Part shown: one piece after another, positions 1-64,000 of the stretch | Numbering within the stretch: the first letter of the stretch is position 1 | Layout of the letters: every line of letters begins with the position of its first letter | Origin: Guillardia theta CCMP2712 | Taxonomy: Eukaryota; Protista; Cryptophyta | Direction of reading: 5' to 3' | Length of the DNA stretch: 64,000 bases | NCBI RefSeq assembly: GCF_000315625.1 | Contig: NW_005434594.1 | Location: 180,482-244,481 of the forward strand | Notes under the pieces: model-generated | What the model saw: the letters and a program-made list of their open reading frames with translations, nothing else | Told to the model about the DNA's origin: nothing | The model's database searches: none | Translations under genes and position numbers: made by a program

Positions 1-5727
<5,727 letters not shown>

Positions 5728-5949
5728 CATATGACATTGATACCACTAACATCATGATCGTTTAATTGCTTCATTGTATTGTAGCTGTACTCTTGGTGAC
5801 TTGTACCATGGTCGTGAACTTTGATCAGTGTACCACGATAGGAGTATTTCAATGACTCCGTGTTGATTGTGGATTTGATATCACTCCTGTAAAACGTCAA
5901 AACGTCACTGATTCAATGATTGCAAACACTCGTCATTGAGTTTTCTGCA

Positions 5950-6665
5950 GGGCATGATCGACATAGTTTCCGCTGAGACAGTTTGCACGTACCATGATGG
6001 ATTGTTCTGCTCATCGATCAGGAGGAGAAACAGGAAGAGAACACAGAGGTCGTTGTGTAAGGTGAAGACTAAGCGCAAACAGCAAACATTGTCATTTTTT
6101 TGTGTTGGACTGATTGTGCTTGTCTTCGGAAAGATTTGACATGATTTCGAATCATGCTGCTCTGTAATGACATTCCGTAACATATATGAGGGGAGAGGGA
6201 GGAGATGACCACGAACCACGACTACAATTGCGATGAAGACGATGACGATGACGATGACGATGATGACGATGATGTTGATTGTGATGATGACGACGACGAT
6301 GATGATGATGTGAAACAGAAGGACGATAATGACCCTTCATTGCTGCAGGAGAAATGTGTTGTTCTAGGCTGCAACAAGAAGTGCAATCTGCTCGAAAGCC
6401 ACAACCCTCTCATTCAACATTATTGCGGAGATGAGACGTGCCCCATGCTCTGCTCTATTGCAAACTGCGGGAGGAAGTGCAAAGGAGATCACTGGCATCC
6501 CATGAACCCTCTTGCTGTTCACCATTGCGGCCATGAAGATCATACATGCGGAAGGTTGCGATCAGGGTTCTGTTGTGCTTGCAACCTTTCTTGCGCTATC
6601 GGTGCTGCTGTACCTCATGCTAGGCACGAGTGCAGGTATGAGATGATAATGGAAAAGACGACGAC

Positions 6666-6701
<36 letters not shown>

Positions 6702-6714
6702 AATGATGATGATA

Positions 6715-6761
<47 letters not shown>

Positions 6762-9700
6762 AATGACATTGTATGTATGCACGATGATGTGTACTGTTTC
6801 ATGTCTCGTACATTTCTTTCATGGCCTCACAAACGTGCTTTTACTATTGACGACAGGCAAACTGATCAACCCTGTGTGTTCTCATGTCATATCGCAAACT
6901 GTCCGAATCCATGCTCATCAACCGATCACTTCCACGGTGAGACAAGATCGATCACGTTTTATGTTGCTAACAACAACGCTTTCTCCCTCCCTCCCTCCCT
7001 CTTTCCGTCTCTTCCTCTCCCTCCTTTCTATCTCTCTCTCCAGGCTTCACCATGACTGGAGAAATCGACCATTCAGTGCAACATCAATGCGATCAGGATC
7101 ATACATGCAGCGAACTCTGTTCAGCACCAAACTGCGGGCTTCTCTGCAAGATAGGGAGAGAATCCTTCCATACAATCCATTCCTGCGGATCGCAAACGTG
7201 CACAGGAAAGTGCTCGATCGCTGGCTGTGAAGCAAGCTGTGCGTTTGTTGACGACCACCATCGCACAAAACACCAGAAATGTCATTGCGGAGGAAATCAT
7301 CCTTGCAAACAGATGTGCGATGCGGCTCATTGCAAAGACAAGTGCGTGAGAATAGGGATACACCATACGCACTCTTGCCAACATGACGACAAACAAGACA
7401 TGAAAGCTTGTCTTGCCATGTGCTCCATCAAGGGATGCAAAAGATCTTGTAAGGAGACCGATCACCATCATGCAGCTGAAGGTAGTAGAGAGCACAACTG
7501 CGGGGAGTTTCATGCTTGTCCCCAAACTTGCTCCGCGGAGAACTGCTCCTTGAGATGTGTGCTGGACTTCTGCAACCATGGTTCTTGTTTTGTCTTCAGT
7601 GACAGCAAGCAAATGGGACAGGGAGTAGATAACAAGCTCGGGGAAAAGAAGACAGAGCTGGAGGGTCGAGACAAGATCGAAAGCTCGACTGATGACAACG
7701 ATTGTGATACATACATCATTCCTAAAGGAAGCAAGTTGCGACAGATGCCTTCAGAAAGCATCCACTGGTGTAAGAATCATGGATGCCAGGTCAGAAGTTC
7801 GATATATTATCCTCCTCCTTCCCCTCCTGCTGCTGCTGCTCTTCCTCCTTCTCCTCCTCCTCCTTCTCCTTCTCCTCCTCCTCCTCCTCCTCCTTCTCCT
7901 TCTCCTTCTCCTTCTCCTTCTCCTTCTCCTGCTCCTGCTCCTGCTCCTGCTTCTCCTCCTCCTCCTCCTCCTCCTCCGCTTCTGCTCCTCCATCTACTCC
8001 TACTCCTTCAGCTTCTCCAACTCGTCCTCCTTTCCCCCGTCTTCCTTCTCATTCGTTTCCATATCTTTCTCCTCTTTGCTCTTGCCCCCCCTCTTCCTCA
8101 TTCTCTTCCACTTACTTTTGAATCTCCAACTTTCCCCCTCCCTCTCCTCCTCCCTCTCCTCCCTCTCCTCCTTCCTCTCCCCACATCCCTCTCTCCATAT
8201 CTCACACTTTCTCAGCTCTCCTGCCACATGCAAGGATGCAACCAGCCCTGCTCGTCCTCCGACCACTTCCACCACCTCCACAGCATCAGCAAGCTCGATC
8301 ACATGTGCCAGCTTGCACACAGCTGCTCCGAGCAAGGAGGAACATGCCAGCAGCAAGAGGGGAGGTGTATCGACGCAAATGGAGCGCTGCTGGCTGAAGG
8401 CGTCAGAGGCACCTGCAGGATCCGAATCCCTCCGTGTGAGCAAGCGCACAAGAGCTCGTGCTCCTGCTTGTCCGAGTATCACCCGGTGAGAGATGGGATG
8501 CGAGAATGGGGATGAGGCACAGAGAGGAGGAGGAAGAGGAGGGGGAGAGGATGAAGAGGAAGAGAAGGAGGAAGAGGAAGAGGAAGAGGAAGAGGAAGAG
8601 GAAGAGGAGGAAGAGAAGGAGGAAGAGTTAGATGAAACGAAGAAGAGACGATGGGGAGGAATCTTGAGATTCAGGAAAGGACAGGTGCAAGACAAGAAGA
8701 AGAAAGGAGGTCGGCAAAATGCAGTGAAGAAAAAGAGAGTGAGCGAGTGAGATGGAGTGAGACAGAGACAGGGACAAGGAAACAGAAAAGAAGCAACGAG
8801 ATGGATTTGATGGTTCTAAGAAGAATGACTTGTTGTCACAGACTACTTCAAGATTCGTTTTAGAACATCTCGTGGACGAAGGGGTCGCAGGGAGAGTGAG
8901 CAAAACTCGTCTCGTTCCATGCGGAGCAATTTGTGATCGTGAGTCATACAGGAGAGAGGAAAGAAGAGAAAGGGAGACAGGAATAGGAAGGAATAGGAGG
9001 GAAAGGGAAGAGGAGAGGAATGAAGAGGAATAAGAGAAGAGTGAGAGGGAGGGAAAGAGAAGAAAAGAGAGGAGGAAGGAGAAGAGAGAGGGAGTCGAAG
9101 AAGAGGAGAGAGGGAGGGAGAGGGAGAGGGAGGGCTTGGAGGAACGAGGAGAAAACAGATGATATGAGAGGGTAATGGCGATGACGATGGCGATGACGAT
9201 GGTGAATGTTTGCAGGATTCGGGTGTATGGGAGCTTGTACCCGGCTGGTTCGCGTCAACGAGGCTGGGGAGCGAGGAGGAGAGTCGCACGTTCACTGCTG
9301 TGATAGGAACAAGTGCATGGGGAAATGCGGGAGAGACGACAGTTGTGTTCGACCTTGCAGCAAGCATCATGTTCATACTGTTGTTGAGTTCCAAAGCTTG
9401 CAGCCACTGCGTCCTTCTCATGTGAGACAGAAGTTGTAGCTGTAGTGTGAAGATCTGAGATGATCGGAATGTTCAATCTTCAACGATGGTCAATGATATG
9501 ACTCTGTTTGATCTTTCTCGTGATTGATGGATTAATCCTTGTACTCGCTATTTTGCTCCACTATCTTTCCTATCTGTCAACGTAATTGACATTTGCCTTC
9601 TCCTCTTTGCACTCCTCTTCCTTTCATCCTTCCATCCACTCTTTCTTTTCCTCCCCTTTGTCTTTATCCTCTACCTTCTCGATCACCACCACAACTTCTT

Positions 9701-11766
9701 CCATCTCACTTCTTGTTTGTCATTCTTTCCACTCACGCATACAATTCGCAGGAGGTCAATGGAATTGGAATAGAATTCTTCAGGCAGATGCTGACAGAAC
9801 AAGACGTTTTCGAGCTTTCACTCCCGAATCCTCCCGAGGCTGTAAGATGACTTTTTCTCCTTCTGACCTTCTTCCTTCTGTTTCTTCTCCTGCTCCTCTG
9901 TGTTCATATCTTCCTCTTCCTCCTCGTTCCCCTCCCTCCTCCTTTCCCTCCTCTTCGTGCTTTCAAACTTTATCATTCTTGTTCCTTCATCCCGCTCCAG
10001 CTCTTCTCTGTTTCTTCATTTTCAAACCTCGTTTCTTCTCCACTCTTGACTCTCTTCCACCACCAAGTCCTCCTCCTCCACCACCACCACCACCACCACC
10101 ACCACCACACCACCACCTCCTCCTCCTCCTCCTCCAACTCATCCTCCTCCTCCAACTCATCTTCCTCCTCCAGCTCATCCTGCTTCTCCTCCTCCTCCTC
10201 CTCCTCCTCCTCCTCCTCCTCTTCCTCCGCTTCCTCTTCTCATTGCTACTCTCGCTCAAGTTCACTGTGACCTGGCAGGTTGTGGCCAAGGAAACCGGAT
10301 GCAACGTCTGGTTCGACCCCTCTGGCATAGTCGGAAGGAGTTCGTGGNNNNNNNNNNNNNNNNNNNNNNNNNNNNNNNNNNNNNNNNNNNNNNNNNNNNN
10401 NNNNNNNNNNNNNNNNNNNNNNNNNNNNNNNNNNNNNNNNNNNNNNNATGTGCTTATTGATTTCTTGCGCGTCTTCCAACCCTATCGTGATGCGTTCTCC
10501 TTCCAATACCTCCCCTACACTATCCTTTTCCTCTCTCTCCTTTCCGTTCTCATCCCCCTTCTCGTCTTTTTCCATTCCTGCTTTCCCTTCCTCAACCGCG
10601 TCCTCAGGCCCGCGCCTCCACCTCTTTCACCACTTCATCTCATCGCTATCGACAGGACTCTTCCTCCTCCTCCTCCTCCTCCTCCCTTCCTCGCACCCTC
10701 GACTTCTCTCCTACCAAGTTGCGCGAGCTTGCCTTGAGCTTTCGAGCCGGAAACGTCGGAGTTCAGCGTCAGCAATGCTCGACCTGCGACTGCGGCTGCC
10801 ATGACGGACAGGCGACGGGGCAGCCAGGAAGGAGCAGCAGCAACGCTGGCGATGGGAGGAGTAGGGCAGACAGGGAGCAGGTCAATGTCTTCTTCGAGCA
10901 GGTGATCTTGTTCAGTGCGTGAGGATACCAGCTAATTTCCCAGCAGATTCCCAGTAGGAGGGATCCGCACGGCATCGTCAGCTCACTGATCAGAGCAGAC
11001 GCTCTCTGCCTTGCGAGCTCGGTGGAAGTGACATCGAGGAGCATCATGGAGGAAGACACTTGCAAGGTCGGGCAGGGTGTCTAGAGAAGAGAAGAGCGGA
11101 GATGCGAGGGGAGCGGAGCGCTCCGGAGCGGAGAGGAGACGAGAGGAGACGGGAGGGGAGGGGAGGAGAGCAGAGGAGAGGAGAGGAGAGGAGAGGAGAG
11201 GGGGGAGGGCAGCACTGCTGCTGCTGTGATGTACTGACGGGATCCTTGCTCCGCAGGTGAAGTCTTTCGTTACCTTTGCCAAGAAGCTCCCAGGGAGACC
11301 GAGATCGGCCATGGCCAGGACGCTGTCACCAGTCACATCTGCCACCTCCTCCTCTCTCGAGGGAGCCGCTCCGTCTTCCTCCCTCCTCCTCGACTCTCTT
11401 CGTGATCGTCCCTCCAGGAGCAGTACCTTGGAGGGGCAGTTGAGAGCAGCATCGAGCTTGTCCTGGGTGTCGTCGAGACCCCCGCCAGCCACAGACAAGA
11501 GCAGGAGGAGCTTGATGGAAACATCCTCTGCCCCCGGGAGGAAGAGTATGCGAGCTCTACTCCGCATGGCGTTCCCTGCTCGATCCTCCAGCAGCTTGCC
11601 TAGCCGGCCCCCCAGCATGGTAGACCTCTCCTCCTCCTCCTCCACTTGGCGACGGTCTCCCTCCCCCATCCTATCAGAATCCGTCAAGCGTCCAAGCAGC
11701 TCCCTGGGATTCCGTCCCAGGTCTCGATCGTCGGCAGCAAAAGCATCCGCCTCTACCATCATGTGA
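5950..11766 (+). CDS. Multi-exon protein with tandem Cys/His-rich repeats (H-x-CG-x-H-x-C) and a Ser/Arg-rich tail; possibly the 3' part of the previous gene
   Basis: Exons ~6349-6635, 7044-7789, 8216-8485 and 9218-9421 encode repeated C-x3-C...DH-x-H...HCG motifs. The terminal exon 11257-11766 follows a CCGCAG acceptor. The gene is interrupted by an N gap. Confidence 0.55.
10348..10447. other. Assembly gap (100 N)
   Basis: Run of N. Confidence 1.
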
Positions 11767-12126
11767 TAGAGACGGCAGAACAAGGAGAAATGTGCTAGCA
11801 CAAGGGTATTATAACAGAAACAGAGACAGAAACAGAAACAGAAAATGCAAGAGGGCCTGCTATCCACAATGACAGTATGCAAGACAGTTTACAGGTCTTC
11901 ACTGTTCACTCATCTCATAGTTCAAACAGAACACGACATGATATGTTGATAGCACATTCCCAGTCCGCCATCCCTTAGATTCTAAGTTCCAAGTATCTTT
12001 ATATACAAGATGTCAATCATTCAAAGTCCGCTAATCAACAAGAGTTCTCTACTGTCATTACATCACTACACTCACACCTTCCTCGTCACTGTTCGCGCAA
12101 GAACCAACAGCACATGCTCAACCTAC

Positions 12127-12987
12127 TCACTGACCGTCTGCAGCCGAAGAGTCATGCAGCATCTGCAGCAGGCGGTACCGAGAAGCCTCCCCGTCCGCAT
12201 AGCTCGTCGGCCTCTTAGGAGTTTGTGGCACCTCAGGCGCACCCTGCCCTGCCTCTTGCCCTGCCTCTTGGTCTCCTGCTCCACTGAGAGAGGGGTTCTC
12301 TCCCGTTGTATATCCAGGCAGCTCGAGCTGGAACCCTTGCTTCACGTCTGCAAGGAAGTCCTTCAGGCCATCGTAACGATGCCCGTTCAAGATCACGTTG
12401 CTCCCATCCAGCACGCCAGTGATGCGAGAAAACATCTTCCCGGAGCTCTCGTTCTTCCAGCGAGCAAAGTACGAGACCGTGTTGAGCCGGCATGGTTTCT
12501 CAGGAGCCGCCGACGAGGGGTCGCTACGATGCCGCACAAGCTTGTAGGCCGACATGCTAGCATCCTCCATGCTCTGATCTTCGTTCCCTCCCTGCATGGG
12601 GCTGGGTCCTGGACACGGCCTCTCCTCGATCTTGCCTGGTATGAAAGGGATGAACTCTGTGAGGGAGGGAGGTCGAGACCGTCTCATCCCAAGGGAAGGT
12701 CCTTGAGGAGACCCCTTGTCCTGGTCCTGGTTGTAGAGTCCCTCCATGGAAGCGGAGCTTTCGGAGGTAGCACCGGTTGGAGAGTTGATGCCGTCGCTGT
12801 CCCCATGCACCACCGAATCCGCGCATGGCCCTGCATTGAGGACACACTCCTCATCCTGCATGGCTCCGTCTTGCGTGATAAAGTGGAAGAAAACTCCATT
12901 CCTGCATCCTCTCTTGTTATCCTGCTGACCATCGCTGCTCGACAAGCCCGTCGTGACCATTGCCATCTGCTCTTCGGCGCAAGCCAT
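12127..12987 (-). CDS. Hypothetical protein (~286 aa, apparently single exon)
   Basis: Long ORF with protein-like composition. It is mostly low-complexity, with a small globular-looking segment (VSYFARWKN...ITGVLDGSNVILNGHRYDGLKDFLADVK). No family recognised. Confidence 0.55.
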   Translation of the reverse strand: MACAEEQMAMVTTGLSSSDGQQDNKRGCRNGVFFHFITQDGAMQDEECVLNAGPCADSVVHGDSDGINSPTGATSESSASMEGLYNQDQDKGSPQGPSLGMRRSRPPSLTEFIPFIPGKIEERPCPGPSPMQGGNEDQSMEDASMSAYKLVRHRSDPSSAAPEKPCRLNTVSYFARWKNESSGKMFSRITGVLDGSNVILNGHRYDGLKDFLADVKQGFQLELPGYTTGENPSLSGAGDQEAGQEAGQGAPEVPQTPKRPTSYADGEASRYRLLQMLHDSSAADGQ

Positions 12988-13876
12988 ATCGAGGGCCACT
13001 AGAGTGGTCAAGTGCTGTTTGCGAAGGGTGGGGGTAGTCTGACCACGGGTCCTGTAATAGGCCTTTTAAATCACCCCACCATTTGTAATGTCAGCAATGG
13101 CCTAAAGAAGGGGTATATGAACAGAATTGGCAATGCACAAAGATCACTACAACACATTGCTCGCTTATGAGGGGTAGGGACCTCTACAAGTAATTTAATC
13201 GACTGTGCGGAAATGCGCGTTGCAACCAAGAGGGTACTCGATTGGTAGTCGAGGGGTGGGGGTGGATGGTGGGGAAAAAAGGGTAGCTATAAAGGATATT
13301 GGTGAGGGTGGGTCTGTGTTAAAAGTAGTTATACACCTTCGAGATCGAGGCTGCTCGTATACGGATATGTGTCAAGCGCTGTATTCATGCATCGATTTGT
13401 CCATTGTAAAACAGTCAGTTTAAAACACTGACTCCTTACTACGAAATCCTCGTTAAGATTTCATCATGCTTCCGTTATATCGCTCGGATTGGTACGAAAG
13501 GAGAGGGTTTGGTTGTGGGAAAAATATTGTAAAATCGGAACATCTCCAGATTCTATCCCAACGGTTAGAAGACCGTGACATGCAGGGCTCATGACCTCTT
13601 CCTTTCTTTTCATTTCACCACTGTGAGTCTAACAACGTCACTATAAAATTTGAAATCTAAAGATACCTATTTCGAATTTATACCAGTGATGGTGCTGAAC
13701 CTCATGAATATTTCGGGCCGGGGCCCGGGCCGGGCGGTTCAGATCCGACCAGGCTGAGTGCGGGTGGTCAATAGCGGGGACGTGGTCAATGGGGGGCCAG
13801 GAGTGCGAGCAGGTGTACGATCGAGACTGAAGGAGCGGAACTCGATGGCGGGAGGAGGAGTGACGAGGCGTGTGCG

Positions 13877-15889
13877 ATGGTGACTAGATCGAGCTGCGAA
13901 GAGGATATGAAGAGCTCAACACAACGCGTGAGGAGGGAGCCGGTGAGCTGTAGGGCTGCGTCAGCTCTCTTGGCGCTGGCGTTTCTATGTTTGTGCAGCG
14001 GGGAGACAGCAGGAGCGGGGCTAGCAAGTATGTGCTTCAATCTACAGCCGTGCGCCAATCATGCCCTTCAAAGGAGAGATTTCCTGTGTAGACATCAGTG
14101 TGTGCATTTTTCGGCTGGTCGGCAACTGCGATCTTTTGCGACAAGATGCCGCCTGCCTCCTGTTGTGAAGTGCAGCATGGAGCAGAGTAGCGATCTCTCC
14201 TCGCTCCCTCCCGAGCTCCAGCGCCTGTGCTCATGGCTTGCTGAGAGCAGAAATGACAAGGAGGCGGCGATCAAGCTCGTCCAACTTGGCGACAGCCTGG
14301 AGCTATACATGGGCAAGTCAGAGAGGAGGGGGGGGGAGAAGGTAAGGGTGCCTGGCTGCATCTCAAACGTGCGGGTCTCTGTCGCCAGCAAGGAGGATGA
14401 AAGCGGATCGCTGAGAGTCTCACTGGACGGGGACGCGGACGCGAGGGTAGCTAGAGGCATGCTGGCGCTGCTTGTCAAGGGACTTGGCGGGCTGACGGCG
14501 CAGGAGGTCCTGTCGACACGGTCCGACGACATCATCCAGGCAGCGAACTTGAAGAGCCTGCTGCCCACCGGAAGGAACGACGGGCTCAGGAGCATGCTGG
14601 CAACGTTCCAAACGCTCATCGAGAACGAGCTCAAGGGTCGAAAGAAGGAGACAGTAGTTCAAGATGCTGGTGCGCATGCCCCTGCCGAGGCCCGGCAGGT
14701 ATGGGCGTGGGGAGGGAGGAGCGAGGAAGTAGCTGTGCTCCTGTCAGGAGGAGTTGATTCCTCTGTCGCACTGGAGCTCGTTCGGCGGCAGGGCTTCAAG
14801 CCTCGTGCCTTCTACTTGCGGATATGGCTGGAGGACGAGCTAGCACACCTTGGAGAGTGTCCGTGGGAGGAGGACTGGAGTTACGCTTCCTCTGTGGCAG
14901 AGCAGCTCAAAGTGCCGCTGGAGTCGATATCGCTGCAGGAGGAGTACTGGGAGCAGGTGGTGGAGTACCTGATCAGGGAGGCGAAGATGGGGAGGACGCC
15001 GAACCCTGACATCATGTGCAACAGCAGGATCAAGTTCGGCATGTTCGAGGAGTACGTGGGGAAGCATTTCAGCCGCGTTGCCTCGGGTCACTATGCAGTG
15101 AGCTGCCACGATGACGTGGGGACAAGGCCGTCCCGGCTGATGATGTCACCTGACAAGGTCAAGGACCAGACTTACTTCCTGTGCAACCTGCGTCAGGATC
15201 AACTCAAGCACGCCCTCTTCCCTATAGGAGGCTACACCAAGGAGAAGGTGCGGGAGTTGGCGAGGGAGTTCAACCTGCCGACGCAGAGGAGGAAGGACAG
15301 CCAAGGGATCTGCTTCCTGGGCAAGCTCAAGTTCGAAGACTTCGTCGGGCATCACCTCGGAGAAGACCCGGGCCCTGTCATTGACTTCCACACAGGCCGG
15401 GAGCTAGGGGAGCACCGAGGCCTCTGGTTCTACACGATCGGGCAGCGGAAGGGACTGGGAAGCGCTACTAGGAAGGTTACTCACCTTGGACCCTGGTTTG
15501 TAGCCGGCAAAGACAGGGAAAGGAACATGCTGTACGTGTCCAACCAGTATGACGTCATCGAGGGTCCAAGAAGAAGTTTCGATGTGGAGCAGATTAACTG
15601 GATGGCTGGGAGCCTCCCGGAGGACGATGCGCTGCGGCTACGGATCAAGACTCGCCATGGCCCCAACATTCACGACGGGCTGCTCACTCTGTCCCAGGGG
15701 AAACTCAGTGGGCGTGTCTCGCTCGACGGGAGAGACTCTGGGCTGGCGCCCGGTCAGTGGGCGGCGCTGTATGATGGGGAGGAGTGCATAGGAGGGGGGA
15801 TGATAGCTGACTCTACCTTCCTTACCAAGCCGGAAGAGGAGGAGGAGGAGAATGGAGAACTTGCTGTTGCCTTCGGGGAGGACAAGTGA
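13877..15889 (+). CDS. mnmA: SufE-domain / tRNA-specific 2-thiouridylase MnmA fusion with a putative bipartite plastid-targeting leader
   Basis: Uninterrupted 670-aa ORF. SufE-like domain at ~14204-14630 (LPPELQRL...VPGCISNV...DADARVARGMLALLVKGL...LLPTGRNDGLRSML). MnmA motifs: SGGVDS, NPDIMCN, ASGHYA, KDQTYFL, DSQGICF, YTIGQRKGL, APGQ. Confidence 0.95.
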   Translation: MVTRSSCEEDMKSSTQRVRREPVSCRAASALLALAFLCLCSGETAGAGLASMCFNLQPCANHALQRRDFLCRHQCVHFSAGRQLRSFATRCRLPPVVKCSMEQSSDLSSLPPELQRLCSWLAESRNDKEAAIKLVQLGDSLELYMGKSERRGGEKVRVPGCISNVRVSVASKEDESGSLRVSLDGDADARVARGMLALLVKGLGGLTAQEVLSTRSDDIIQAANLKSLLPTGRNDGLRSMLATFQTLIENELKGRKKETVVQDAGAHAPAEARQVWAWGGRSEEVAVLLSGGVDSSVALELVRRQGFKPRAFYLRIWLEDELAHLGECPWEEDWSYASSVAEQLKVPLESISLQEEYWEQVVEYLIREAKMGRTPNPDIMCNSRIKFGMFEEYVGKHFSRVASGHYAVSCHDDVGTRPSRLMMSPDKVKDQTYFLCNLRQDQLKHALFPIGGYTKEKVRELAREFNLPTQRRKDSQGICFLGKLKFEDFVGHHLGEDPGPVIDFHTGRELGEHRGLWFYTIGQRKGLGSATRKVTHLGPWFVAGKDRERNMLYVSNQYDVIEGPRRSFDVEQINWMAGSLPEDDALRLRIKTRHGPNIHDGLLTLSQGKLSGRVSLDGRDSGLAPGQWAALYDGEECIGGGMIADSTFLTKPEEEEEENGELAVAFGEDK

Positions 15890-15931
15890 TGGGTTGGCCG
15901 ACGACCAAGTATCTCGAGTTTTTGTCGCGAT

Positions 15932-17164
15932 TCATTCTACTTCTTTATCTTCCTTATATCTTCTAGCGAATACACTTGTGCGATCATGTCGTGAATGGCT
16001 GTCTTCCGCACTCTTCACCTTACTCTCCTCCTCCGCATTGCGTTGTCTCGTCGAATTCTCATCAAGCAGGAGGCCCCTGTACCAACGGTCAGAGCATGTC
16101 CTTACCATTACAACGTCATGCCAATCCCACCTGGCTCGTCCCTCGTCAAGAGCTGGAGGGCGAAGACAGCATGCCTCAGGCGCCCGCAAGAGCTTCCCTG
16201 CCATAAAGTTCTGTCACTAGCGGCAATTGCTCCAGAGAGCAGAGAAGATCGGCTGAGAGAGAAGGCTCATGTACAACGCAAGGACAGGAGCAGAGCAAAC
16301 GGAGAGGAGAAGCGACAGGAACAAGGTGGAGCGATGGGGTGCAGGAAAGAGACATCGTGCGGGGAAGGAAGAGACTGGCAGCTAACCGTGTTGACCAAGC
16401 TTGACAAGCCTCTAAGGATGGGCTCGAGGATGCCGAGGTTGCTGTTGATCATGTCCTGAATCCTCCTCGGCCCGATAAGGCTGCCGAGCGCTATGGCAGC
16501 CGCATTCGCAACTTCATCGTCATCAACCTAGAAGTCACTCAGGACGGCAATGGAGGAAGTTTGAGACCTCGATGATACGTGCGATGCTGCCAAGAAGCGC
16601 TGCCACTTGCTTGCCTTCAAGGTTGTGAAGGAAGAACTTCTCCCTGTCTCCCAGGCCGCCAATCTGCCTGCACATCCTTGCAGCTTCCTGTACGTTGGGA
16701 GAGCATGCGCCTTGAACAAGCTCGTTGACTTTCCCCCTAGCAGCTCGCTCGCCCTCCTCCCACTCCTTGGCGAACCTGCCGCCTCCAGACGAGCTCTGCA
16801 TGGCCGGACTCTCAGTCATCCTTGTTGGGATGCTTGGCATTTCGGCTGGAATCTCTGCAACTGGAGAGCCTTTCCTTTGATTGAAAGCAACACCAACAGC
16901 AGGCAGCTGCTGCCTGTTCACCGGGAGGAGGGGAACTGATCCCCTCCTCCTGATGCTGGTGACCTGACCGTTGCTGAGATTCTTCAGCTGGAGCTGAACG
17001 AAGTCAATGGAGATGTTTTTGGACAGCATCAGACTGTTCTGGTGTGTGGCCGATGCCTCCGAGAGCTTAGCGCAGTTTTCCCTCGTGAACAGAACCCACT
17101 CTGAGCTCGTAGGGCTCAGGTACTCCCATGCGTGGTGACTTTCTGGTCGCCTTTCTCGCATCAT
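15932..17164 (-). CDS. WWE-domain protein with a helical (ARM-like) C-terminal part, multi-exon
   Basis: AWEYLSPTSSEWVLFTRENCAKLSEA...ISIDFVQLQLKNLSNGQVTSIRRR fits the WWE pattern (W..W..E; IDF..M.Q.N..TG..R.IRR). A downstream exon reads VDDDEVANAAAIALGSL. GT-AG introns are present. Confidence 0.6.
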
Positions 17165-17527
17165 CTCAGAGCTGAATGGCGGCACGAGCCCCTGCGCACA
17201 TCCAGTCCTGCTCGACCCAGTCCCCTGCCTGCACACTTTCTGCTGACTCTTACTCTTGCCTTGGGTCGCTAGCCGCGCACGGCCGCACACACCCGCCTCT
17301 CATATCACCCTTGCCACCTCCCATCCCTTTCATTTCGAACAAGTTCACAGTGCAGCCCCCTGCTCTCTTCCTCTCTCTTTCTCTCCCTCTCTCCCTCTCT
17401 CGAGTCTCCTCCCCCTCCCCGAGTTTAGTCTTGTCAAACGTCCGTTAGAACCGCGGCCGCAGGGTATCAATTTCAGTTCCCGGCCGCCCGGCCGCCGGGG
17501 CGCCGGGCCCGGCCGTCACTCATCCAG

Positions 17528-17560
17528 TGGTACGGACTTGGTACGGACTTGGTACGGACT
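17528..17560. repeat. 11-bp tandem repeat (TGGTACGGACT)x3
   Basis: Directly visible, inside a GC-rich intergenic island. Confidence 0.9.
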
Positions 17561-17941
17561 ACTCAGTATCATAGAGTCATGCCGCAGTAATCACCATGAC
17601 CGGGGCCGGCGCGGCGCTGTCGGAGCCGTTTAGTTCCGAAACTTTCCGAGCCGATCGGACTCCGGATGGGTTCAAGTTAGTAAGCCTTGAGCATCGGAAC
17701 GCCCGGAGACGTTAGGAGTGAAGTAACGGAGAGAAATTCATTTAAGGCTCTTTCATATTGGCCAACAAGCACTGTCCGTGACGCCGAGAACATGAAAAGA
17801 TAAGACTGGTAGAGAGGGAGATCGAGTTGCAAATTCAACAAGGCAATACCGCAGCGAGGAGAGAACAGAAGAGAAAGAAGACTGAGAGGGAAGAAGGGGG
17901 GGAGGGGGAGGAGGTGGGAACTTTCTCCCACCACACCTCAA

Positions 17942-19872
17942 TCAAGCGCGTGACCGTTGTAAGGTGTCCTGTTTCTTCTTGGCCAACAGCTTCGCTACCA
18001 AATTATTCACCTGCACAGGAAAACCTCCTTCAGAATCTCAGCAGTGCCAGCCGATCACGTTACCTCCTCGGCCTTCTTGTTCAACTCGAGGATCCTCTTC
18101 TCCTGCTGGACTAGCTGGCTGGACAGGTTACCCACCAGCTCAGGAACGTCCGTCTGCAAGGCCCCAGTGAGCATCCGAGGGGCAGAGAGCGGGCAAGACC
18201 TGAAGGTTGTTGGAGAAACTCTCGTCACTCGTTTCCTTGAAATCGTTGATGCTCTCAAGAAGCGGAAGGTTTGACAGGACCTGAGACACGCAAAGCAGTC
18301 AGGGGATGGACAAGAGACAGAAAGAGCAGAGGCACAATGTAAGACAAGGAAAGACGGGAGCCAGAGGACCATGGGGCGGAGAGGAGGAAGGAAAAGGGAG
18401 TGAAAAGGGAAGAGTCGTAGTAGTGAGGAGATAAAAAGAGGGAGGAGGGAGGAGGGAGGAGGGAGGAGGGAGGAGGTTCACTTGCGCTCGAAGATCCATG
18501 TTCTTTCTCCTCGCAGACTTGAAGTCCGGGATCATCATATAGCCTCCTCGGGTGCTCCCTCGTCGCTCCCCCTCCATGTACTCCTTGTGAGCCCTGATCC
18601 AACGCTGGATGACGACAGCGGCCTTGTGCTTGAGGTCCTTGCGGAGGGTGATCTTGTCCATGACGGCGATCACCTTCGACTCGGCGCGGGAGAGAGTCAA
18701 CTTCGCTATCACCAGGTTGACAGTGATTGCTAGCATGACAACCGCTACGATAGACGCCATGACAGAAACCATTCGGCCGAGCAAGGTGGTAGGGAACTCA
18801 TCGCCGTACCCCACCGTCGTCATGGTGATGATCGTCAGCCAAACGCAGTTCGCAAAATGCTGGAGGGCGCCGTTGTCGACGACTCGTTCGAACACCATCA
18901 TCATGTATGCGAACATGACGATTTGCAGGAGAGTAAGCACTATGACAACCTGCATGCTGTTCGCAATGACATACTTCAGAATGAAGCTCTCGTCGATCTT
19001 GACTCTATTCATCCTTCCCAGGGCAACTGTTGATTCCGACTGGAGATCTGATATGCACTCCCCATAGAAACGCGGCACGTAAAAGAACCTTACAAACATA
19101 AGGCAACAAAGGATGCTGTTCAACTCGTAGATTGACGCACGGCCCAACCCCTTGTTCCAGATCGTGACATTCACATCCAGAAGAGGGAGTGGTTGAGGTA
19201 ACATGATGAGGACATCGATAAGGAACTGAGACCAGTATCCTCCTCCCTTGAGGCTGGAGATGCTGACTCCAGGAGGCAGTCGAATACCTGAAAGCCGTCG
19301 CAGGTTGATCAAGGTCTCATAGTATCTAGAAAATGAGGTAAGGAACGAACTGGAAAAACAACGAACTAGGTCGACTCACTTGTATAGGAAATATAGAGTA
19401 AGAATAGTCGTGGTGACAACAAGCACTCTCAAAGTGAAGGAAATCTTTGTGACATTGTAAAAGTCATCAAGGCTATCCCATCGAATTTCTAACAAGAGAT
19501 GTTACTCAAAATCAGAAACAAAGTGTCAGGCATTTCACCGTTGTCTGTAACAGCCAACACAACGCCAAGAATTGCGAAGATGAAAGTCCACATGCAGTTC
19601 TGTCGTCTCATAGTGAGCTGTCTGACTCGCTCCTCTCCGGGTAAGAAGCCTGAACCAAGCCCAGGGTCCATCCGGTTATCATTCATGCAGTCTCTCGCTT
19701 GCAGCGATGCAGCCAATGCCTCCATATCAGGCTGTCCAGAGAGAACGTTGGCCTTGGATCGAAACGTGCCCCCAGCCTGCCCTTCCTTTGTGGACTCGCG
19801 TTCAGCTGCATTGCTGTCTCGCAGATGTTGAGAAGCAGTGCCTCGGGGCATGCTCATGGGGCTGGCCTGCAT
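17942..19872 (-). CDS. Small-conductance Ca2+-activated (SK/KCNN-like) potassium channel
   Basis: Pore motif WLTIITMTTVGYGDEFPTTLLGR, then S6 followed by KLTLSRAESKV...KHKAAVVIQRWIR (calmodulin-binding region typical of SK channels) and a C-terminal coiled coil. Multi-exon. Confidence 0.85.
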
Positions 19873-21297
19873 TGTGTCCACGAACGTGCAAGTGATTCGG
19901 GAGCCGTTCGATCACAACACCGTGTAAGCACTCAGCCAAACCCCTGACGATCCAGTGTGAGTAATTGTTGGCGATGGAAACAATACATATGGCATGCGTT
20001 CACTTGCATCAACAGGCAATCCAACAAGAAACAAACAGCCCCTCAACGTTCATAACACGAACGTCTCCTTTCCGAAGAAACCATACTCTGCTACTGTCCG
20101 AAGCATCACTCCACACATACAAAAAATATTTCCTGTCGTCTTTCATATCTACACACCTAACCATCAAACTCATCTACTACATCGACATCAGGAAAATCGT
20201 TATTCAGCCTCGTTTGTCTATCCTCCTTGCATGCTATGTCGTGCATTCAACACGATAATCATCTCTGCTACAATCTTTCTTCTTTTCCCAACATATCTAG
20301 CACCATTTTCATCGTTGTCATCTCAATTCCATCCCTACCAAACATCCTCTACTGAACTGAATCACCGTACCTCTAGGCCTCCATGCCATCGGCTTCTAAA
20401 TCGGGGTGGTAACGGTCTGCCTTTTAATTGTAACGGATAGGATCGTGAAGTCGCCGGCCGCGCCGCCCGGCCCGGTGACTCGCCGGCCGGGCGGCCGGGG
20501 CCCCGGCCCGAGTACGGTCACGCCACAGCCCGGTAACAGAGCGGCGTCCGGGCCCCGGCCGCCACTGGTCGGACCGTCCGCGGCCGGGCCTGACGGTCCG
20601 CACAATGGCAACGCGCGGACCGAGTCAAGGCCCGGCGCGCTCAGGCTTCAACGTGACTGCCGCCGCCGTAACCGTCACGTGAGTCAACGTACTACTGCTC
20701 GTTAGTTAGTTAGTAAGTCAGACGGCTCAATAGGCTCGGAGGCTCAGGCCCGAGTGTGATGCCAGCTCACCGGGCCCGCCCGGCCGCCGCCCGGCCGATG
20801 CGCCGTTCACCGTCGACCGTACGGTACTACTGAGCCTCCGACCGTCGGACGGTCACTGCGGCAGTGCCGGTCACGACGGTCACCGAGTCAGTGACTCAGG
20901 CTTCAAACTTGGCTTTTCAAGTTTGAATCTCCATGCTGAGGCCCTCAGCAGCCTGTCACGTAGTACCCGATGACCCTGGCCAAGGTCAATTGAGACTTTC
21001 AAGAGTGCATGACCGTGAGTTGAGTCGGCTATAACTATTTATTGACTGTGAGACCTTGAGTGCCAAACGTTGTGTTCGCTCAAGTTGCGGAGCTCCGTGA
21101 AGTCACGGGAACCATCGAGATGTCAGCAATTCTCGTGACTAGCCGGAAAACTTGAGTCGATTCGATATCATGTCACGTGACACTGTAGAGGAACAGTCAG
21201 AAGATGGCCTTTACTACACCAACTTAATTCCGTGCGTCCGTATCCTGATTTCAACCTCTCGCCTCCCCGCCGCCGTAGACTCCAAATCCCACGCCAC

Positions 21298-21978
21298 ATG
21301 CACCACCTTCCAACTTCTCCGGCCTTCCCCGCCTCCCCCCGCTCCCGCTCCCCCCTCGCCCTCTCCATCGTCCCCCGCCGTAGAAAGTCCGACCCCGCCT
21401 CCGACATCAGAAAGCCCCCCGTCAGCCTCCGCAGCGATGACATCCTGGCGCTCTTCCACCTCCAGCAACGAGACGCCGCCGACCAGCTGGTGAGTCGAGC
21501 GCGCAGCATGCTTCCCGTGTGATGCTCGGAGGAGGGATCCGGTCATGTGGCTGACGAGAGAGTGCTGCAGGGGATCTCGCTCACGACGCTCAAGATAGCA
21601 TGCAAGAAGCTGGGGCTACCGCGGTGGCCGTACTGCAGGAAGAGCCCCGTGGGGGGGACAGGGGGGGGCGTGGGTGGTGAGGTCGATGGAGGTGGAGGAG
21701 CTTATGGAGGAGGCATGGTCACACTGTGGAGCTTGAACTTGAGTCTAGAGGCTTACATCAAGATAGTAAAACATCACCCATGCGCTGAATGTATGGCTCA
21801 TATGACCTTGCTCAATGAGGATCTTCTCTTCGTCTTTGGATACAGTGGATCGGACATCTCCATTGAAATGTTTTACCACTACTCAATCGCCCTGTGCACC
21901 ACATTGAGTGTTGGTTGGTATGTGGAAGCTTTGTATTCATTGAAATCAGTGAGCCTTGCGGTAAATTTTGTTCTTTAG
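21298..21978 (+). CDS. RWP-RK transcription factor, copy 1 (C-terminus frameshifted relative to copy 2)
   Basis: DILALFHLQQRDAADQL|GISLTTLKIACKKLGLPRWPYCRK across an 81-nt GT-AG intron (21490-21570). Confidence 0.75.
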
Positions 21979-22989
21979 TACACATGTCTATAAGCTACAC
22001 ACTGCTTGGTTTCGCTAGAAGTTAAATGATGTTTGACAGATATCTTCTTAGCTCACAACCCTAGGCAGAGCGCACCATCCTTGTCAACTGTTCAACCATC
22101 ATGTTATTTTCATCTTGAGTGTGACAAACTTGATGGAAGTTGGCTCAGGTTCACTGCAAACCAAAAGAAATCTGGGATGATCGGCACGCGTGTATCAGCC
22201 TGGTTGAATGTCTCGTACAAGATCATCTCAACTTTCAGAACAGAGCAGCTGCTACTCAAGGTTTGACCTCCATGATGCAGGAACAATAGCAGTACCAGTC
22301 ATTCTTAAAAAGAGTTTTTGCAGTCACGGCCTGTGATGACGTTGCGTCAGCACTGGCTACAAAATTCGCATCCTTTCGATCACGGACCGGAAGTTAAAAC
22401 CATCTTAACCCCTTCACCAGGATTATTAAAGCCTTCCGCTCCCCCAAGAACATCACTCGCTCCCCGGTTTCCACACGAACCCTCCCGCATCCTCTGACTA
22501 CGAGTCCTCAACACTTGAGCCTGCTGCCTCCATCAAACACAGCCTATTCGTTACAATGCAGCTTCATCATCCTCCTCCTCCGGCCTCCCCCGCCTCCCCC
22601 CGCTCCCGCTCCCCCCTCGCCCTCTCCATCGTCCCCCGCCGTAGAAAGTCCGACCCCGCCTCCGACATCAGAAAGCCCCCCGTCAGCCTCCGCAGCGATG
22701 ACATCCTGGCGCTCTTCCACCTCCAGCAACGAGACGCCGCCGACCAGCTGGTGAGTCGAGCGCGCAGCATGCTTCTCGTGTGATTCTCGGAGGAGGGATC
22801 CGGTCATGTGGCTGACGAGAGAGTGCTGCAGGGGATCTCGCTCACGACGCTCAAGATAGCATGCAAGAAGCTGGGGCTACCGCGGTGGCCGTACTGCAGG
22901 AAGAGCCCCGTGGGGGGGCCAGGGGGGGGGGCGTGGGCGGTGAGGTCGATGGAGGTGGAGGAGCTTATGGAGGAGGCATGGTCACACTG
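21314..22989 (+). repeat. Near-identical direct duplication (~410 bp: 21314-21726 and 22575-22989)
   Basis: The two segments align almost base for base, including the intron. Confidence 0.95.
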
Positions 22990-23020
22990 CACAGTTCGAC
23001 GTGTTCGCATAGCAAGTTGA
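22556..23020 (+). CDS. RWP-RK transcription factor, copy 2
   Basis: Same RWP-RK core, with intron 22751-22831. Ends ...EELMEEAWSHCTVRRVRIAS*. Confidence 0.85.
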
Positions 23021-24752
23021 TCAGATGAAAAACCGACAAGACTTCCGATTATGCACTGATCTTGCAAGACTGTTCCTGGCTGCTTATTTTAGCACCCATG
23101 TGCAGACAAGTAGAGGCGAGGTATGTGAACGGAGGTATGTGAGTTAGATTGTAGAGTCAAGTTCACATAAGCTCGACCGCGTTCTTTTTGGATTTTCACA
23201 TGCAACAAGACTATAGACTCCTATATGTTCTTGCTGTTGGCCTTGTTTTCATCCGATGATCCATTTTTTTTTAAACACAGTACACAACTTCCACTTAGCC
23301 TTGAAGCTGCTACAATCCTCGTACACTGTAGTCAAGTTTTCCGCAAAACTTGATTTCGTGACGTATCACAAGACATCATGGCAAGTTTTCACCGTTCTAA
23401 GTTCACAACATAAAGGAGGTGGACTGCTCCTCCGAAGCAGACCCGCGGCGCCGCCGGCGCGGCCCCGGCCGCCAGGCCGCGCGACCGGACTCAGGCGGGA
23501 GCCTGAGTCACCGCCGCCGGGTGACGAGTACGGTCCGAGTCGGCCCTGAGTCACAGGCTGACTGGCGGCCTACGGACCGTACTGCCACGGGGGCACCGCA
23601 ACCTTCATCCGTCGGAGGCTCCGAGGCACTGTCAGCGGCTGCCCACCGGCACCGTGGCACTGCCTGGCCGCAGTGCTGCCGTGCGGATCGGACGGACACT
23701 GTCATCGGTGCCGTGCCGCGGCGGCGTGACGCCCGGCTAGCCTCTCAGTAGTACTACTGAGTACGCCAATATGACTGGGTCGACTGAGTCGCCGAGTCGG
23801 ATCGGACCGCCGGCCGCCGGGTGATTCAGCGGCGGCGCAGAACTTGTGACCGTTTCACTCACCGTGAAACGGCCGGCCCCCGGTGACTCCGATGCTCAGC
23901 GTGTCCGATCACCCGGCGGGCCCGGGAGTCCAAGCGGCCCGGGCGACGACTCCCGGCCCGCCGGGTGCCCGGCCGGCGGCCCGCCCAAGCAGGCTACCGG
24001 AGTCGAAGCTCCCCTCAGAGAGATAATAATAGAGAGTGAAAGGGCAGAAAGTTGAATTTACTAGCATCATAATAATGAAACAGTTGTTCATGGCCAGAAG
24101 TGCCAAACGATGTAATTTGGGATCTTTTCGAGCATATCCCTCATATCTCATCGTTTCTGACTACTATCATTTTTTAAAGTTTCTCAAATCTCATCTCTTG
24201 ATTAATTTAAAATTGAGTTGTTTACAAAGGGTATCTCTCGCTCCCAGCGTAATCCGCATCTCTTCGCGCTACCCCCACCCCTCCTTTTCCCACCTCCCGT
24301 GATTGGCAACAGACTGACTAGAGTACCCCCACACGAGGTACCCCACCCCAAGGTACCCATACACCACCCCTCCTTGAATAGCCCTCGCTCATGGGTGCTC
24401 CAAAGGTTTCGACCTGCAAATATCAAAACCTCATCCTCCTCCTCCCAACCCTCCCTCCCCCGCCCGTTCCTCCTCCTTCTTCCCGCTACAACCTCGTTAC
24501 TCTCCATCTCCCTTGCTTCTATTCTTTTCCTTCTTTGTCTTGTTCTACTGTCATTGTCTTGCTAGCTCCTCCTTCTTCCTTTCTCTACTCGTATCCTGAA
24601 CTGAACTGATACGCTATCGGAACCTGTTTGCTCTCTAATAGCCTTGCCCTTTCCTGAGATCGGTGCTGGGCTGGAAACAGCCTCTCGTCAAGATACGTGT
24701 CCTACACGTGTTCCCTCATTCCTTGTGTACAGTAATCATCAGCTTCTTGAAC

Positions 24753-26825
24753 ATGGTGCGGTCGATGCTTGGCAACACTCGCATGTCTCTAACGCAAGCG
24801 TGGTTGTCGATTGCGGAGACGTATAACTCTCCCCAGTCGTCGAGCAACTCCAATAGAACATGCTCACTTGTAGACCCACTACCCAGACAGCATGAGGCAG
24901 AGGTCAGAGACTGTCTGCGCGCTCTGCGAGGACAGGACATTTCGGCCAAGGTGCAGGCAGCTAATCGTATAGCCCATTGCTGCAAATCACGGCAGGAAGG
25001 CAGGAGCTTCAAGGAGGAGATCTGCCGGCAAGGGGTCGTGCAGGTCATGGTGCAGGCAGTTGGTCTGCTGGAGGAGCAGAAGGGGCAGCTTGAGCTCAGG
25101 CTCTCCCTCTTTCGTGCGATCGCTGAATCGGTATATGACCATCGCGGGAATGCGGGGGCAGCAGCTGAGAGCGGCCTGCTCATGGTCACGGCAAACGGCC
25201 TGCGTAAGGCGAATGGAGATGAGGTGCTGATAGAGCATCAACTGTGCGCGACGAACAACGTCGTTGGTATGAACCATGTCTCACAGCGCATCTTGGAGGA
25301 GGCCGGGATTCTTCCCCTCCTTGTAGAAATCTCCAGCTCTCGCTCGCGGGGCAGCAGCAAGTTCGGACAGCAGATTGCAACGGCCGCCCTTGCCAACCTG
25401 ACCAACAATGCGCAACTGAGGGACCATCTGATCAAGGCAGGAGCTGTTCAATCCTTGTCGAACGCTCTCCATCAGTACCGACCCGAGGAGGAGGAGGGGG
25501 CAGTCGAAGTGCCGTCAGTCAGCTACATGCAGTCGCTCTCCGCTGTCGTCAAGGTGGTAGGGAGTGGCTGTCTGATCGGGAAGCAGCAGCATGCCCGTCA
25601 TCGTGAGCTCTCTCGGGGCCAGGATGACGACGACAGCCTTGTCTTCCGAGTGCAGGGCGACAGGAGCTCGAGCCATTGCGATCTGGCCATCGCCGAGGTG
25701 AACACGTCACGGCCTGACTGCAGACAGCAACTGACGTTTGTCCACAGGCTCTCGTGGTCGATCGTAGGAGTGCCCTGTGGATGCTCCAATACCTTGAGGC
25801 GGCTGTAGACGGCTGCCCCTACCCCCCCGATTCGAACATTTACGGTACCACCTGGAAGGTAATTCATCTCCTTCCCGTCCCATTCCCCAAACTTTCCTCA
25901 CCCTTTCTCTTTCCATTCTCTCCCCTAACTCTCTTCTCTTCCCCGCCTCCCCTTCCTCCTTCATTTTCACTCCCCTTCCCCCCCTCTCCCCCTCTCCCCT
26001 CTCCCCCACTTCCCCTCTCCCCTTCCCCCCCACTTTTCCTCTCCCCTCCCTCTCACTTCCCTTCCGTCAAATTTGCGGGCAAGCTGACGCGATGAACGAA
26101 GGTCGCTCTTTCAATCGCTTGCATGGCCAACGGGTGTGCGGCCAACAGGAAGCTCCTGGCAGAAGTCGGTGCATGGCGAGTGCTGTTCCGCGCGTTAGGC
26201 AAGGAGGGCCGGGATAAGGAAGACAGGGTGCAATGAACAAGTTGTTCCTGATCCTTCGACTCATGTATTCTGCAGGCGCTCACAGAAACTCACGTGGTCA
26301 TGGCGATGAGGAAGATGTTGAGAGGTGCTGATGAGGTGAAGAAGAGCGAGGTACCGTCTCCCTAGCTGTTCTGCCCATGAGTTCTCATCCTTGCTTCAGC
26401 TGGACGCCTCTCAGCTCGACAGTCAGCTGGTCTTGAAGCACCTGCGAGTCATCAGTGAGGGAGGCGGAGCAGCCACGGAGATGTGTGTGCGGGAGACTGC
26501 AGCAGAGCTGCTGCTGATCTGGAGCCAGGTTGTACTGTTGTTGTCTTGTTCAGTCACCCTTACTGACGGCCAGCAGGGATGGGAAGTGGAGAGACTGTTG
26601 TGGCTGGCAGTGTACAAGGGCGACGCTGAGGACTCCTGGCAGCACAACAAGGTCGCAAAGGTTATGAGCAGCGCAGGAGAGGAGGAGAAGTTGGACGTGT
26701 CGCGCCATCGGCAGCAGAAGCGCAGATGCCACATGAACTTGCTCCAGCCGAGCATGGTTCGTCGCATCATGAAGCACGTTATGCTCTTGGGAGGACTGGA
26801 GCGTACAGGGCGTGTTGGCATGTAA
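24753..26825 (+). CDS. Armadillo-repeat protein, multi-exon
   Basis: ARM-like helices (AGILPLLVEI, AALANLTNNAQLRDHLIKAGAVQSL, CAANRKLLAEVG). The terminal exon contains VERLLWLAVYK...MVRRIMKHV. Confidence 0.75.
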
Positions 26826-26887
26826 ATACGAATGTGAATGTGAATATATTCTTTACGAGCGTCAAACTTCTGTTGGTATTTACAACC

Positions 26888-29800
26888 TCAGCCCTCTCCG
26901 AGCCCTTCGTAACATGTCAACCCAGCAAAGTTCTGCACAGTATCGTCAGCCCCCTTGGAGATGAGATAGTTTCCAAGGTCCGTGTAGCCATACGTGAAGC
27001 AAAAATGCAGTGGAGTCTGCCCATTATGATTCTGCGTGTTCAGCGCGGCCCCTCGCCTCAGCAGAGCCTTGATGATGGACTTGTGGCCGTTCTGAGCTGC
27101 GATGTTAAGAAGAGTGTTCCCAGCTGGATCTTTGAGGTCCACCGGACAGCCCGAGTCCAGCAGGGCTATCAGCTCGGACTTCTTGCCATGTCGCACCTTG
27201 GAGTAGGCTGACTTCCATGCCGTCGTCTCGTCCTCAGCCGCCATCGCTCGGAGCTCGTCCTTGGAGAGCTCCAGCAGCTCCGTCGACTTCTTCCTCGCCA
27301 TCGGCTGAGGAGCTTTCTCCGGGAGGTTGCGATCAGAGGCGTCGCCCCCCATGTCGTCTGCTCCATCCTCCTCTGCCTCGTAGGATCCAGCTGGAATGTT
27401 CTTGGGCCTCAGCCGAATCTCCTGCCCAGCCTGCATGGCCTTGAGAGCGTGCAAGTCTGGCTCTTCATCCGCATCATCATCCTGCTCGAAGGACACGGAA
27501 GGCTTCCCCATGACTTCCAACGACTCTCTCTCGCGTCTGAACCGCTCACGGTCCTCCATGCGCCTCCTCCGCTCAAGCCGCAGCTGCTGCTTCCTCTCGC
27601 CCTCGTCCACCTCAGGACCCTCCTGCGCGTCCCTCCACCCGCGGTCCACAAGAGCCTCGTCCGCTCCCTTGTCTGCCCTCGGAGCCTGTGGATAGGCCTC
27701 TGCTTCCAGCGCTTGCTCCTTGGCGGTTGCTGGCGGTTGGTACGCTTCCTCGGGCCTGTCAGCGGTGTAGACAGTCTGCTTGATGGTCGAGCTCATGATC
27801 TGCTCGATGCTCTCGATGTCCGGCAGCTCCGTATCCGCCTCGAGCTTCCCGTAGAGGCGCTGCAGAGTTGACTCGATGGTGTGAATGCGAGAGAGCAGGT
27901 GCTGCTTGTTCTTGGCGTTCTTGGGGAGCCGCCGGTCATAGGACAACACAGGCTTCTTGTCCTCCAGCCTATACTCCGCCATCCCCTTGGCTCCTGAGTT
28001 GCTGCCTCTGCGCTTCTCCGCATCCTCCTCATGCGCGACCTCGATGGCTTCCTTCTCTGACACGAGAGCCCCACCCTCGTTCTTCGCTCTGCTCTCCAGC
28101 TCCTCCCTCGACCGAAGGTATGCAGGGGTTTTCTCCTCTCCTCCTCCCACCGAGAACTTGACAGCCTTCTCTGCTGACGTGTAGCTGGCAGCCCCGACAG
28201 ACGTCATCCGTGATATGGGCACCGACGGGCCGAAGATGCCCCGGAAGTTTGAGATGAGAGCGTCGGCAGTGTCTTCGTGCGGGCACAGGATGGAGACGTC
28301 GAGGACGGCCTGGTCGAAGGGGCGAGACTCGCGCATCGGGTCATCCTCCACCTTGATGGGACGTACGACTCCCGAGTCGACCTCGAACGTGATCACAGTG
28401 ATCGGAGACCCTGGGACTGCGAGTCTGACGGAGATCGACTCCTCGGGTATCCTCAACAGCTTCGCAAGGTGGATCCGCTGCTTCTCCGCAAACTGCATCC
28501 TTGCCTTCTCGTCGACGAAGGAGACGTCGAACTTCATCTGGATCAGGTCAGGAGCCACGGACTCCATCATCCCGGGCTTGTTCTTGACAGTCTCGAACTG
28601 CTTCTGCTTCAGCTCTTCCGCACCACCCACCCCTTGCCTCTCGAGGGTGACGACGTTAGGGGCCAACCTCTGACTTTCTCCCTCAGTTCCGAACGCCATG
28701 TACTGCTCGGGTATCGCCGCCTTGCCCAACTTCTCTCCGTTCTTCCCCTTCCTCTTCTCCCTCCTGTCCCCCGCGCTCAACCCCGCGGGCTCACAGGGGA
28801 TGGTAGTCCTGGGGTCTTCCCTCCCTGTCACCTTCTGCGCCAGCTCATACTCGATCTCCTCCACGGCCTTGGTGAGCTTCAGCGAGGGCATTAGACTGGC
28901 ATCCTCCTTGAGCTTCTCCTCCATCCTCAGATCGTGCTCGTCCATGCGATCGTACCGCAGGTCCTCCACCCCTTCGTCCTTCCTGGCCAAGATCGCAGTC
29001 CGAGGCCCCATGGCTCCGCGTTGCGCGGGGAGGAAGTTGAGCTCGTCTTCCTGTTCCTTCAGCCTCCTGGTATTCTCCACCTCCTGGTAAGGAATCTTCA
29101 CCTGCTCCTCGAAGTTCTTATCCGATATCACCGTGACGTCCTGAAACCTCTTCGCTGGCCCTGGAGGTCTTCTTGAGACCTTGGCGCTGGAGTACTGGTC
29201 GTCAAGCATGATCTCTCTCCCTGGCTTGTACACTGGGTCAACGCCCATGTCCTCAGACTCGGCAATCTGTCCTTTGACTTTCTGCACTTGAGAGTAGATC
29301 GACTGTACTTCTCCGTCAAAGATCTCCAGCTGCTCAGGAGCCTCATGCCGAACTCCCGGCACGCTGCTGTCGCTCAGTCCCTTCATCCGCCCTTCGTCTT
29401 CGTAACGAGGGAAGTCTTGCACCTCCTTGGAGTACGCCTTGAGCGAGTCCAGCACCTCTGCTGGAGCTGTCTTCTGAACCCGCTCCTGCACGGCTCTGTC
29501 CTCGACTTCGACGTAGCTTCCGAACGTCTCGTGAAGCCTCGTGCTCAGCAGGCTGTGGCCGGCTCCTTGACTGGTCTCCAGCATACTCACAGCTACTGGC
29601 CTGACGTCCAGCGCACTTTCGCCGTTCTCGGCTGCTGCCGGTCCTGACGAAGAGGACGAGGAGGGAGGTATCAGAGCTGCGTCAGAGGCCCTGACTTTCA
29701 GCCTCAGCAGGGTGATGGGAGATCCAGGTTTGACATCCGAGATCTCGATGCACTCTATTGGTATCCCGAGGGCCTTGGCCAGCTTCTCGCGCTGGGACTT

Positions 29801-32800
29801 TGCAAAGAGCTGCCTCTCCTCGTCGTTGGAGAACGCTAGGTCGTACTTGAGCTCGATGACTTCCCCAGCTTCAGCTTCGTCTGGCTCGTGGTTGTACTTG
29901 ATTTCATCTTGGGGGATCCTGAGGAATTCATCGAAGGCCCATTCAGAGTTCTTGACGATGTTGTCTGAACTCGTCTCCCTCCCTTGACCTTCGAACTGCA
30001 GAGCATTGGTGCCAAACGACTTCATGAACTCTGGCGCGTATCCTCTATCCGACGTGGAGGCGAACTCCGAGCTTGTGGTCTCAATCTGCAACACGTGCGC
30101 GCCTTTCTCCCGATGAGTCAACGAGATGAAATCACTTTCTTCGGCCACCCGAGCAGATTCCTCGTCCTTATCATACATGTCCTTCTCACCTCTTGGCTGC
30201 TCATACTCCCAGAGGAAACTCGGGAGGCCGTATGCTACCTTGAACTCTTCAAAGTCTTCTTCCATCGTGCCCATGTTAGAGATGGGAGTACAGATCATCT
30301 CAACGCGGCTCTCCCTCTGCTTCTCAACCGTCCCTCTCCTCTTCACCTCGGGCAGCTGAGAGCCTTCATCTGAAGAACCAGCGACTTGGAAAGAAACAGC
30401 CATGCTATCCGCCCTGTCATACTCGGACGAAACGTTCCGACCGGACACATTCCTAGAATCAGTGTGCTCGGCGCACCTGTCCGTATCGCTCGACATGCCA
30501 AAGTGCGCTTCTCCTTGGACCAGCGCCTGCAGATGAGGAGGTTGGAACTCGTCTTGTTCGAAGATGGAGGTGACTGAGAAAGACTCGGCCCCGGCTTGAT
30601 AGCAGGATGCGCTTGTGCCCACTCGCTGCCCTTCCACTTGCTCAGGGAGGCTGATGGACTGCCATTTTCCGCCCTGACTTCCCACACGGATCTCAGAGCG
30701 AAATTGGAACGACGAGGCCTGGTTGATCATACGAGAGTCTCGGTCAACCTGGTCCCCATCAAGGTGCTTGTCTATCGGTCTTGACTCGCCCCCGTCTCCC
30801 AGGCTCCTTTCCGTCTTCCCCCCCGGGTCCTTCTCCTCGCTGAATTCCTCCATGGCATTGCACTTAGACGACCGGATCGCATCCACTGAGCTGAGAGCGC
30901 TCTGCTGCTGAGAAGGTGCTGCAGCAGCTGCGGCTGCGGCTGAGGTAGTGGAGGAGGCGGCAGAAGCAGCAGCATGCTTGACGTTGACACTGGCGCTGAC
31001 CTCCTTGGGTCTGTCGGCGACTGTTTGCTCCGCAGGTTGCGGGTCAACAGATGGATGAGAAGGTTCCTGAGGGGGAGCAGAGAGATCGACCGCCGGCTCA
31101 GTTGTTTCTCCTCCGACGACCCCAGCTGCTGACCCAGCAACGGCTTCCGGCGCAGGAGGCAAGACATGCGCAACCACGGGGATGTCGACGGTCTCGATCC
31201 CCTGGATCGGCTTGTCCTCGAAGTCATCTTCCTGCGCTGAGTCCCAGCCTTCGTCCCCTTGGGTGGCAGGGGCAGCGAAGTCAACATCAGGCTCCTTGGC
31301 TTGCACAGCTGGTTTTGTTTCTGATTCAGGAGCAGCGAGCTCGTGAGAGCTCTCTGGAGGAGCTTCTTCGTCAGGGATGCGAACGGCACTCTCGACAGGC
31401 GCAATCTCGATTTCTTGTTCCTCCACATCCTGTCCTTCGAAAACTACAGAAGCATCAGACTGCTCCGACCCCTGTTTCGATTCCGGCCGATCCCCGACTT
31501 CGGGTGTGGAAACAACTTCTTCCTGATCAGCTAGCGGCTCAACGGCCTCGACAAGCTCTGGGGATGGAGCCGTCTGATCTCCTTGCGCCTCTTCCCCCAT
31601 AGGCTCCTCTTGGGCCTGCGCCTGCATCTCCTGCTGCTGCAAGGCTGTATCACCCTCGAGCTCAGCCTAGTCAAACGGGTCAGACAACAAGATGAGATCC
31701 GATTTCACAACCTGTCCCGCATCAGGCTCAATCTCCGAGGCGTCGGCTGGCTGGATTTCAGCAGCTCGGAATACAGCCTCTGCCATCCTCGACTGCTCGG
31801 TGGCATCCGATATGTCGCCCCCTTCAAGGGGGATTAGCGCTTCCATAGGAGAAGTTTGCGGGGTGGTTTTGACGTTAGGTGGCTGCTTTTGGATGGAGGG
31901 CAACACGACAGGCTTTGCTGCTCCACCTGCTACGCTGCTCTCCCCCTGTACAGATTCCTGTGAAACCTTCTTCAATTTCATCTCAGCTGCCCGGGCTTTT
32001 GCCTCCGCCACTCTCAGCTTTTGTTCCGCCTCCAGCGCTTTCCTCTCTGCTTCCTCCCTCCGTTTCTTTTCTTCTCTCATGGACATCTTGAACTCTTGCT
32101 CTCTAGAACCCTTTTCCGGCCCTTTAGCAGTCCTTGCTTTCTCTTGGGTCCGCGACCCAGCACTCCGTGCCCTGCTGCCGGAGTTGGTGCTGAAAAAAAT
32201 ATCAAACGGAACAGAAATCACAATCATCAAACTCATTGATCACAGTTCCAAAACTGATGAAAGACAAAGAGAGGAGATATGAGGGAGACAATGCACTGAC
32301 CTCTGATTTTCTTGTGCAAGAACGTTCTCATCATTGACACTCGATGATGACTCTGATGCCGGTCTCTCTCGCTCCTGAACTTTCTTGCTGGACTTGGGGA
32401 GATGAGCCTTCTTCCCTTTGGTCTTGCTGGAGCTACGTTTTGTCTCAGGAAGTAAGACGAAATCCGGCGAGAACCCATCATCGAGGTCTCCCTGCACTGA
32501 GGAAGGAGCAGATGACAATATCAAGTCAAGATCCTCATCCGAACCACTCTCAGAGTGTTCGTGCTTCCTTCGATACGGCGAGGCGTTCTCTTCGTCCGAG
32601 TCCCTTCGTTTCGACTTCCTCTGCTTGTCTCTTGATCTCGTCCGCGACTTGGAAGGCCTCCTCGAGAACTTGTCATCTCTCCTCCTCTCGTCCTCCTCGT
32701 CCGAGACGTTTTCACTTTCCCGTGGATATTCCACCTGCATCGGAAGAGGATGACCCTTCTGCAGGCAAGGTATCTATCAGCACGATCAAAAGTGAGTGAA

Positions 32801-33617
32801 AGACACAACAGACCTCGTCAGATACTTCGAGGTGCTCACACCACAAGAGCCACACTCGATCCTCGGAATCGATCTTGAAGTTCACAACCATGTGCGTGAC
32901 GGTGAACAATTGATTCGAAACCAGGTTGATATGCTCGGATATGCATGCACACAATCTCTCCAGCTGCATGTAAAGGACATTTCCAGACATTGGGACTATG
33001 ACGCAGTATTGGTCGTCGTTGGTGCATGCCCGATCTTGCACCTCGAGCTCTGGATCGTTGAGCTTGTTGACATTGATGCAGGAGTCCATAGAGCACTCAG
33101 CCGATGACCACGAGACTCGGATCACAAAGTTGCTTGTTCCCTTGGGCAGAACAAACGATTGCAGCAGTCCTTGCTTCGTACGCCTAGAAGGCGGGGTGGA
33201 CAAGAAGAACTCGAGGCCAGCCTGTGAGAGAAATTCTGTGATGGGTTGAACATCTCCTGTCAAACAAAGGCATCAGCAAGACCGCTGCTGTGAAGGGATA
33301 CAGGCATCACCTGGAGCACTGCCTACGTAAGTACACACCACATCACTGTCATCGCCCACCCTTCTGATCAGTGCCTCAGAAATCTTATCTACATTCAGCT
33401 CCTTGGTTTTTCTCTGCAAAGTTCCTGTCTTCAGTGACGTGAAATACCATGCAATAGGCTGTTTGTTCTTCAGCAAGATGGTATCTGGCACCAAGACAGG
33501 GGGGCACTTGTGGTACATGCATCTTGTCTGCAAGAGGTTGTTCTTCGCCCAAAGGTATTCATAAAGGTGATCAACTAGCCCACTCCCTCCAAGAGGAGGC
33601 AATGAAACGTCGGCCAT
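26888..33617 (-). CDS. Very large (~2200 aa) multi-exon protein: N-terminal globular domain, acidic low-complexity middle with two internal repeat domains, C-terminal ankyrin repeats
   Basis: Exons ~33617-33310, 33261-32813, 32736-32300, 32194-31712 and 31666-26888 are joined by GT-AG introns. Ankyrin repeats: GNTLLNIAAQNGHKSIIKALLRRGA and GQTPLHFCFTYGY. Confidence 0.85.
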
Positions 33618-35083
33618 GATAGTCTACCTGATCACGTCACATGCTTCTATTTGCTGTTTGCCAGGACCAGCGAATTTCATTGAGTTCGACGCAAGGTATG
33701 GAAATCTCATTCATGGTGAGTGTTTGACATTGGACTACAGGTCCCTGGAGGATCACCATGTTAGTTCCATTGTAAGATATGTTCTTGCTTGCTGTGTAAT
33801 AAATTGTTTTTTTCAAACAAGACGGGATGGAATAAAACCAAGCCACATCACTTCAATCAAACAAATTGCATTGTTCAAATGCCCTGATTCTGCTATGTGT
33901 TGTGATATTTCCTTCTGCTTACATTCACATCGACAAATTCAAATAGCACCAACTACTGATCTTTGCAATTCAATATCCTATGTATGATATTCAGTTTTTC
34001 CCATAATTACATTCATTCATTTTCTGCCATTGCAGCTCCATCCTCCTACTCTTTCTCATCAAAATCCTTGGATTAGATCTTCCTGGAGCAAAGCTATTGT
34101 AATAGCGGCCCTAAAGCTATGTACAATCTAGCTGAAGGAAGTTCTAGCAGATCAGCAAGACATGCTTTTCGATCGAAAATGGTTGTACACAAATCAAGAG
34201 ACATACAGACAGGTATTCTTTCAATGACTTGATTCCATTCCTCAGCATCGCACATTGGTCCAGCCAGCGTTTTTTGCCGCCTTCCACGGCATAGCGAGCG
34301 CAACCGTTGGATACCAATTTGTGGTATACCCCCAAATGTATGGAGTTTCAAGTCAGGATTTGAAGTTTTGAAACACAGTTTTTTCAAATTGCTCGATTGG
34401 TATATTATTATTAATGTTATTATTGTATATTTGCAAGGTAAATCTATATTGAATCGTTATGACATAAAGTACGAATATACAGAAAACGAATAATAAAGAC
34501 TTATTGTTAGCAGTGAATGGTACTGATTCACAGTACCTCGTAGCGAGCAGTGACTACCAGTGACACACTAAAAACAATTATACTTTTAAAAGCCTTCAAA
34601 ATTCTTCTTTCAAATCTTCCTCGGGGATCGAAAAGCAGGTTTGCAAAAGAACAAGTGGACGGTGAACTCTGGTCAGTAAGACAGGGTGCGGCATTCGTAG
34701 TTTGAACTCCGAAGATCGTACAGTTGAGCGCTCTAGTGCACATCACACACTATTGTAAGCATCGTAGTCGTGTTGTGCGAAGAATCTCCTTGTCTCCATT
34801 GATGAGACCCCTGTTCAACCTGAATTCTCTACAAGTTCTGAAGACCGTACTGTATGAGAGCCGGACGGCAGTGCCGTTTCATCGACTTCTTACAAAGGCA
34901 ATGAAGTAGCAAAAGCACCCACAAGATACTGACAGCACGAAAGACGGCAGCGTGCTTCAATGCCATGCTTTGCCTGTACTCGAAATGAACTCAATCTTGA
35001 GACTTCCCATTTCATCAACATTGCATCGGCATTGGATCGTAAACCTCACTTGTTCTAACGCCTCATAAACATCATACGGTGAC

Positions 35084-35368
35084 TTGAACCTCTCGAAAGT
35101 CTACGAGCGCTTGAGGACGGTGAGTCGCAAGGTAACCCACAGCAATGAGACCGTTCCGACAGCAAGGAACTGGTGGAGCAAGCGTCAGTCAACGAGAGGT
35201 CCGGAAGCTCGAGAAGTGACCGCAGCTGTAGTCCAGGCCTCAGTGCTCGATATCTCCATGTCGCTGGGTGCCCTTGAGATAGAAAGTCACATCGAAGGAT
35301 TAGAACCATGGGCAAAGGGATCAGCAACGATCAAGTATAAAGTATCATGGGATACAAATGATACTTGA
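35084..35368 (+). CDS. Possible terminal exon of a hypothetical protein
   Basis: Protein-like ORF converging on the next gene. Upstream exons were not resolved. Confidence 0.25.
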   Translation: MNLSKVYERLRTVSRKVTHSNETVPTARNWWSKRQSTRGPEAREVTAAVVQASVLDISMSLGALEIESHIEGLEPWAKGSATIKYKVSWDTNDT

Positions 35369-35463
35369 AAGGTTTGAAGGTCGGCTCGTCGGTGGACGCA
35401 CAAATGTCAGTGACTGTCAAACACGATCAGAAGCAGACAACAGAGTAGGAGGTCATAGTTGTG

Positions 35464-36562
35464 TCAACCGAGATCATCATCCGACGGAGGGATTGCAGCG
35501 CGCTGTCGATCGTCGACTTGGGAAGTTTTGTTGACGGGGGCGGTTTGGGCCATGTTCTTGTTCACGGCTTCGCCGCCTTGCGAGGGTTCGACCTGCTGTG
35601 AGCATCAGCAAGAAGCAGGCAGCACACTGAGAGATCTACAAGAGCTTCGGCAGGAGTCTGAGACGACTTGGAGTCTGCGCCCTGGGCCTGAAGAAACGGA
35701 GAGAAGGAGAAGCGGTGGGGGGGGGGAAGAAGTGAGAAGCACGAGGCACCGGTCAGCTCCTTCAACTCACTGCTTCCTTCTGATGATTCGGTATTCCAGG
35801 ATCGCATTCCTCTGGGATATCCAAACCAGTTCTCTGAACCCTCTTATCATCATTTGCGACAAGATCAATCTTCGCTTTCACCTTCAAGAATTCTGACGCG
35901 GCTCCACCATTCGCGCCGCCTGATAGCGCTCTGAGCAACTGCCATCGCTGCATCAGTCCTTGCTGAGTTAAGTGCAACCTCGCTGGAACCTCCGATCTCG
36001 GCTGGCTCTGACTGTCACTGCCCTCGTCCTCGTCTGCTTGCATGGGGACTGGTTTGATGTATCCATCGGAATCCAACGATGGCCTCCTGCACATGCGCAT
36101 GTCAACAACCTGAAGTGAAGATGTATTCAGTTCACTCACAGCTCATTCAGTGATGGTAGCGCATCAGTGGATTTGAGCAGCTGCTCAAGGGAGTACCTGC
36201 GACATCCGGTATCAGGTGCTGGGCTGAGCACAACATCACAAAGAGAGGTACTTGTGTGCAGAGTCGTCTCCGGCTTTGACCTTGTCCTGCTCCTCATCAG
36301 GATGCACGTTGTTGTCCTGGGCAAACTTTAGACAGAAAACCGTGGTGCATTGAAATCGAACCTCGGGCGACGAAGTCGCATTTACAGGTTCAGCAACCTT
36401 CTCCTCTCTTGCCCCTTCCTCGACCTGCTTCTCGGCCTCTAGCTGAACTTGCTCCTGTGTCTCATCCTCTCTCTGCACAGCTTGATCGTCTCCTGCTTCT
36501 GCTGCTGCTGCTCCTCCTCCTCCTCCTCCTCCCTTGGCCTTGGAACTTTTCTTCCGCCCCAT
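35464..36562 (-). CDS. Hypothetical hydrophilic protein, multi-exon
   Basis: MGRKKSSKAK start and several short GT-AG introns. The frame can be followed to ...DDDLG* at 35464. Confidence 0.6.
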
Positions 36563-37336
36563 TTCTCTCTGATACTGCGATGACTCAAACCAACCCCTTG
36601 TAACATTCCCCTACCACTACCATGCTTTTTACACCCCACCCCTTTAAATCCTGTGTTCTGTAAAGTGAAACTCAATAAAGTACCCCTACTAAAAGTACCC
36701 CACCCTGTGATGTAAAAGTACGGGTTCACAAGATTGAGCAGCAATGCTGTACGTAGGAGAGTTGACGTGGTAGTGGAGGGGAACAGCATATGGCACGAGG
36801 AAGGGAGGGAGGCAGGGAGGAGGAGGAGGAGGAGGAGGAGGAGGAGAGATTGATGATGGAGACGATTTGAGAGATGGGGAGTGTGGAGCTGAGATACAGG
36901 AAACGAAGGGTTGTCTGAAACAGGAGGCTGCTGATGCAGATGTGTAAACAAGGAGGGGGGTGGAAGTGAAGGTAGACCTACGAAAAAGGTTTAGAAATCT
37001 ATCAGGGAATGTAATTCATTTCAATTTCGACATGAAACCTCACCCTCCATCTAAATAGCTCGTTACATTCAAGAGGAACTGGCAGAGTACAGATTCTGCT
37101 CTTTGTTGGGTTGTGGTGCCAGGTGTCTCGGTACCAGATCTGCCTCACACAGCTCTTGTGCATGATCTCCATGTGTTTTGCTAACTGCCCTGACTGATTC
37201 TTTCTCTCTCTCTCTCTCTCGCACTGTCTCAGGTCGCCATCTAAGACTCAGGCACTTGAGGCTGATGAGAGTGAAGTAGGAAGGGACTAGGGGTCGGGCA
37301 GTGAGTCTAGCCCTTGCCGTCGCATCCTCCTCCAAG

Positions 37337-39326
37337 ATGCCGGACATGCCGCCTCCTTCCGGTCGCTTTGACGTAGGGCAGAGCGACTGCTTCTGGAGGA
37401 AGGAAGGCAGAGCCATGGTCCTCCGCGTTTTCTACCCCATCGACAAGGTGCAGGCAAGCAGCAGCTCCAGCCTACCCTCCTCCCCCAGCACGGCGGGATG
37501 GTCTTCTTCTGCCTCTCCTCAAACGGCACATGCCTCCCTCGCACGGAACTTCTTCACCCTCAAGTGGACAGGAGGAGAGGAGGAGAGGAGGAGGGCGGAG
37601 TGGCTACCGGAGACGTACGGCGCACCATGTCCGAGTTATGCGGAGGGGTACGGGATCACCATGTACAATCTCATGCCCTGGATGCCTCCGGAGATCTGCA
37701 AGACCATCGGCAAGATCGGGCTGGGCCTGCTCTTCTCAGGTGTGAGGATTCCGACGTTCGCCGACGAGCCTCCGACGGCAGCGCTGGAAACGTTTGTTCC
37801 CATCATCTACTCCCACGGGCTAGGAGGGAACAGGAGCTGCTACTCGTCTGTCTGCATCGATCTTGCTTCCCATGGCTACGTCGTGTTTGCGCTGGAGCAC
37901 TCGGACGGATCCGCCAGCCTCAATGTTCTCCCTGACAAGACTGTAACGGAGTACAAGCACGCTCCGAGAAAAGCTTTTTTGCCATCCCCCAACCGCATCA
38001 AGAAAGGATTCACGGCGAGTCTAGTCCCTGAGGAACAGCGGCAGCCAGTGTCACAGTACGAGTTCAGGCATCAGCAGCTGGAGCAGCGGGTGGAGGTTAG
38101 GGATGGGATGTGAAGGATGTGCAGGCAGTTGACTTGTTGAGCAGGAGGTTCGATTTATCGCAGATGTCATCCAGGCCATCAGTGAAGGGAAGTTTGAGGG
38201 AGAGGAGTGGATGTCTAATGTGATCAAGAATGGAAATGTCTTTGCAAATAAGATCGACATGTCAAGGTTGGGCGGTATGGGACATTCTTTCGGAGCATGC
38301 ACTATCCTCAAGACGAGCTTCGTGGACTCACGTTTCAAGGTTCGTCCTGCTCTATCTACCTTGAATCACATTACGTCTTGCTCTCCCCTCCTCTTCTTTC
38401 ACGTCTTCACTTGTTTGCTCCTCTGTCTTGCAGCCAACTGAAGTGAAGCCAGGCCTGTGTCCTGCATGACTCCTGGCTGTTCCCACTCGACGAGAAGACT
38501 GCACATTCGGCGTTGACCTGCCCGACTTTGTTTCTCAACAGCTCGACCTTCGACAACATCTGGCCCACTGAAGGTGCCAAAGTGCAGAAGTCATTCGTGG
38601 AGGCAGCCAAGGAGTCAGGAGGAGAAGTTTATGTGATGCACTTGATCGGAACGAAGCATGCGAGCTTTGCTGACTTCCCCGTCCTTTTCTCCGATTTCTT
38701 CCTGGTTGTTTCCCCCCCTCCCCTCACTTCACCTCCCTTTCCTCCCCTTCCCTTCCTCTTCCTCTTCTCCCCTCACCTTCACTCCTCCTTTTCTCCCCTC
38801 CCCTCCCCTTTCCTCTCCTCCCCTTTCCTCTCCTCCCCTTTCCTCTCCTCCCCTTTCCTCTCCTCCCCTTTCCTCTCCTCCCCTTTCCTCCCCTCCCCTT
38901 TCCTCTCCTCCCCTTTCCTCCCCTCCCCTTTCCTCTTCTCCCCTTTCCTCTCCTCCAACATCCAAAATCCTTGCAAACATCCTTGACTGCTGGCTGACAT
39001 GTCGTGTGAAGAACTTGGGAGTCATCGGCCCAACAGACCCCAAGAAGGCGATGAGAGCAGTGCATGTGCGTTTTTGACGTCGACAACCGTTTGACGTCTC
39101 TGGTGACAGCCGTGACGGCATGCAGGCATGCGACGTCTCTTTCTTCAACTCCTACCTGCATGTCGAAGACTCAGACCGTCTTGGTGAGGAGGAGAGGAGG
39201 AGGAGGGCGTCGTGGATGAGAGGAGGAGGGCATGCTGGTGACCCTGGAGCAGAGAAGACGAACGAGTCCCTGTGGGCAAGCTTGTTTGTTGGGATCAGCA
39301 AGGAGGGCGAGAACACAGACACGTGA
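37337..39326 (+). CDS. Platelet-activating-factor acetylhydrolase family (alpha/beta hydrolase)
   Basis: YSHGLGGNR..YSSVCIDLASHGYVVFALEHSDGSA; nucleophile elbow GHSFG; HDSWLFPL; catalytic His in HASFADF. The 5' end may extend upstream. Confidence 0.9.
38803..38955. repeat. 15-bp minisatellite (TCCCCTTTCCTCTCC)n, intronic
   Basis: Directly visible, about 10 copies. Confidence 0.9.
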
Positions 39327-39974
39327 GGGATATTGCTTGTCTCCTCCTGCGCCACCTCTACACTTTCCCTTCTCTCGTCCTTTCCTCCCTCCTCTCCCTC
39401 CTCTCCCTCCCTCCTCCCTCCCTACCTCCCTGCACCTCTTCTCTCCTCCTCTCCTCCCCTCCTCCCCTCCTCAGCCCCACGTCCCATCATCTCCACTTTT
39501 CCTGCTCCTTGTCTTCCTTCCTTGACGTGCCAATCTCCTGCTTTCCTCCTACTCCCATGTAACTGCCCGGCATCAGGTCCCAATGGCGTCCTCCTCCTGA
39601 CTTCGAAGACCTTGTGGTTCCAGACTTCACGGTAAAGGAGGAGGAGAGGGGAGGAGGAGAGGAGGAGAGGAGACAGTATGTGAAGGTGATGGGAAGGCTA
39701 TGGGGGGGGAGACAGGGGAGAGGAAGAGGGGAGGAAAGGAAGGAAAGGGAGGAAAGGGAGGGAGCAGCAGCGGGGGTAATGAGGAGGGAAGGAAGGATGA
39801 TAGGGGGTAGGTGATAAACACGGAGCGAGGAAAGATCAAGATAGGATGCTTTACCAACGATCCGAGATCACTTCACATGGAGAAGTTGAGGTGAAGAATG
39901 ATTCTGTGAACTCGTTGCATCCTGACGGGTTGTGAACGTCGAAGTTTGTCAGAGACGTCATAACGAACTTTTTT

Positions 39975-40025
39975 AAGTTTTCTTCTCATTCAAGTTTTCT
40001 TCTCATTCAAGTTTTCTTCTCATTC
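39975..40025. repeat. 17-bp tandem repeat (AAGTTTTCTTCTCATTC)x3
   Basis: Directly visible, between convergent gene ends. Confidence 0.9.
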
Positions 40026-40294
40026 TCGTTTGCGCTACCGATGCGAGCACTACCGATCCCCTCACACGCTACTTTTCTGCTCCCAACTCTCTTCTCCTAC
40101 TCTCTCCATGGGTTACTTCCCCCTGCCCTCCTTGCCAACTCTCTCAAAAGTTTTTCTTCCTCTCCTCCCTCCCTCCTCCCTCCCTCCCTCCTCCCTCCCT
40201 CCCTCCCTCCCTCCCTCCCTCCTCCCTCCCCTCTCCTCTTCATTACAATAAATTTCTATCGCGCTTTTATTTATCACAGCATCGCACATCCGTT

Positions 40295-42315
<2,021 letters not shown>

Positions 42316-42796
42316 GGTTGACAAGTTGCGTTAGCCACTTGTAAGTTTCTCCTGACAAGGAAGGTTAGAACATGTTTCTGCGTGTATCCACTGCGCTCTG
42401 CGATGCCGGAATGAACTTGTTTTCCATACACAGGACCTTGGCTCCTTCTTCCTCTCTTCCTTCCTCCCCCTCCCTCCATGTATCACCTGCCCCTCCATCC
42501 TCCATCTCCATCACTGTGTCTTCTGCTTCCTTCATCTCTCCTCCTCCTCCTCCCTCCGTTCCTCCTCCCTCCCCCTTCCCTTCTCCCACCCTCTCCATTT
42601 GCCGCACGTGAAGATGCATATCGAATTCCTCAACCACCCAGGGAAATTAGTACCCACCCCAACAGACATGTACCCCTCTATCTTCCACATCTACCCTTGT
42701 TTTTGACCTTGGACAGGCTCCATAATAACCCTACCATTGGAAAATAACTACCCAACCCCCAGAGCAGTAGATAAACCCAATCGGAGCTAGAGCGAA

Positions 42797-42918
<122 letters not shown>

Positions 42919-42975
42919 TGCAACAGAGCGGAATGGAATATGATCGTGGGGTGTGTCTCCAAGAAGAGGGGGGGT

Positions 42976-45900
42976 TTATTCGTTCCTCTCCTTCACTTTG
43001 ATCAGCTCCACACACCAGTTGGAGCAGTCCCAATAGCTCCTCTCTACAGAGGCGTACGAGATACCTTCACATAGTCTTGGCAGCTGCGCAGAAATTATCG
43101 GGGTGGAAACTTGCAATGAGAGGCATGCGATAGCATATGAAACAGAATGACAACACACGATCATCGAGTGATGATGGAATGAAGGAGGGAGAGGAGGTGG
43201 GTGGCGGGGGGGGGGGGGGGAGTGGGGCGAGGAGAGGGAGGGAAGGAGTGAAGGAGAGGAGGCAGGGCGATGACAGAGAGTTGGGCAAGGAGGGCGAAGA
43301 GGGAGGAAGAGTAGGAAGGCAAGAAGGCAAGCAGGCAAGAAGAGGAGCACAGGGAGGGAGGGGCAGGAGATGAGCTGATAGGTCTTACCTCATCTTCGAC
43401 ATAGAGGTGGCAGTACCTTTGAACATGGACGTTGTCTTTCCCTGGAGAAGAAAACGCTTCAGGCACGCGGCGGCCATGGTGTGAGAGGATAGTACCGTCG
43501 GTGGTAGGAAGGCTCCATGGTACCATCTCGTCGGAGTTGGAGAAGTGAAACCTCGATTCACTCCCTTGCTCCTTGGCCCACGCGTAGATGAGGACTCTTC
43601 CTCCTACCTTGACGAGCCGGAGGAGCTCCTGCCATCTGGTCAGACGAGCCTCCGGCCGTGTCGCCTCGCACCTCGATCGCGTTGAGCCGCCTTGCAGGCG
43701 TGGAAAGATGGTGTAAAACCTGCATGAGATGGTAAGATGTCGAGGAAGGTTAACGCGGACAGTACGGCGATCGAGATGGCAGCATCGAAGGCGCGGGAGC
43801 GGAGTGGTACCGAGACGGCGTCTCCTATGCTAAGAGCTCCTGAACTGACTTTGAGTGTCTCGGCTTTCGTAACAGGTGGAGATATGGGCGGGAAGAGGCA
43901 GGGGCGTGAAGTAAACGAAGAGGAGGAAACGGAAAGGGTAACGCGCGGAAGGGAGAGGGGGGGGGGCACGAGAGGGAGACGGACGAGGGGGAGAGGAGAA
44001 GGGGAGATGCGAAGGGTATAGGGAGCACAAGGACCTTTGATCACTGCTTTCTCTGTAGCATGTTCGACGAGCCCTTTGCAACGATCTAGCGCAATTACGG
44101 CAATATGCTTTGCACAAGCAAGATATCTTTGAGGCAGGTCAGAGAACATCTGTTGCCGTCATCAGAAAAGTATCGCTCACCTCCCATTGCCGCATCCAAC
44201 ATCAGCAACGATCGATCCGAAAGGAAGTCCCTGTAGGAACGCAGCAACCTTTGGCCATGGTTTGTATCTTAGCAAGTCAAACATCGTGAGTTGCCAATAG
44301 AGACCGTCGTTGCCGCACCTCGTCTCGCTGAAGTGACTTGCAATTGTATCATACACCTCATGTACATGCCTCCTCTCAATCTCGGGCTCCTTATCCCCTG
44401 CTTGCAGAAGCTACAGATCACTGCTCTGTTGCAACTTTCGATCTCTCTATCGTTACCGTCAGCATGATGGAGAAGAGTCAGTGGGTCTAACTCAGTCCCA
44501 TCCTATCAAGATATTGTGAGAGATAACAATTCATGACTTCTCCAACACCTACCGTGTATTGTACAGTGCGAGGTTTAGGGATCGGTGCTAATTGCGAGTC
44601 ACATTGCTCGGGAAATTCACATTTACACGGGGACGTCTTGATCTGCAAACATCATGAGTGACTTACATACACGTAGAAGACTTCACCTTTCGAAATGTCA
44701 TCGACACTCTCCTACATCTCTGCACAAATTTACCATCGACCAAGTCGCTCTTTCTGTTTGAAATTCCGTGCGCCCACTGGACGAGCGAGTGTTATCAAAG
44801 TCCTTCGACACACTAGCTCTCCTATCACCTTGTACCTCGATTCTCCCTGCATTGAGAGAGCACTTCCTGGTTTCAGCTGTACATTCTTCGAAAGCCCGTC
44901 GGGGGATCGAAACTCCATCACTACGGAGGATCCAAGGGAGACTGAAAGTATCCCATCCTGTTGGTGGCTAGCCGTCAGCAACTATCCAACATGAAACAAG
45001 AAGAGTGAAAGGGTTCTGAAGGAATCAGCAAGAAATTTTTGCCATCTCCACAAACAGGAGGCCTCACCTCAAACGCACTATGCGTGTCGACATGGCTCCT
45101 GATTCCCTGGCCGGGCTGATATTCATTCACCGTGCATTGATCCGGTTCGAAGAGAAGTAGTTTCTCCCTAAGTGCCCGCTGAGCTATTCTCAGGAGGAAA
45201 GGAGGAAACGCTCTTGTCTTGAGAGTGTTGACCCGCCTTGTCGCATAATCGAATGTGAAGCCAAAATGCTGAACTCTTCGGGACAGCGACGACTCCCATT
45301 CCAACTCGTCCAGCTTTATGATGAAGTCAATTTCAAATCCAAGGCGTGTAAGACCCAACACACCTGGTTCAAAGTATCCTCGCTCTCCTCAGGAGACAAG
45401 AAGTCTTCCTTCAATATCAATCCTTCAACTACCAGATCCTTGGACAGTGAAGTGCAGGGAATGGCAGGATTGGGCTCGCCCGGCCTCTTTTCACAGGCCT
45501 CGGCATATTGTACATGTACTAACTTGCCAGAAAGACCGCTTTCACTGTCACTCGTCATCTCACCAAGAGGGCAAGGAGAGGTATACCGCAAGAACGAACA
45601 GGCTTTCCTGGCCGAGCCTTGCACCAAACATCATTATCGTCACACTCACGAATGCCGCTGATACCTTCATCGACGAAGGTCACGTAGGCAACGGGTTTGT
45701 CTGTCTCAAGGAGCAAGTCAAAGAGATTCACATCGACATGTACTGAGCGCACATGGAACTAAGAACATCGTCTCGACCTCTCCAAACTCTGAGCACACAG
45801 GGAAGAGTGGGTGGCTGCGCCAATCTTGCGAGCTGTCATGCTACATCCAGCCGTCAGCACCAGCCACCAGCACCAGCAGTACCTCAGGCAGGTTGGCACA

Positions 45901-46044
45901 GTAGAGGTGCCTCGTCTCTGCTGCTGGGTCGTTGGGGCGCTTGTAGGGAATATGAAGCCCTGTAATGCATTTCACCAGGCCAGCCTAAGGGGGATAAAGG
46001 GTACCTGTCGCCTTTCTGAACTTGCGGCTGAGGCGCATCGACAT
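42976..46044 (-). CDS. ALKBH8: ALKBH8-type tRNA wobble-uridine methyltransferase/dioxygenase (RRM + AlkB + Zn motif + Trm9-like MTase)
   Basis: [37 protein letters not shown] (HxD); CKCEFPEQCDSQ Zn motif; HVHEVYDTIASHFSETRYKPWPKV...DVGCGNG; terminal SYWDCSNWC. Confidence 0.92.
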
Positions 46045-46971
46045 TGCGAGCTGTGTCGGCTGATGGGAGAAGTCAAATGCATACAAAGATAAAGTCTCTT
46101 TCCTCATGCCTGGCTGTATCTTGCGCACTCTTTTACAGCACTATGCGCCTGCCCTCATGATATTTTTTCCTTTCCTCAATCTGAAACCAAACTATTTTGA
46201 CCTTCAACCCTCCATCTGACTGCATTGCGTGCACATCCCACGATCCAATCTCTTCTCCTCCAATGCATCTCTCTCCTTTTTGACAACCTCGTTCTATCAC
46301 ATATCCTCAACCCCCGGACTCGTTCCCCAGCCTATCTTTTCCCTATCGCTCCACCTCCCAGTCTGCGACAGCTATCCATCTGCCATCTCGAACGATCTGT
46401 GTCGACATTGCCACACGTAGTCATGCACAGAACATGGCCTCGTCCATGCCATCATGCCTGATCTGGCGCTTCAAAAGGAAATCGTGGGCATATTTTCAGC
46501 CTGACATTCTGCTGACATTCAGCATGTGGCCGCATCCGGTCTGAAAACATTCCCGGTTACGCACCCGGGCACCGTGGCAAGTAACGGATCATAACCGTTT
46601 CGTGCAGTACGGGGAGGCCGCCATGGCTGACGGAGCTAAGGTAATGGTGTGAGGTGTCGGTGCAAGTTGGGCAGGGAAAGACGGAAAACATGTCCTGTGG
46701 TAGATGATGAGGAGTTCGCAAAGTTGTGGGAAAATGACAACAGGTTTCTTGTTGAAATCCTCAGATGCATACGAATCATTTGCACGTATTTGCGTCAAGT
46801 TGGACTGAACACATCTGAATTATCGAAGATGGGATGAGGAGAATTTTGAGGATTTTGCATGATGGGTGTGATAATGTCAGAGGCTTTGAAAGCAACTAAG
46901 CGAGAACAGAACGAAAATTAGTAGCTGCAGCTTAGTTGTGTCGATGTGAAATTTTCGGTTGATTCCACGTC

Positions 46972-47468
46972 ATGGCAAAGGAGATGCCTTGTGATGAGAG
47001 CTATGGCCAACATGGCGATTGATGGAATGAAATAACTTTTCGGTTGTAGGTTGAGTTTAAGATTACCCTCACATCGGATCCCAAGCTGCCTTACAAGGTG
47101 ACTGCACCATGTTACCAGTCCATTGAGTGACCCTTCCTAGGTAGTGAAGGTTCCTGAGAATGCTCCCTTCACAGCAGTGCTCAAGTTTGCTGCAAACGAG
47201 GTAATTCATTATTACAATTGTACTTCTGCCGTCTTTCCTTCGCCTTCTTCTGTCCGATGCCTCACTGTTCAACCATCGCACAGTTCAAAATCTCGGCTGA
47301 GAGCAGTGCAATTATCACCAACGACAACGTCGGTATCAACCCTGCTCAGTCTGCTGGTGATTCTGGATTTGCTGGTGGTGGCCTGGTGTCTAATATCATT
47401 GTGCAGGTAATGTATTCATGAAGCATGGTAGGGATCTTCGCTTGATCCCCCGTGACCGTGTAGGATAG
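46972..47468 (+). CDS. UFM1: Ubiquitin-fold modifier 1, five short exons
   Basis: VEFKITLTSDPKLPYK|VVKVPENAPFTAVLKFAANE|FKISAESSAIITNDNVGINPAQSAG|NVFMKHGRDLRLIPRDRVG*. The first exon is uncertain. Confidence 0.95.
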
Positions 47469-47649
47469 ACAGCTCTTATGAATTTCTGAAAATCTCGTTA
47501 AAGAATGATCCCGAACTCGCGAAATGCGTGAATGTGCACACATCATCTCGAACATTTGTACAAGAAGAATGTATATGAATATACATGAGATGTGGTAATG
47601 ACTGCTTGCAGTCTATCTAGAGTTAAGTTTCTAACTAAGCTGTACAAGA

Positions 47650-48054
47650 TCACGATTCCGAGAAGAAGTGCTGCTTCTCGCAATCCATGGGTGAGTCTTC
47701 AGAGTTGATGCTCCAAGAGGGATGAGAACGAGGAGCTTGAGGCTCTGGCTCACACGTGTCCTTGATCTCGAGTGCATTGACATCGACCTTGAGATCAAGA
47801 TGGCTCTGTTTGCACCGCCGAAATAAGATGGGAGTTGGTGACTGGCGAGCATGCCAAATAGTCTCTCCCTGGCTCCGACTCCTTGTTAGCTTTGGAGATG
47901 AAACTCTCATCCTCTCCAGACGGTCAAACAGAGTCTCGTCCAGGGTGTTGGGGGATCTGCTTCTTTTTTCCTTGAACGAACCTCCTTGACTCAATGAGAC
48001 TCTTAGTCGTGCAGGCGATGAAAAGCCACTGTTGTCCCCCTTTGAAGCAACCAT
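47650..48054 (-). CDS. Hypothetical Ser/Arg-rich protein (134 aa)
   Basis: ATG-initiated ORF downstream of a TAG acceptor-like site. No family recognised. Confidence 0.5.
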   Translation of the reverse strand: MVASKGDNSGFSSPARLRVSLSQGGSFKEKRSRSPNTLDETLFDRLERMRVSSPKLTRSRSQGETIWHARQSPTPILFRRCKQSHLDLKVDVNALEIKDTCEPEPQAPRSHPSWSINSEDSPMDCEKQHFFSES

Positions 48055-49597
48055 CCTGCCGCGTCTAGAAAAGTACGTGTCAGCAATCTAAATTTCAGAC
48101 CAGTGATCTACAGAAATGCAATGATAATCTTCGAAGGGGAATTTTGAAAATATGCATGGATAGCAAAGGGACGGCACCACAGCATTCAAGAGGAAAAGCA
48201 GTCATTGAGAAAGCATTGTGTTCGACAACAGATTAGAGCACGTCATACTCAAACATTCAGCTTGTGTGCCATGACGGTGTACTTGAAGACAATATGCACA
48301 AATTGGTCGGTTTGAATCCAAATGTGTGCAACGCTAGGATATCGAAGTCGACTCAACATTCAACAGACTAATTATTCTTGCTCTTCATTGTGGAGGAGAA
48401 CGGCGTCTTGTGAAGGGGATGGGGCATCGGAATGCAAGCACAACATTCGGAAGTCGGTGGCAAAGTATCGAAAGACTATGGCCATGATATGAGCACATGG
48501 TTCGATCATGGTTGCAATTCAACAGTGAAAATGGAAACATGGAAAATGAGGAACAGGATCCAATGAAGAGAGAAAGAGCGGAACAGGACGTGGGATGGCC
48601 AAGAGGAGAGATCGAAAAGGAAGAGAATCTCTGAAAGGATGTTGCGAGGTGGGATGGGAGGGGGCGAGGGCAGGGGGCGAATGGAGGAGGAGGCAAAGGA
48701 AAACGAGTTTGGCGGGGGCGGGAGTTGGAGTTGGAGCCAGTCGGGGACAGCACTAATCGGATGGAGGGGTTATTATCATACGGGTAGTTCTTAGAGAGAA
48801 AATATGTTAAAATGAGGGTAGGGTAGTAACCATCTGTACCCCGTGGGGGGTGGACATACGAGAGTCGAGAGCGTTGGCGTTGGCGGCAATCCGGTTGCCT
48901 TCCGTTACAAACCGTTTTCAGTTTCTCGGCGGCGTGAACGGTGGCCCGGCCCAGGCTGCCTGAGCGGCCCGATTCAGCCTCCGACTCGGAACTTTTTACT
49001 GACCAACCGTGGCAAGCCTTGGTGACTCACAGTTCAAGTGCTAGTCAACTTCAATCCATGATGCAAGTTGCCCTGAGGCCGCGGCTTGAAGCCGGACTCC
49101 CGGCAGGCGCAATTGACACAACAGCCGCCCCAGCCGGCCGGGTCACCCGGGTCACCGGGTAGCGCAGGGGATGATCCCGGATCATGAGGATGGTCCTGCG
49201 CGCACTGCCGCACTGAGTTCAATGAAGGTGCCGTACTATTAAATTAAGTAAAGATATTATGATCAGTCAAGTCCAGTCAGTTTCAAGTTTGGCAATCGGC
49301 CCGGCCGCCTCAGTCCAGGATCGGACTGGGATGCCATCATCGGATGAGCCGTGACGGTTCAACGGTTGGTTCTGCGGCTGTAGTCGCCGTATGGCCTGTG
49401 CGACAGTGACGGTCAAGCCTCCTCTACTCTCCTGATTGTCATACCGTCACTCAGATTTTTTAACGCGACTCACAGTTAACTTTGATTCCCGCTGAGTCAC
49501 TTACCGTTGGCAGAGAAAACCGCCCGGCCCGCCGGCAAGGCGCTCCCCGGGGGTCTGTCCTTTCCAAGCAAGCGAGGCGAGCCCGGTGGAGGCCGAC

Positions 49598-52500
49598 ATG
49601 GCAGGAAAGGTAGATCTGTCGGTATGCGGACGAGTCTGCTTGCTGGGGGAGCACTCAGACTGGGCAGGAGGGTACAGGTAGGTGCCTGTATGATTGTTCC
49701 TCTCCTTCTCATGCTCTGCTTGTATGATCGTTCCCCTCCTTCTCATGCTCTGCCCCTTCCTCATGCCTCGTCTCTCAACACCATCATCCCCCAACAACCC
49801 CCTGTCGCATCTTCCTCCCTATGGTGCCCTGAGCCTTTAGGAACAACCATCCCTCTGACTTGCTCCATCATATCCTGACCCCTTGCGGACAAGACCTGCT
49901 TCTTGCGCTCCCATTGATACCTATCGTGACGTCTTGGTATCGACGATCTGACCACCTTCTGAAGGAGGACACACGCCAAGATCTTGCCAGGGCGATGTAT
50001 CGTTACAGGGACTGACCAGGTAAGGACGGAGCATGGCCATGGAGCAAGGGCCTGATGCTGACTTGCAGACGTTGGAGGCAACAGCATGGGAGCACCCTAA
50101 CAAGCTCATCCTGACGACGACGAGGGACAACGGGGAGGTGGTGGGACCATGGGAGTGTGACTTTCGGGACGAGGAGCTCTTGAGAGTAGCAAAGGGAGGA
50201 GGGTTCTGGAGCTATGCTGCGGGTGTTGCATATCAGGTGAAGACCTACTACCCGGTGAACGGTCTCGTTGTGGAGAATCACACAACGACGCTGCCGATGA
50301 AGAAGGGTTTGTCCTCCTCTGCTGCCTACTGCGTGCTGATAGCCAGGGCGTTCAGCAAAGTGTACGACCTGAGGATGCCTCCGAGGGCTGAGATGGAGAT
50401 GGCGTACTTGGGGGAGATCCTGACCCCGTCTCGGTGCGGGAGGATGGATCAGTGTTGTGCCTTTGGCAGAGTGCCTACCCTGATGTTCTTCGACGGGGAC
50501 TTGCTGCAAACAGAGAAGATAGACCCTCCCAAGGAGCCGATCTTCCTTGTTATCGTCGACCTCTGCGCTGCCAAGGACACGATGGAGATCCTTTCCTGCC
50601 TCAACAAGGCGTATCCTGTTGCCTCGAATGAGATTGAGGAGGGGGTGCAGAAACTACTTGGGGAGGTGAACGAGAAGATCGTGAAGGAGGCGGCAGAGGT
50701 TATCTCGCAAGGGGACGCGAAGCGCCTGGGGGAGTTGATGACGTATGCTCAAGAGCAGTTTGATAAGTTTGCTATCCCAGCTTGTCCTTCCCAGCTCACC
50801 GCTCCGAAGCTGCACGCCACTTTGACCCATCCGTCGATCCAGCCGCTCGTTTGGGGGGGCAAGGGCGTTGGATCGCAAGGTGACGGATGTGCGCAGTTCG
50901 TGGCCAGGTCGGAGGAAGCCCAGCAAGGTGATAGGAAGAAGTGGGGAAGTGAGGAGGGGGAGGAGGGGGGGCGAGGAGGGAGAGGAGGGGGGACGAGGAG
51001 GGAGAGGAGGGGGGACGAGGAGGAGGATGCTATGTTGATCGTGGCATGTTAGAGCTCCTCCGAGTGTGCAGAGACGAGCTGCAGCTGAACCCACTGTCCC
51101 TCTCCATCGGCAAGAAGCACTGCGTCAAGACCTGCGTCATCCCCTGCGCCGGAGAGTCTCCCCTACTCTTCCCCTGCTGCCAAGTCACTCCTCCCGCTCT
51201 CTTCCCTATCGTGACTCAGGATGGGATCGCCCAGGTGGGTAGGGAGAGCCGGGGGGAGGACAGGAGGAGGACGAAGGGGGGGGGGGAGAAATACAGATAG
51301 CGATGCCGTCATCACAATGACCTTGTATGTGAGTTTGTGACGTGTTATCTACTGCAGCCGGCTGTACTGCTGCTGGTCGAAGAAGCCCTGTCGGCAGGTG
51401 GGTTTGTGCTGGCAACATGCGAGTCTGGTGATGCCGGTGGTTCAGGAATAGAGCGAGTCTTCCTGGTTGTACGGCCGGAGGATCGACATTCGTTCGACAA
51501 GCTGTTCTCAGGTGATTTGACACAGGGAGGTCAATGTTGCCCTGATGCCCTGCTGAAGGTTCGCTGCCAAGTTCAAGGGTCTTCAACAGACTTCCTCTGA
51601 AGCAACAGTCAGCCGCTCGGAGGTCTGGAGGGGAGGAGACTATGGAAAGGCGCCGTCTTACGGCTTGTTCCTCCCTGTGCCAGGTTGACGGAGCTTGCGA
51701 AAGTTGTCAAACTGGTCACGCAGGTGCGATGATTGCTGGTGGAGGTGATCGAAGCTGAAGTCTTGACATGGCAGGATGAGCAGCTGGGGTTGGGACATGC
51801 GATCCTCTGTTGTCGGTGATGGAGCATGTGTCTTGATGTGATGTGATATGCTCCGTTGATTCAATGACTACAACAACTCATCTCATCTCACATCATTTCA
51901 CTTCACATCATATCATCACTTCACATCATATCACATCATATCACAGCACATCATATCACAGCACATCACAGCACAGCACAGCACATCACAGCACAGCACA
52001 TCACAGCACAGCACAGCACAGCACAGCACAGCACAGCACAGCACAGCACAGCACAGCACAGCACAGCACAGCACAGCACAGCACAGCACAGCACAGCACA
52101 GCACAGCACAGCACAGCACAGCACAGCACATCACCTCTTGCTGTCGTTGCTTGTACTTGCAAACAAAAGTTAATCTCTCATCCTTCAGCTCTTACATGGA
52201 CGTTGGGGAACCATTCCTCGTTATGTTGGGAGATCATCTTTACTGCTCTGCGCTCCCCAACAAGTCCTGCGCACAGCAGGTAAGTCACAAAGACGCCAAT
52301 CCTGAGGGTCTCATCGCCTTTCAGCTACTTGAAGCATTTCAAGGAAACTGCATCGTAGCTGCCCATGTTCGTCATTCGTCGCCCTGGCTCCTTCTTCCTT
52401 CTTCTCCTTGTCCTCGCCTCATCCTCATCCTCATCTTCATCCTCATCCTCCTCCACCACCACCACCGCCTCCTCCACCTCCTCCCTTATCCTCCTCTACC

Positions 52501-53525
52501 TCTTTCATCGAACTCTCGCGTCCTGCCGTGACCGTTGTCTCAGATTAACGACGAGGAAGAGATCGGCAGACTTGGAGTTTTCCGAGGGGAGAAGTATGAA
52601 GGACGAAGCAACGCAATCATCTCTTCTGGCCAAGCGCCGCTTGTCGGATCCGTTCGTGAGGTGAACACATTTGATTGTTGTTATAAGATTTCTTTCTGCA
52701 CTTATGATTGTTCTCACGAGATTTTCCACTGCACGTGTCATAGCTATCATGAGAATTCTTTCTGCACCTGTGATCGTTATCACTCGATTTCTTTCTGCTA
52801 TCGTTTTCTTGTCCTCTCTCCCAGTCCTCGTTTGTGGGAAAATGTGTTGCTGCTCATGGTGTTGATGATGATGATGATGAGATGGTAGTTGTAGATGACG
52901 ACGATGATGACGATGACGATGACGATGATGATGATGATGATGATGACGATGATCATGATCATGATGACGATCATGATGAGGGTGATAATGAATGCAATGA
53001 CAATGACGATGCACATGTGTACATGACAAATTCTTGAATGTCCCCTTACTTGCTCTCTCCTCATAATCTCCCACCTCTCACAGGATGAGATCATGACGCT
53101 GCAGCGGCTCATCGAGAAGCCCAGCATACAGGTTGTCGTAGCTGCCTTTCTGCCTTTCCTTTCTGATCCTTTTTGACGAGCAGACCGCACGCGAACATCT
53201 CAACACTCCCGGACTTGCCCCTGACAAATATTTCACGGTGAGCCTGTGTAGGAGGGAGCTAAGATGGTGGGAAAGCAGGAGCAGGGAGGCGTGGAGGAGA
53301 AACAGGGGGGAGGAGGAAGAGGAGGAGAGGGAGGAGGAGGAGAGGGAGGAGGGTGAAGAGTCAAGATTAGAGGGAGGAGGAAGAGGGGAAGGAGGTAACG
53401 AGGTATCCCTGTAGGCGTTCGGGCAGTACATCCTCACCTGGTCATTGATGGAGATTCTCCACAAGGAGATGGCGCAAGTAGAAGAAGGGAAGACAGACGG
53501 GGTAAATCTCACCCACTGCCTTGAG
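49598..53525 (+). CDS. GHMP (galactokinase-like) sugar kinase fused to a C-terminal GalU-like nucleotidyltransferase; 3' end falls in the gap
   Basis: MAGKVDLSVCGRVCLLGEHSDWAGGYR; PMKKGLSSSAA; CGRMDQ; GGKGVGSQGDG. Then CVIPCAGES..LFP, LLVEEALSAG, QDEQLGLGHAILC, EPFLVMLGDHLY, LIEKP, FGQYILT. Confidence 0.85.
51950..52130. repeat. (CACAG/CACAT)n pentanucleotide microsatellite, intronic
   Basis: Directly visible. Confidence 0.95.
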
Positions 53526-53571
53526 GTAAAGTCGCCGCGCTCCTCCTCCTCGTTCTTAGCCATCCTCCTCC

Positions 53572-53671
53572 NNNNNNNNNNNNNNNNNNNNNNNNNNNNN
53601 NNNNNNNNNNNNNNNNNNNNNNNNNNNNNNNNNNNNNNNNNNNNNNNNNNNNNNNNNNNNNNNNNNNNNNN
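53572..53671. other. Assembly gap (100 N)
   Basis: Run of N. Confidence 1.
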
Positions 53672-53753
53672 GCCTCCCCCCCACCTTTTTCATTCTGACC
53701 CCGCCCCCCCCGTCGCACTTCCCTCCGCATGTCTCCTGCTCCTCCTCCTTTAC

Positions 53754-55178
53754 TCACTTGTAGACAAACTGGACACCTACAACTCCAGGCTTCTGCTGGT
53801 CCAGGCTCGAGTACCCCTGGGAGGAGGAGGCAGAGCAGTAACAGGAGGAGGAGGAGGAGGAGGAGGAGGAGGAGGAGTAATGACGAGGAGTGACGGAGAG
53901 GAGGAGGAAGAAAGAACGAGGAGAAGGAAACGAAAAGTCAAGTAGTGGAGAGGAGAGGAGAGGAGAGGAGAGGAGAGAAGAGGAGAGGAGAGGAGAGGAG
54001 AGGAGAGGAGAGGAGAGGAGAGGAGAGGAGAGGGAGAATAGTCAGCTATCATCTCAGCATGCTTGCATCTCCGACTCACCTCCTGTGCTTGCTCCAGCGG
54101 CAAGAACAGAGAAGAGAGGAAAAGACTGGGCCTGCAGTGGATAGTCAGCAGCTGTTGAGGAGGAGCAGGAGCAGGAGCAGTTGTTGTTGTTGTTGTTGTT
54201 GTTGTTGTTGATCGTGATGACGATGATGATCATAATCATGATCATGATCATGATGATAATCATGATGATGTGTAGCCGGCACCTGATCCTTCCTACCCAC
54301 GTCCATGCCTCGTCAAACCTCCGTTGCTTGCTCCACAGCCCAGAGAGGTCAGCAGCGATCTGACTGACTTGAGAGCACTTGATAGACAGCTGAGAGTGAG
54401 GAGGAGGAGGGGAGCAGGGAAGAACGTCAGGTGGAGGAGGAGCAGGAGAGTTCCTCTACCTGACTTCGGTGGAAGTTGATGCCCAACAGGAGCTGAGCTG
54501 GTTTCGAGCCGTACCAGGACCCCAGCAGCACCCGTCCTCCTCGAGCTGTATGATCTAGAGCCGCCTGGAGCCCCCGCGGATTGCCCGTCACCTCAATGGA
54601 GAGGTCGATGTGCAGGCGGCGCTGCTGAAGCTCAGCTGGGGTGAGAACGTGCTTCACGCCCATTCTGCGAGCAAGGGCAGCCCGGGCCGGGTCGAGCTCG
54701 ACAGCGACAACATGCTCGGGCCCGACGGTTTGGACGAGGATGGAGCTGACGAGCAAGCCGATCATCCCCTGCCCGAAGACCGCGACTCGCTCGCCGACCA
54801 TCGGGCGAGCATCCTGCACCAGGGAGAGAGCAGTCTCCACAGCTGGGAAGTAGCAGGCGTCTTCGTCAGAGATGTGCTCGGGGACGAGCATAGCGCCGTT
54901 GGCGCTGACGATGGCGTGAGATGAATGGGGAGAGAAGGAAAAGAGTCTTTTCCCCTCCCACTCCCTCGCTGATACTCCACTCCCTATCACCCTCCCCACC
55001 AGGGAGTAGCCGTAGGAAAGAGGATACGCCATTCGCTGCTCCTTCATGTCCTCTATGGTGGTATCCAGCTGGGCGTCCTCCTCGAACTCTCCTCGGAAAA
55101 TCTTCAGCTCAGTCCCGCTGCTGACCTGCAGGACGACGATGTGAGCCGAGGAGGGGGAACAGTACGAGGACGGGAACA

Positions 55179-55214
<36 letters not shown>

Positions 55215-55743
55215 GGGAGAAAGAAGATGGACAAGGTGAGAGAGGGGGGAGAGGAGAGGAAATGAGGAGGAGGAGGTAGAAGGGGATCTTAAGGGCGAGG
55301 AATGAAAATGAGGAGGAGGTAGAAGGGGATCTTGAGGGCGAGGAGGAAGGAAGATTACAGCAGAGCTGAGAGTCTGAAGAAGGAGCTCGTCCTTGGCGAG
55401 TCTGCTGTTGAGCTCGGCGACATCCTGCTCATACCGGACCTTGACTTGCCGAGGACCAACGAACTCAAGGATTGCTCGCTCGTTGCTCACTCCTTCCTTT
55501 CTGCCTGTTTCCTCCTCCTCCTTCTTCTCTCCCTCCTTCTCCTTCTCTCCTCCCTCCTCTACCTCCTCCTCTCCTTGCAGCTGGAACAACAAGTCCTTGT
55601 TCTTGGCTACAATAGTTGCCCTGCTGGACTTGAGCCGGTCGATCCAGCCAGCAACGTTGCAGGAGCGCGAGTTCAAAGGTGCCAGGCCCCTCCCGAAGAA
55701 GTAAAGCATGCACTTCCTCATCGTAGACAGGGCGCTGGACGAT

Positions 55744-55802
<59 letters not shown>

Positions 55803-58154
55803 TGCTGGAGCACTTATCACCCAGTCCGAGCTTCCCTCCGCGAGCATGCATCCCCCATGATCCTGTCAAGTATCATGAGCGTCCAGGAAGGCAGAAAGTC
55901 TCCCAGCACCTGGATGACGTCCTGCAACATCGAGAGGTCGAGGAAGTGCTTCTGCTGCACGCGCAGGTTGTCATGGTAGGAGGCCATCATCGCCACGTCG
56001 CCTGCGGCAGGGTGAGAGAAGGGAGGGCGTGGGGCGAGTGGACGGACTAGGAAGGTCTCCCTGCTGGTGGTGAGAGGGAAGGATGGTTGTCTCCCCGCAG
56101 AAGGAGATGGGAGCGTAGACCAGAGTCTTGCTGCGGGAGCCGGCGATGCGCAACAAAGTCTTGACGAGGACCTGAGGACGGGGAGAGAGGAGGAGGAGGA
56201 GGAGGAGGAGTGAGAAGCAGAGAAGGAGGAAGAAAGGAACAATCAGTGTGAGTTTAGACAGACGAGTGCAAAACAAAACAAGAGGCAAGTGCAGCAAGGA
56301 AAGCAGAGTTCAACAATTGCTGAAGGAGAAGCTAGGAAGAGAGCGACAAGGATCATGGCAAGGACAGCAGCACAAGCACCAGCACCACCAGCACCACCAC
56401 CAGCACCACCACCAGCAGAAGGAGGAGGAGGAGGAGGAGGAGGAGGAGGAGGAGGAGGAGGAGGAGGAGGAGGAGGAGGAGGAGCAGCAGCAGCAGCAGG
56501 AAGATGACGAAGATTTTTGTAAGACGGAGAAATTCGATACCTCCGGGTCCACAAGATCAACGAAGCAGCAGGCAACAAACAGGTCAACCCTGAAGGCCGC
56601 CGGGTCACGGATCGGCTCGCAGAACAGTCAGGATACCTTCCGAAAACGTTCGGTTTCATCCTTCTCACGTCATCCTGGAGTATCGTGACCCGCAGGTTGC
56701 CTCTGCTGAACTGCCGCAACTTTGCGCCCGGCGCTGAACTTCCTCTCTCCTCGTACCCCTGCGACTGTCATCAGCCCAGCAGCACAACGTCCTTCCCACC
56801 TTGGAAGCCAACAGCCTTCCAGCATGCTCGAACAAGGTCCCGTCAACTTCCAGCCCGATGTACTCCACCGGTCCCTCCCTCTCCTCCAAGAATTTCTCGA
56901 GCTTGAAGAGCATAGAAAGCAGCCCCGCTCCCACGTCTACGATCCTCAACGTCTCCTCCCTCCCCAGCAGCGCCAGCCTCCTGCACCGCAGAGAGTCAGC
57001 ACAAGGGTGCTGGTTGACCACAGGCATTACCTGAGCAATGCGCTGAAGACTTGTTCGTTCATCGATCTCTTGTCGATTACGTTCTTTGCCTTGATGTACT
57101 CAACGGCATCAAAGTTCCACTCGTCTTGGGGTGAAATCATTCCAAGAACTTCCAGCATAGCATCTTCTACAGGCCTTCCTGTATCAACCTGCCTGCTCCG
57201 TCACCCATCCTCACCGCATCATTCGCTTCTTCTCCTTCCTCCTCCTCCTCCCCTCCTTCACTCTTTCCCTCCTCCGCTCTTCCCCTCCTCCTCCAGTCTT
57301 CTCTTACTCGTCTTCATGTGCCCTCCCTCCACTCCTCCTGGACTCAATCACCTTCATCGGTCGTATGCCAGCTCCTTCAGCTGTCTTGAGATTCACGTCG
57401 CTGTCGTCAAGCAGCACACAGTCGGCAGGAAGAGCAGCCGCTTTCTTCAGCTCCTCCCAGAACTTTGGCTCTGACTGCACATCGTCAAGGACGGCACGTC
57501 AAGTTCCAGGAGAACAGAACGAGGGAAGGGGTCGAAGGAGAGGATGACACGGAAACAAAGTAGGAGGAGGAGGGGGCAGATACAGTGAGAAGCCGCAGCA
57601 GCAGCAGCAGCATCAGCAGCAGCATCAGCAGCAGCAGCAGGATGCTTTGCAATACTTTGGTCAGTCCTCCCATTTTCTCTGGAGTCGCTATGAAGTTCCA
57701 ACCGACACGGGAAAGGCCCAACGCATTCAGAACCTGCCGATGATGGTAAGATTTCCAAAGATCCTCCCAACAAGCAAAATGTAACCCTTCATTCTCCTCC
57801 TCTCCTCCCCCTCTCCCCATTCCTCTTCTGCTTTCCTCGCCAACTCCTTTCCACCTCTCCTCCTCCTCCCCTCCCCTCCTCCTCCTCCCCCTCCTCTTCT
57901 CCTCCTCATCCTTCCTTCTTGCTTCAGCATCAGCTTATTGCTTACCTTGTTCACGTGCCACAGCGGCGAGTTGCTAGCAATGATCTTCTTGCAAGAAGCA
58001 GAGGAGAGGAGAGGACGCAACATGCTTGCATGGCGGAAACCAGAATCGTCAGAAGAGGCGGGGTTGATAAGGAGCTTGGAGTAGTCCAGCGAAGAGAAGA
58101 CCTGAGGGAGACAAGGACAAGGACAACGATCAGCACAACGATCAGGAAGAGAAA

Positions 58155-58211
<57 letters not shown>

Positions 58212-58734
58212 ACGGCCAAGGCAGGAAACAGGCACTAGCAACAGACCTCCTGATAGAAGCTCTTCTCTTCTTTAGGGCTCAAGTTCCTCTCCTCCTTGAG
58301 GCCTCTCACGGTCGACCCGAACCTCCTGTGTAGCTCGTCGCTCTCCTCAGGCGACATCTTGTACCTGCAGCAGCAGGTCGGATGCTGAGGAGGGAACTCT
58401 CTCCCCAGTCCACCTGCTGAGGCACCATCGATGGATGTTTCGAACGATCTCGTCCTCGAGCCCTGTGGACTTCGGGTAGAGGCAACCATCCACATCGATG
58501 ATAACTGCCATGTCGTCTTGCTTCGCTCCTCCTCCTCCTCGAAGTCTCCGCGTGATGCTCCGTTGGCACGAGGTTTGCAGGAGAGAACTCGATCCTCCAG
58601 CTTCACCTGTTGAGCTTTGACCTTCACATGGCACTCGAGGCTTATTCACCTTGAGTCACATGGAAGACGAGGAGCATGGCTGCAATCAGTCGGACAGCCG
58701 TCATACCTCTCCTCTTCCTCCTCGACCCCATCAT
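53754..58734 (-). CDS. Signal peptide + HAD phosphatase (SDT1/pyrimidine 5'-nucleotidase-like) + class I SAM methyltransferase + MDR-family dehydrogenase fusion
   Basis: HAD: IIDVDGCLYP, ASNSP, GLTK, LLDDSDVN. MTase: EYIKAKNVIDKRSMN, IVDVGAG, CCFVDL, SSDWVI. MDR: SSGTELKIFRG, YGYSLVG, VAVFGQGMIG, LGSWYG, ending GVQFVYK*. Confidence 0.85.
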
Positions 58735-59630
58735 AACCTGAGTAACTCGTCAGCGTCTCGCTTTGCGTTTGCGCCCGCGTTCTTGTGATCCTCACACCGC
58801 CACTGCATCCATCATTGTCCCGCTCTCTTCACTCCTCCGTCTCTGTCTCTCTCGTTAGTTTCGTATTCTGCATTGCTAACCGCTTCCTCCCCTTCTGCTT
58901 CCTTGACTCTGAACCTTCTTGACTGCACAAGGTCTTGTCCTAGGCCATCCGTCCTTCCCCTCCCTCCTTCCCTCTAACTTCCCCTTCCCTCATCTTCGAC
59001 TTCGTTTTCTCATGTTCATTCATATGTCTTTGTATAGTCTCCTCACTCTCCTGCTCTTCCTCGTCCTCCCTCCTCTCTTCCTCCATCTTAGCCCGCGTCC
59101 CCCATGCCTTGTCCAATAGTCCATGGATTCTTTGTGGAGATGGAGGCCGAATACCCTCATCTCCGCTCAGTCCCTAACTAAAACCAGGGTCAGAACTAAT
59201 GAACTTTCCAAGTTCCCGCTCCCAGTCCGGCACGGGCGGCGCCGTGACTACGCCGAGCCCGGGCCACGACCGTCAGTGGCCGCCGGTCGCGGCCGCCGCC
59301 GGGTACTGATCGGATGAAAACCGTCTACCTTCAATCAAAGTTCTACCTTCAGTCTTCAGCCCAATTCAGTAGTGACTGCCACGGTGGGTTCAACGATGAT
59401 ACGGCAGTACGGTACAGTGATACAGTGAGTCACTGTCACTTCGGCACTTAAATCATACTATGATAGCTTTTGTCATGATGGTAATACAAGATAGTTAACA
59501 AACTGGGCAGCAGCTGCTCTACCCTCTGACTCCCCACACTCGATCTTCTGCCCCGCACCCCTCCTCCTCTCCCACACGAGCTGAGAAAAGTTGCTTCCCC
59601 TATGATGGCAGCTGGGAGGGTCCCAGAGAG

Positions 59631-59804
59631 TTACTCGCAGGCTGGGCGGGAGAGGTTGACTTGTCGGATCAAAGTCACGTCCCTCACTTGGTGGACTTGA
59701 GACGTTCTAGCGGGGCAAAGTGAGTGAAGAGGAAGAGAAGGAGGAGGACGAGGAGGAAGACGAGGAGGAAGAGAAGGAAGAGGTCAAGGAGGAGTCGGAG
59801 GACA

Positions 59805-59849
<45 letters not shown>

Positions 59850-61360
59850 TGAAGAGGAGGAGGACAGTCTTGTTTGAAGGCGGTAGCAGGAGAGGAGAGA
59901 AGTCACAAGAAGACATGAAATGATGAGAATCATGATGAGTGTAAGCAGGTGCAAAGGAGAAGCGACAAGGAAAGATTGAACAAGTGAAGCTGGAGGGGGA
60001 CGAGGAAGGGGCTGGGACAGAGACGGAGATGAAGAAGGAGACGGGGAGTGGAGGCAGGCAAGCAGGCTGCACCTGTCGGAGAAGGTGAAGATGCAGTCGT
60101 CGATGTAGACGCTCCTGCGGATGCGCTTGTTCTCGTTGCATGTTGTCACCCCTGAGCAGTGAGAAATCCTCCCCCGCTCCTTGATCTTCTCGCCGAACAT
60201 ATCGAAGAGGATGGCCCCGCTGAAAGGCACCTGCAGGATGAAATCATTCATGGAGGAGACGTGAGGAAGGAACGGAAACCTGGTCCTCCGTGTAGAGATA
60301 CATGGGAAGGACGAGAAGTCCTGGAAGTGGAGGCACAGGAGGACGAGGAGGAGGACGAGGAGGAGGACGAGGAGGAGGAGATGGTGGTGGTGATGATGAT
60401 GGAGGAGGAAGAGGATTAGAAGGAGGACGGGCAGGAGGAAGAAGAGGAGAAGGAGCACGAGGAGGAGGAGGAGGAGGAGGAGATGTCAGAATAGGATGCA
60501 GCTCAGACTCTCTCCCTCTTCACCTCGATGCAGCAGGAAGGCCTTGTGATCCCACGCTGCTTCCGAGTATGACCCTGCTCCTCCCAGCACGATCGCCTGC
60601 TGCTCCTTGGGGGAGGAAGGGACGGTGACATCGAAGACGGAGATCTTCACTCCGAGCTGCAGCACCATCCCCCGCTCTTCCCTCGTCTCCCGTCCAAGAC
60701 CAATGAGGTCTGTAGAGTCGTCACAAGGACAGGAAAATGAGCAGGAAGAGGAGAAAGGAGGAGGGTGTAGGGGACGAGGGAGGAAGCGAGGAAGAGATGA
60801 AGGAAAAGGGAGAAGTGGTAGAGGGTGAGTGGAAAAAGAGAGAAAGACAAGGAGAATGGTGGAAGAGGAGGAGGAGGGAAAGAAAAGAAAGAAAGGAGAG
60901 GAGGAGGGAAAGAGAAGAAAGGGAGGGGAGGAGGAGGAGAGGAAGGACTGACGGGTGTCGTTGATAGGATGGAGGTACTCGGAGAAGCCAGGAATCTTGA
61001 GCTCTCCCTTGAGGAGAGGATTCCAAGGATCCGAAGCGTTGATAACAAACAGAGGATCCACCTTTGCATGAAGCCCATCAGCAGAGAAGGCGGGAGCGAC
61101 GGGCAGAACAGCGAGAGAAGGCGGACGAGAGGGAGGAGGGAAGAGGGAGGAGGGAGGAGGGAGGAGGGAGGAGGGAGGAGGGAGGAGGGAGGAGGACTCA
61201 CTCTTCTGAAAGTGACGACGTAGACCATGTTGCTTGCAAAGCGGACAGAGTAAATTCGCTCCCCAGGAGCAAGCCCTCGCAGACTCCCTTGCAGGCCCCC
61301 GGTAGCGTTGATGATGAAAAGATTGCTCTGACTGTGGAAAGGTGAACTCTCGGCCTCAGG

Positions 61361-61394
<34 letters not shown>

Positions 61395-63867
61395 GGCAGC
61401 AGCAGCAGCAAGCAAGCAAGCAGGGCTACCTGGTCTGTCCCCAGACATCCCCTGAGGTTGTCGCAACTCGGAGATGATCGTCAAACTCGTCCATGGCGAA
61501 CTGATTGATGATGATGCCCGGAACCTGCTAGCTCGGTCAGCGAGAAGAAAGCTCCTCCTCCTCACCTCCTGCCTTGATTAGCCGCTCGAAGGTTGGGTCT
61601 CCCGCGTTCATGGCAAACTGAGCAGGAGCAAAGATTACACGAGGCTAGAGAGGCTGAGTTGCACCTTGATGATTACAGTCATGGGCTCTGCTAGACGGAA
61701 ACTGGACCCTCCTGCTGCTCCTCCTTCGCCCACTGCTACTCCTTTTCCTCCCCCTCCTCCTCCTCCTCCTCCTCCCTCCTCTCCCTCGCCCCAGGTGGTA
61801 GAAGCGACGTAGAGGTGGGTTGATGAGGCATACAGGACGAAACCATTGCCTGCAAGGGTCTCAATAACTTCACTGTCATCTTTAATACCTTTCCCTCCTC
61901 GTCCTGCCTCGCTTCCTTACCAGCTCTCCCCTCTCCCTCCTTCCTTCCCTCCTCTTCTCTCTTTCCTCTCCTCCTCGTCGTAGCTCTTCTCTCTCCCCTT
62001 ACCTGCATGCGTTGCTGATGATATTCTCCCCAAATTCTCACGGCTGATGCGCACTGACACAATAGAGATCCATCTGTAAAACCATCAGGTCTCCTCCCTC
62101 CTCTTCTGTCTTTCCTCTCCCCTCCCCTCCTCTCCTCTCCTCTCCTCTCCTCTCCTCTCCTCTCCTCTCCTCTCTTCTCCTCTCCTCTTTTCTCCCTCCT
62201 CCTCTTCAAAGCCTCCTGTCGTCTGCCCCTCCCCCTCCTTCTCCTCTACATCCTCGTCCCCAACTTCTCTCACCCTGTCGCGCTAGGAAGCTCAGGTATC
62301 CAGCTGATGCTCGTGCATGGAGCGATGGGACGGAAAGGAGGCGAGGCCATCGAGTCTTGAGCTGCAAATGTTGACCTGAAGAGAGGAGCCGAAGCTCTAG
62401 TGCTGCCAAGAAGTGAGGAAGAGATGAGGGGAGAGACAAGGAGGAGTATGGAGGAGGAGGAGAGGGAGAGAGAGGGAGAGAGAAGAGGACGAGGGGAGGA
62501 CGAGAGTAGAAGGGAGGAGGAGAGAGCAGCGAGGGAGAGAGAGAACAATAAAATGATGAGAAGAGGACGAGAATGAAGCAATCGAGTAACATCATGCATG
62601 AAGAAGAAAAAGTTCAGATGAAGGGAAAGTTGCATAGAACGAACAAAATTGTCGTAAAAAGGTGATACAGTAAGTTGTTAGAGGAATTCGACAAATTACC
62701 TGGGCTGAAAAACTTTCTCATTGGACATTCTTCGCCTCAAAGGGCAATAGGTTCTACAAGATCAGTCACATGTTCCAGAACAACAACTTCCCTCAACATC
62801 ACGATTTCATCCATCTACTCTATGACACATATATCTAAAACCACCACTTCACACCTAAAATTTCATCAGCTCACCGGATCGCCAGGTACATCACATCATC
62901 CACAAGGCGACTAGCCACATGATCTCCTTCCACTTCAATCGTCTGCCATCTTGTCAACTTTTCTACAGACTTCAAACTTCTTCTCATCGATCACTTGAGT
63001 CAAACTCGGAGCCGAGCGATTTTTGATGTCCCACAATTGGCAGGCAGCTACAGAAAAATATTCGCCAGTCGCCTCTGCCCTATAGTCCAAGTCAAATCCT
63101 TGAAACTCTTTATCTTGACTTACCTCAGCGTTGAAGTTCCCAGGACAGCAACTATGTCTCCTTTGATGAAGAGATTCTGCCAATCTAATAACTCCCAAGA
63201 CTCTATGTGCTCCTTCTACTCTTTCATTTCCTTCTCCACTCCTTCAATTCCGCTACCTCGTTCTCCCTCTTCATCCCTCCTCTCCCTCCTCTCCCTCGGC
63301 CCCTCATCCTTCCTCCTCCTCTCTCGCATACCTGTGGGTAAACAAGACCTGACTGTCTCAGGTCAACTCTACTCAGGACGTCGAGCTCTTGGGGAGGATA
63401 GGCCTTCACAAGACGTGAGGCAACGAGACAAGCGCAGAAGCAGCTACTTTGCAGATGATCAGAAGGTTTTCAGACAAGACAAGCAGGTAAAAGAATCTCC
63501 CGTCTGTCTTGATCACGTCAGCCTCGTCGACTCCCTTCACCTGCTCCCTCGTCATCGAACATGACAACAGCATCTTCATCTGACCTGATTGTTGGTTGTT
63601 GAGTAGTCAGGAGACGATGGCGCAGCAGCACCAGCACCAGCAGCTGAGGAGGAGGAGGCTGAATCGCCCGCCTTTGCTGTCTCAGCTGCATAAACCAATC
63701 CTGCTTTGCAACTCAGATTTGCAACATATCAGAATAGCTTGCTCCTTACAGCAGCGCTCTCTCCTTCTTTACTTCCCCCCTCCACTACTCCTCCACTCCT
63801 GAGTGCTCCTCTCATCCACTCAGAACTGCCTGCTGCCTCTCCTTCAACTTCGTCCTGCTCATCCTCA

Positions 63868-63932
<65 letters not shown>

Positions 63933-64000
63933 ACAACGCTCAAAACGTGTTCGCAGTTACCAACCAGGATAATTTGCACGGGTGCTACAGTTGCAGTAGT
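59631..64000 (-). CDS. Beta-propeller domain protein (prokaryotic secreted Beta_propel-type), 5'-partial, multi-exon
   Basis: DYSTTNNQ|VKGVDEADVIKTDG; GLAPGERIYSVRF..VYVVTFRR|VDPLFVI..DP..P.LKGELKIPGFSEYLHP; SEAAWDHKAF; RRSVYIDD. Confidence 0.85.

What the first reader, a model, noticed from the sequence alone, without database searches (positions are those of the whole stretch)
13877..15889. SufE-MnmA fusion: a built-in SUF sulfur relay for plastid tRNA 2-thiolation
Seen: one intron-free ORF joins a complete SufE-like domain, with the persulfide-carrying Cys intact (VPGCISNV, TGC at 14357), through a short linker to a full MnmA that retains SGGVDS and both catalytic Cys (NPDIMCN, DSQGICF). 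Established: SufE accepts persulfide from the desulfurase SufS. E. coli MnmA receives sulfur through IscS-TusABCDE, and B. subtilis MnmA from YrvO. The SufE fusions characterised in plant plastids are SufE-BolA and SufE-NadA. Apicoplast SufS has been implicated in supplying sulfur to MnmA. Inference: this is a Rosetta-stone fusion defining a SufS -> SufE -> MnmA route for s2U34 synthesis in a red-derived plastid, with SufE replacing the Tus relay. Alternatively SufE may help build an Fe-S cluster on the DxxC+C site. I do not know of a characterised example.
Basis: partly seen in the sequence, partly recalled or inferred. Interest (0 to 1): 0.88.

Follow-up and report, generated by a model that had tools for sequence, protein, structure and literature searches.

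The report
Plastid SufE-MnmA fusion, already known kind
This cryptophyte nuclear gene really does join a sulfur-carrier domain (SufE) to the tRNA 2-thiouridine synthase MnmA, but the same fusion occurs across red algae and all sampled red-plastid lineages and had already been noted, with the same sulfur-relay idea, in Toxoplasma and Plasmodium.

Summary
Window 13877-15889 (+) is one 670-aa ORF. It holds a Pfam-significant SufE domain (residues 125-245, Cys161 = TGC 14357-14359) and a complete D-type MnmA (residues 284-643). The PP-loop, Asp378, Cys381 and Cys479 are all intact.

Transcript-like contigs from three studies cover 13803-15986 colinearly. They show no gap or splice and give no coverage of the flanks. 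The public gene model for this locus (431 aa, starting at Met240) misses the SufE domain.

The architecture is not new. Yang 2022 lists a SufE domain in T. gondii MnmA. Swift 2023 describes a SufE-like domain in P. falciparum MnmA and proposes the same SufS -> SufE-like domain -> MnmA route.

What I add:
- The fusion is present in red algae, cryptophytes, brown algae, diatoms, Vitrella and apicomplexans.
- It is absent from the green-lineage homologues tested and from the 80 best bacterial mnmA loci.
- The fused MnmA domains are compatible with a single origin (AU p 0.93).
- The SufE Cys is present in 170 of 170 family members that cover it.

The cis sulfur relay is the best-supported mechanism but remains untested. 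Verdict: new member of a known kind, moderate interest. The scan's notes hold no earlier SufE-MnmA finding.

The parts
13803..13876 (+). 5' untranslated leader (minimum extent)
   Evidence: Transcript-like contigs start at 13803 (X1), 13836 (X5) and 13876 (X3), with no coverage upstream. An in-frame TAG lies at 13772-13774.
13845..13883 (+). Short upstream ORF (12 codons, other frame) that overlaps the main ATG
   Evidence: Read directly from the sequence. It lies inside the leader covered by the X1 and X5 contigs. Its function was not tested.
13877..15889 (+). Complete SufE-MnmA coding sequence, 670 codons plus stop, no intron
13877..14035 (+). Signal-peptide-like region (residues 1-53; hydrophobic core 27-42)
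   Evidence: Kyte-Doolittle scan. The stretch up to 'ASMC|F' aligns with Hanusia 'GTIC|F'. The cleavage site is inferred.
14036..14185 (+). Transit-peptide-like region that begins with Phe54 (residues 54-103; 8 R/K against 2 D/E)
   Evidence: The rule that Phe sits at +1 for red complex plastids, cryptophytes included, comes from PMC4329603. This region is only 21% identical to Hanusia, as expected for a presequence.
14207..14665 (+). SufE domain (folded residues 111-263; Pfam match 125-245 = 14249-14611)
   Evidence: Pfam 63.7 bits. AF2 domain model has pLDDT 92.3. All 18 significant PDB matches are SufE or CsdE, with TM up to 0.79.
14357..14359 (+). Cys161 codon (TGC), the presumed persulfide-carrying cysteine
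   Evidence: It aligns with the Cys of the SufE/CsdE loop. It is present in 119/119 and 170/170 family members that cover the column.
14666..14716 (+). Flexible linker (residues 264-280)
   Evidence: pLDDT is below 50 for model residues 165-181. Across the family, the distance from the end of the SufE match to the PP-loop has a median of 37 aa and ranges 17-152.
14726..15805 (+). MnmA (residues 284-643): PP-loop ATPase domain, PRC barrel and C-terminal barrel
   Evidence: 2hma 1.8e-78, 2der 3.4e-73. Foldseek TM 0.87-0.88 to 2hma and 2det.
14744..14761 (+). PP-loop SGGVDS (residues 290-295)
   Evidence: Invariant in 125/125.
15002..15022 (+). NPDIMCN (residues 376-382): Asp378 and Cys381 of the D-type DxxC site
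   Evidence: Asp and Cys are invariant in 125/125. The D-type definition comes from PMC13066941.
15296..15316 (+). DSQGICF (residues 474-480): second catalytic Cys479 (codon 15311-15313)
   Evidence: Invariant in 125/125.
15812..15886 (+). Acidic C-terminal tail (residues 646-670), disordered in the model
   Evidence: pLDDT is below 50 for model residues 553-571. It is 76% identical to Hanusia.
15890..15986 (+). 3' untranslated region (contigs end at 15966-15986)

Best explanation
This is a nuclear gene of a cryptophyte. The inferred source is Guillardia theta or a very close relative. It encodes a plastid-targeted protein made of a signal peptide, a transit peptide, a SufE domain, a linker of about 17 residues and a D-type MnmA. 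Shown here: the architecture, the intact catalytic residues, an unspliced single transcript, and conservation of the whole arrangement across the red lineage. Inferred: in the plastid stroma the SufE domain docks on the SUF cysteine desulfurase SufS. It takes the persulfide onto Cys161 and passes it in cis, or across a dimer, to the MnmA active site (Cys381/Cys479). MnmA adenylates U34 of plastid tRNA-Lys, -Glu and -Gln and replaces O2 by sulfur. The fused SufE therefore plays the part that TusA-E play in E. coli. It gives tRNA thiolation its own tap on SufS, separate from stand-alone SufE, which feeds Fe-S assembly.
For: Domain and family calls are above the curated cut-offs. The SufE fold is confirmed, since the top 18 PDB matches are all SufE or CsdE. 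The MnmA fold has TM 0.87-0.88. SufE Cys161 is present in 119/119 and 170/170 members, Asp188 in 175/175 and Arg233 in 176/176, Theileria and Eimeria included. The MnmA PP-loop, Asp378, Cys381 and Cys479 are invariant in 125/125. A contiguous transcript covers both domains, and the Hanusia phi complete transcript has the same layout. The N-terminus has a hydrophobic core, then Phe54, then a basic stretch, as expected for a cryptophyte stromal presequence. The fusion has been kept across red algae, cryptophytes, brown algae, diatoms, Vitrella and apicomplexans, and the fused MnmA domains are compatible with one clade. In P. falciparum, loss of SufS or MnmA destroys the apicoplast but loss of stand-alone SufE does not, so sulfur reaches MnmA without free SufE (PMC10219651). 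The authors of that paper propose the same route.
Against: No experiment has tested the fused SufE domain in any organism. B. subtilis MnmA alone could replace PfMnmA in one of four attempts, so a fused SufE is not strictly required for SufS-dependent thiolation. I could not obtain model coordinates or inter-domain error estimates (pTM 0.67), so nothing shows that Cys161 can reach the MnmA site. Plastid targeting rests on inspection, not on a trained predictor or on localisation data. SufS and a stand-alone SufE of this genome lie outside the window and were not seen. The RNA nature of the contig-holding runs is the tool's guess. It is supported only by contig ends that coincide with the gene ends and by empty flanks.
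Confidence: 0.68

Rival explanations
1. The SufE domain serves an Fe-S cluster rather than a Cys-persulfide relay. D-type MnmA can bind a labile [4Fe-4S] cluster on its Asp/Cys/Cys site. The fused SufE would bring SufS-derived sulfur to assemble or repair that cluster, or to load the sulfide on it that is then inserted into U34. The model for this is the SufE-NadA fusion of plants.
For: The protein has the D-type DxxC...C site, invariant in the family. E. coli D-type MnmA coordinates an Fe-S cluster, and thiolation has been reported as cluster-dependent (PMC13066941 and its references 31, 33 and 34). From my own knowledge, in plant SufE3 the SufE domain is needed to load the [4Fe-4S] cluster on the fused NadA.
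Against: Sequence cannot separate this reading from the persulfide relay, because the same residues serve both. The role of the cluster in MnmA is still debated (critical review cited). No scaffold domain is fused.
Confidence: 0.17
2. The SufE domain is mainly a docking and activating module. It recruits SufS and speeds its turnover, while the SufS persulfide passes directly to MnmA as in B. subtilis YrvO-MnmA. Cys161 would then matter for SufS activation rather than as a carrier to MnmA.
For: SufE raises SufS activity about 17-fold in P. falciparum. Swift et al. judge the Plasmodium system most like the direct YrvO-MnmA transfer. Bs MnmA without a SufE domain could substitute once.
Against: Known SufE activation of SufS works by accepting the persulfide on the same cysteine, so activation and carriage are hard to separate. 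Invariance of Cys161 fits carriage at least as well.
Confidence: 0.12
3. It is not one protein. The alternatives are an assembly or ORF artefact, two adjacent genes, or a MnmA-only product translated from Met240 as in the public 431-aa model.
For: The public annotation of this very locus gives a 431-aa protein that starts at Met240. A 12-codon upstream ORF overlaps the first ATG.
Against: Met240 lies inside the last SufE helix and would leave MnmA with no targeting sequence. Contigs from three studies run unbroken from 13803-13876 to 15966-15986. Hanusia phi has a complete 649-aa transcript with the same layout. More than 170 relatives from many lineages have it too.
Confidence: 0.02

Closest known systems
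Apicomplexan apicoplast MnmA (T. gondii TGGT1_309110; P. falciparum MnmA)
   Same: The domain order is the same: N-terminal targeting sequence, SufE or SufE-like domain, then MnmA. Both carry out plastid tRNA s2U34 synthesis that depends on SufS, and the same relay hypothesis has been published. In the tree, the coccidian sequences fall in the same fused clade as this protein.
   Different: This protein is compact (670 aa, against about 1084 in P. falciparum and about 1600 in T. gondii). It has no long insertions. Its SufE domain passes the Pfam cut-off over its full length, whereas the apicomplexan ones match weakly or only in part (25-51 bits with the family HMM). The host is a photosynthetic cryptophyte.
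E. coli IscS-TusA-TusBCD-TusE-MnmA relay
   Same: The final enzyme (D-type MnmA, 37% identity, TM 0.88 to 2det) and the final chemistry are the same. A persulfide carrier stands between the desulfurase and MnmA.
   Different: The carrier here is one fused SufE domain, not five Tus proteins. The presumed desulfurase is the type II SufS, not IscS.
B. subtilis YrvO-MnmA
   Same: A SufS-type desulfurase is dedicated to MnmA with no Tus proteins. The best PDB sequence matches are Firmicute MnmA (2hma, 9hlv).
   Different: In B. subtilis transfer is direct, and the specialisation lies in a second desulfurase. Here the specialisation lies in a second SufE that is covalently attached to MnmA.
Plant plastid SufE fusions (SufE1 = SufE-BolA, SufE3 = SufE-NadA)
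   Different: The partner is different. The green-lineage MnmA homologues tested have no SufE domain.
E. coli CsdA-CsdE-TcdA
   Same: A SufE-family carrier (CsdE is the best PDB sequence match of the SufE part) is linked to a tRNA-modifying enzyme (from my own knowledge).
   Different: The proteins are separate, and the modification (ct6A37) and the enzyme family differ.

Membership tests
SufE family (Pfam PF02657) | Profile match above the curated cut-off | tested here: met
   63.7 bits against a cut-off of 27, profile positions 8-119 of 121. The NCBIfam SufE and CsdE equivalog models match only below their cut-offs (34.9 against 160). It is therefore a SufE-family domain, not an equivalog of E. 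coli SufE.
SufE family (Pfam PF02657) | SufE/CsdE fold | tested here: met
   Domain model has pLDDT 92.3 and pTM 0.86. The 18 PDB matches with E <= 0.001 are all SufE or CsdE, with TM (target) 0.61-0.79.
SufE family (Pfam PF02657) | Conserved cysteine on the acceptor loop | tested here: met
   Cys161 in VPGC aligns with the CsdE/SufE 'GC'. It is present in 170/170 family members that cover the column.
SufE family (Pfam PF02657) | Accepts persulfide from SufS and stimulates it | not testable with these tools
   This needs biochemistry.
MnmA, tRNA 2-thiouridine(34) synthase (TIGR00420 / NF001138) | Equivalog profile match above the curated cut-off | tested here: met
   TIGR00420 scores 355.3 bits (cut-off 237) and NF001138 scores 333.9 bits (cut-off 284), both over the full length.
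MnmA, tRNA 2-thiouridine(34) synthase (TIGR00420 / NF001138) | PP-loop SGGxDS and the D-type Asp/Cys/Cys catalytic site | tested here: met
   SGGVDS at 290-295, Asp378, Cys381 and Cys479 are all present and are invariant in 125/125 relatives.
MnmA, tRNA 2-thiouridine(34) synthase (TIGR00420 / NF001138) | Three-domain fold | tested here: met
   All three Pfam domains are found. Foldseek gives TM 0.87-0.88 and rmsd 2.5-2.9 to 2hma and 2det.
MnmA, tRNA 2-thiouridine(34) synthase (TIGR00420 / NF001138) | Thiolates U34 of tRNA-Lys/Glu/Gln | not testable with these tools
   This needs APM-gel or mass-spectrometric analysis of plastid tRNA.
Red-lineage plastid SufE-MnmA fusion (as in apicomplexan MnmA) | SufE N-terminal to MnmA in one polypeptide, expressed as one mRNA | tested here: met
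   One ORF. Colinear contigs span the junction in three studies, though the RNA status of those runs is a guess by the tool. The orthologous complete Hanusia transcript has the same layout.
Red-lineage plastid SufE-MnmA fusion (as in apicomplexan MnmA) | MnmA domain belongs to the clade of fused sequences | tested here: met
   The query lies in a clade of 32 fused sequences (SH-aLRT 99) together with red algae, brown algae, Vitrella, Eimeria and Besnoitia. Holding all 35 fused rows as one clade is not rejected (p-AU 0.934).
Red-lineage plastid SufE-MnmA fusion (as in apicomplexan MnmA) | Plastid localisation | tested here: inconclusive
   The N-terminus looks bipartite, with Phe54 after the hydrophobic core. 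No trained predictor and no localisation data were available.

The most novel reading that the evidence does not exclude
The SufE-MnmA fusion arose once, before or in the red-algal ancestor. It was then carried by secondary endosymbiosis into cryptophytes, ochrophytes, chromerids and apicomplexans. The green lineage either never had it or lost it. It would therefore be both a heritable marker of red-plastid ancestry and the physical basis of a two-branch SUF sulfur economy: stand-alone SufE feeds Fe-S assembly, and the fused SufE is an obligatory, Tus-independent cis relay for plastid tRNA thiolation. That would explain why SufS, but not free SufE, is needed to keep the apicoplast.
Probability: 0.45. 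Interest if true: 0.55.

Novelty: new member of a known kind. Interest (0 to 1): 0.4.

Why it matters
MnmA and SufS are essential for apicoplast maintenance in malaria and Toxoplasma parasites, and how sulfur reaches MnmA there is still unresolved. The apicomplexan proteins are very long and full of insertions, which makes them poor material for biochemistry. The cryptophyte and red-algal versions are compact and canonical. They carry the same invariant cysteine, so they offer a tractable model for testing the proposed SufS -> SufE domain -> MnmA transfer. The distribution (red lineage yes; the green homologues tested and the sampled bacteria no) also gives a clean evolutionary framing. It suggests that free SufE may supply MnmA in plants and cyanobacteria. 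In practice, the public gene model for this locus needs to be extended by 239 codons.

Tried and rejected
1. Bacterial origin or a bacterial precedent of the fusion. A scan of 185,579 species genomes gave at least 600 mnmA loci. The best 80 match only the MnmA part of the query. Neither tblastn nor a family SufE HMM finds SufE within 3 kb of mnmA.

2. The green lineage. The best unfused eukaryotic relatives are from Selaginella, Vaccinium/Rhododendron, Riccia, Cymbomonas and Chlamydomonas schloesseri. They have N-terminal extensions of 80-170 aa but no SufE by Pfam. Glaucophytes, haptophytes and dinoflagellates could not be named among the hits.

3. Inter-domain geometry. The full-length AF2 model gives no coordinates or PAE through the tools, so the Cys161-to-Cys381 distance could not be measured.

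4. Raw RNA reads. The only run on record as RNA (X20) laid just 2 reads in the 6% of it that was read, so it says little. The support comes from assembled contigs whose RNA status is a guess.

5. Artefact or two-gene reading: rejected (see rival explanations).

6. The FastTree of 195 rows scattered the fused sequences into several groups. This was due to truncated representatives and to long, compositionally odd apicomplexan branches. The smaller IQ-TREE analysis and the AU test resolved it.

7. Findings search. There is no earlier SufE/MnmA note in this genome.
Full report
**Observation**

The window holds one uninterrupted ORF at 13877-15889 on the + strand, 670 codons. The first in-frame stop upstream is TAG at 13772-13774, and no other start codon lies in between.

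Pfam places four domains:
- SufE (PF02657) at residues 125-245, 63.7 bits against a gathering score of 27.
- tRNA_Me_trans at residues 284-483.
- tRNA_Me_trans_M at residues 487-555.
- tRNA_Me_trans_C at residues 566-643.

The NCBIfam equivalog models for MnmA are passed over their full length: TIGR00420 scores 355 bits against 237, and NF001138 scores 334 against 284.

- VPGCISNV at residue 158, with Cys161 encoded by TGC at 14357-14359.
- SGGVDS at residue 290.
- NPDIMCN at residue 376.
- DSQGICF at residue 474.

The Asp378-x-x-Cys381 plus Cys479 arrangement makes this a D-type MnmA in the sense of PMC13066941.

**Structure**

- An AlphaFold2 model of residues 100-670, built on a 38-sequence alignment, has mean pLDDT 85.9. 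It shows two confident bodies joined by a disordered stretch at residues 264-280.
- Foldseek matches the C-terminal body to MnmA crystal structures (2hma, 2det; TM 0.87-0.88). It matches the N-terminal body to SufE and CsdE (3g0m, 1mzg, 8vbs, 1wlo; TM 0.70-0.81).
- A separate model of the SufE domain has pLDDT 92.3 and pTM 0.86. Its 18 significant PDB matches are all SufE or CsdE.

**One gene, one transcript**

- Assembled contigs from runs of three different studies lie on the locus with no differences, gaps or joints.
- X3 gives a single 2110-nt contig over 13876-15985 at depth 194. X1 covers 13803-15109 and 15084-15986. X5 covers 13836-15966 in overlapping pieces.
- All three give zero coverage of 13200-13754 and of 16086-16500.
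- The tool only guesses that these runs are RNA. Contig ends that coincide with the gene's ends, together with empty flanks, are what transcript assemblies give and genomic assemblies do not.
- The one run on record as RNA laid only two reads in the fraction that was read, so it adds little.
- Independent support comes from Hanusia phi, a cryptophyte. Its transcriptome holds a complete 649-aa orthologue with the same layout from presequence to acidic tail.
- Identity to that orthologue is 21% in the presequence, 66% in SufE, 63% in the linker and 87% in MnmA. This is the gradient expected if every part is under selection in proportion to its role.
- The closeness to Hanusia, and a 408-kb contig held by NCBI, UniRef and EukProt, make Guillardia theta or a near relative the likely source. 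This is an inference.
- The public protein for this locus is 431 aa and starts at Met240, inside the last SufE helix. That gene model misses the presequence and the SufE domain.

**Targeting**

Residues 27-42 form a hydrophobic core. The sequence then reads ...ASMC-F54-NLQPC..., and a basic stretch follows (8 R/K against 2 D/E in residues 54-103). Hanusia has the matching ...GTIC-F-SQSPC.... [quoted passage not shown] Plastid stroma is thus the likely destination, but this rests on inspection only.

**Distribution**

Nearly all of the best 120 relatives in the 5.8-billion-protein search carry both SufE and the MnmA domains. Other searches widen the range.

| Group | Named examples |
|---|---|
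| Red algae | Gracilaria, Agarophyton, Gracilariopsis, Rhodosorus, Purpureofilum |
| Brown algae | Ectocarpus, Discosporangium |
| Chromerids | Vitrella |
| Diatoms | an Atlas cluster in which 97% of members carry SufE |
| Apicomplexans | an Atlas cluster; Eimeria stiedai, Besnoitia besnoiti, Theileria equi |

- Of the best 150 representatives in an exhaustive profile search, 65 carry a SufE match.
- The best unfused eukaryotic relatives are from the green lineage: Selaginella, Vaccinium/Rhododendron, Riccia, Cymbomonas and Chlamydomonas schloesseri. Pfam finds no SufE in them.
- In the best 80 bacterial loci from a scan of species-representative genomes, only the MnmA part of the query is matched. 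No SufE lies within 3 kb.

**Phylogeny of the MnmA domain**

- In an IQ-TREE analysis of 73 MnmA domains, 32 of 35 fused sequences form one clade (SH-aLRT 99). This clade includes red algae, the query with Hanusia, brown algae, Vitrella, Eimeria and Besnoitia.
- The green sequences form their own clade (SH-aLRT 100).
- Three long, compositionally odd fused sequences (Theileria equi and two unnamed) stray with weak support.
- Forcing all 35 fused sequences into one clade gives a tree that is better by 49.6 log-likelihood units than the one the quick search found, with p-AU 0.934. A single origin of the fusion is compatible with the data.

**Conservation within the family**

| Residue(s) | Present in |
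|---|---|
| SufE Cys161 | 119/119 in one alignment; 170/170 in an HMM alignment of all SufE-bearing hits, including Theileria and Eimeria |
| SufE Asp188 | 175/175 |
| SufE Arg233 | 176/176 |
| MnmA PP-loop, Asp378, Cys381, Cys479 | 125/125 |

The sequences not counted are truncated, or match the SufE profile only in part. A SufE domain kept merely as a spacer would not hold its acceptor cysteine invariant across this evolutionary span.

**What is already known**

- Yang et al. 2022 (PMC9420914) list a SufE domain (residues 519-589) ahead of the tRNA_Me_trans domains in T. gondii MnmA and localise the protein to the apicoplast.
- Swift et al. 2023 (PMC10219651) find a SufE-like structural domain in the 421-aa N-terminal extension of P. 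falciparum MnmA and in other apicomplexan orthologues. [quoted passage not shown]
- The same paper shows that deleting sufS or mnmA disrupts the apicoplast, whereas deleting stand-alone sufE does not. This is what a built-in SufE on MnmA would predict.
- I found no paper that tests the fused domain or describes its spread through red algae and the other red-plastid lineages. Only 4 to 6 papers in the library hold the relevant terms together.

**Mechanism**

The best-supported reading is a cis persulfide relay: SufS to Cys161 of the fused SufE, then to the MnmA catalytic cysteines, then to adenylated U34 of plastid tRNAs. The architecture, residues, transcript and conservation are shown. Every transfer step is inferred.

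Two variants remain open. In the first, the sulfur serves a [4Fe-4S] cluster on the D-type site. In the second, the domain mainly recruits and activates SufS while transfer to MnmA is direct. The artefact or two-gene reading is effectively excluded.

**Verdict**

This is a new, compact and canonical member of a known kind. The added value lies in the evolutionary range, the invariance of the acceptor cysteine, a corrected gene model, and a better protein for testing the relay.

Noticed in passing
window 14594-15889 (+): The public protein for this locus (P0002, 431 aa; NCBI, UniRef, EukProt) starts at Met240 inside the SufE domain. It therefore lacks the presequence and SufE. The gene model should be extended to 13877.
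   Followed up: yes
window 13845-13883 (+): A 12-codon upstream ORF in another frame ends at a TGA that overlaps the main ATG. It lies inside the leader covered by two of the three transcript-like contigs. It may exert translational control, but this was not tested.
   Followed up: partly
L001-L009 (genome-contig loci): The bacterial MnmA sequences most similar to the plastid-type MnmA (47-52% identity) come from Dependentiae/Babeliales, Planctomycetota, Gracilibacteria, Oligoflexus, Bdellovibrio-like and Limisphaerales MAGs, not from cyanobacteria. In the tree they sit near the green and fused eukaryotic clades with weak backbone support.
   Followed up: partly
P0277 (Riccia fluitans, 666 aa) and P0271 (Selaginella, 858 aa): Some green-lineage MnmA gene models carry other additions. 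The Riccia model has ankyrin repeats after MnmA. The Selaginella model has a 430-aa N-terminal extension with no Pfam match. These may be gene-model fusions.
   Followed up: no
window 16535-17290 (-), 18299-19312 (-), 26888-31642 (-), 50033-51052 (+): The neighbouring long ORFs show ordinary eukaryotic domains: WWE, an ion-channel pore, a 1584-aa ORF ending in ankyrin repeats, and a GHMP-kinase N domain. None relates to sulfur or tRNA metabolism, so the SufE-MnmA gene stands alone.
   Followed up: partly
P0210, P0208, P0228 (Theileria equi and two unnamed fused sequences): These fused sequences have long, compositionally biased branches and leave the fused clade in unconstrained trees. The AU test shows this is not significant. 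They still keep the SufE cysteine.
   Followed up: yes

What the first reader, a model, noticed from the sequence alone, without database searches (positions are those of the whole stretch)
53754..58734. Triple enzyme fusion HAD phosphatase-methyltransferase-MDR dehydrogenase: a compressed pathway of unknown product
Seen: both domain junctions lie inside single exons, so the fusion is not a splicing guess. HAD runs into the MTase in ~57189-57030 (VDTGRPVEDAML...FDAVEYIKAKNVIDKRSMN), and the MTase runs into the MDR in ~55850-55360 (SSDWVI...NKDLLFQL...EFVGPRQV). The MDR lacks the usual catalytic Zn ligands (SSGTE, GYS). From recall, not searched: MTases starting Y-x-x-AK-x-x-[VI]D-x-R and MDRs with SxGTE/GSWYG occur side by side in prokaryotic operons with 6-pyruvoyl-tetrahydropterin synthase-like and glycosyltransferase genes. 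Inference: an operon-derived fusion that dephosphorylates, methylates and oxidises or reduces a pterin- or nucleotide-like metabolite inside a membrane-bound compartment.
Basis: partly seen in the sequence, partly recalled or inferred. Interest (0 to 1): 0.72.

Follow-up and report, generated by a model that had tools for sequence, protein, structure and literature searches.

The report
Algal phosphatase-methyltransferase-dehydrogenase fusion enzyme
This cryptophyte gene really does join a phosphatase, a methyltransferase and a zinc-free dehydrogenase into one protein; the fusion is shared with diatoms and other red-plastid algae and matches an unstudied prokaryotic operon that starts from GTP, so it marks an orphan pathway whose product is unknown.

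Summary
Observation confirmed. On the minus strand, 58734-53754, 17 exons with 16 GT-AG introns give one 956-aa frame: signal-like N-terminus, SDT1-type HAD phosphatase, class I methyltransferase (MT), zinc-free BchC-like MDR dehydrogenase. The MT-MDR junction lies inside exon 13 and the HAD-MT junction inside exon 7. A public transcript confirms the last three introns.

The fusion is not unique. Colinear 890-1060-aa proteins occur in many diatoms, all unnamed or generically named.

In 63 haloarchaeal loci the MT sits with PTPS-like (53), GT4 (49) and MDR (43) genes. In bacterial metagenome loci RibD_C-type reductase, GTP cyclohydrolase II, a CDP-alcohol phosphatidyltransferase and an LPG_synthase_TM protein also recur.

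New here: Vitrella and a Tara Oceans ORF fuse two PTPS-like domains to MT-MDR. The window's genome has one PTPS-like gene of that same FGPAQ type.

Best reading: a module that dephosphorylates, oxidises and methylates a GTP-derived ribitylaminopyrimidine or pterin-type intermediate in a signal-peptide-dependent compartment. Substrate and product are inferred, not shown. No paper on the fusion or operon was found.

RNA reads could not be obtained. The joined model was sent to no search tool.

The parts
58650..58734 (-). Exon 1: start codon, basic stretch and hydrophobic signal-peptide/anchor-like segment (residues 1-29)
   Evidence: ATG at 58734, GT donor at 58649. Kyte-Doolittle 11-residue maximum 2.67 at residue 16, like the N-termini of most full-length homologues. 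The junction to exon 2 is inferred only; an alternative acceptor gives an exon start at 58600.
58414..58606 (-). Exon 2: Ser/Arg/Gly-rich spacer, then HAD motif I (IIDVDGCLY)
   Evidence: AG/GT borders. NCBIfam TIGR01993 Pyr-5'-nucleotidase E 0.002 on this ORF. Aligns to diatom LLDVDNTLY.
58247..58364 (-). Exon 3: HAD cap region (DELHRRFGSTVRGL)
   Evidence: E 2e-5 to 1e-4 against diatom proteins.
57946..58101 (-). Exon 4: HAD cap end and motif II (IIASNSPLWHV)
57656..57733 (-). Exon 5: HAD, conserved Lys of motif III (GGLTK)
   Evidence: against Seminavis P0208, E 6e-4.
57352..57474 (-). Exon 6: HAD motif IV (LLDDSDVN)
   Evidence: NCBIfam HAD-IA models, E 7.5e-5 and 0.0012. Borders.
57031..57188 (-). 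Exon 7: HAD tail/linker and MT N-terminal helix (YIKAKNVIDKRS); the HAD-MT junction lies within this exon
   Evidence: Aligns to diatom YLETKNVVDRQS and haloarchaeal YLAAKESVDDRA.
56800..56980 (-). Exon 8: MT SAM-binding motif I (RIVDVGAGLLSM) and strand 2 (YIGLEVD)
   Evidence: Pfam Methyltransf_32 E 0.0014, below cut-off..
56637..56758 (-). Exon 9: MT variable insert
   Evidence: Borders and frame only. Weak homology.
56541..56589 (-). Exon 10: MT motif ACCFVDLVDPE
   Evidence: E 8e-6 to 5e-4.
56048..56171 (-). Exon 11: MT motif LVYAPISFCGETTILP (family signature YFPITFxGxT)
55910..56001 (-). Exon 12: MT helical segment
   Evidence: Borders and frame. Placed by position between exons 11 and 13.
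55359..55862 (-). Exon 13: MT C-terminus (SSDWVI, an (EQ)x10 insert, MLYFFG, GWIDRLK, NKDLLFQL; to about 55575), an acidic linker (55574-55473), and the MDR N-terminal strands (ILEFVGPRQV...LLLQTLSSA; from 55472). The MT-MDR junction lies within this exon
   Evidence: One open frame, 55865-55107. tblastn and blastp to diatom proteins. Own-genome profile hit.
54460..55125 (-). Exon 14: MDR core (VSSGTELK, YGYSLVG, GQGMIGLL Rossmann motif, GSWYG)
   Evidence: Pfam ADH_zinc_N 5.8e-9. 45-49% identity to diatom MDR domains, E about 1e-60. Matches transcript P0001 from residue 27.
54283..54389 (-). Exon 15: MDR
   Evidence: Exact match to transcript P0001.
54080..54131 (-). Exon 16: MDR
   Evidence: Exact match to transcript P0001.
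53754..53816 (-). Exon 17: MDR C-terminus and TGA stop (53756-53754)
   Evidence: Exact match to transcript P0001.

Best explanation
One nuclear gene of 17 exons encodes a 956-aa protein. It has an N-terminal signal-peptide-like segment, an SDT1/pyrimidine-5'-nucleotidase-type HAD phosphatase, a class I SAM methyltransferase of a distinct family, and a zinc-free, BchC-like MDR dehydrogenase that probably uses NAD.

It is the cryptophyte orthologue of a fusion conserved in diatoms. Other eukaryotes carry related MT-MDR fusions with a different N-terminal partner. The MT-MDR core is the eukaryotic counterpart of neighbouring genes in a conserved prokaryotic cluster: RibD_C-type pyrimidine reductase (and often GTP cyclohydrolase II), MDR, PTPS-like T-fold protein, GT4 glycosyltransferase and MT, often with a CDP-alcohol phosphatidyltransferase and an LPG_synthase_TM protein.

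Inferred mechanism. The substrate is a GTP-derived 2-amino-4-oxo-pyrimidine compound with a phosphorylated polyol side chain, either diamino-ribitylaminopyrimidinone phosphate or a neopterin-phosphate-like pterin. The HAD removes the phosphate. The MDR oxidises a secondary alcohol of the side chain. The MT methylates. The separately encoded FGPAQ-type PTPS-like protein of the same genome (G000:C37:442989-443336) acts in the same pathway.

Shown: the gene structure, the domain identities, the conservation of the fusion, the operon link and the PTPS fusion. Inferred: substrate, reaction order, product and compartment.
For: Gene and fusion:
- 17 exons, all GT-AG, one 956-aa frame. Splicing of all 16 introns is needed, and three introns are confirmed by a transcript.
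- The exons are colinear with diatom proteins of 891-1017 aa from Nitzschia, Seminavis, Attheya, Skeletonema, Thalassiosira and Cyclotella. They are also colinear with intron-poor eukaryotic contigs in which HAD+MT is one ORF ending 16-250 nt before the MDR.

Domains: ADH_zinc_N above cut-off. BchC/TDH-like with Cys, His and Glu replaced. The orthologous HAD matches TIGR01993 over its full length, E 2e-19. The AF2 model of an orthologous MT has pLDDT 95 and a class I fold.

Operon:
- 63 haloarchaeal loci: PTPS 53, GT4 49, MDR 43, CDP-OH transferase 30.
- The MT is present in 95 of 151 sampled genomes of that class.
- Bacterial loci L083, L090 and P0507.
- 17 metagenome loci with room upstream of the MT: MDR 16, PTPS 15, GT4 15, RibD_C 11, CDP-OH 9, LPG_synthase_TM 9, GCH II 7.
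- The fused GCH II-RibD_C protein of L083 has no deaminase domain.

Rosetta stone: Vitrella CEM25797.1 (1418 aa) and a single 1196-aa Tara ORF carry PTPS-like x2 + MT + MDR. The window genome's only PTPS-family gene matches both Vitrella PTPS-like domains (E 2e-13 and 4e-13) and shares the FGPAQ motif.

Signal: N-terminal hydrophobic segments in most homologues and in exon 1.
Against:
- Transcript ORF P0001 is labelled 'complete' yet starts at an internal Met of exon 14. This may mean an intron-13-retaining or shorter transcript. The Teleaulax ORF P0002 is an MDR-only 'complete' ORF.
- None of the three domains reaches a curated equivalog cut-off, so no substrate is assigned by homology.
- The MT model has no close solved neighbour, TM at most 0.52.
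- The HAD has no partner in the prokaryotic clusters.
- GCH II is absent from the 63 haloarchaeal loci.
- No GT4 or CDP-alcohol transferase partner was found in this genome.
- The CDP-alcohol transferase and the polyol-dehydrogenase affinities of the MDR fit a polyol or lipid-head-group chemistry equally well.
Confidence: 0.55

Rival explanations
1. Polyol or lipid-head-group pathway. MT-MDR modifies a polyol or sugar phosphate, for example oxidation, methylation and reduction of an inositol- or ribitol-type alcohol. The HAD removes the phosphate left by a CDP-alcohol-type or GT4-type condensation. The PTPS-like protein would have a non-pterin role.
For: - A CDP-alcohol phosphatidyltransferase lies beside the cluster in 30 of 63 haloarchaeal loci. 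In some loci it forms a CDP-OH-MDR-MT trio without PTPS or GT4.
- It recurs together with LPG_synthase_TM in bacteria.
- Its best, weak matches are inositol-phosphate and glycerol-phosphate transferases.
- The MDR's nearest named relatives are polyol and secondary-alcohol dehydrogenases: TDH, butanediol, idonate, scyllo-inosose and galactitol-1-P dehydrogenases.
- The GT4 resembles MshA/BshA-type enzymes that act on phosphorylated or hydroxylated small acceptors.
Against: - PTPS-like T-fold genes are the most constant neighbours and are physically fused to MT-MDR in two eukaryotic proteins.
- RibD_C and GCH II, which are pyrimidine-specific enzymes, recur in the bacterial clusters.
- No CDP-alcohol transferase partner was found in this genome.
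Confidence: 0.22
2. The triple fusion is a gene-model illusion in this species. Two or three adjacent genes (HAD; MT-MDR, or HAD-MT; MDR) would be transcribed or translated separately.
For: - The only transcript evidence (P0001) covers exons 14-17 and is called a complete ORF starting inside the MDR.
- The cryptophyte Teleaulax ORF P0002 holds the MDR alone.
- Gene callers split HAD+MT from MDR, or HAD from MT-MDR, on several eukaryotic contigs.
Against: - The MT end and the MDR start share one exon with no stop and no Met in the linker. A protein started at the P0001 Met would lack the first ~87 MDR residues (the N-terminal strands and the SSGTE motif).
- All 16 introns keep one frame.
- Many diatom gene models, the MMETSP 'complete' ORFs P0173 (992 aa, Attheya) and P0398 (918 aa, taxon not named), and a 1196-aa single ORF all show uninterrupted fusions.
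Confidence: 0.07
3. Ordinary riboflavin or folate housekeeping. The HAD would simply be the missing ARPP or dihydroneopterin-phosphate phosphatase of a known vitamin pathway, and MT-MDR an unrelated passenger.
For: - The HAD is of the type that JGI labels 'FMN phosphatase YigB' and matches TIGR01993.
- RibD_C and GCH II are riboflavin-pathway enzymes.
Against: - Neither riboflavin nor folate synthesis needs a SAM methyltransferase, an MDR or a GT4.
- The MT-MDR pair, not the HAD, is the conserved core across archaea, bacteria and eukaryotes.
- The HAD is absent from the prokaryotic clusters.
Confidence: 0.08

Closest known systems
Diatom HAD-MT-MDR proteins annotated as hypothetical or 'alcohol dehydrogenase' (e.g. 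Nitzschia inconspicua P0165, 1015 aa; Seminavis robusta P0208, 995 aa, 'YcjQ-like'; Attheya MMETSP ORF P0173, 992 aa)
   Same: Same three domains in the same order, with an N-terminal hydrophobic signal and the same motifs. Exon-by-exon matches are colinear, and the MDR is 45-49% identical.
   Different: The cryptophyte gene has 16 introns, low-complexity inserts ((EQ)x10 and an acidic linker), and Cys instead of Thr in HAD motif I. None of these proteins has a tested function.
Prokaryotic cluster RibD_C/GCH II - MDR - PTPS-like - GT4 - MT (with or without CDP-alcohol phosphatidyltransferase and LPG_synthase_TM) in Halobacteria, Chloroflexota and other bacteria; no product known
   Same: The MT aligns end to end with shared signature motifs. 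The MDR is 41% identical and has the same SxGTE, GY and GSWYG motifs.
   Different: The genes are separate, there is no HAD phosphatase, and GT4 and membrane proteins are added. This genome has no matching GT4 or CDP-alcohol transferase.
Vitrella brassicaformis CEM25797.1 (P0394) and Tara Oceans ORF P0298: PTPS-like x2 - spacer - MT - MDR
   Same: Same MT-MDR core. The PTPS-like domains are of the FGPAQ type found as a separate gene in this genome.
   Different: The N-terminal partner is PTPS-like instead of HAD. No HAD similarity is detectable in the spacer.
BchC (bacteriochlorophyllide a dehydrogenase) and threonine/polyol dehydrogenases of the MDR superfamily
   Same: MDR fold, about 310-aa short form, Rossmann GxGxxG. 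BchC is the model that matches the haloarchaeal orthologue over its full length. Chemistry: secondary alcohol to ketone.
   Different: Scores lie far below the BchC and TDH cut-offs (42 against 291 bits). The catalytic zinc ligands are replaced (S, Y, S) and there is no structural-zinc lobe.
SDT1 / pyrimidine 5'-nucleotidase family (TIGR01993) of HAD-IA phosphatases
   Same: Motifs I-IV are present in order. The orthologous HAD matches the whole model (E 2e-19).
   Different: Below the curated cut-off (70 against 143 bits). The substrate is untested. Motif I reads DVDGC.
SCO6650 (PDB 3d7j), a PTPS homologue of unknown function, and the 'PTPS-IV' FGPAQ subgroup of COG0720
   Same: The genome's partner candidate (L019) matches SCO6650 at E 1.5e-24 and carries FGPAQ. 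PMC5445326 gives FGPAQ as the PTPS-IV signature.
   Different: This concerns the presumed partner, not the gene itself. The function of PTPS-IV is only mentioned as unpublished in PMC5041015.

Membership tests
MDR superfamily (Pfam ADH_zinc_N) | Rossmann NAD(P)-binding domain scoring above Pfam's gathering threshold | tested here: met
   36.4 bits against a cut-off of 31.8, E 5.8e-9, on window:54430-55428:-. GQGMIGLL motif present.
Zinc-dependent MDR (TDH / sorbitol dehydrogenase type) | Catalytic zinc ligands Cys (CGxD), His-Glu (GHE) and the four-Cys structural-zinc lobe | tested here: not met
   SSGTE aligns to CGTD, and GYS aligns to GHE. The segment corresponding to the lobe is missing from the alignments.
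BchC (TIGR01202 equivalog) | Score above the curated equivalog cut-off | tested here: not met
   42.1 bits against 291.25. The haloarchaeal orthologue scores 72.5 bits over the full length. It resembles BchC but is not a member.
HAD superfamily, subfamily IA, SDT1-like (TIGR01993) | Motifs I (DxDx[TV]), II (S/T), III (K) and IV (DD) in order | tested here: met
   IIDVDGC (fifth residue Cys), ASNSP, GGLTK and LLDDSD, in exons 2, 4, 5 and 6, aligned to diatom DVDNT, ASNSP, YPTK and LDDS.
HAD superfamily, subfamily IA, SDT1-like (TIGR01993) | Score above the curated cut-off | tested here: not met
   Single exons give E 0.002 and 0.17. The orthologous whole HAD gives 70.1 bits against 142.9.
Class I SAM-dependent methyltransferases | Motif I (acidic-x-G-x-G), an acidic residue at the end of strand 2, and a seven-stranded Rossmann-like fold | tested here: met
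   VDVGAG and YIGLEVD in exon 8. The AF2 model of orthologue P0241:285-600 has pLDDT 95.1, and its Foldseek top hits are all class I MTs. The fold was tested on an orthologue, not on the spliced window protein.
Operon-type MT family (this report's working definition) | Signature motifs Y-L-x-x-K-x-x-V-D, F-x-D-L, Y-F-P-I-T-F-x-G-x-T and D-W, with a match along the whole domain | tested here: met
   YIKAKNVID, CCFVDLVDP, LVYAPISFCGETT and SSDWVI. The profile search of the own genome hits only this locus.
Conserved RibD_C/GCH II-MDR-PTPS-GT4-MT pathway | The partner enzymes (PTPS-like, GT4, CDP-alcohol transferase) are present in the same genome | tested here: inconclusive
   One PTPS-like gene is present, of the type fused to MT-MDR in Vitrella. 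The best GT4 hit looks like SQD2. There is no CDP-alcohol transferase match better than E 0.06.
Conserved RibD_C/GCH II-MDR-PTPS-GT4-MT pathway | Substrate and product identity | not testable with these tools
   No characterised member was found in Pfam, NCBIfam, PDB or the paper library.

The most novel reading that the evidence does not exclude
The HAD-MT-MDR protein and its PTPS-like partner belong to a previously undescribed GTP-derived pathway shared by Chloroflexota, Halobacteria and red-plastid algae.

In this reading, GCH II and a deaminase-less RibD_C reductase make diamino-ribitylaminopyrimidinone phosphate. The zinc-free MDR re-oxidises the side chain at C2'. That would give the same amino-ketone as the Amadori step of GTP cyclohydrolase I, so the T-fold protein could close a pterin ring. 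This would be a second route to pterins. Methylation, glycosylation and, in prokaryotes, a phosphodiester or lipid link would then give a new methylated pterin-type or ribityl-pyrimidine-type glycoside or cofactor.
Probability: 0.2. Interest if true: 0.85.

Novelty: new variant of a known kind. Interest (0 to 1): 0.6.

Why it matters
Three known enzyme folds are joined in a combination that no searched paper describes. Yet the combination is conserved in diatoms and at least one cryptophyte, with MT-MDR variants in a chromerid (Vitrella) and other eukaryotes.

Its MT-MDR core ties it to a widespread gene cluster. The MT is found in about 60% of sampled haloarchaeal genomes and is abundant in bacterial metagenomes. 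That cluster carries GTP-derived-pyrimidine chemistry (RibD_C reductase in about two thirds and GTP cyclohydrolase II in about 40% of the bacterial loci with room), and no product is known for it.

Fusions of this kind point directly at which enzymes work together. The locus therefore gives a concrete, testable entry to an orphan metabolite of major marine primary producers: one protein to express, one partner gene to add, and a short list of substrates to try.

Tried and rejected
The exon borders were then read off the printed sequence and checked by coordinates alone.
- The joined 956-aa model was built only inside local scripts, to check the frame and the hydrophobicity of the first residues. 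It was sent to no search or folding tool. All searches used single exons by reference or stored orthologues.
- Pfam and NCBIfam on single HAD and MT exons gave little.
- PDB profile search with the MT gave only weak hits to the SAM-binding part, with polyketide C-methyltransferases first (E 1.4e-5). I judged this too weak to name a methyl acceptor.
- Foldseek against PDB gave generic class I MTs only.
- An Atlas feature search with a diatom protein gave nothing usable.
- An all-against-all BLAST of haloarchaeal ORFs timed out. The reduced version was confounded by antisense ORFs and showed no further widely shared neighbour.
- Nine paper searches found no description of the fusion or of the operon.
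- The SCO6650 structure paper and Phillips et al. 2012 are not held.
- Considered and dropped: identity with BchC or TDH (cut-offs missed, zinc ligands absent); plastid-stroma targeting in diatoms (no aromatic residue seen after the presumed signal cleavage sites in the sequences printed; this was judged by eye only); the haloarchaeal PGP-Me methyltransferase idea (no evidence beyond the neighbouring CDP-alcohol transferase).

Full report
Organism and locus. The window is G000:C80:180482-244481 of an 87.1-Mb assembly in 669 contigs. That fits with an MMETSP transcript ORF identical to part of this gene, and with the cryptophyte Teleaulax amphioxeia as the next best hit. From my own knowledge, the size and contig number fit Guillardia theta CCMP2712. 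No tool named the organism.

Checking the observation. I read the strand base by base. This gave 17 exons: 58734-58650, 58606-58414, 58364-58247, 58101-57946, 57733-57656, 57474-57352, 57188-57031, 56980-56800, 56758-56637, 56589-56541, 56171-56048, 56001-55910, 55862-55359, 55125-54460, 54389-54283, 54131-54080 and 53816-53754.

A coordinate-only script showed that all 16 introns are GT-AG. It also showed that the joined frame is 2871 nt, or 956 aa, starting with Met, ending in TGA and with no internal stop. Fifteen introns have lengths that are not a multiple of three, and the sixteenth holds an in-frame stop, so the frame exists only if all are spliced. Eight introns are only 41-50 nt long.

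Introns 14, 15 and 16 are confirmed by transcript ORF P0001. Its sequence equals exon 14 from residue 27 and exons 15, 16 and 17 exactly. The other junctions rest on GT-AG, frame and homology. The exon 1-2 junction is the least certain, because a second acceptor six bases on keeps the frame.

Exon 7 carries the tail after HAD motif IV, the linker and the first MT helix. Exon 13 carries the MT C-terminus, a 34-residue acidic linker and the first MDR strands.

It was assembled only in local scripts, for the frame check and the N-terminal hydrophobicity. All homology work was done exon by exon or with stored orthologues.

Domain identities.
- MDR. The MDR exon passes Pfam ADH_zinc_N (36.4 bits against 31.8). 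Its best NCBIfam and PDB relatives are threonine, butanediol, idonate and scyllo-inosose dehydrogenases and BchC, all far below equivalog cut-offs.
- MDR zinc sites. Alignments to threonine dehydrogenases put SSGTE opposite CGTD and GYS opposite GHE, and the structural-zinc lobe is missing.
- MDR cofactor. An acidic residue ends the second Rossmann strand in this protein and in its relatives (AVELD here; sequences). From general knowledge of MDRs this suggests NAD rather than NADP. This is an inference.
- HAD. Exons 2, 4, 5 and 6 hold motifs I-IV (DVDGC, ASNSP, TK, LLDDSD). They give weak hits to TIGR01993 (pyrimidine 5'-nucleotidase) and to HAD-IA models. A whole orthologous HAD matches TIGR01993 over its full length at E 2e-19, still below the cut-off.
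- MT. The MT has the GxG motif and an acidic strand-2 end. An AlphaFold model of an orthologous MT domain is confident (pLDDT 95.1) and is a class I fold. Its solved neighbours are generic, with TM at most 0.52. ESM Atlas clusters of about 300-aa bacterial and archaeal proteins match it along the whole length at TM about 0.8.

The fusion is conserved.
- The top MDR hits on long contigs were eukaryotic: their neighbours are UCH/DUSP, ZUO1 and DEAD-box genes. They carry, 16-250 nt upstream, a 611-694-aa ORF that is HAD plus MT plus the first MDR strands.
- A profile search then listed uninterrupted proteins of about 890-1060 aa from Nitzschia, Seminavis, Skeletonema, Thalassiosira, Cyclotella, Cylindrotheca, Mayamaea and Attheya. 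They are annotated as hypothetical or as 'alcohol dehydrogenase'.
- Each exon of the window gene matches these proteins in colinear order. Against Seminavis P0208, for example, exon 2 matches residues 9-75 and exon 15 matches residues 927-960, with the MDR at 45-49% identity.
- Most full-length members, and exon 1 here, begin with a hydrophobic signal-like segment. This supports entry into the endomembrane or complex-plastid route. It does not say which compartment.
- The MT family is single-copy in this genome.

The prokaryotic neighbourhood.
- In Halogeometricum the MDR is followed by PTPS-like, GT4 and MT genes. The haloarchaeal MT aligns with the algal MT domain from first to last helix, with shared signature motifs.
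- A genome scan returned 63 loci, all Halobacteria. Within 5 kb of the MT, PTPS-like genes occur in 53, GT4 in 49 and MDR in 43. Within the 8-kb flanks, a CDP-alcohol phosphatidyltransferase occurs in 30. In some loci it forms a CDP-OH-MDR-MT trio.
- The MT is found in 95 of 151 sampled genomes of that class.
- The family is also abundant in bacteria, with names from Anaerolineales, Aggregatilineales and [Eubacterium] cellulosolvens.
- Three bacterial contexts show a GCH II plus RibD_C reductase directly upstream of MDR-PTPS-MT/GT4, or beside CDP-OH transferase and LPG_synthase_TM.
- In L083 the GCH II-RibD_C protein has no deaminase domain. Its reductase half matches the archaeal 2,5-diamino-6-ribosylamino-pyrimidinone 5'-phosphate reductase model.
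- Of 80 metagenome loci, 17 have at least 6 kb upstream of the MT. Among these, MDR occurs in 16, PTPS in 15, GT4 in 15, RibD_C in 11, CDP-OH transferase in 9, LPG_synthase_TM in 9 and GCH II in 7.
- No HAD of the algal type is present in any of these loci.

A Rosetta-stone link.
- One 90% cluster holds two Vitrella brassicaformis proteins. The longer, CEM25797.1 (1418 aa), has two PTPS-like domains ahead of MT and MDR. The shorter model starts inside the second PTPS-like domain.
- A Tara Oceans scaffold carries the same architecture as one 1196-aa ORF, so it is not a gene-model artefact.
- The spacer in these proteins shows no HAD similarity. There are therefore two architectures around a constant MT-MDR core.
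- The window's genome has a single PTPS-family gene (G000:C37:442989-443336). It carries the FGPAQ motif, which PMC5445326 gives as the PTPS-IV signature.
- That gene is closest to the uncharacterised SCO6650 structure (E 1.5e-24). It matches both Vitrella domains (E 2e-13 and 4e-13), one of which reads AHSFRGKSFGPAQRMHGAT against AHSFTGKEFGPAQNMHGAT here.
- Its N-terminal extension looks like a signal peptide followed by Phe. From my own knowledge, that is the cryptophyte plastid-import pattern; it was not tested.
- The best GT4 match in the genome looks like SQD2, and no CDP-alcohol transferase partner was found.

How it most likely works.
- Shown: one protein with three intact-looking catalytic domains, a conserved MT-MDR pairing across three domains of life, and genetic linkage of that pair to a PTPS-like T-fold protein, to a pyrimidine reductase and often GTP cyclohydrolase II, and to a glycosyltransferase.
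- Inferred: the substrate is a GTP-derived 2-amino-4-oxo-pyrimidine compound with a phosphorylated polyol chain. The HAD removes the phosphate. The MDR oxidises a secondary alcohol. The MT methylates. The PTPS-like partner binds or rearranges the ring system.
- A speculative but chemically coherent version runs as follows. Reduction by RibD_C is followed by MDR oxidation at C2'. This reproduces the amino-ketone of the GTP cyclohydrolase I Amadori step and allows pterin ring closure.
- The recurring CDP-alcohol transferase and LPG_synthase_TM suggest a phosphodiester or membrane link in prokaryotes. They keep a polyol or lipid-head-group reading alive as the main rival.
- An unrooted MT tree splits the sampled fused (eukaryote-type) sequences from the sampled stand-alone sequences with 100/99 support, so the direction of transfer is open. 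L083 and its identical cluster representative P0330 were the only stand-alone rows with evidence of bacterial origin and a traced position. They sit on a long branch among unnamed ~300-aa proteins.

Weak points. P0001 is labelled a complete ORF although it starts at an internal Met of exon 14. This would fit a transcript that retains intron 13. The Teleaulax ORF is MDR-only. Against separate translation, the linker in exon 13 has no stop and no Met, and a protein started at the P0001 Met would lack the first ~87 MDR residues, that is the N-terminal strands and the SSGTE motif.

Literature. Nine full-text searches found no paper on this fusion or this cluster. PMC5041015 states that the function of PTPS-V is unclear and mentions PTPS-IV only through unpublished work.

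Verdict. The gene is one more member of a conserved but uncharacterised fusion family. The interest lies in the orphan pathway it marks, not in this copy being unique.

Noticed in passing
G000:C37:442989-443336 (L019:1066-1872): The genome's only PTPS-family gene. It is of the FGPAQ/SCO6650 type and sits in a 268-aa ORF with a signal-peptide-plus-Phe N-terminal extension. It is the likely partner of the fusion protein.
   Followed up: partly
P0394 (Vitrella brassicaformis CEM25797.1), P0294, and P0298 (L089:125-3715): An alternative architecture: two tandem PTPS-like domains, a spacer of unknown fold of about 200-400 aa (longer in the Tara ORF), then MT and MDR. Vitrella has two copies that are 96% identical. 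P0394 also shows a partial internal repeat of the MDR Rossmann segment, possibly a model or assembly artefact.
   Followed up: partly
L083:3980-11624; L090:1608-8936; L104, L110, L127, L164, L166: Bacterial clusters of 7-8 genes: CDP-alcohol phosphatidyltransferase, LPG_synthase_TM, GCH II, RibD_C, MDR, PTPS-like, GT4 and MT, sometimes with a GSDH-type dehydrogenase or a sulfatase-family membrane protein. No product is known.
   Followed up: partly
Genomes G012, G017, G019, G100, G119, G128, G150: In several haloarchaeal genomes the MT matches in two adjacent pieces (profile positions 4-88 and 114-299), about 10-15 bases apart. This could be a split, frameshifted or insert-bearing variant.
   Followed up: no
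window 53559-53689: A run of N (an assembly gap) lies about 65 bases beyond the stop codon of the gene, so the 3' UTR may be incomplete.
   Followed up: no
window 55742-55801 and 55473-55574; introns of 41-50 nt at 58607-58649, 58365-58413, 56981-57030, 56759-56799, 56590-56636, 56002-56047, 55863-55909: An (EQ)x10 insert lies inside the MT domain and an acidic Glu/Lys linker lies between MT and MDR. Eight of the 16 introns are only 41-50 nt long. The flanks of the gene are full of simple-repeat ORFs on both strands.
   Followed up: no
L037, L056, L065, L077: Some haloarchaea carry only a CDP-alcohol transferase - MDR - MT trio, with no PTPS-like or GT4 gene found in the flanks (three of the four loci are short contigs of 2.3-4.9 kb). 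This hints that MT-MDR can work with the transferase alone.
   Followed up: no
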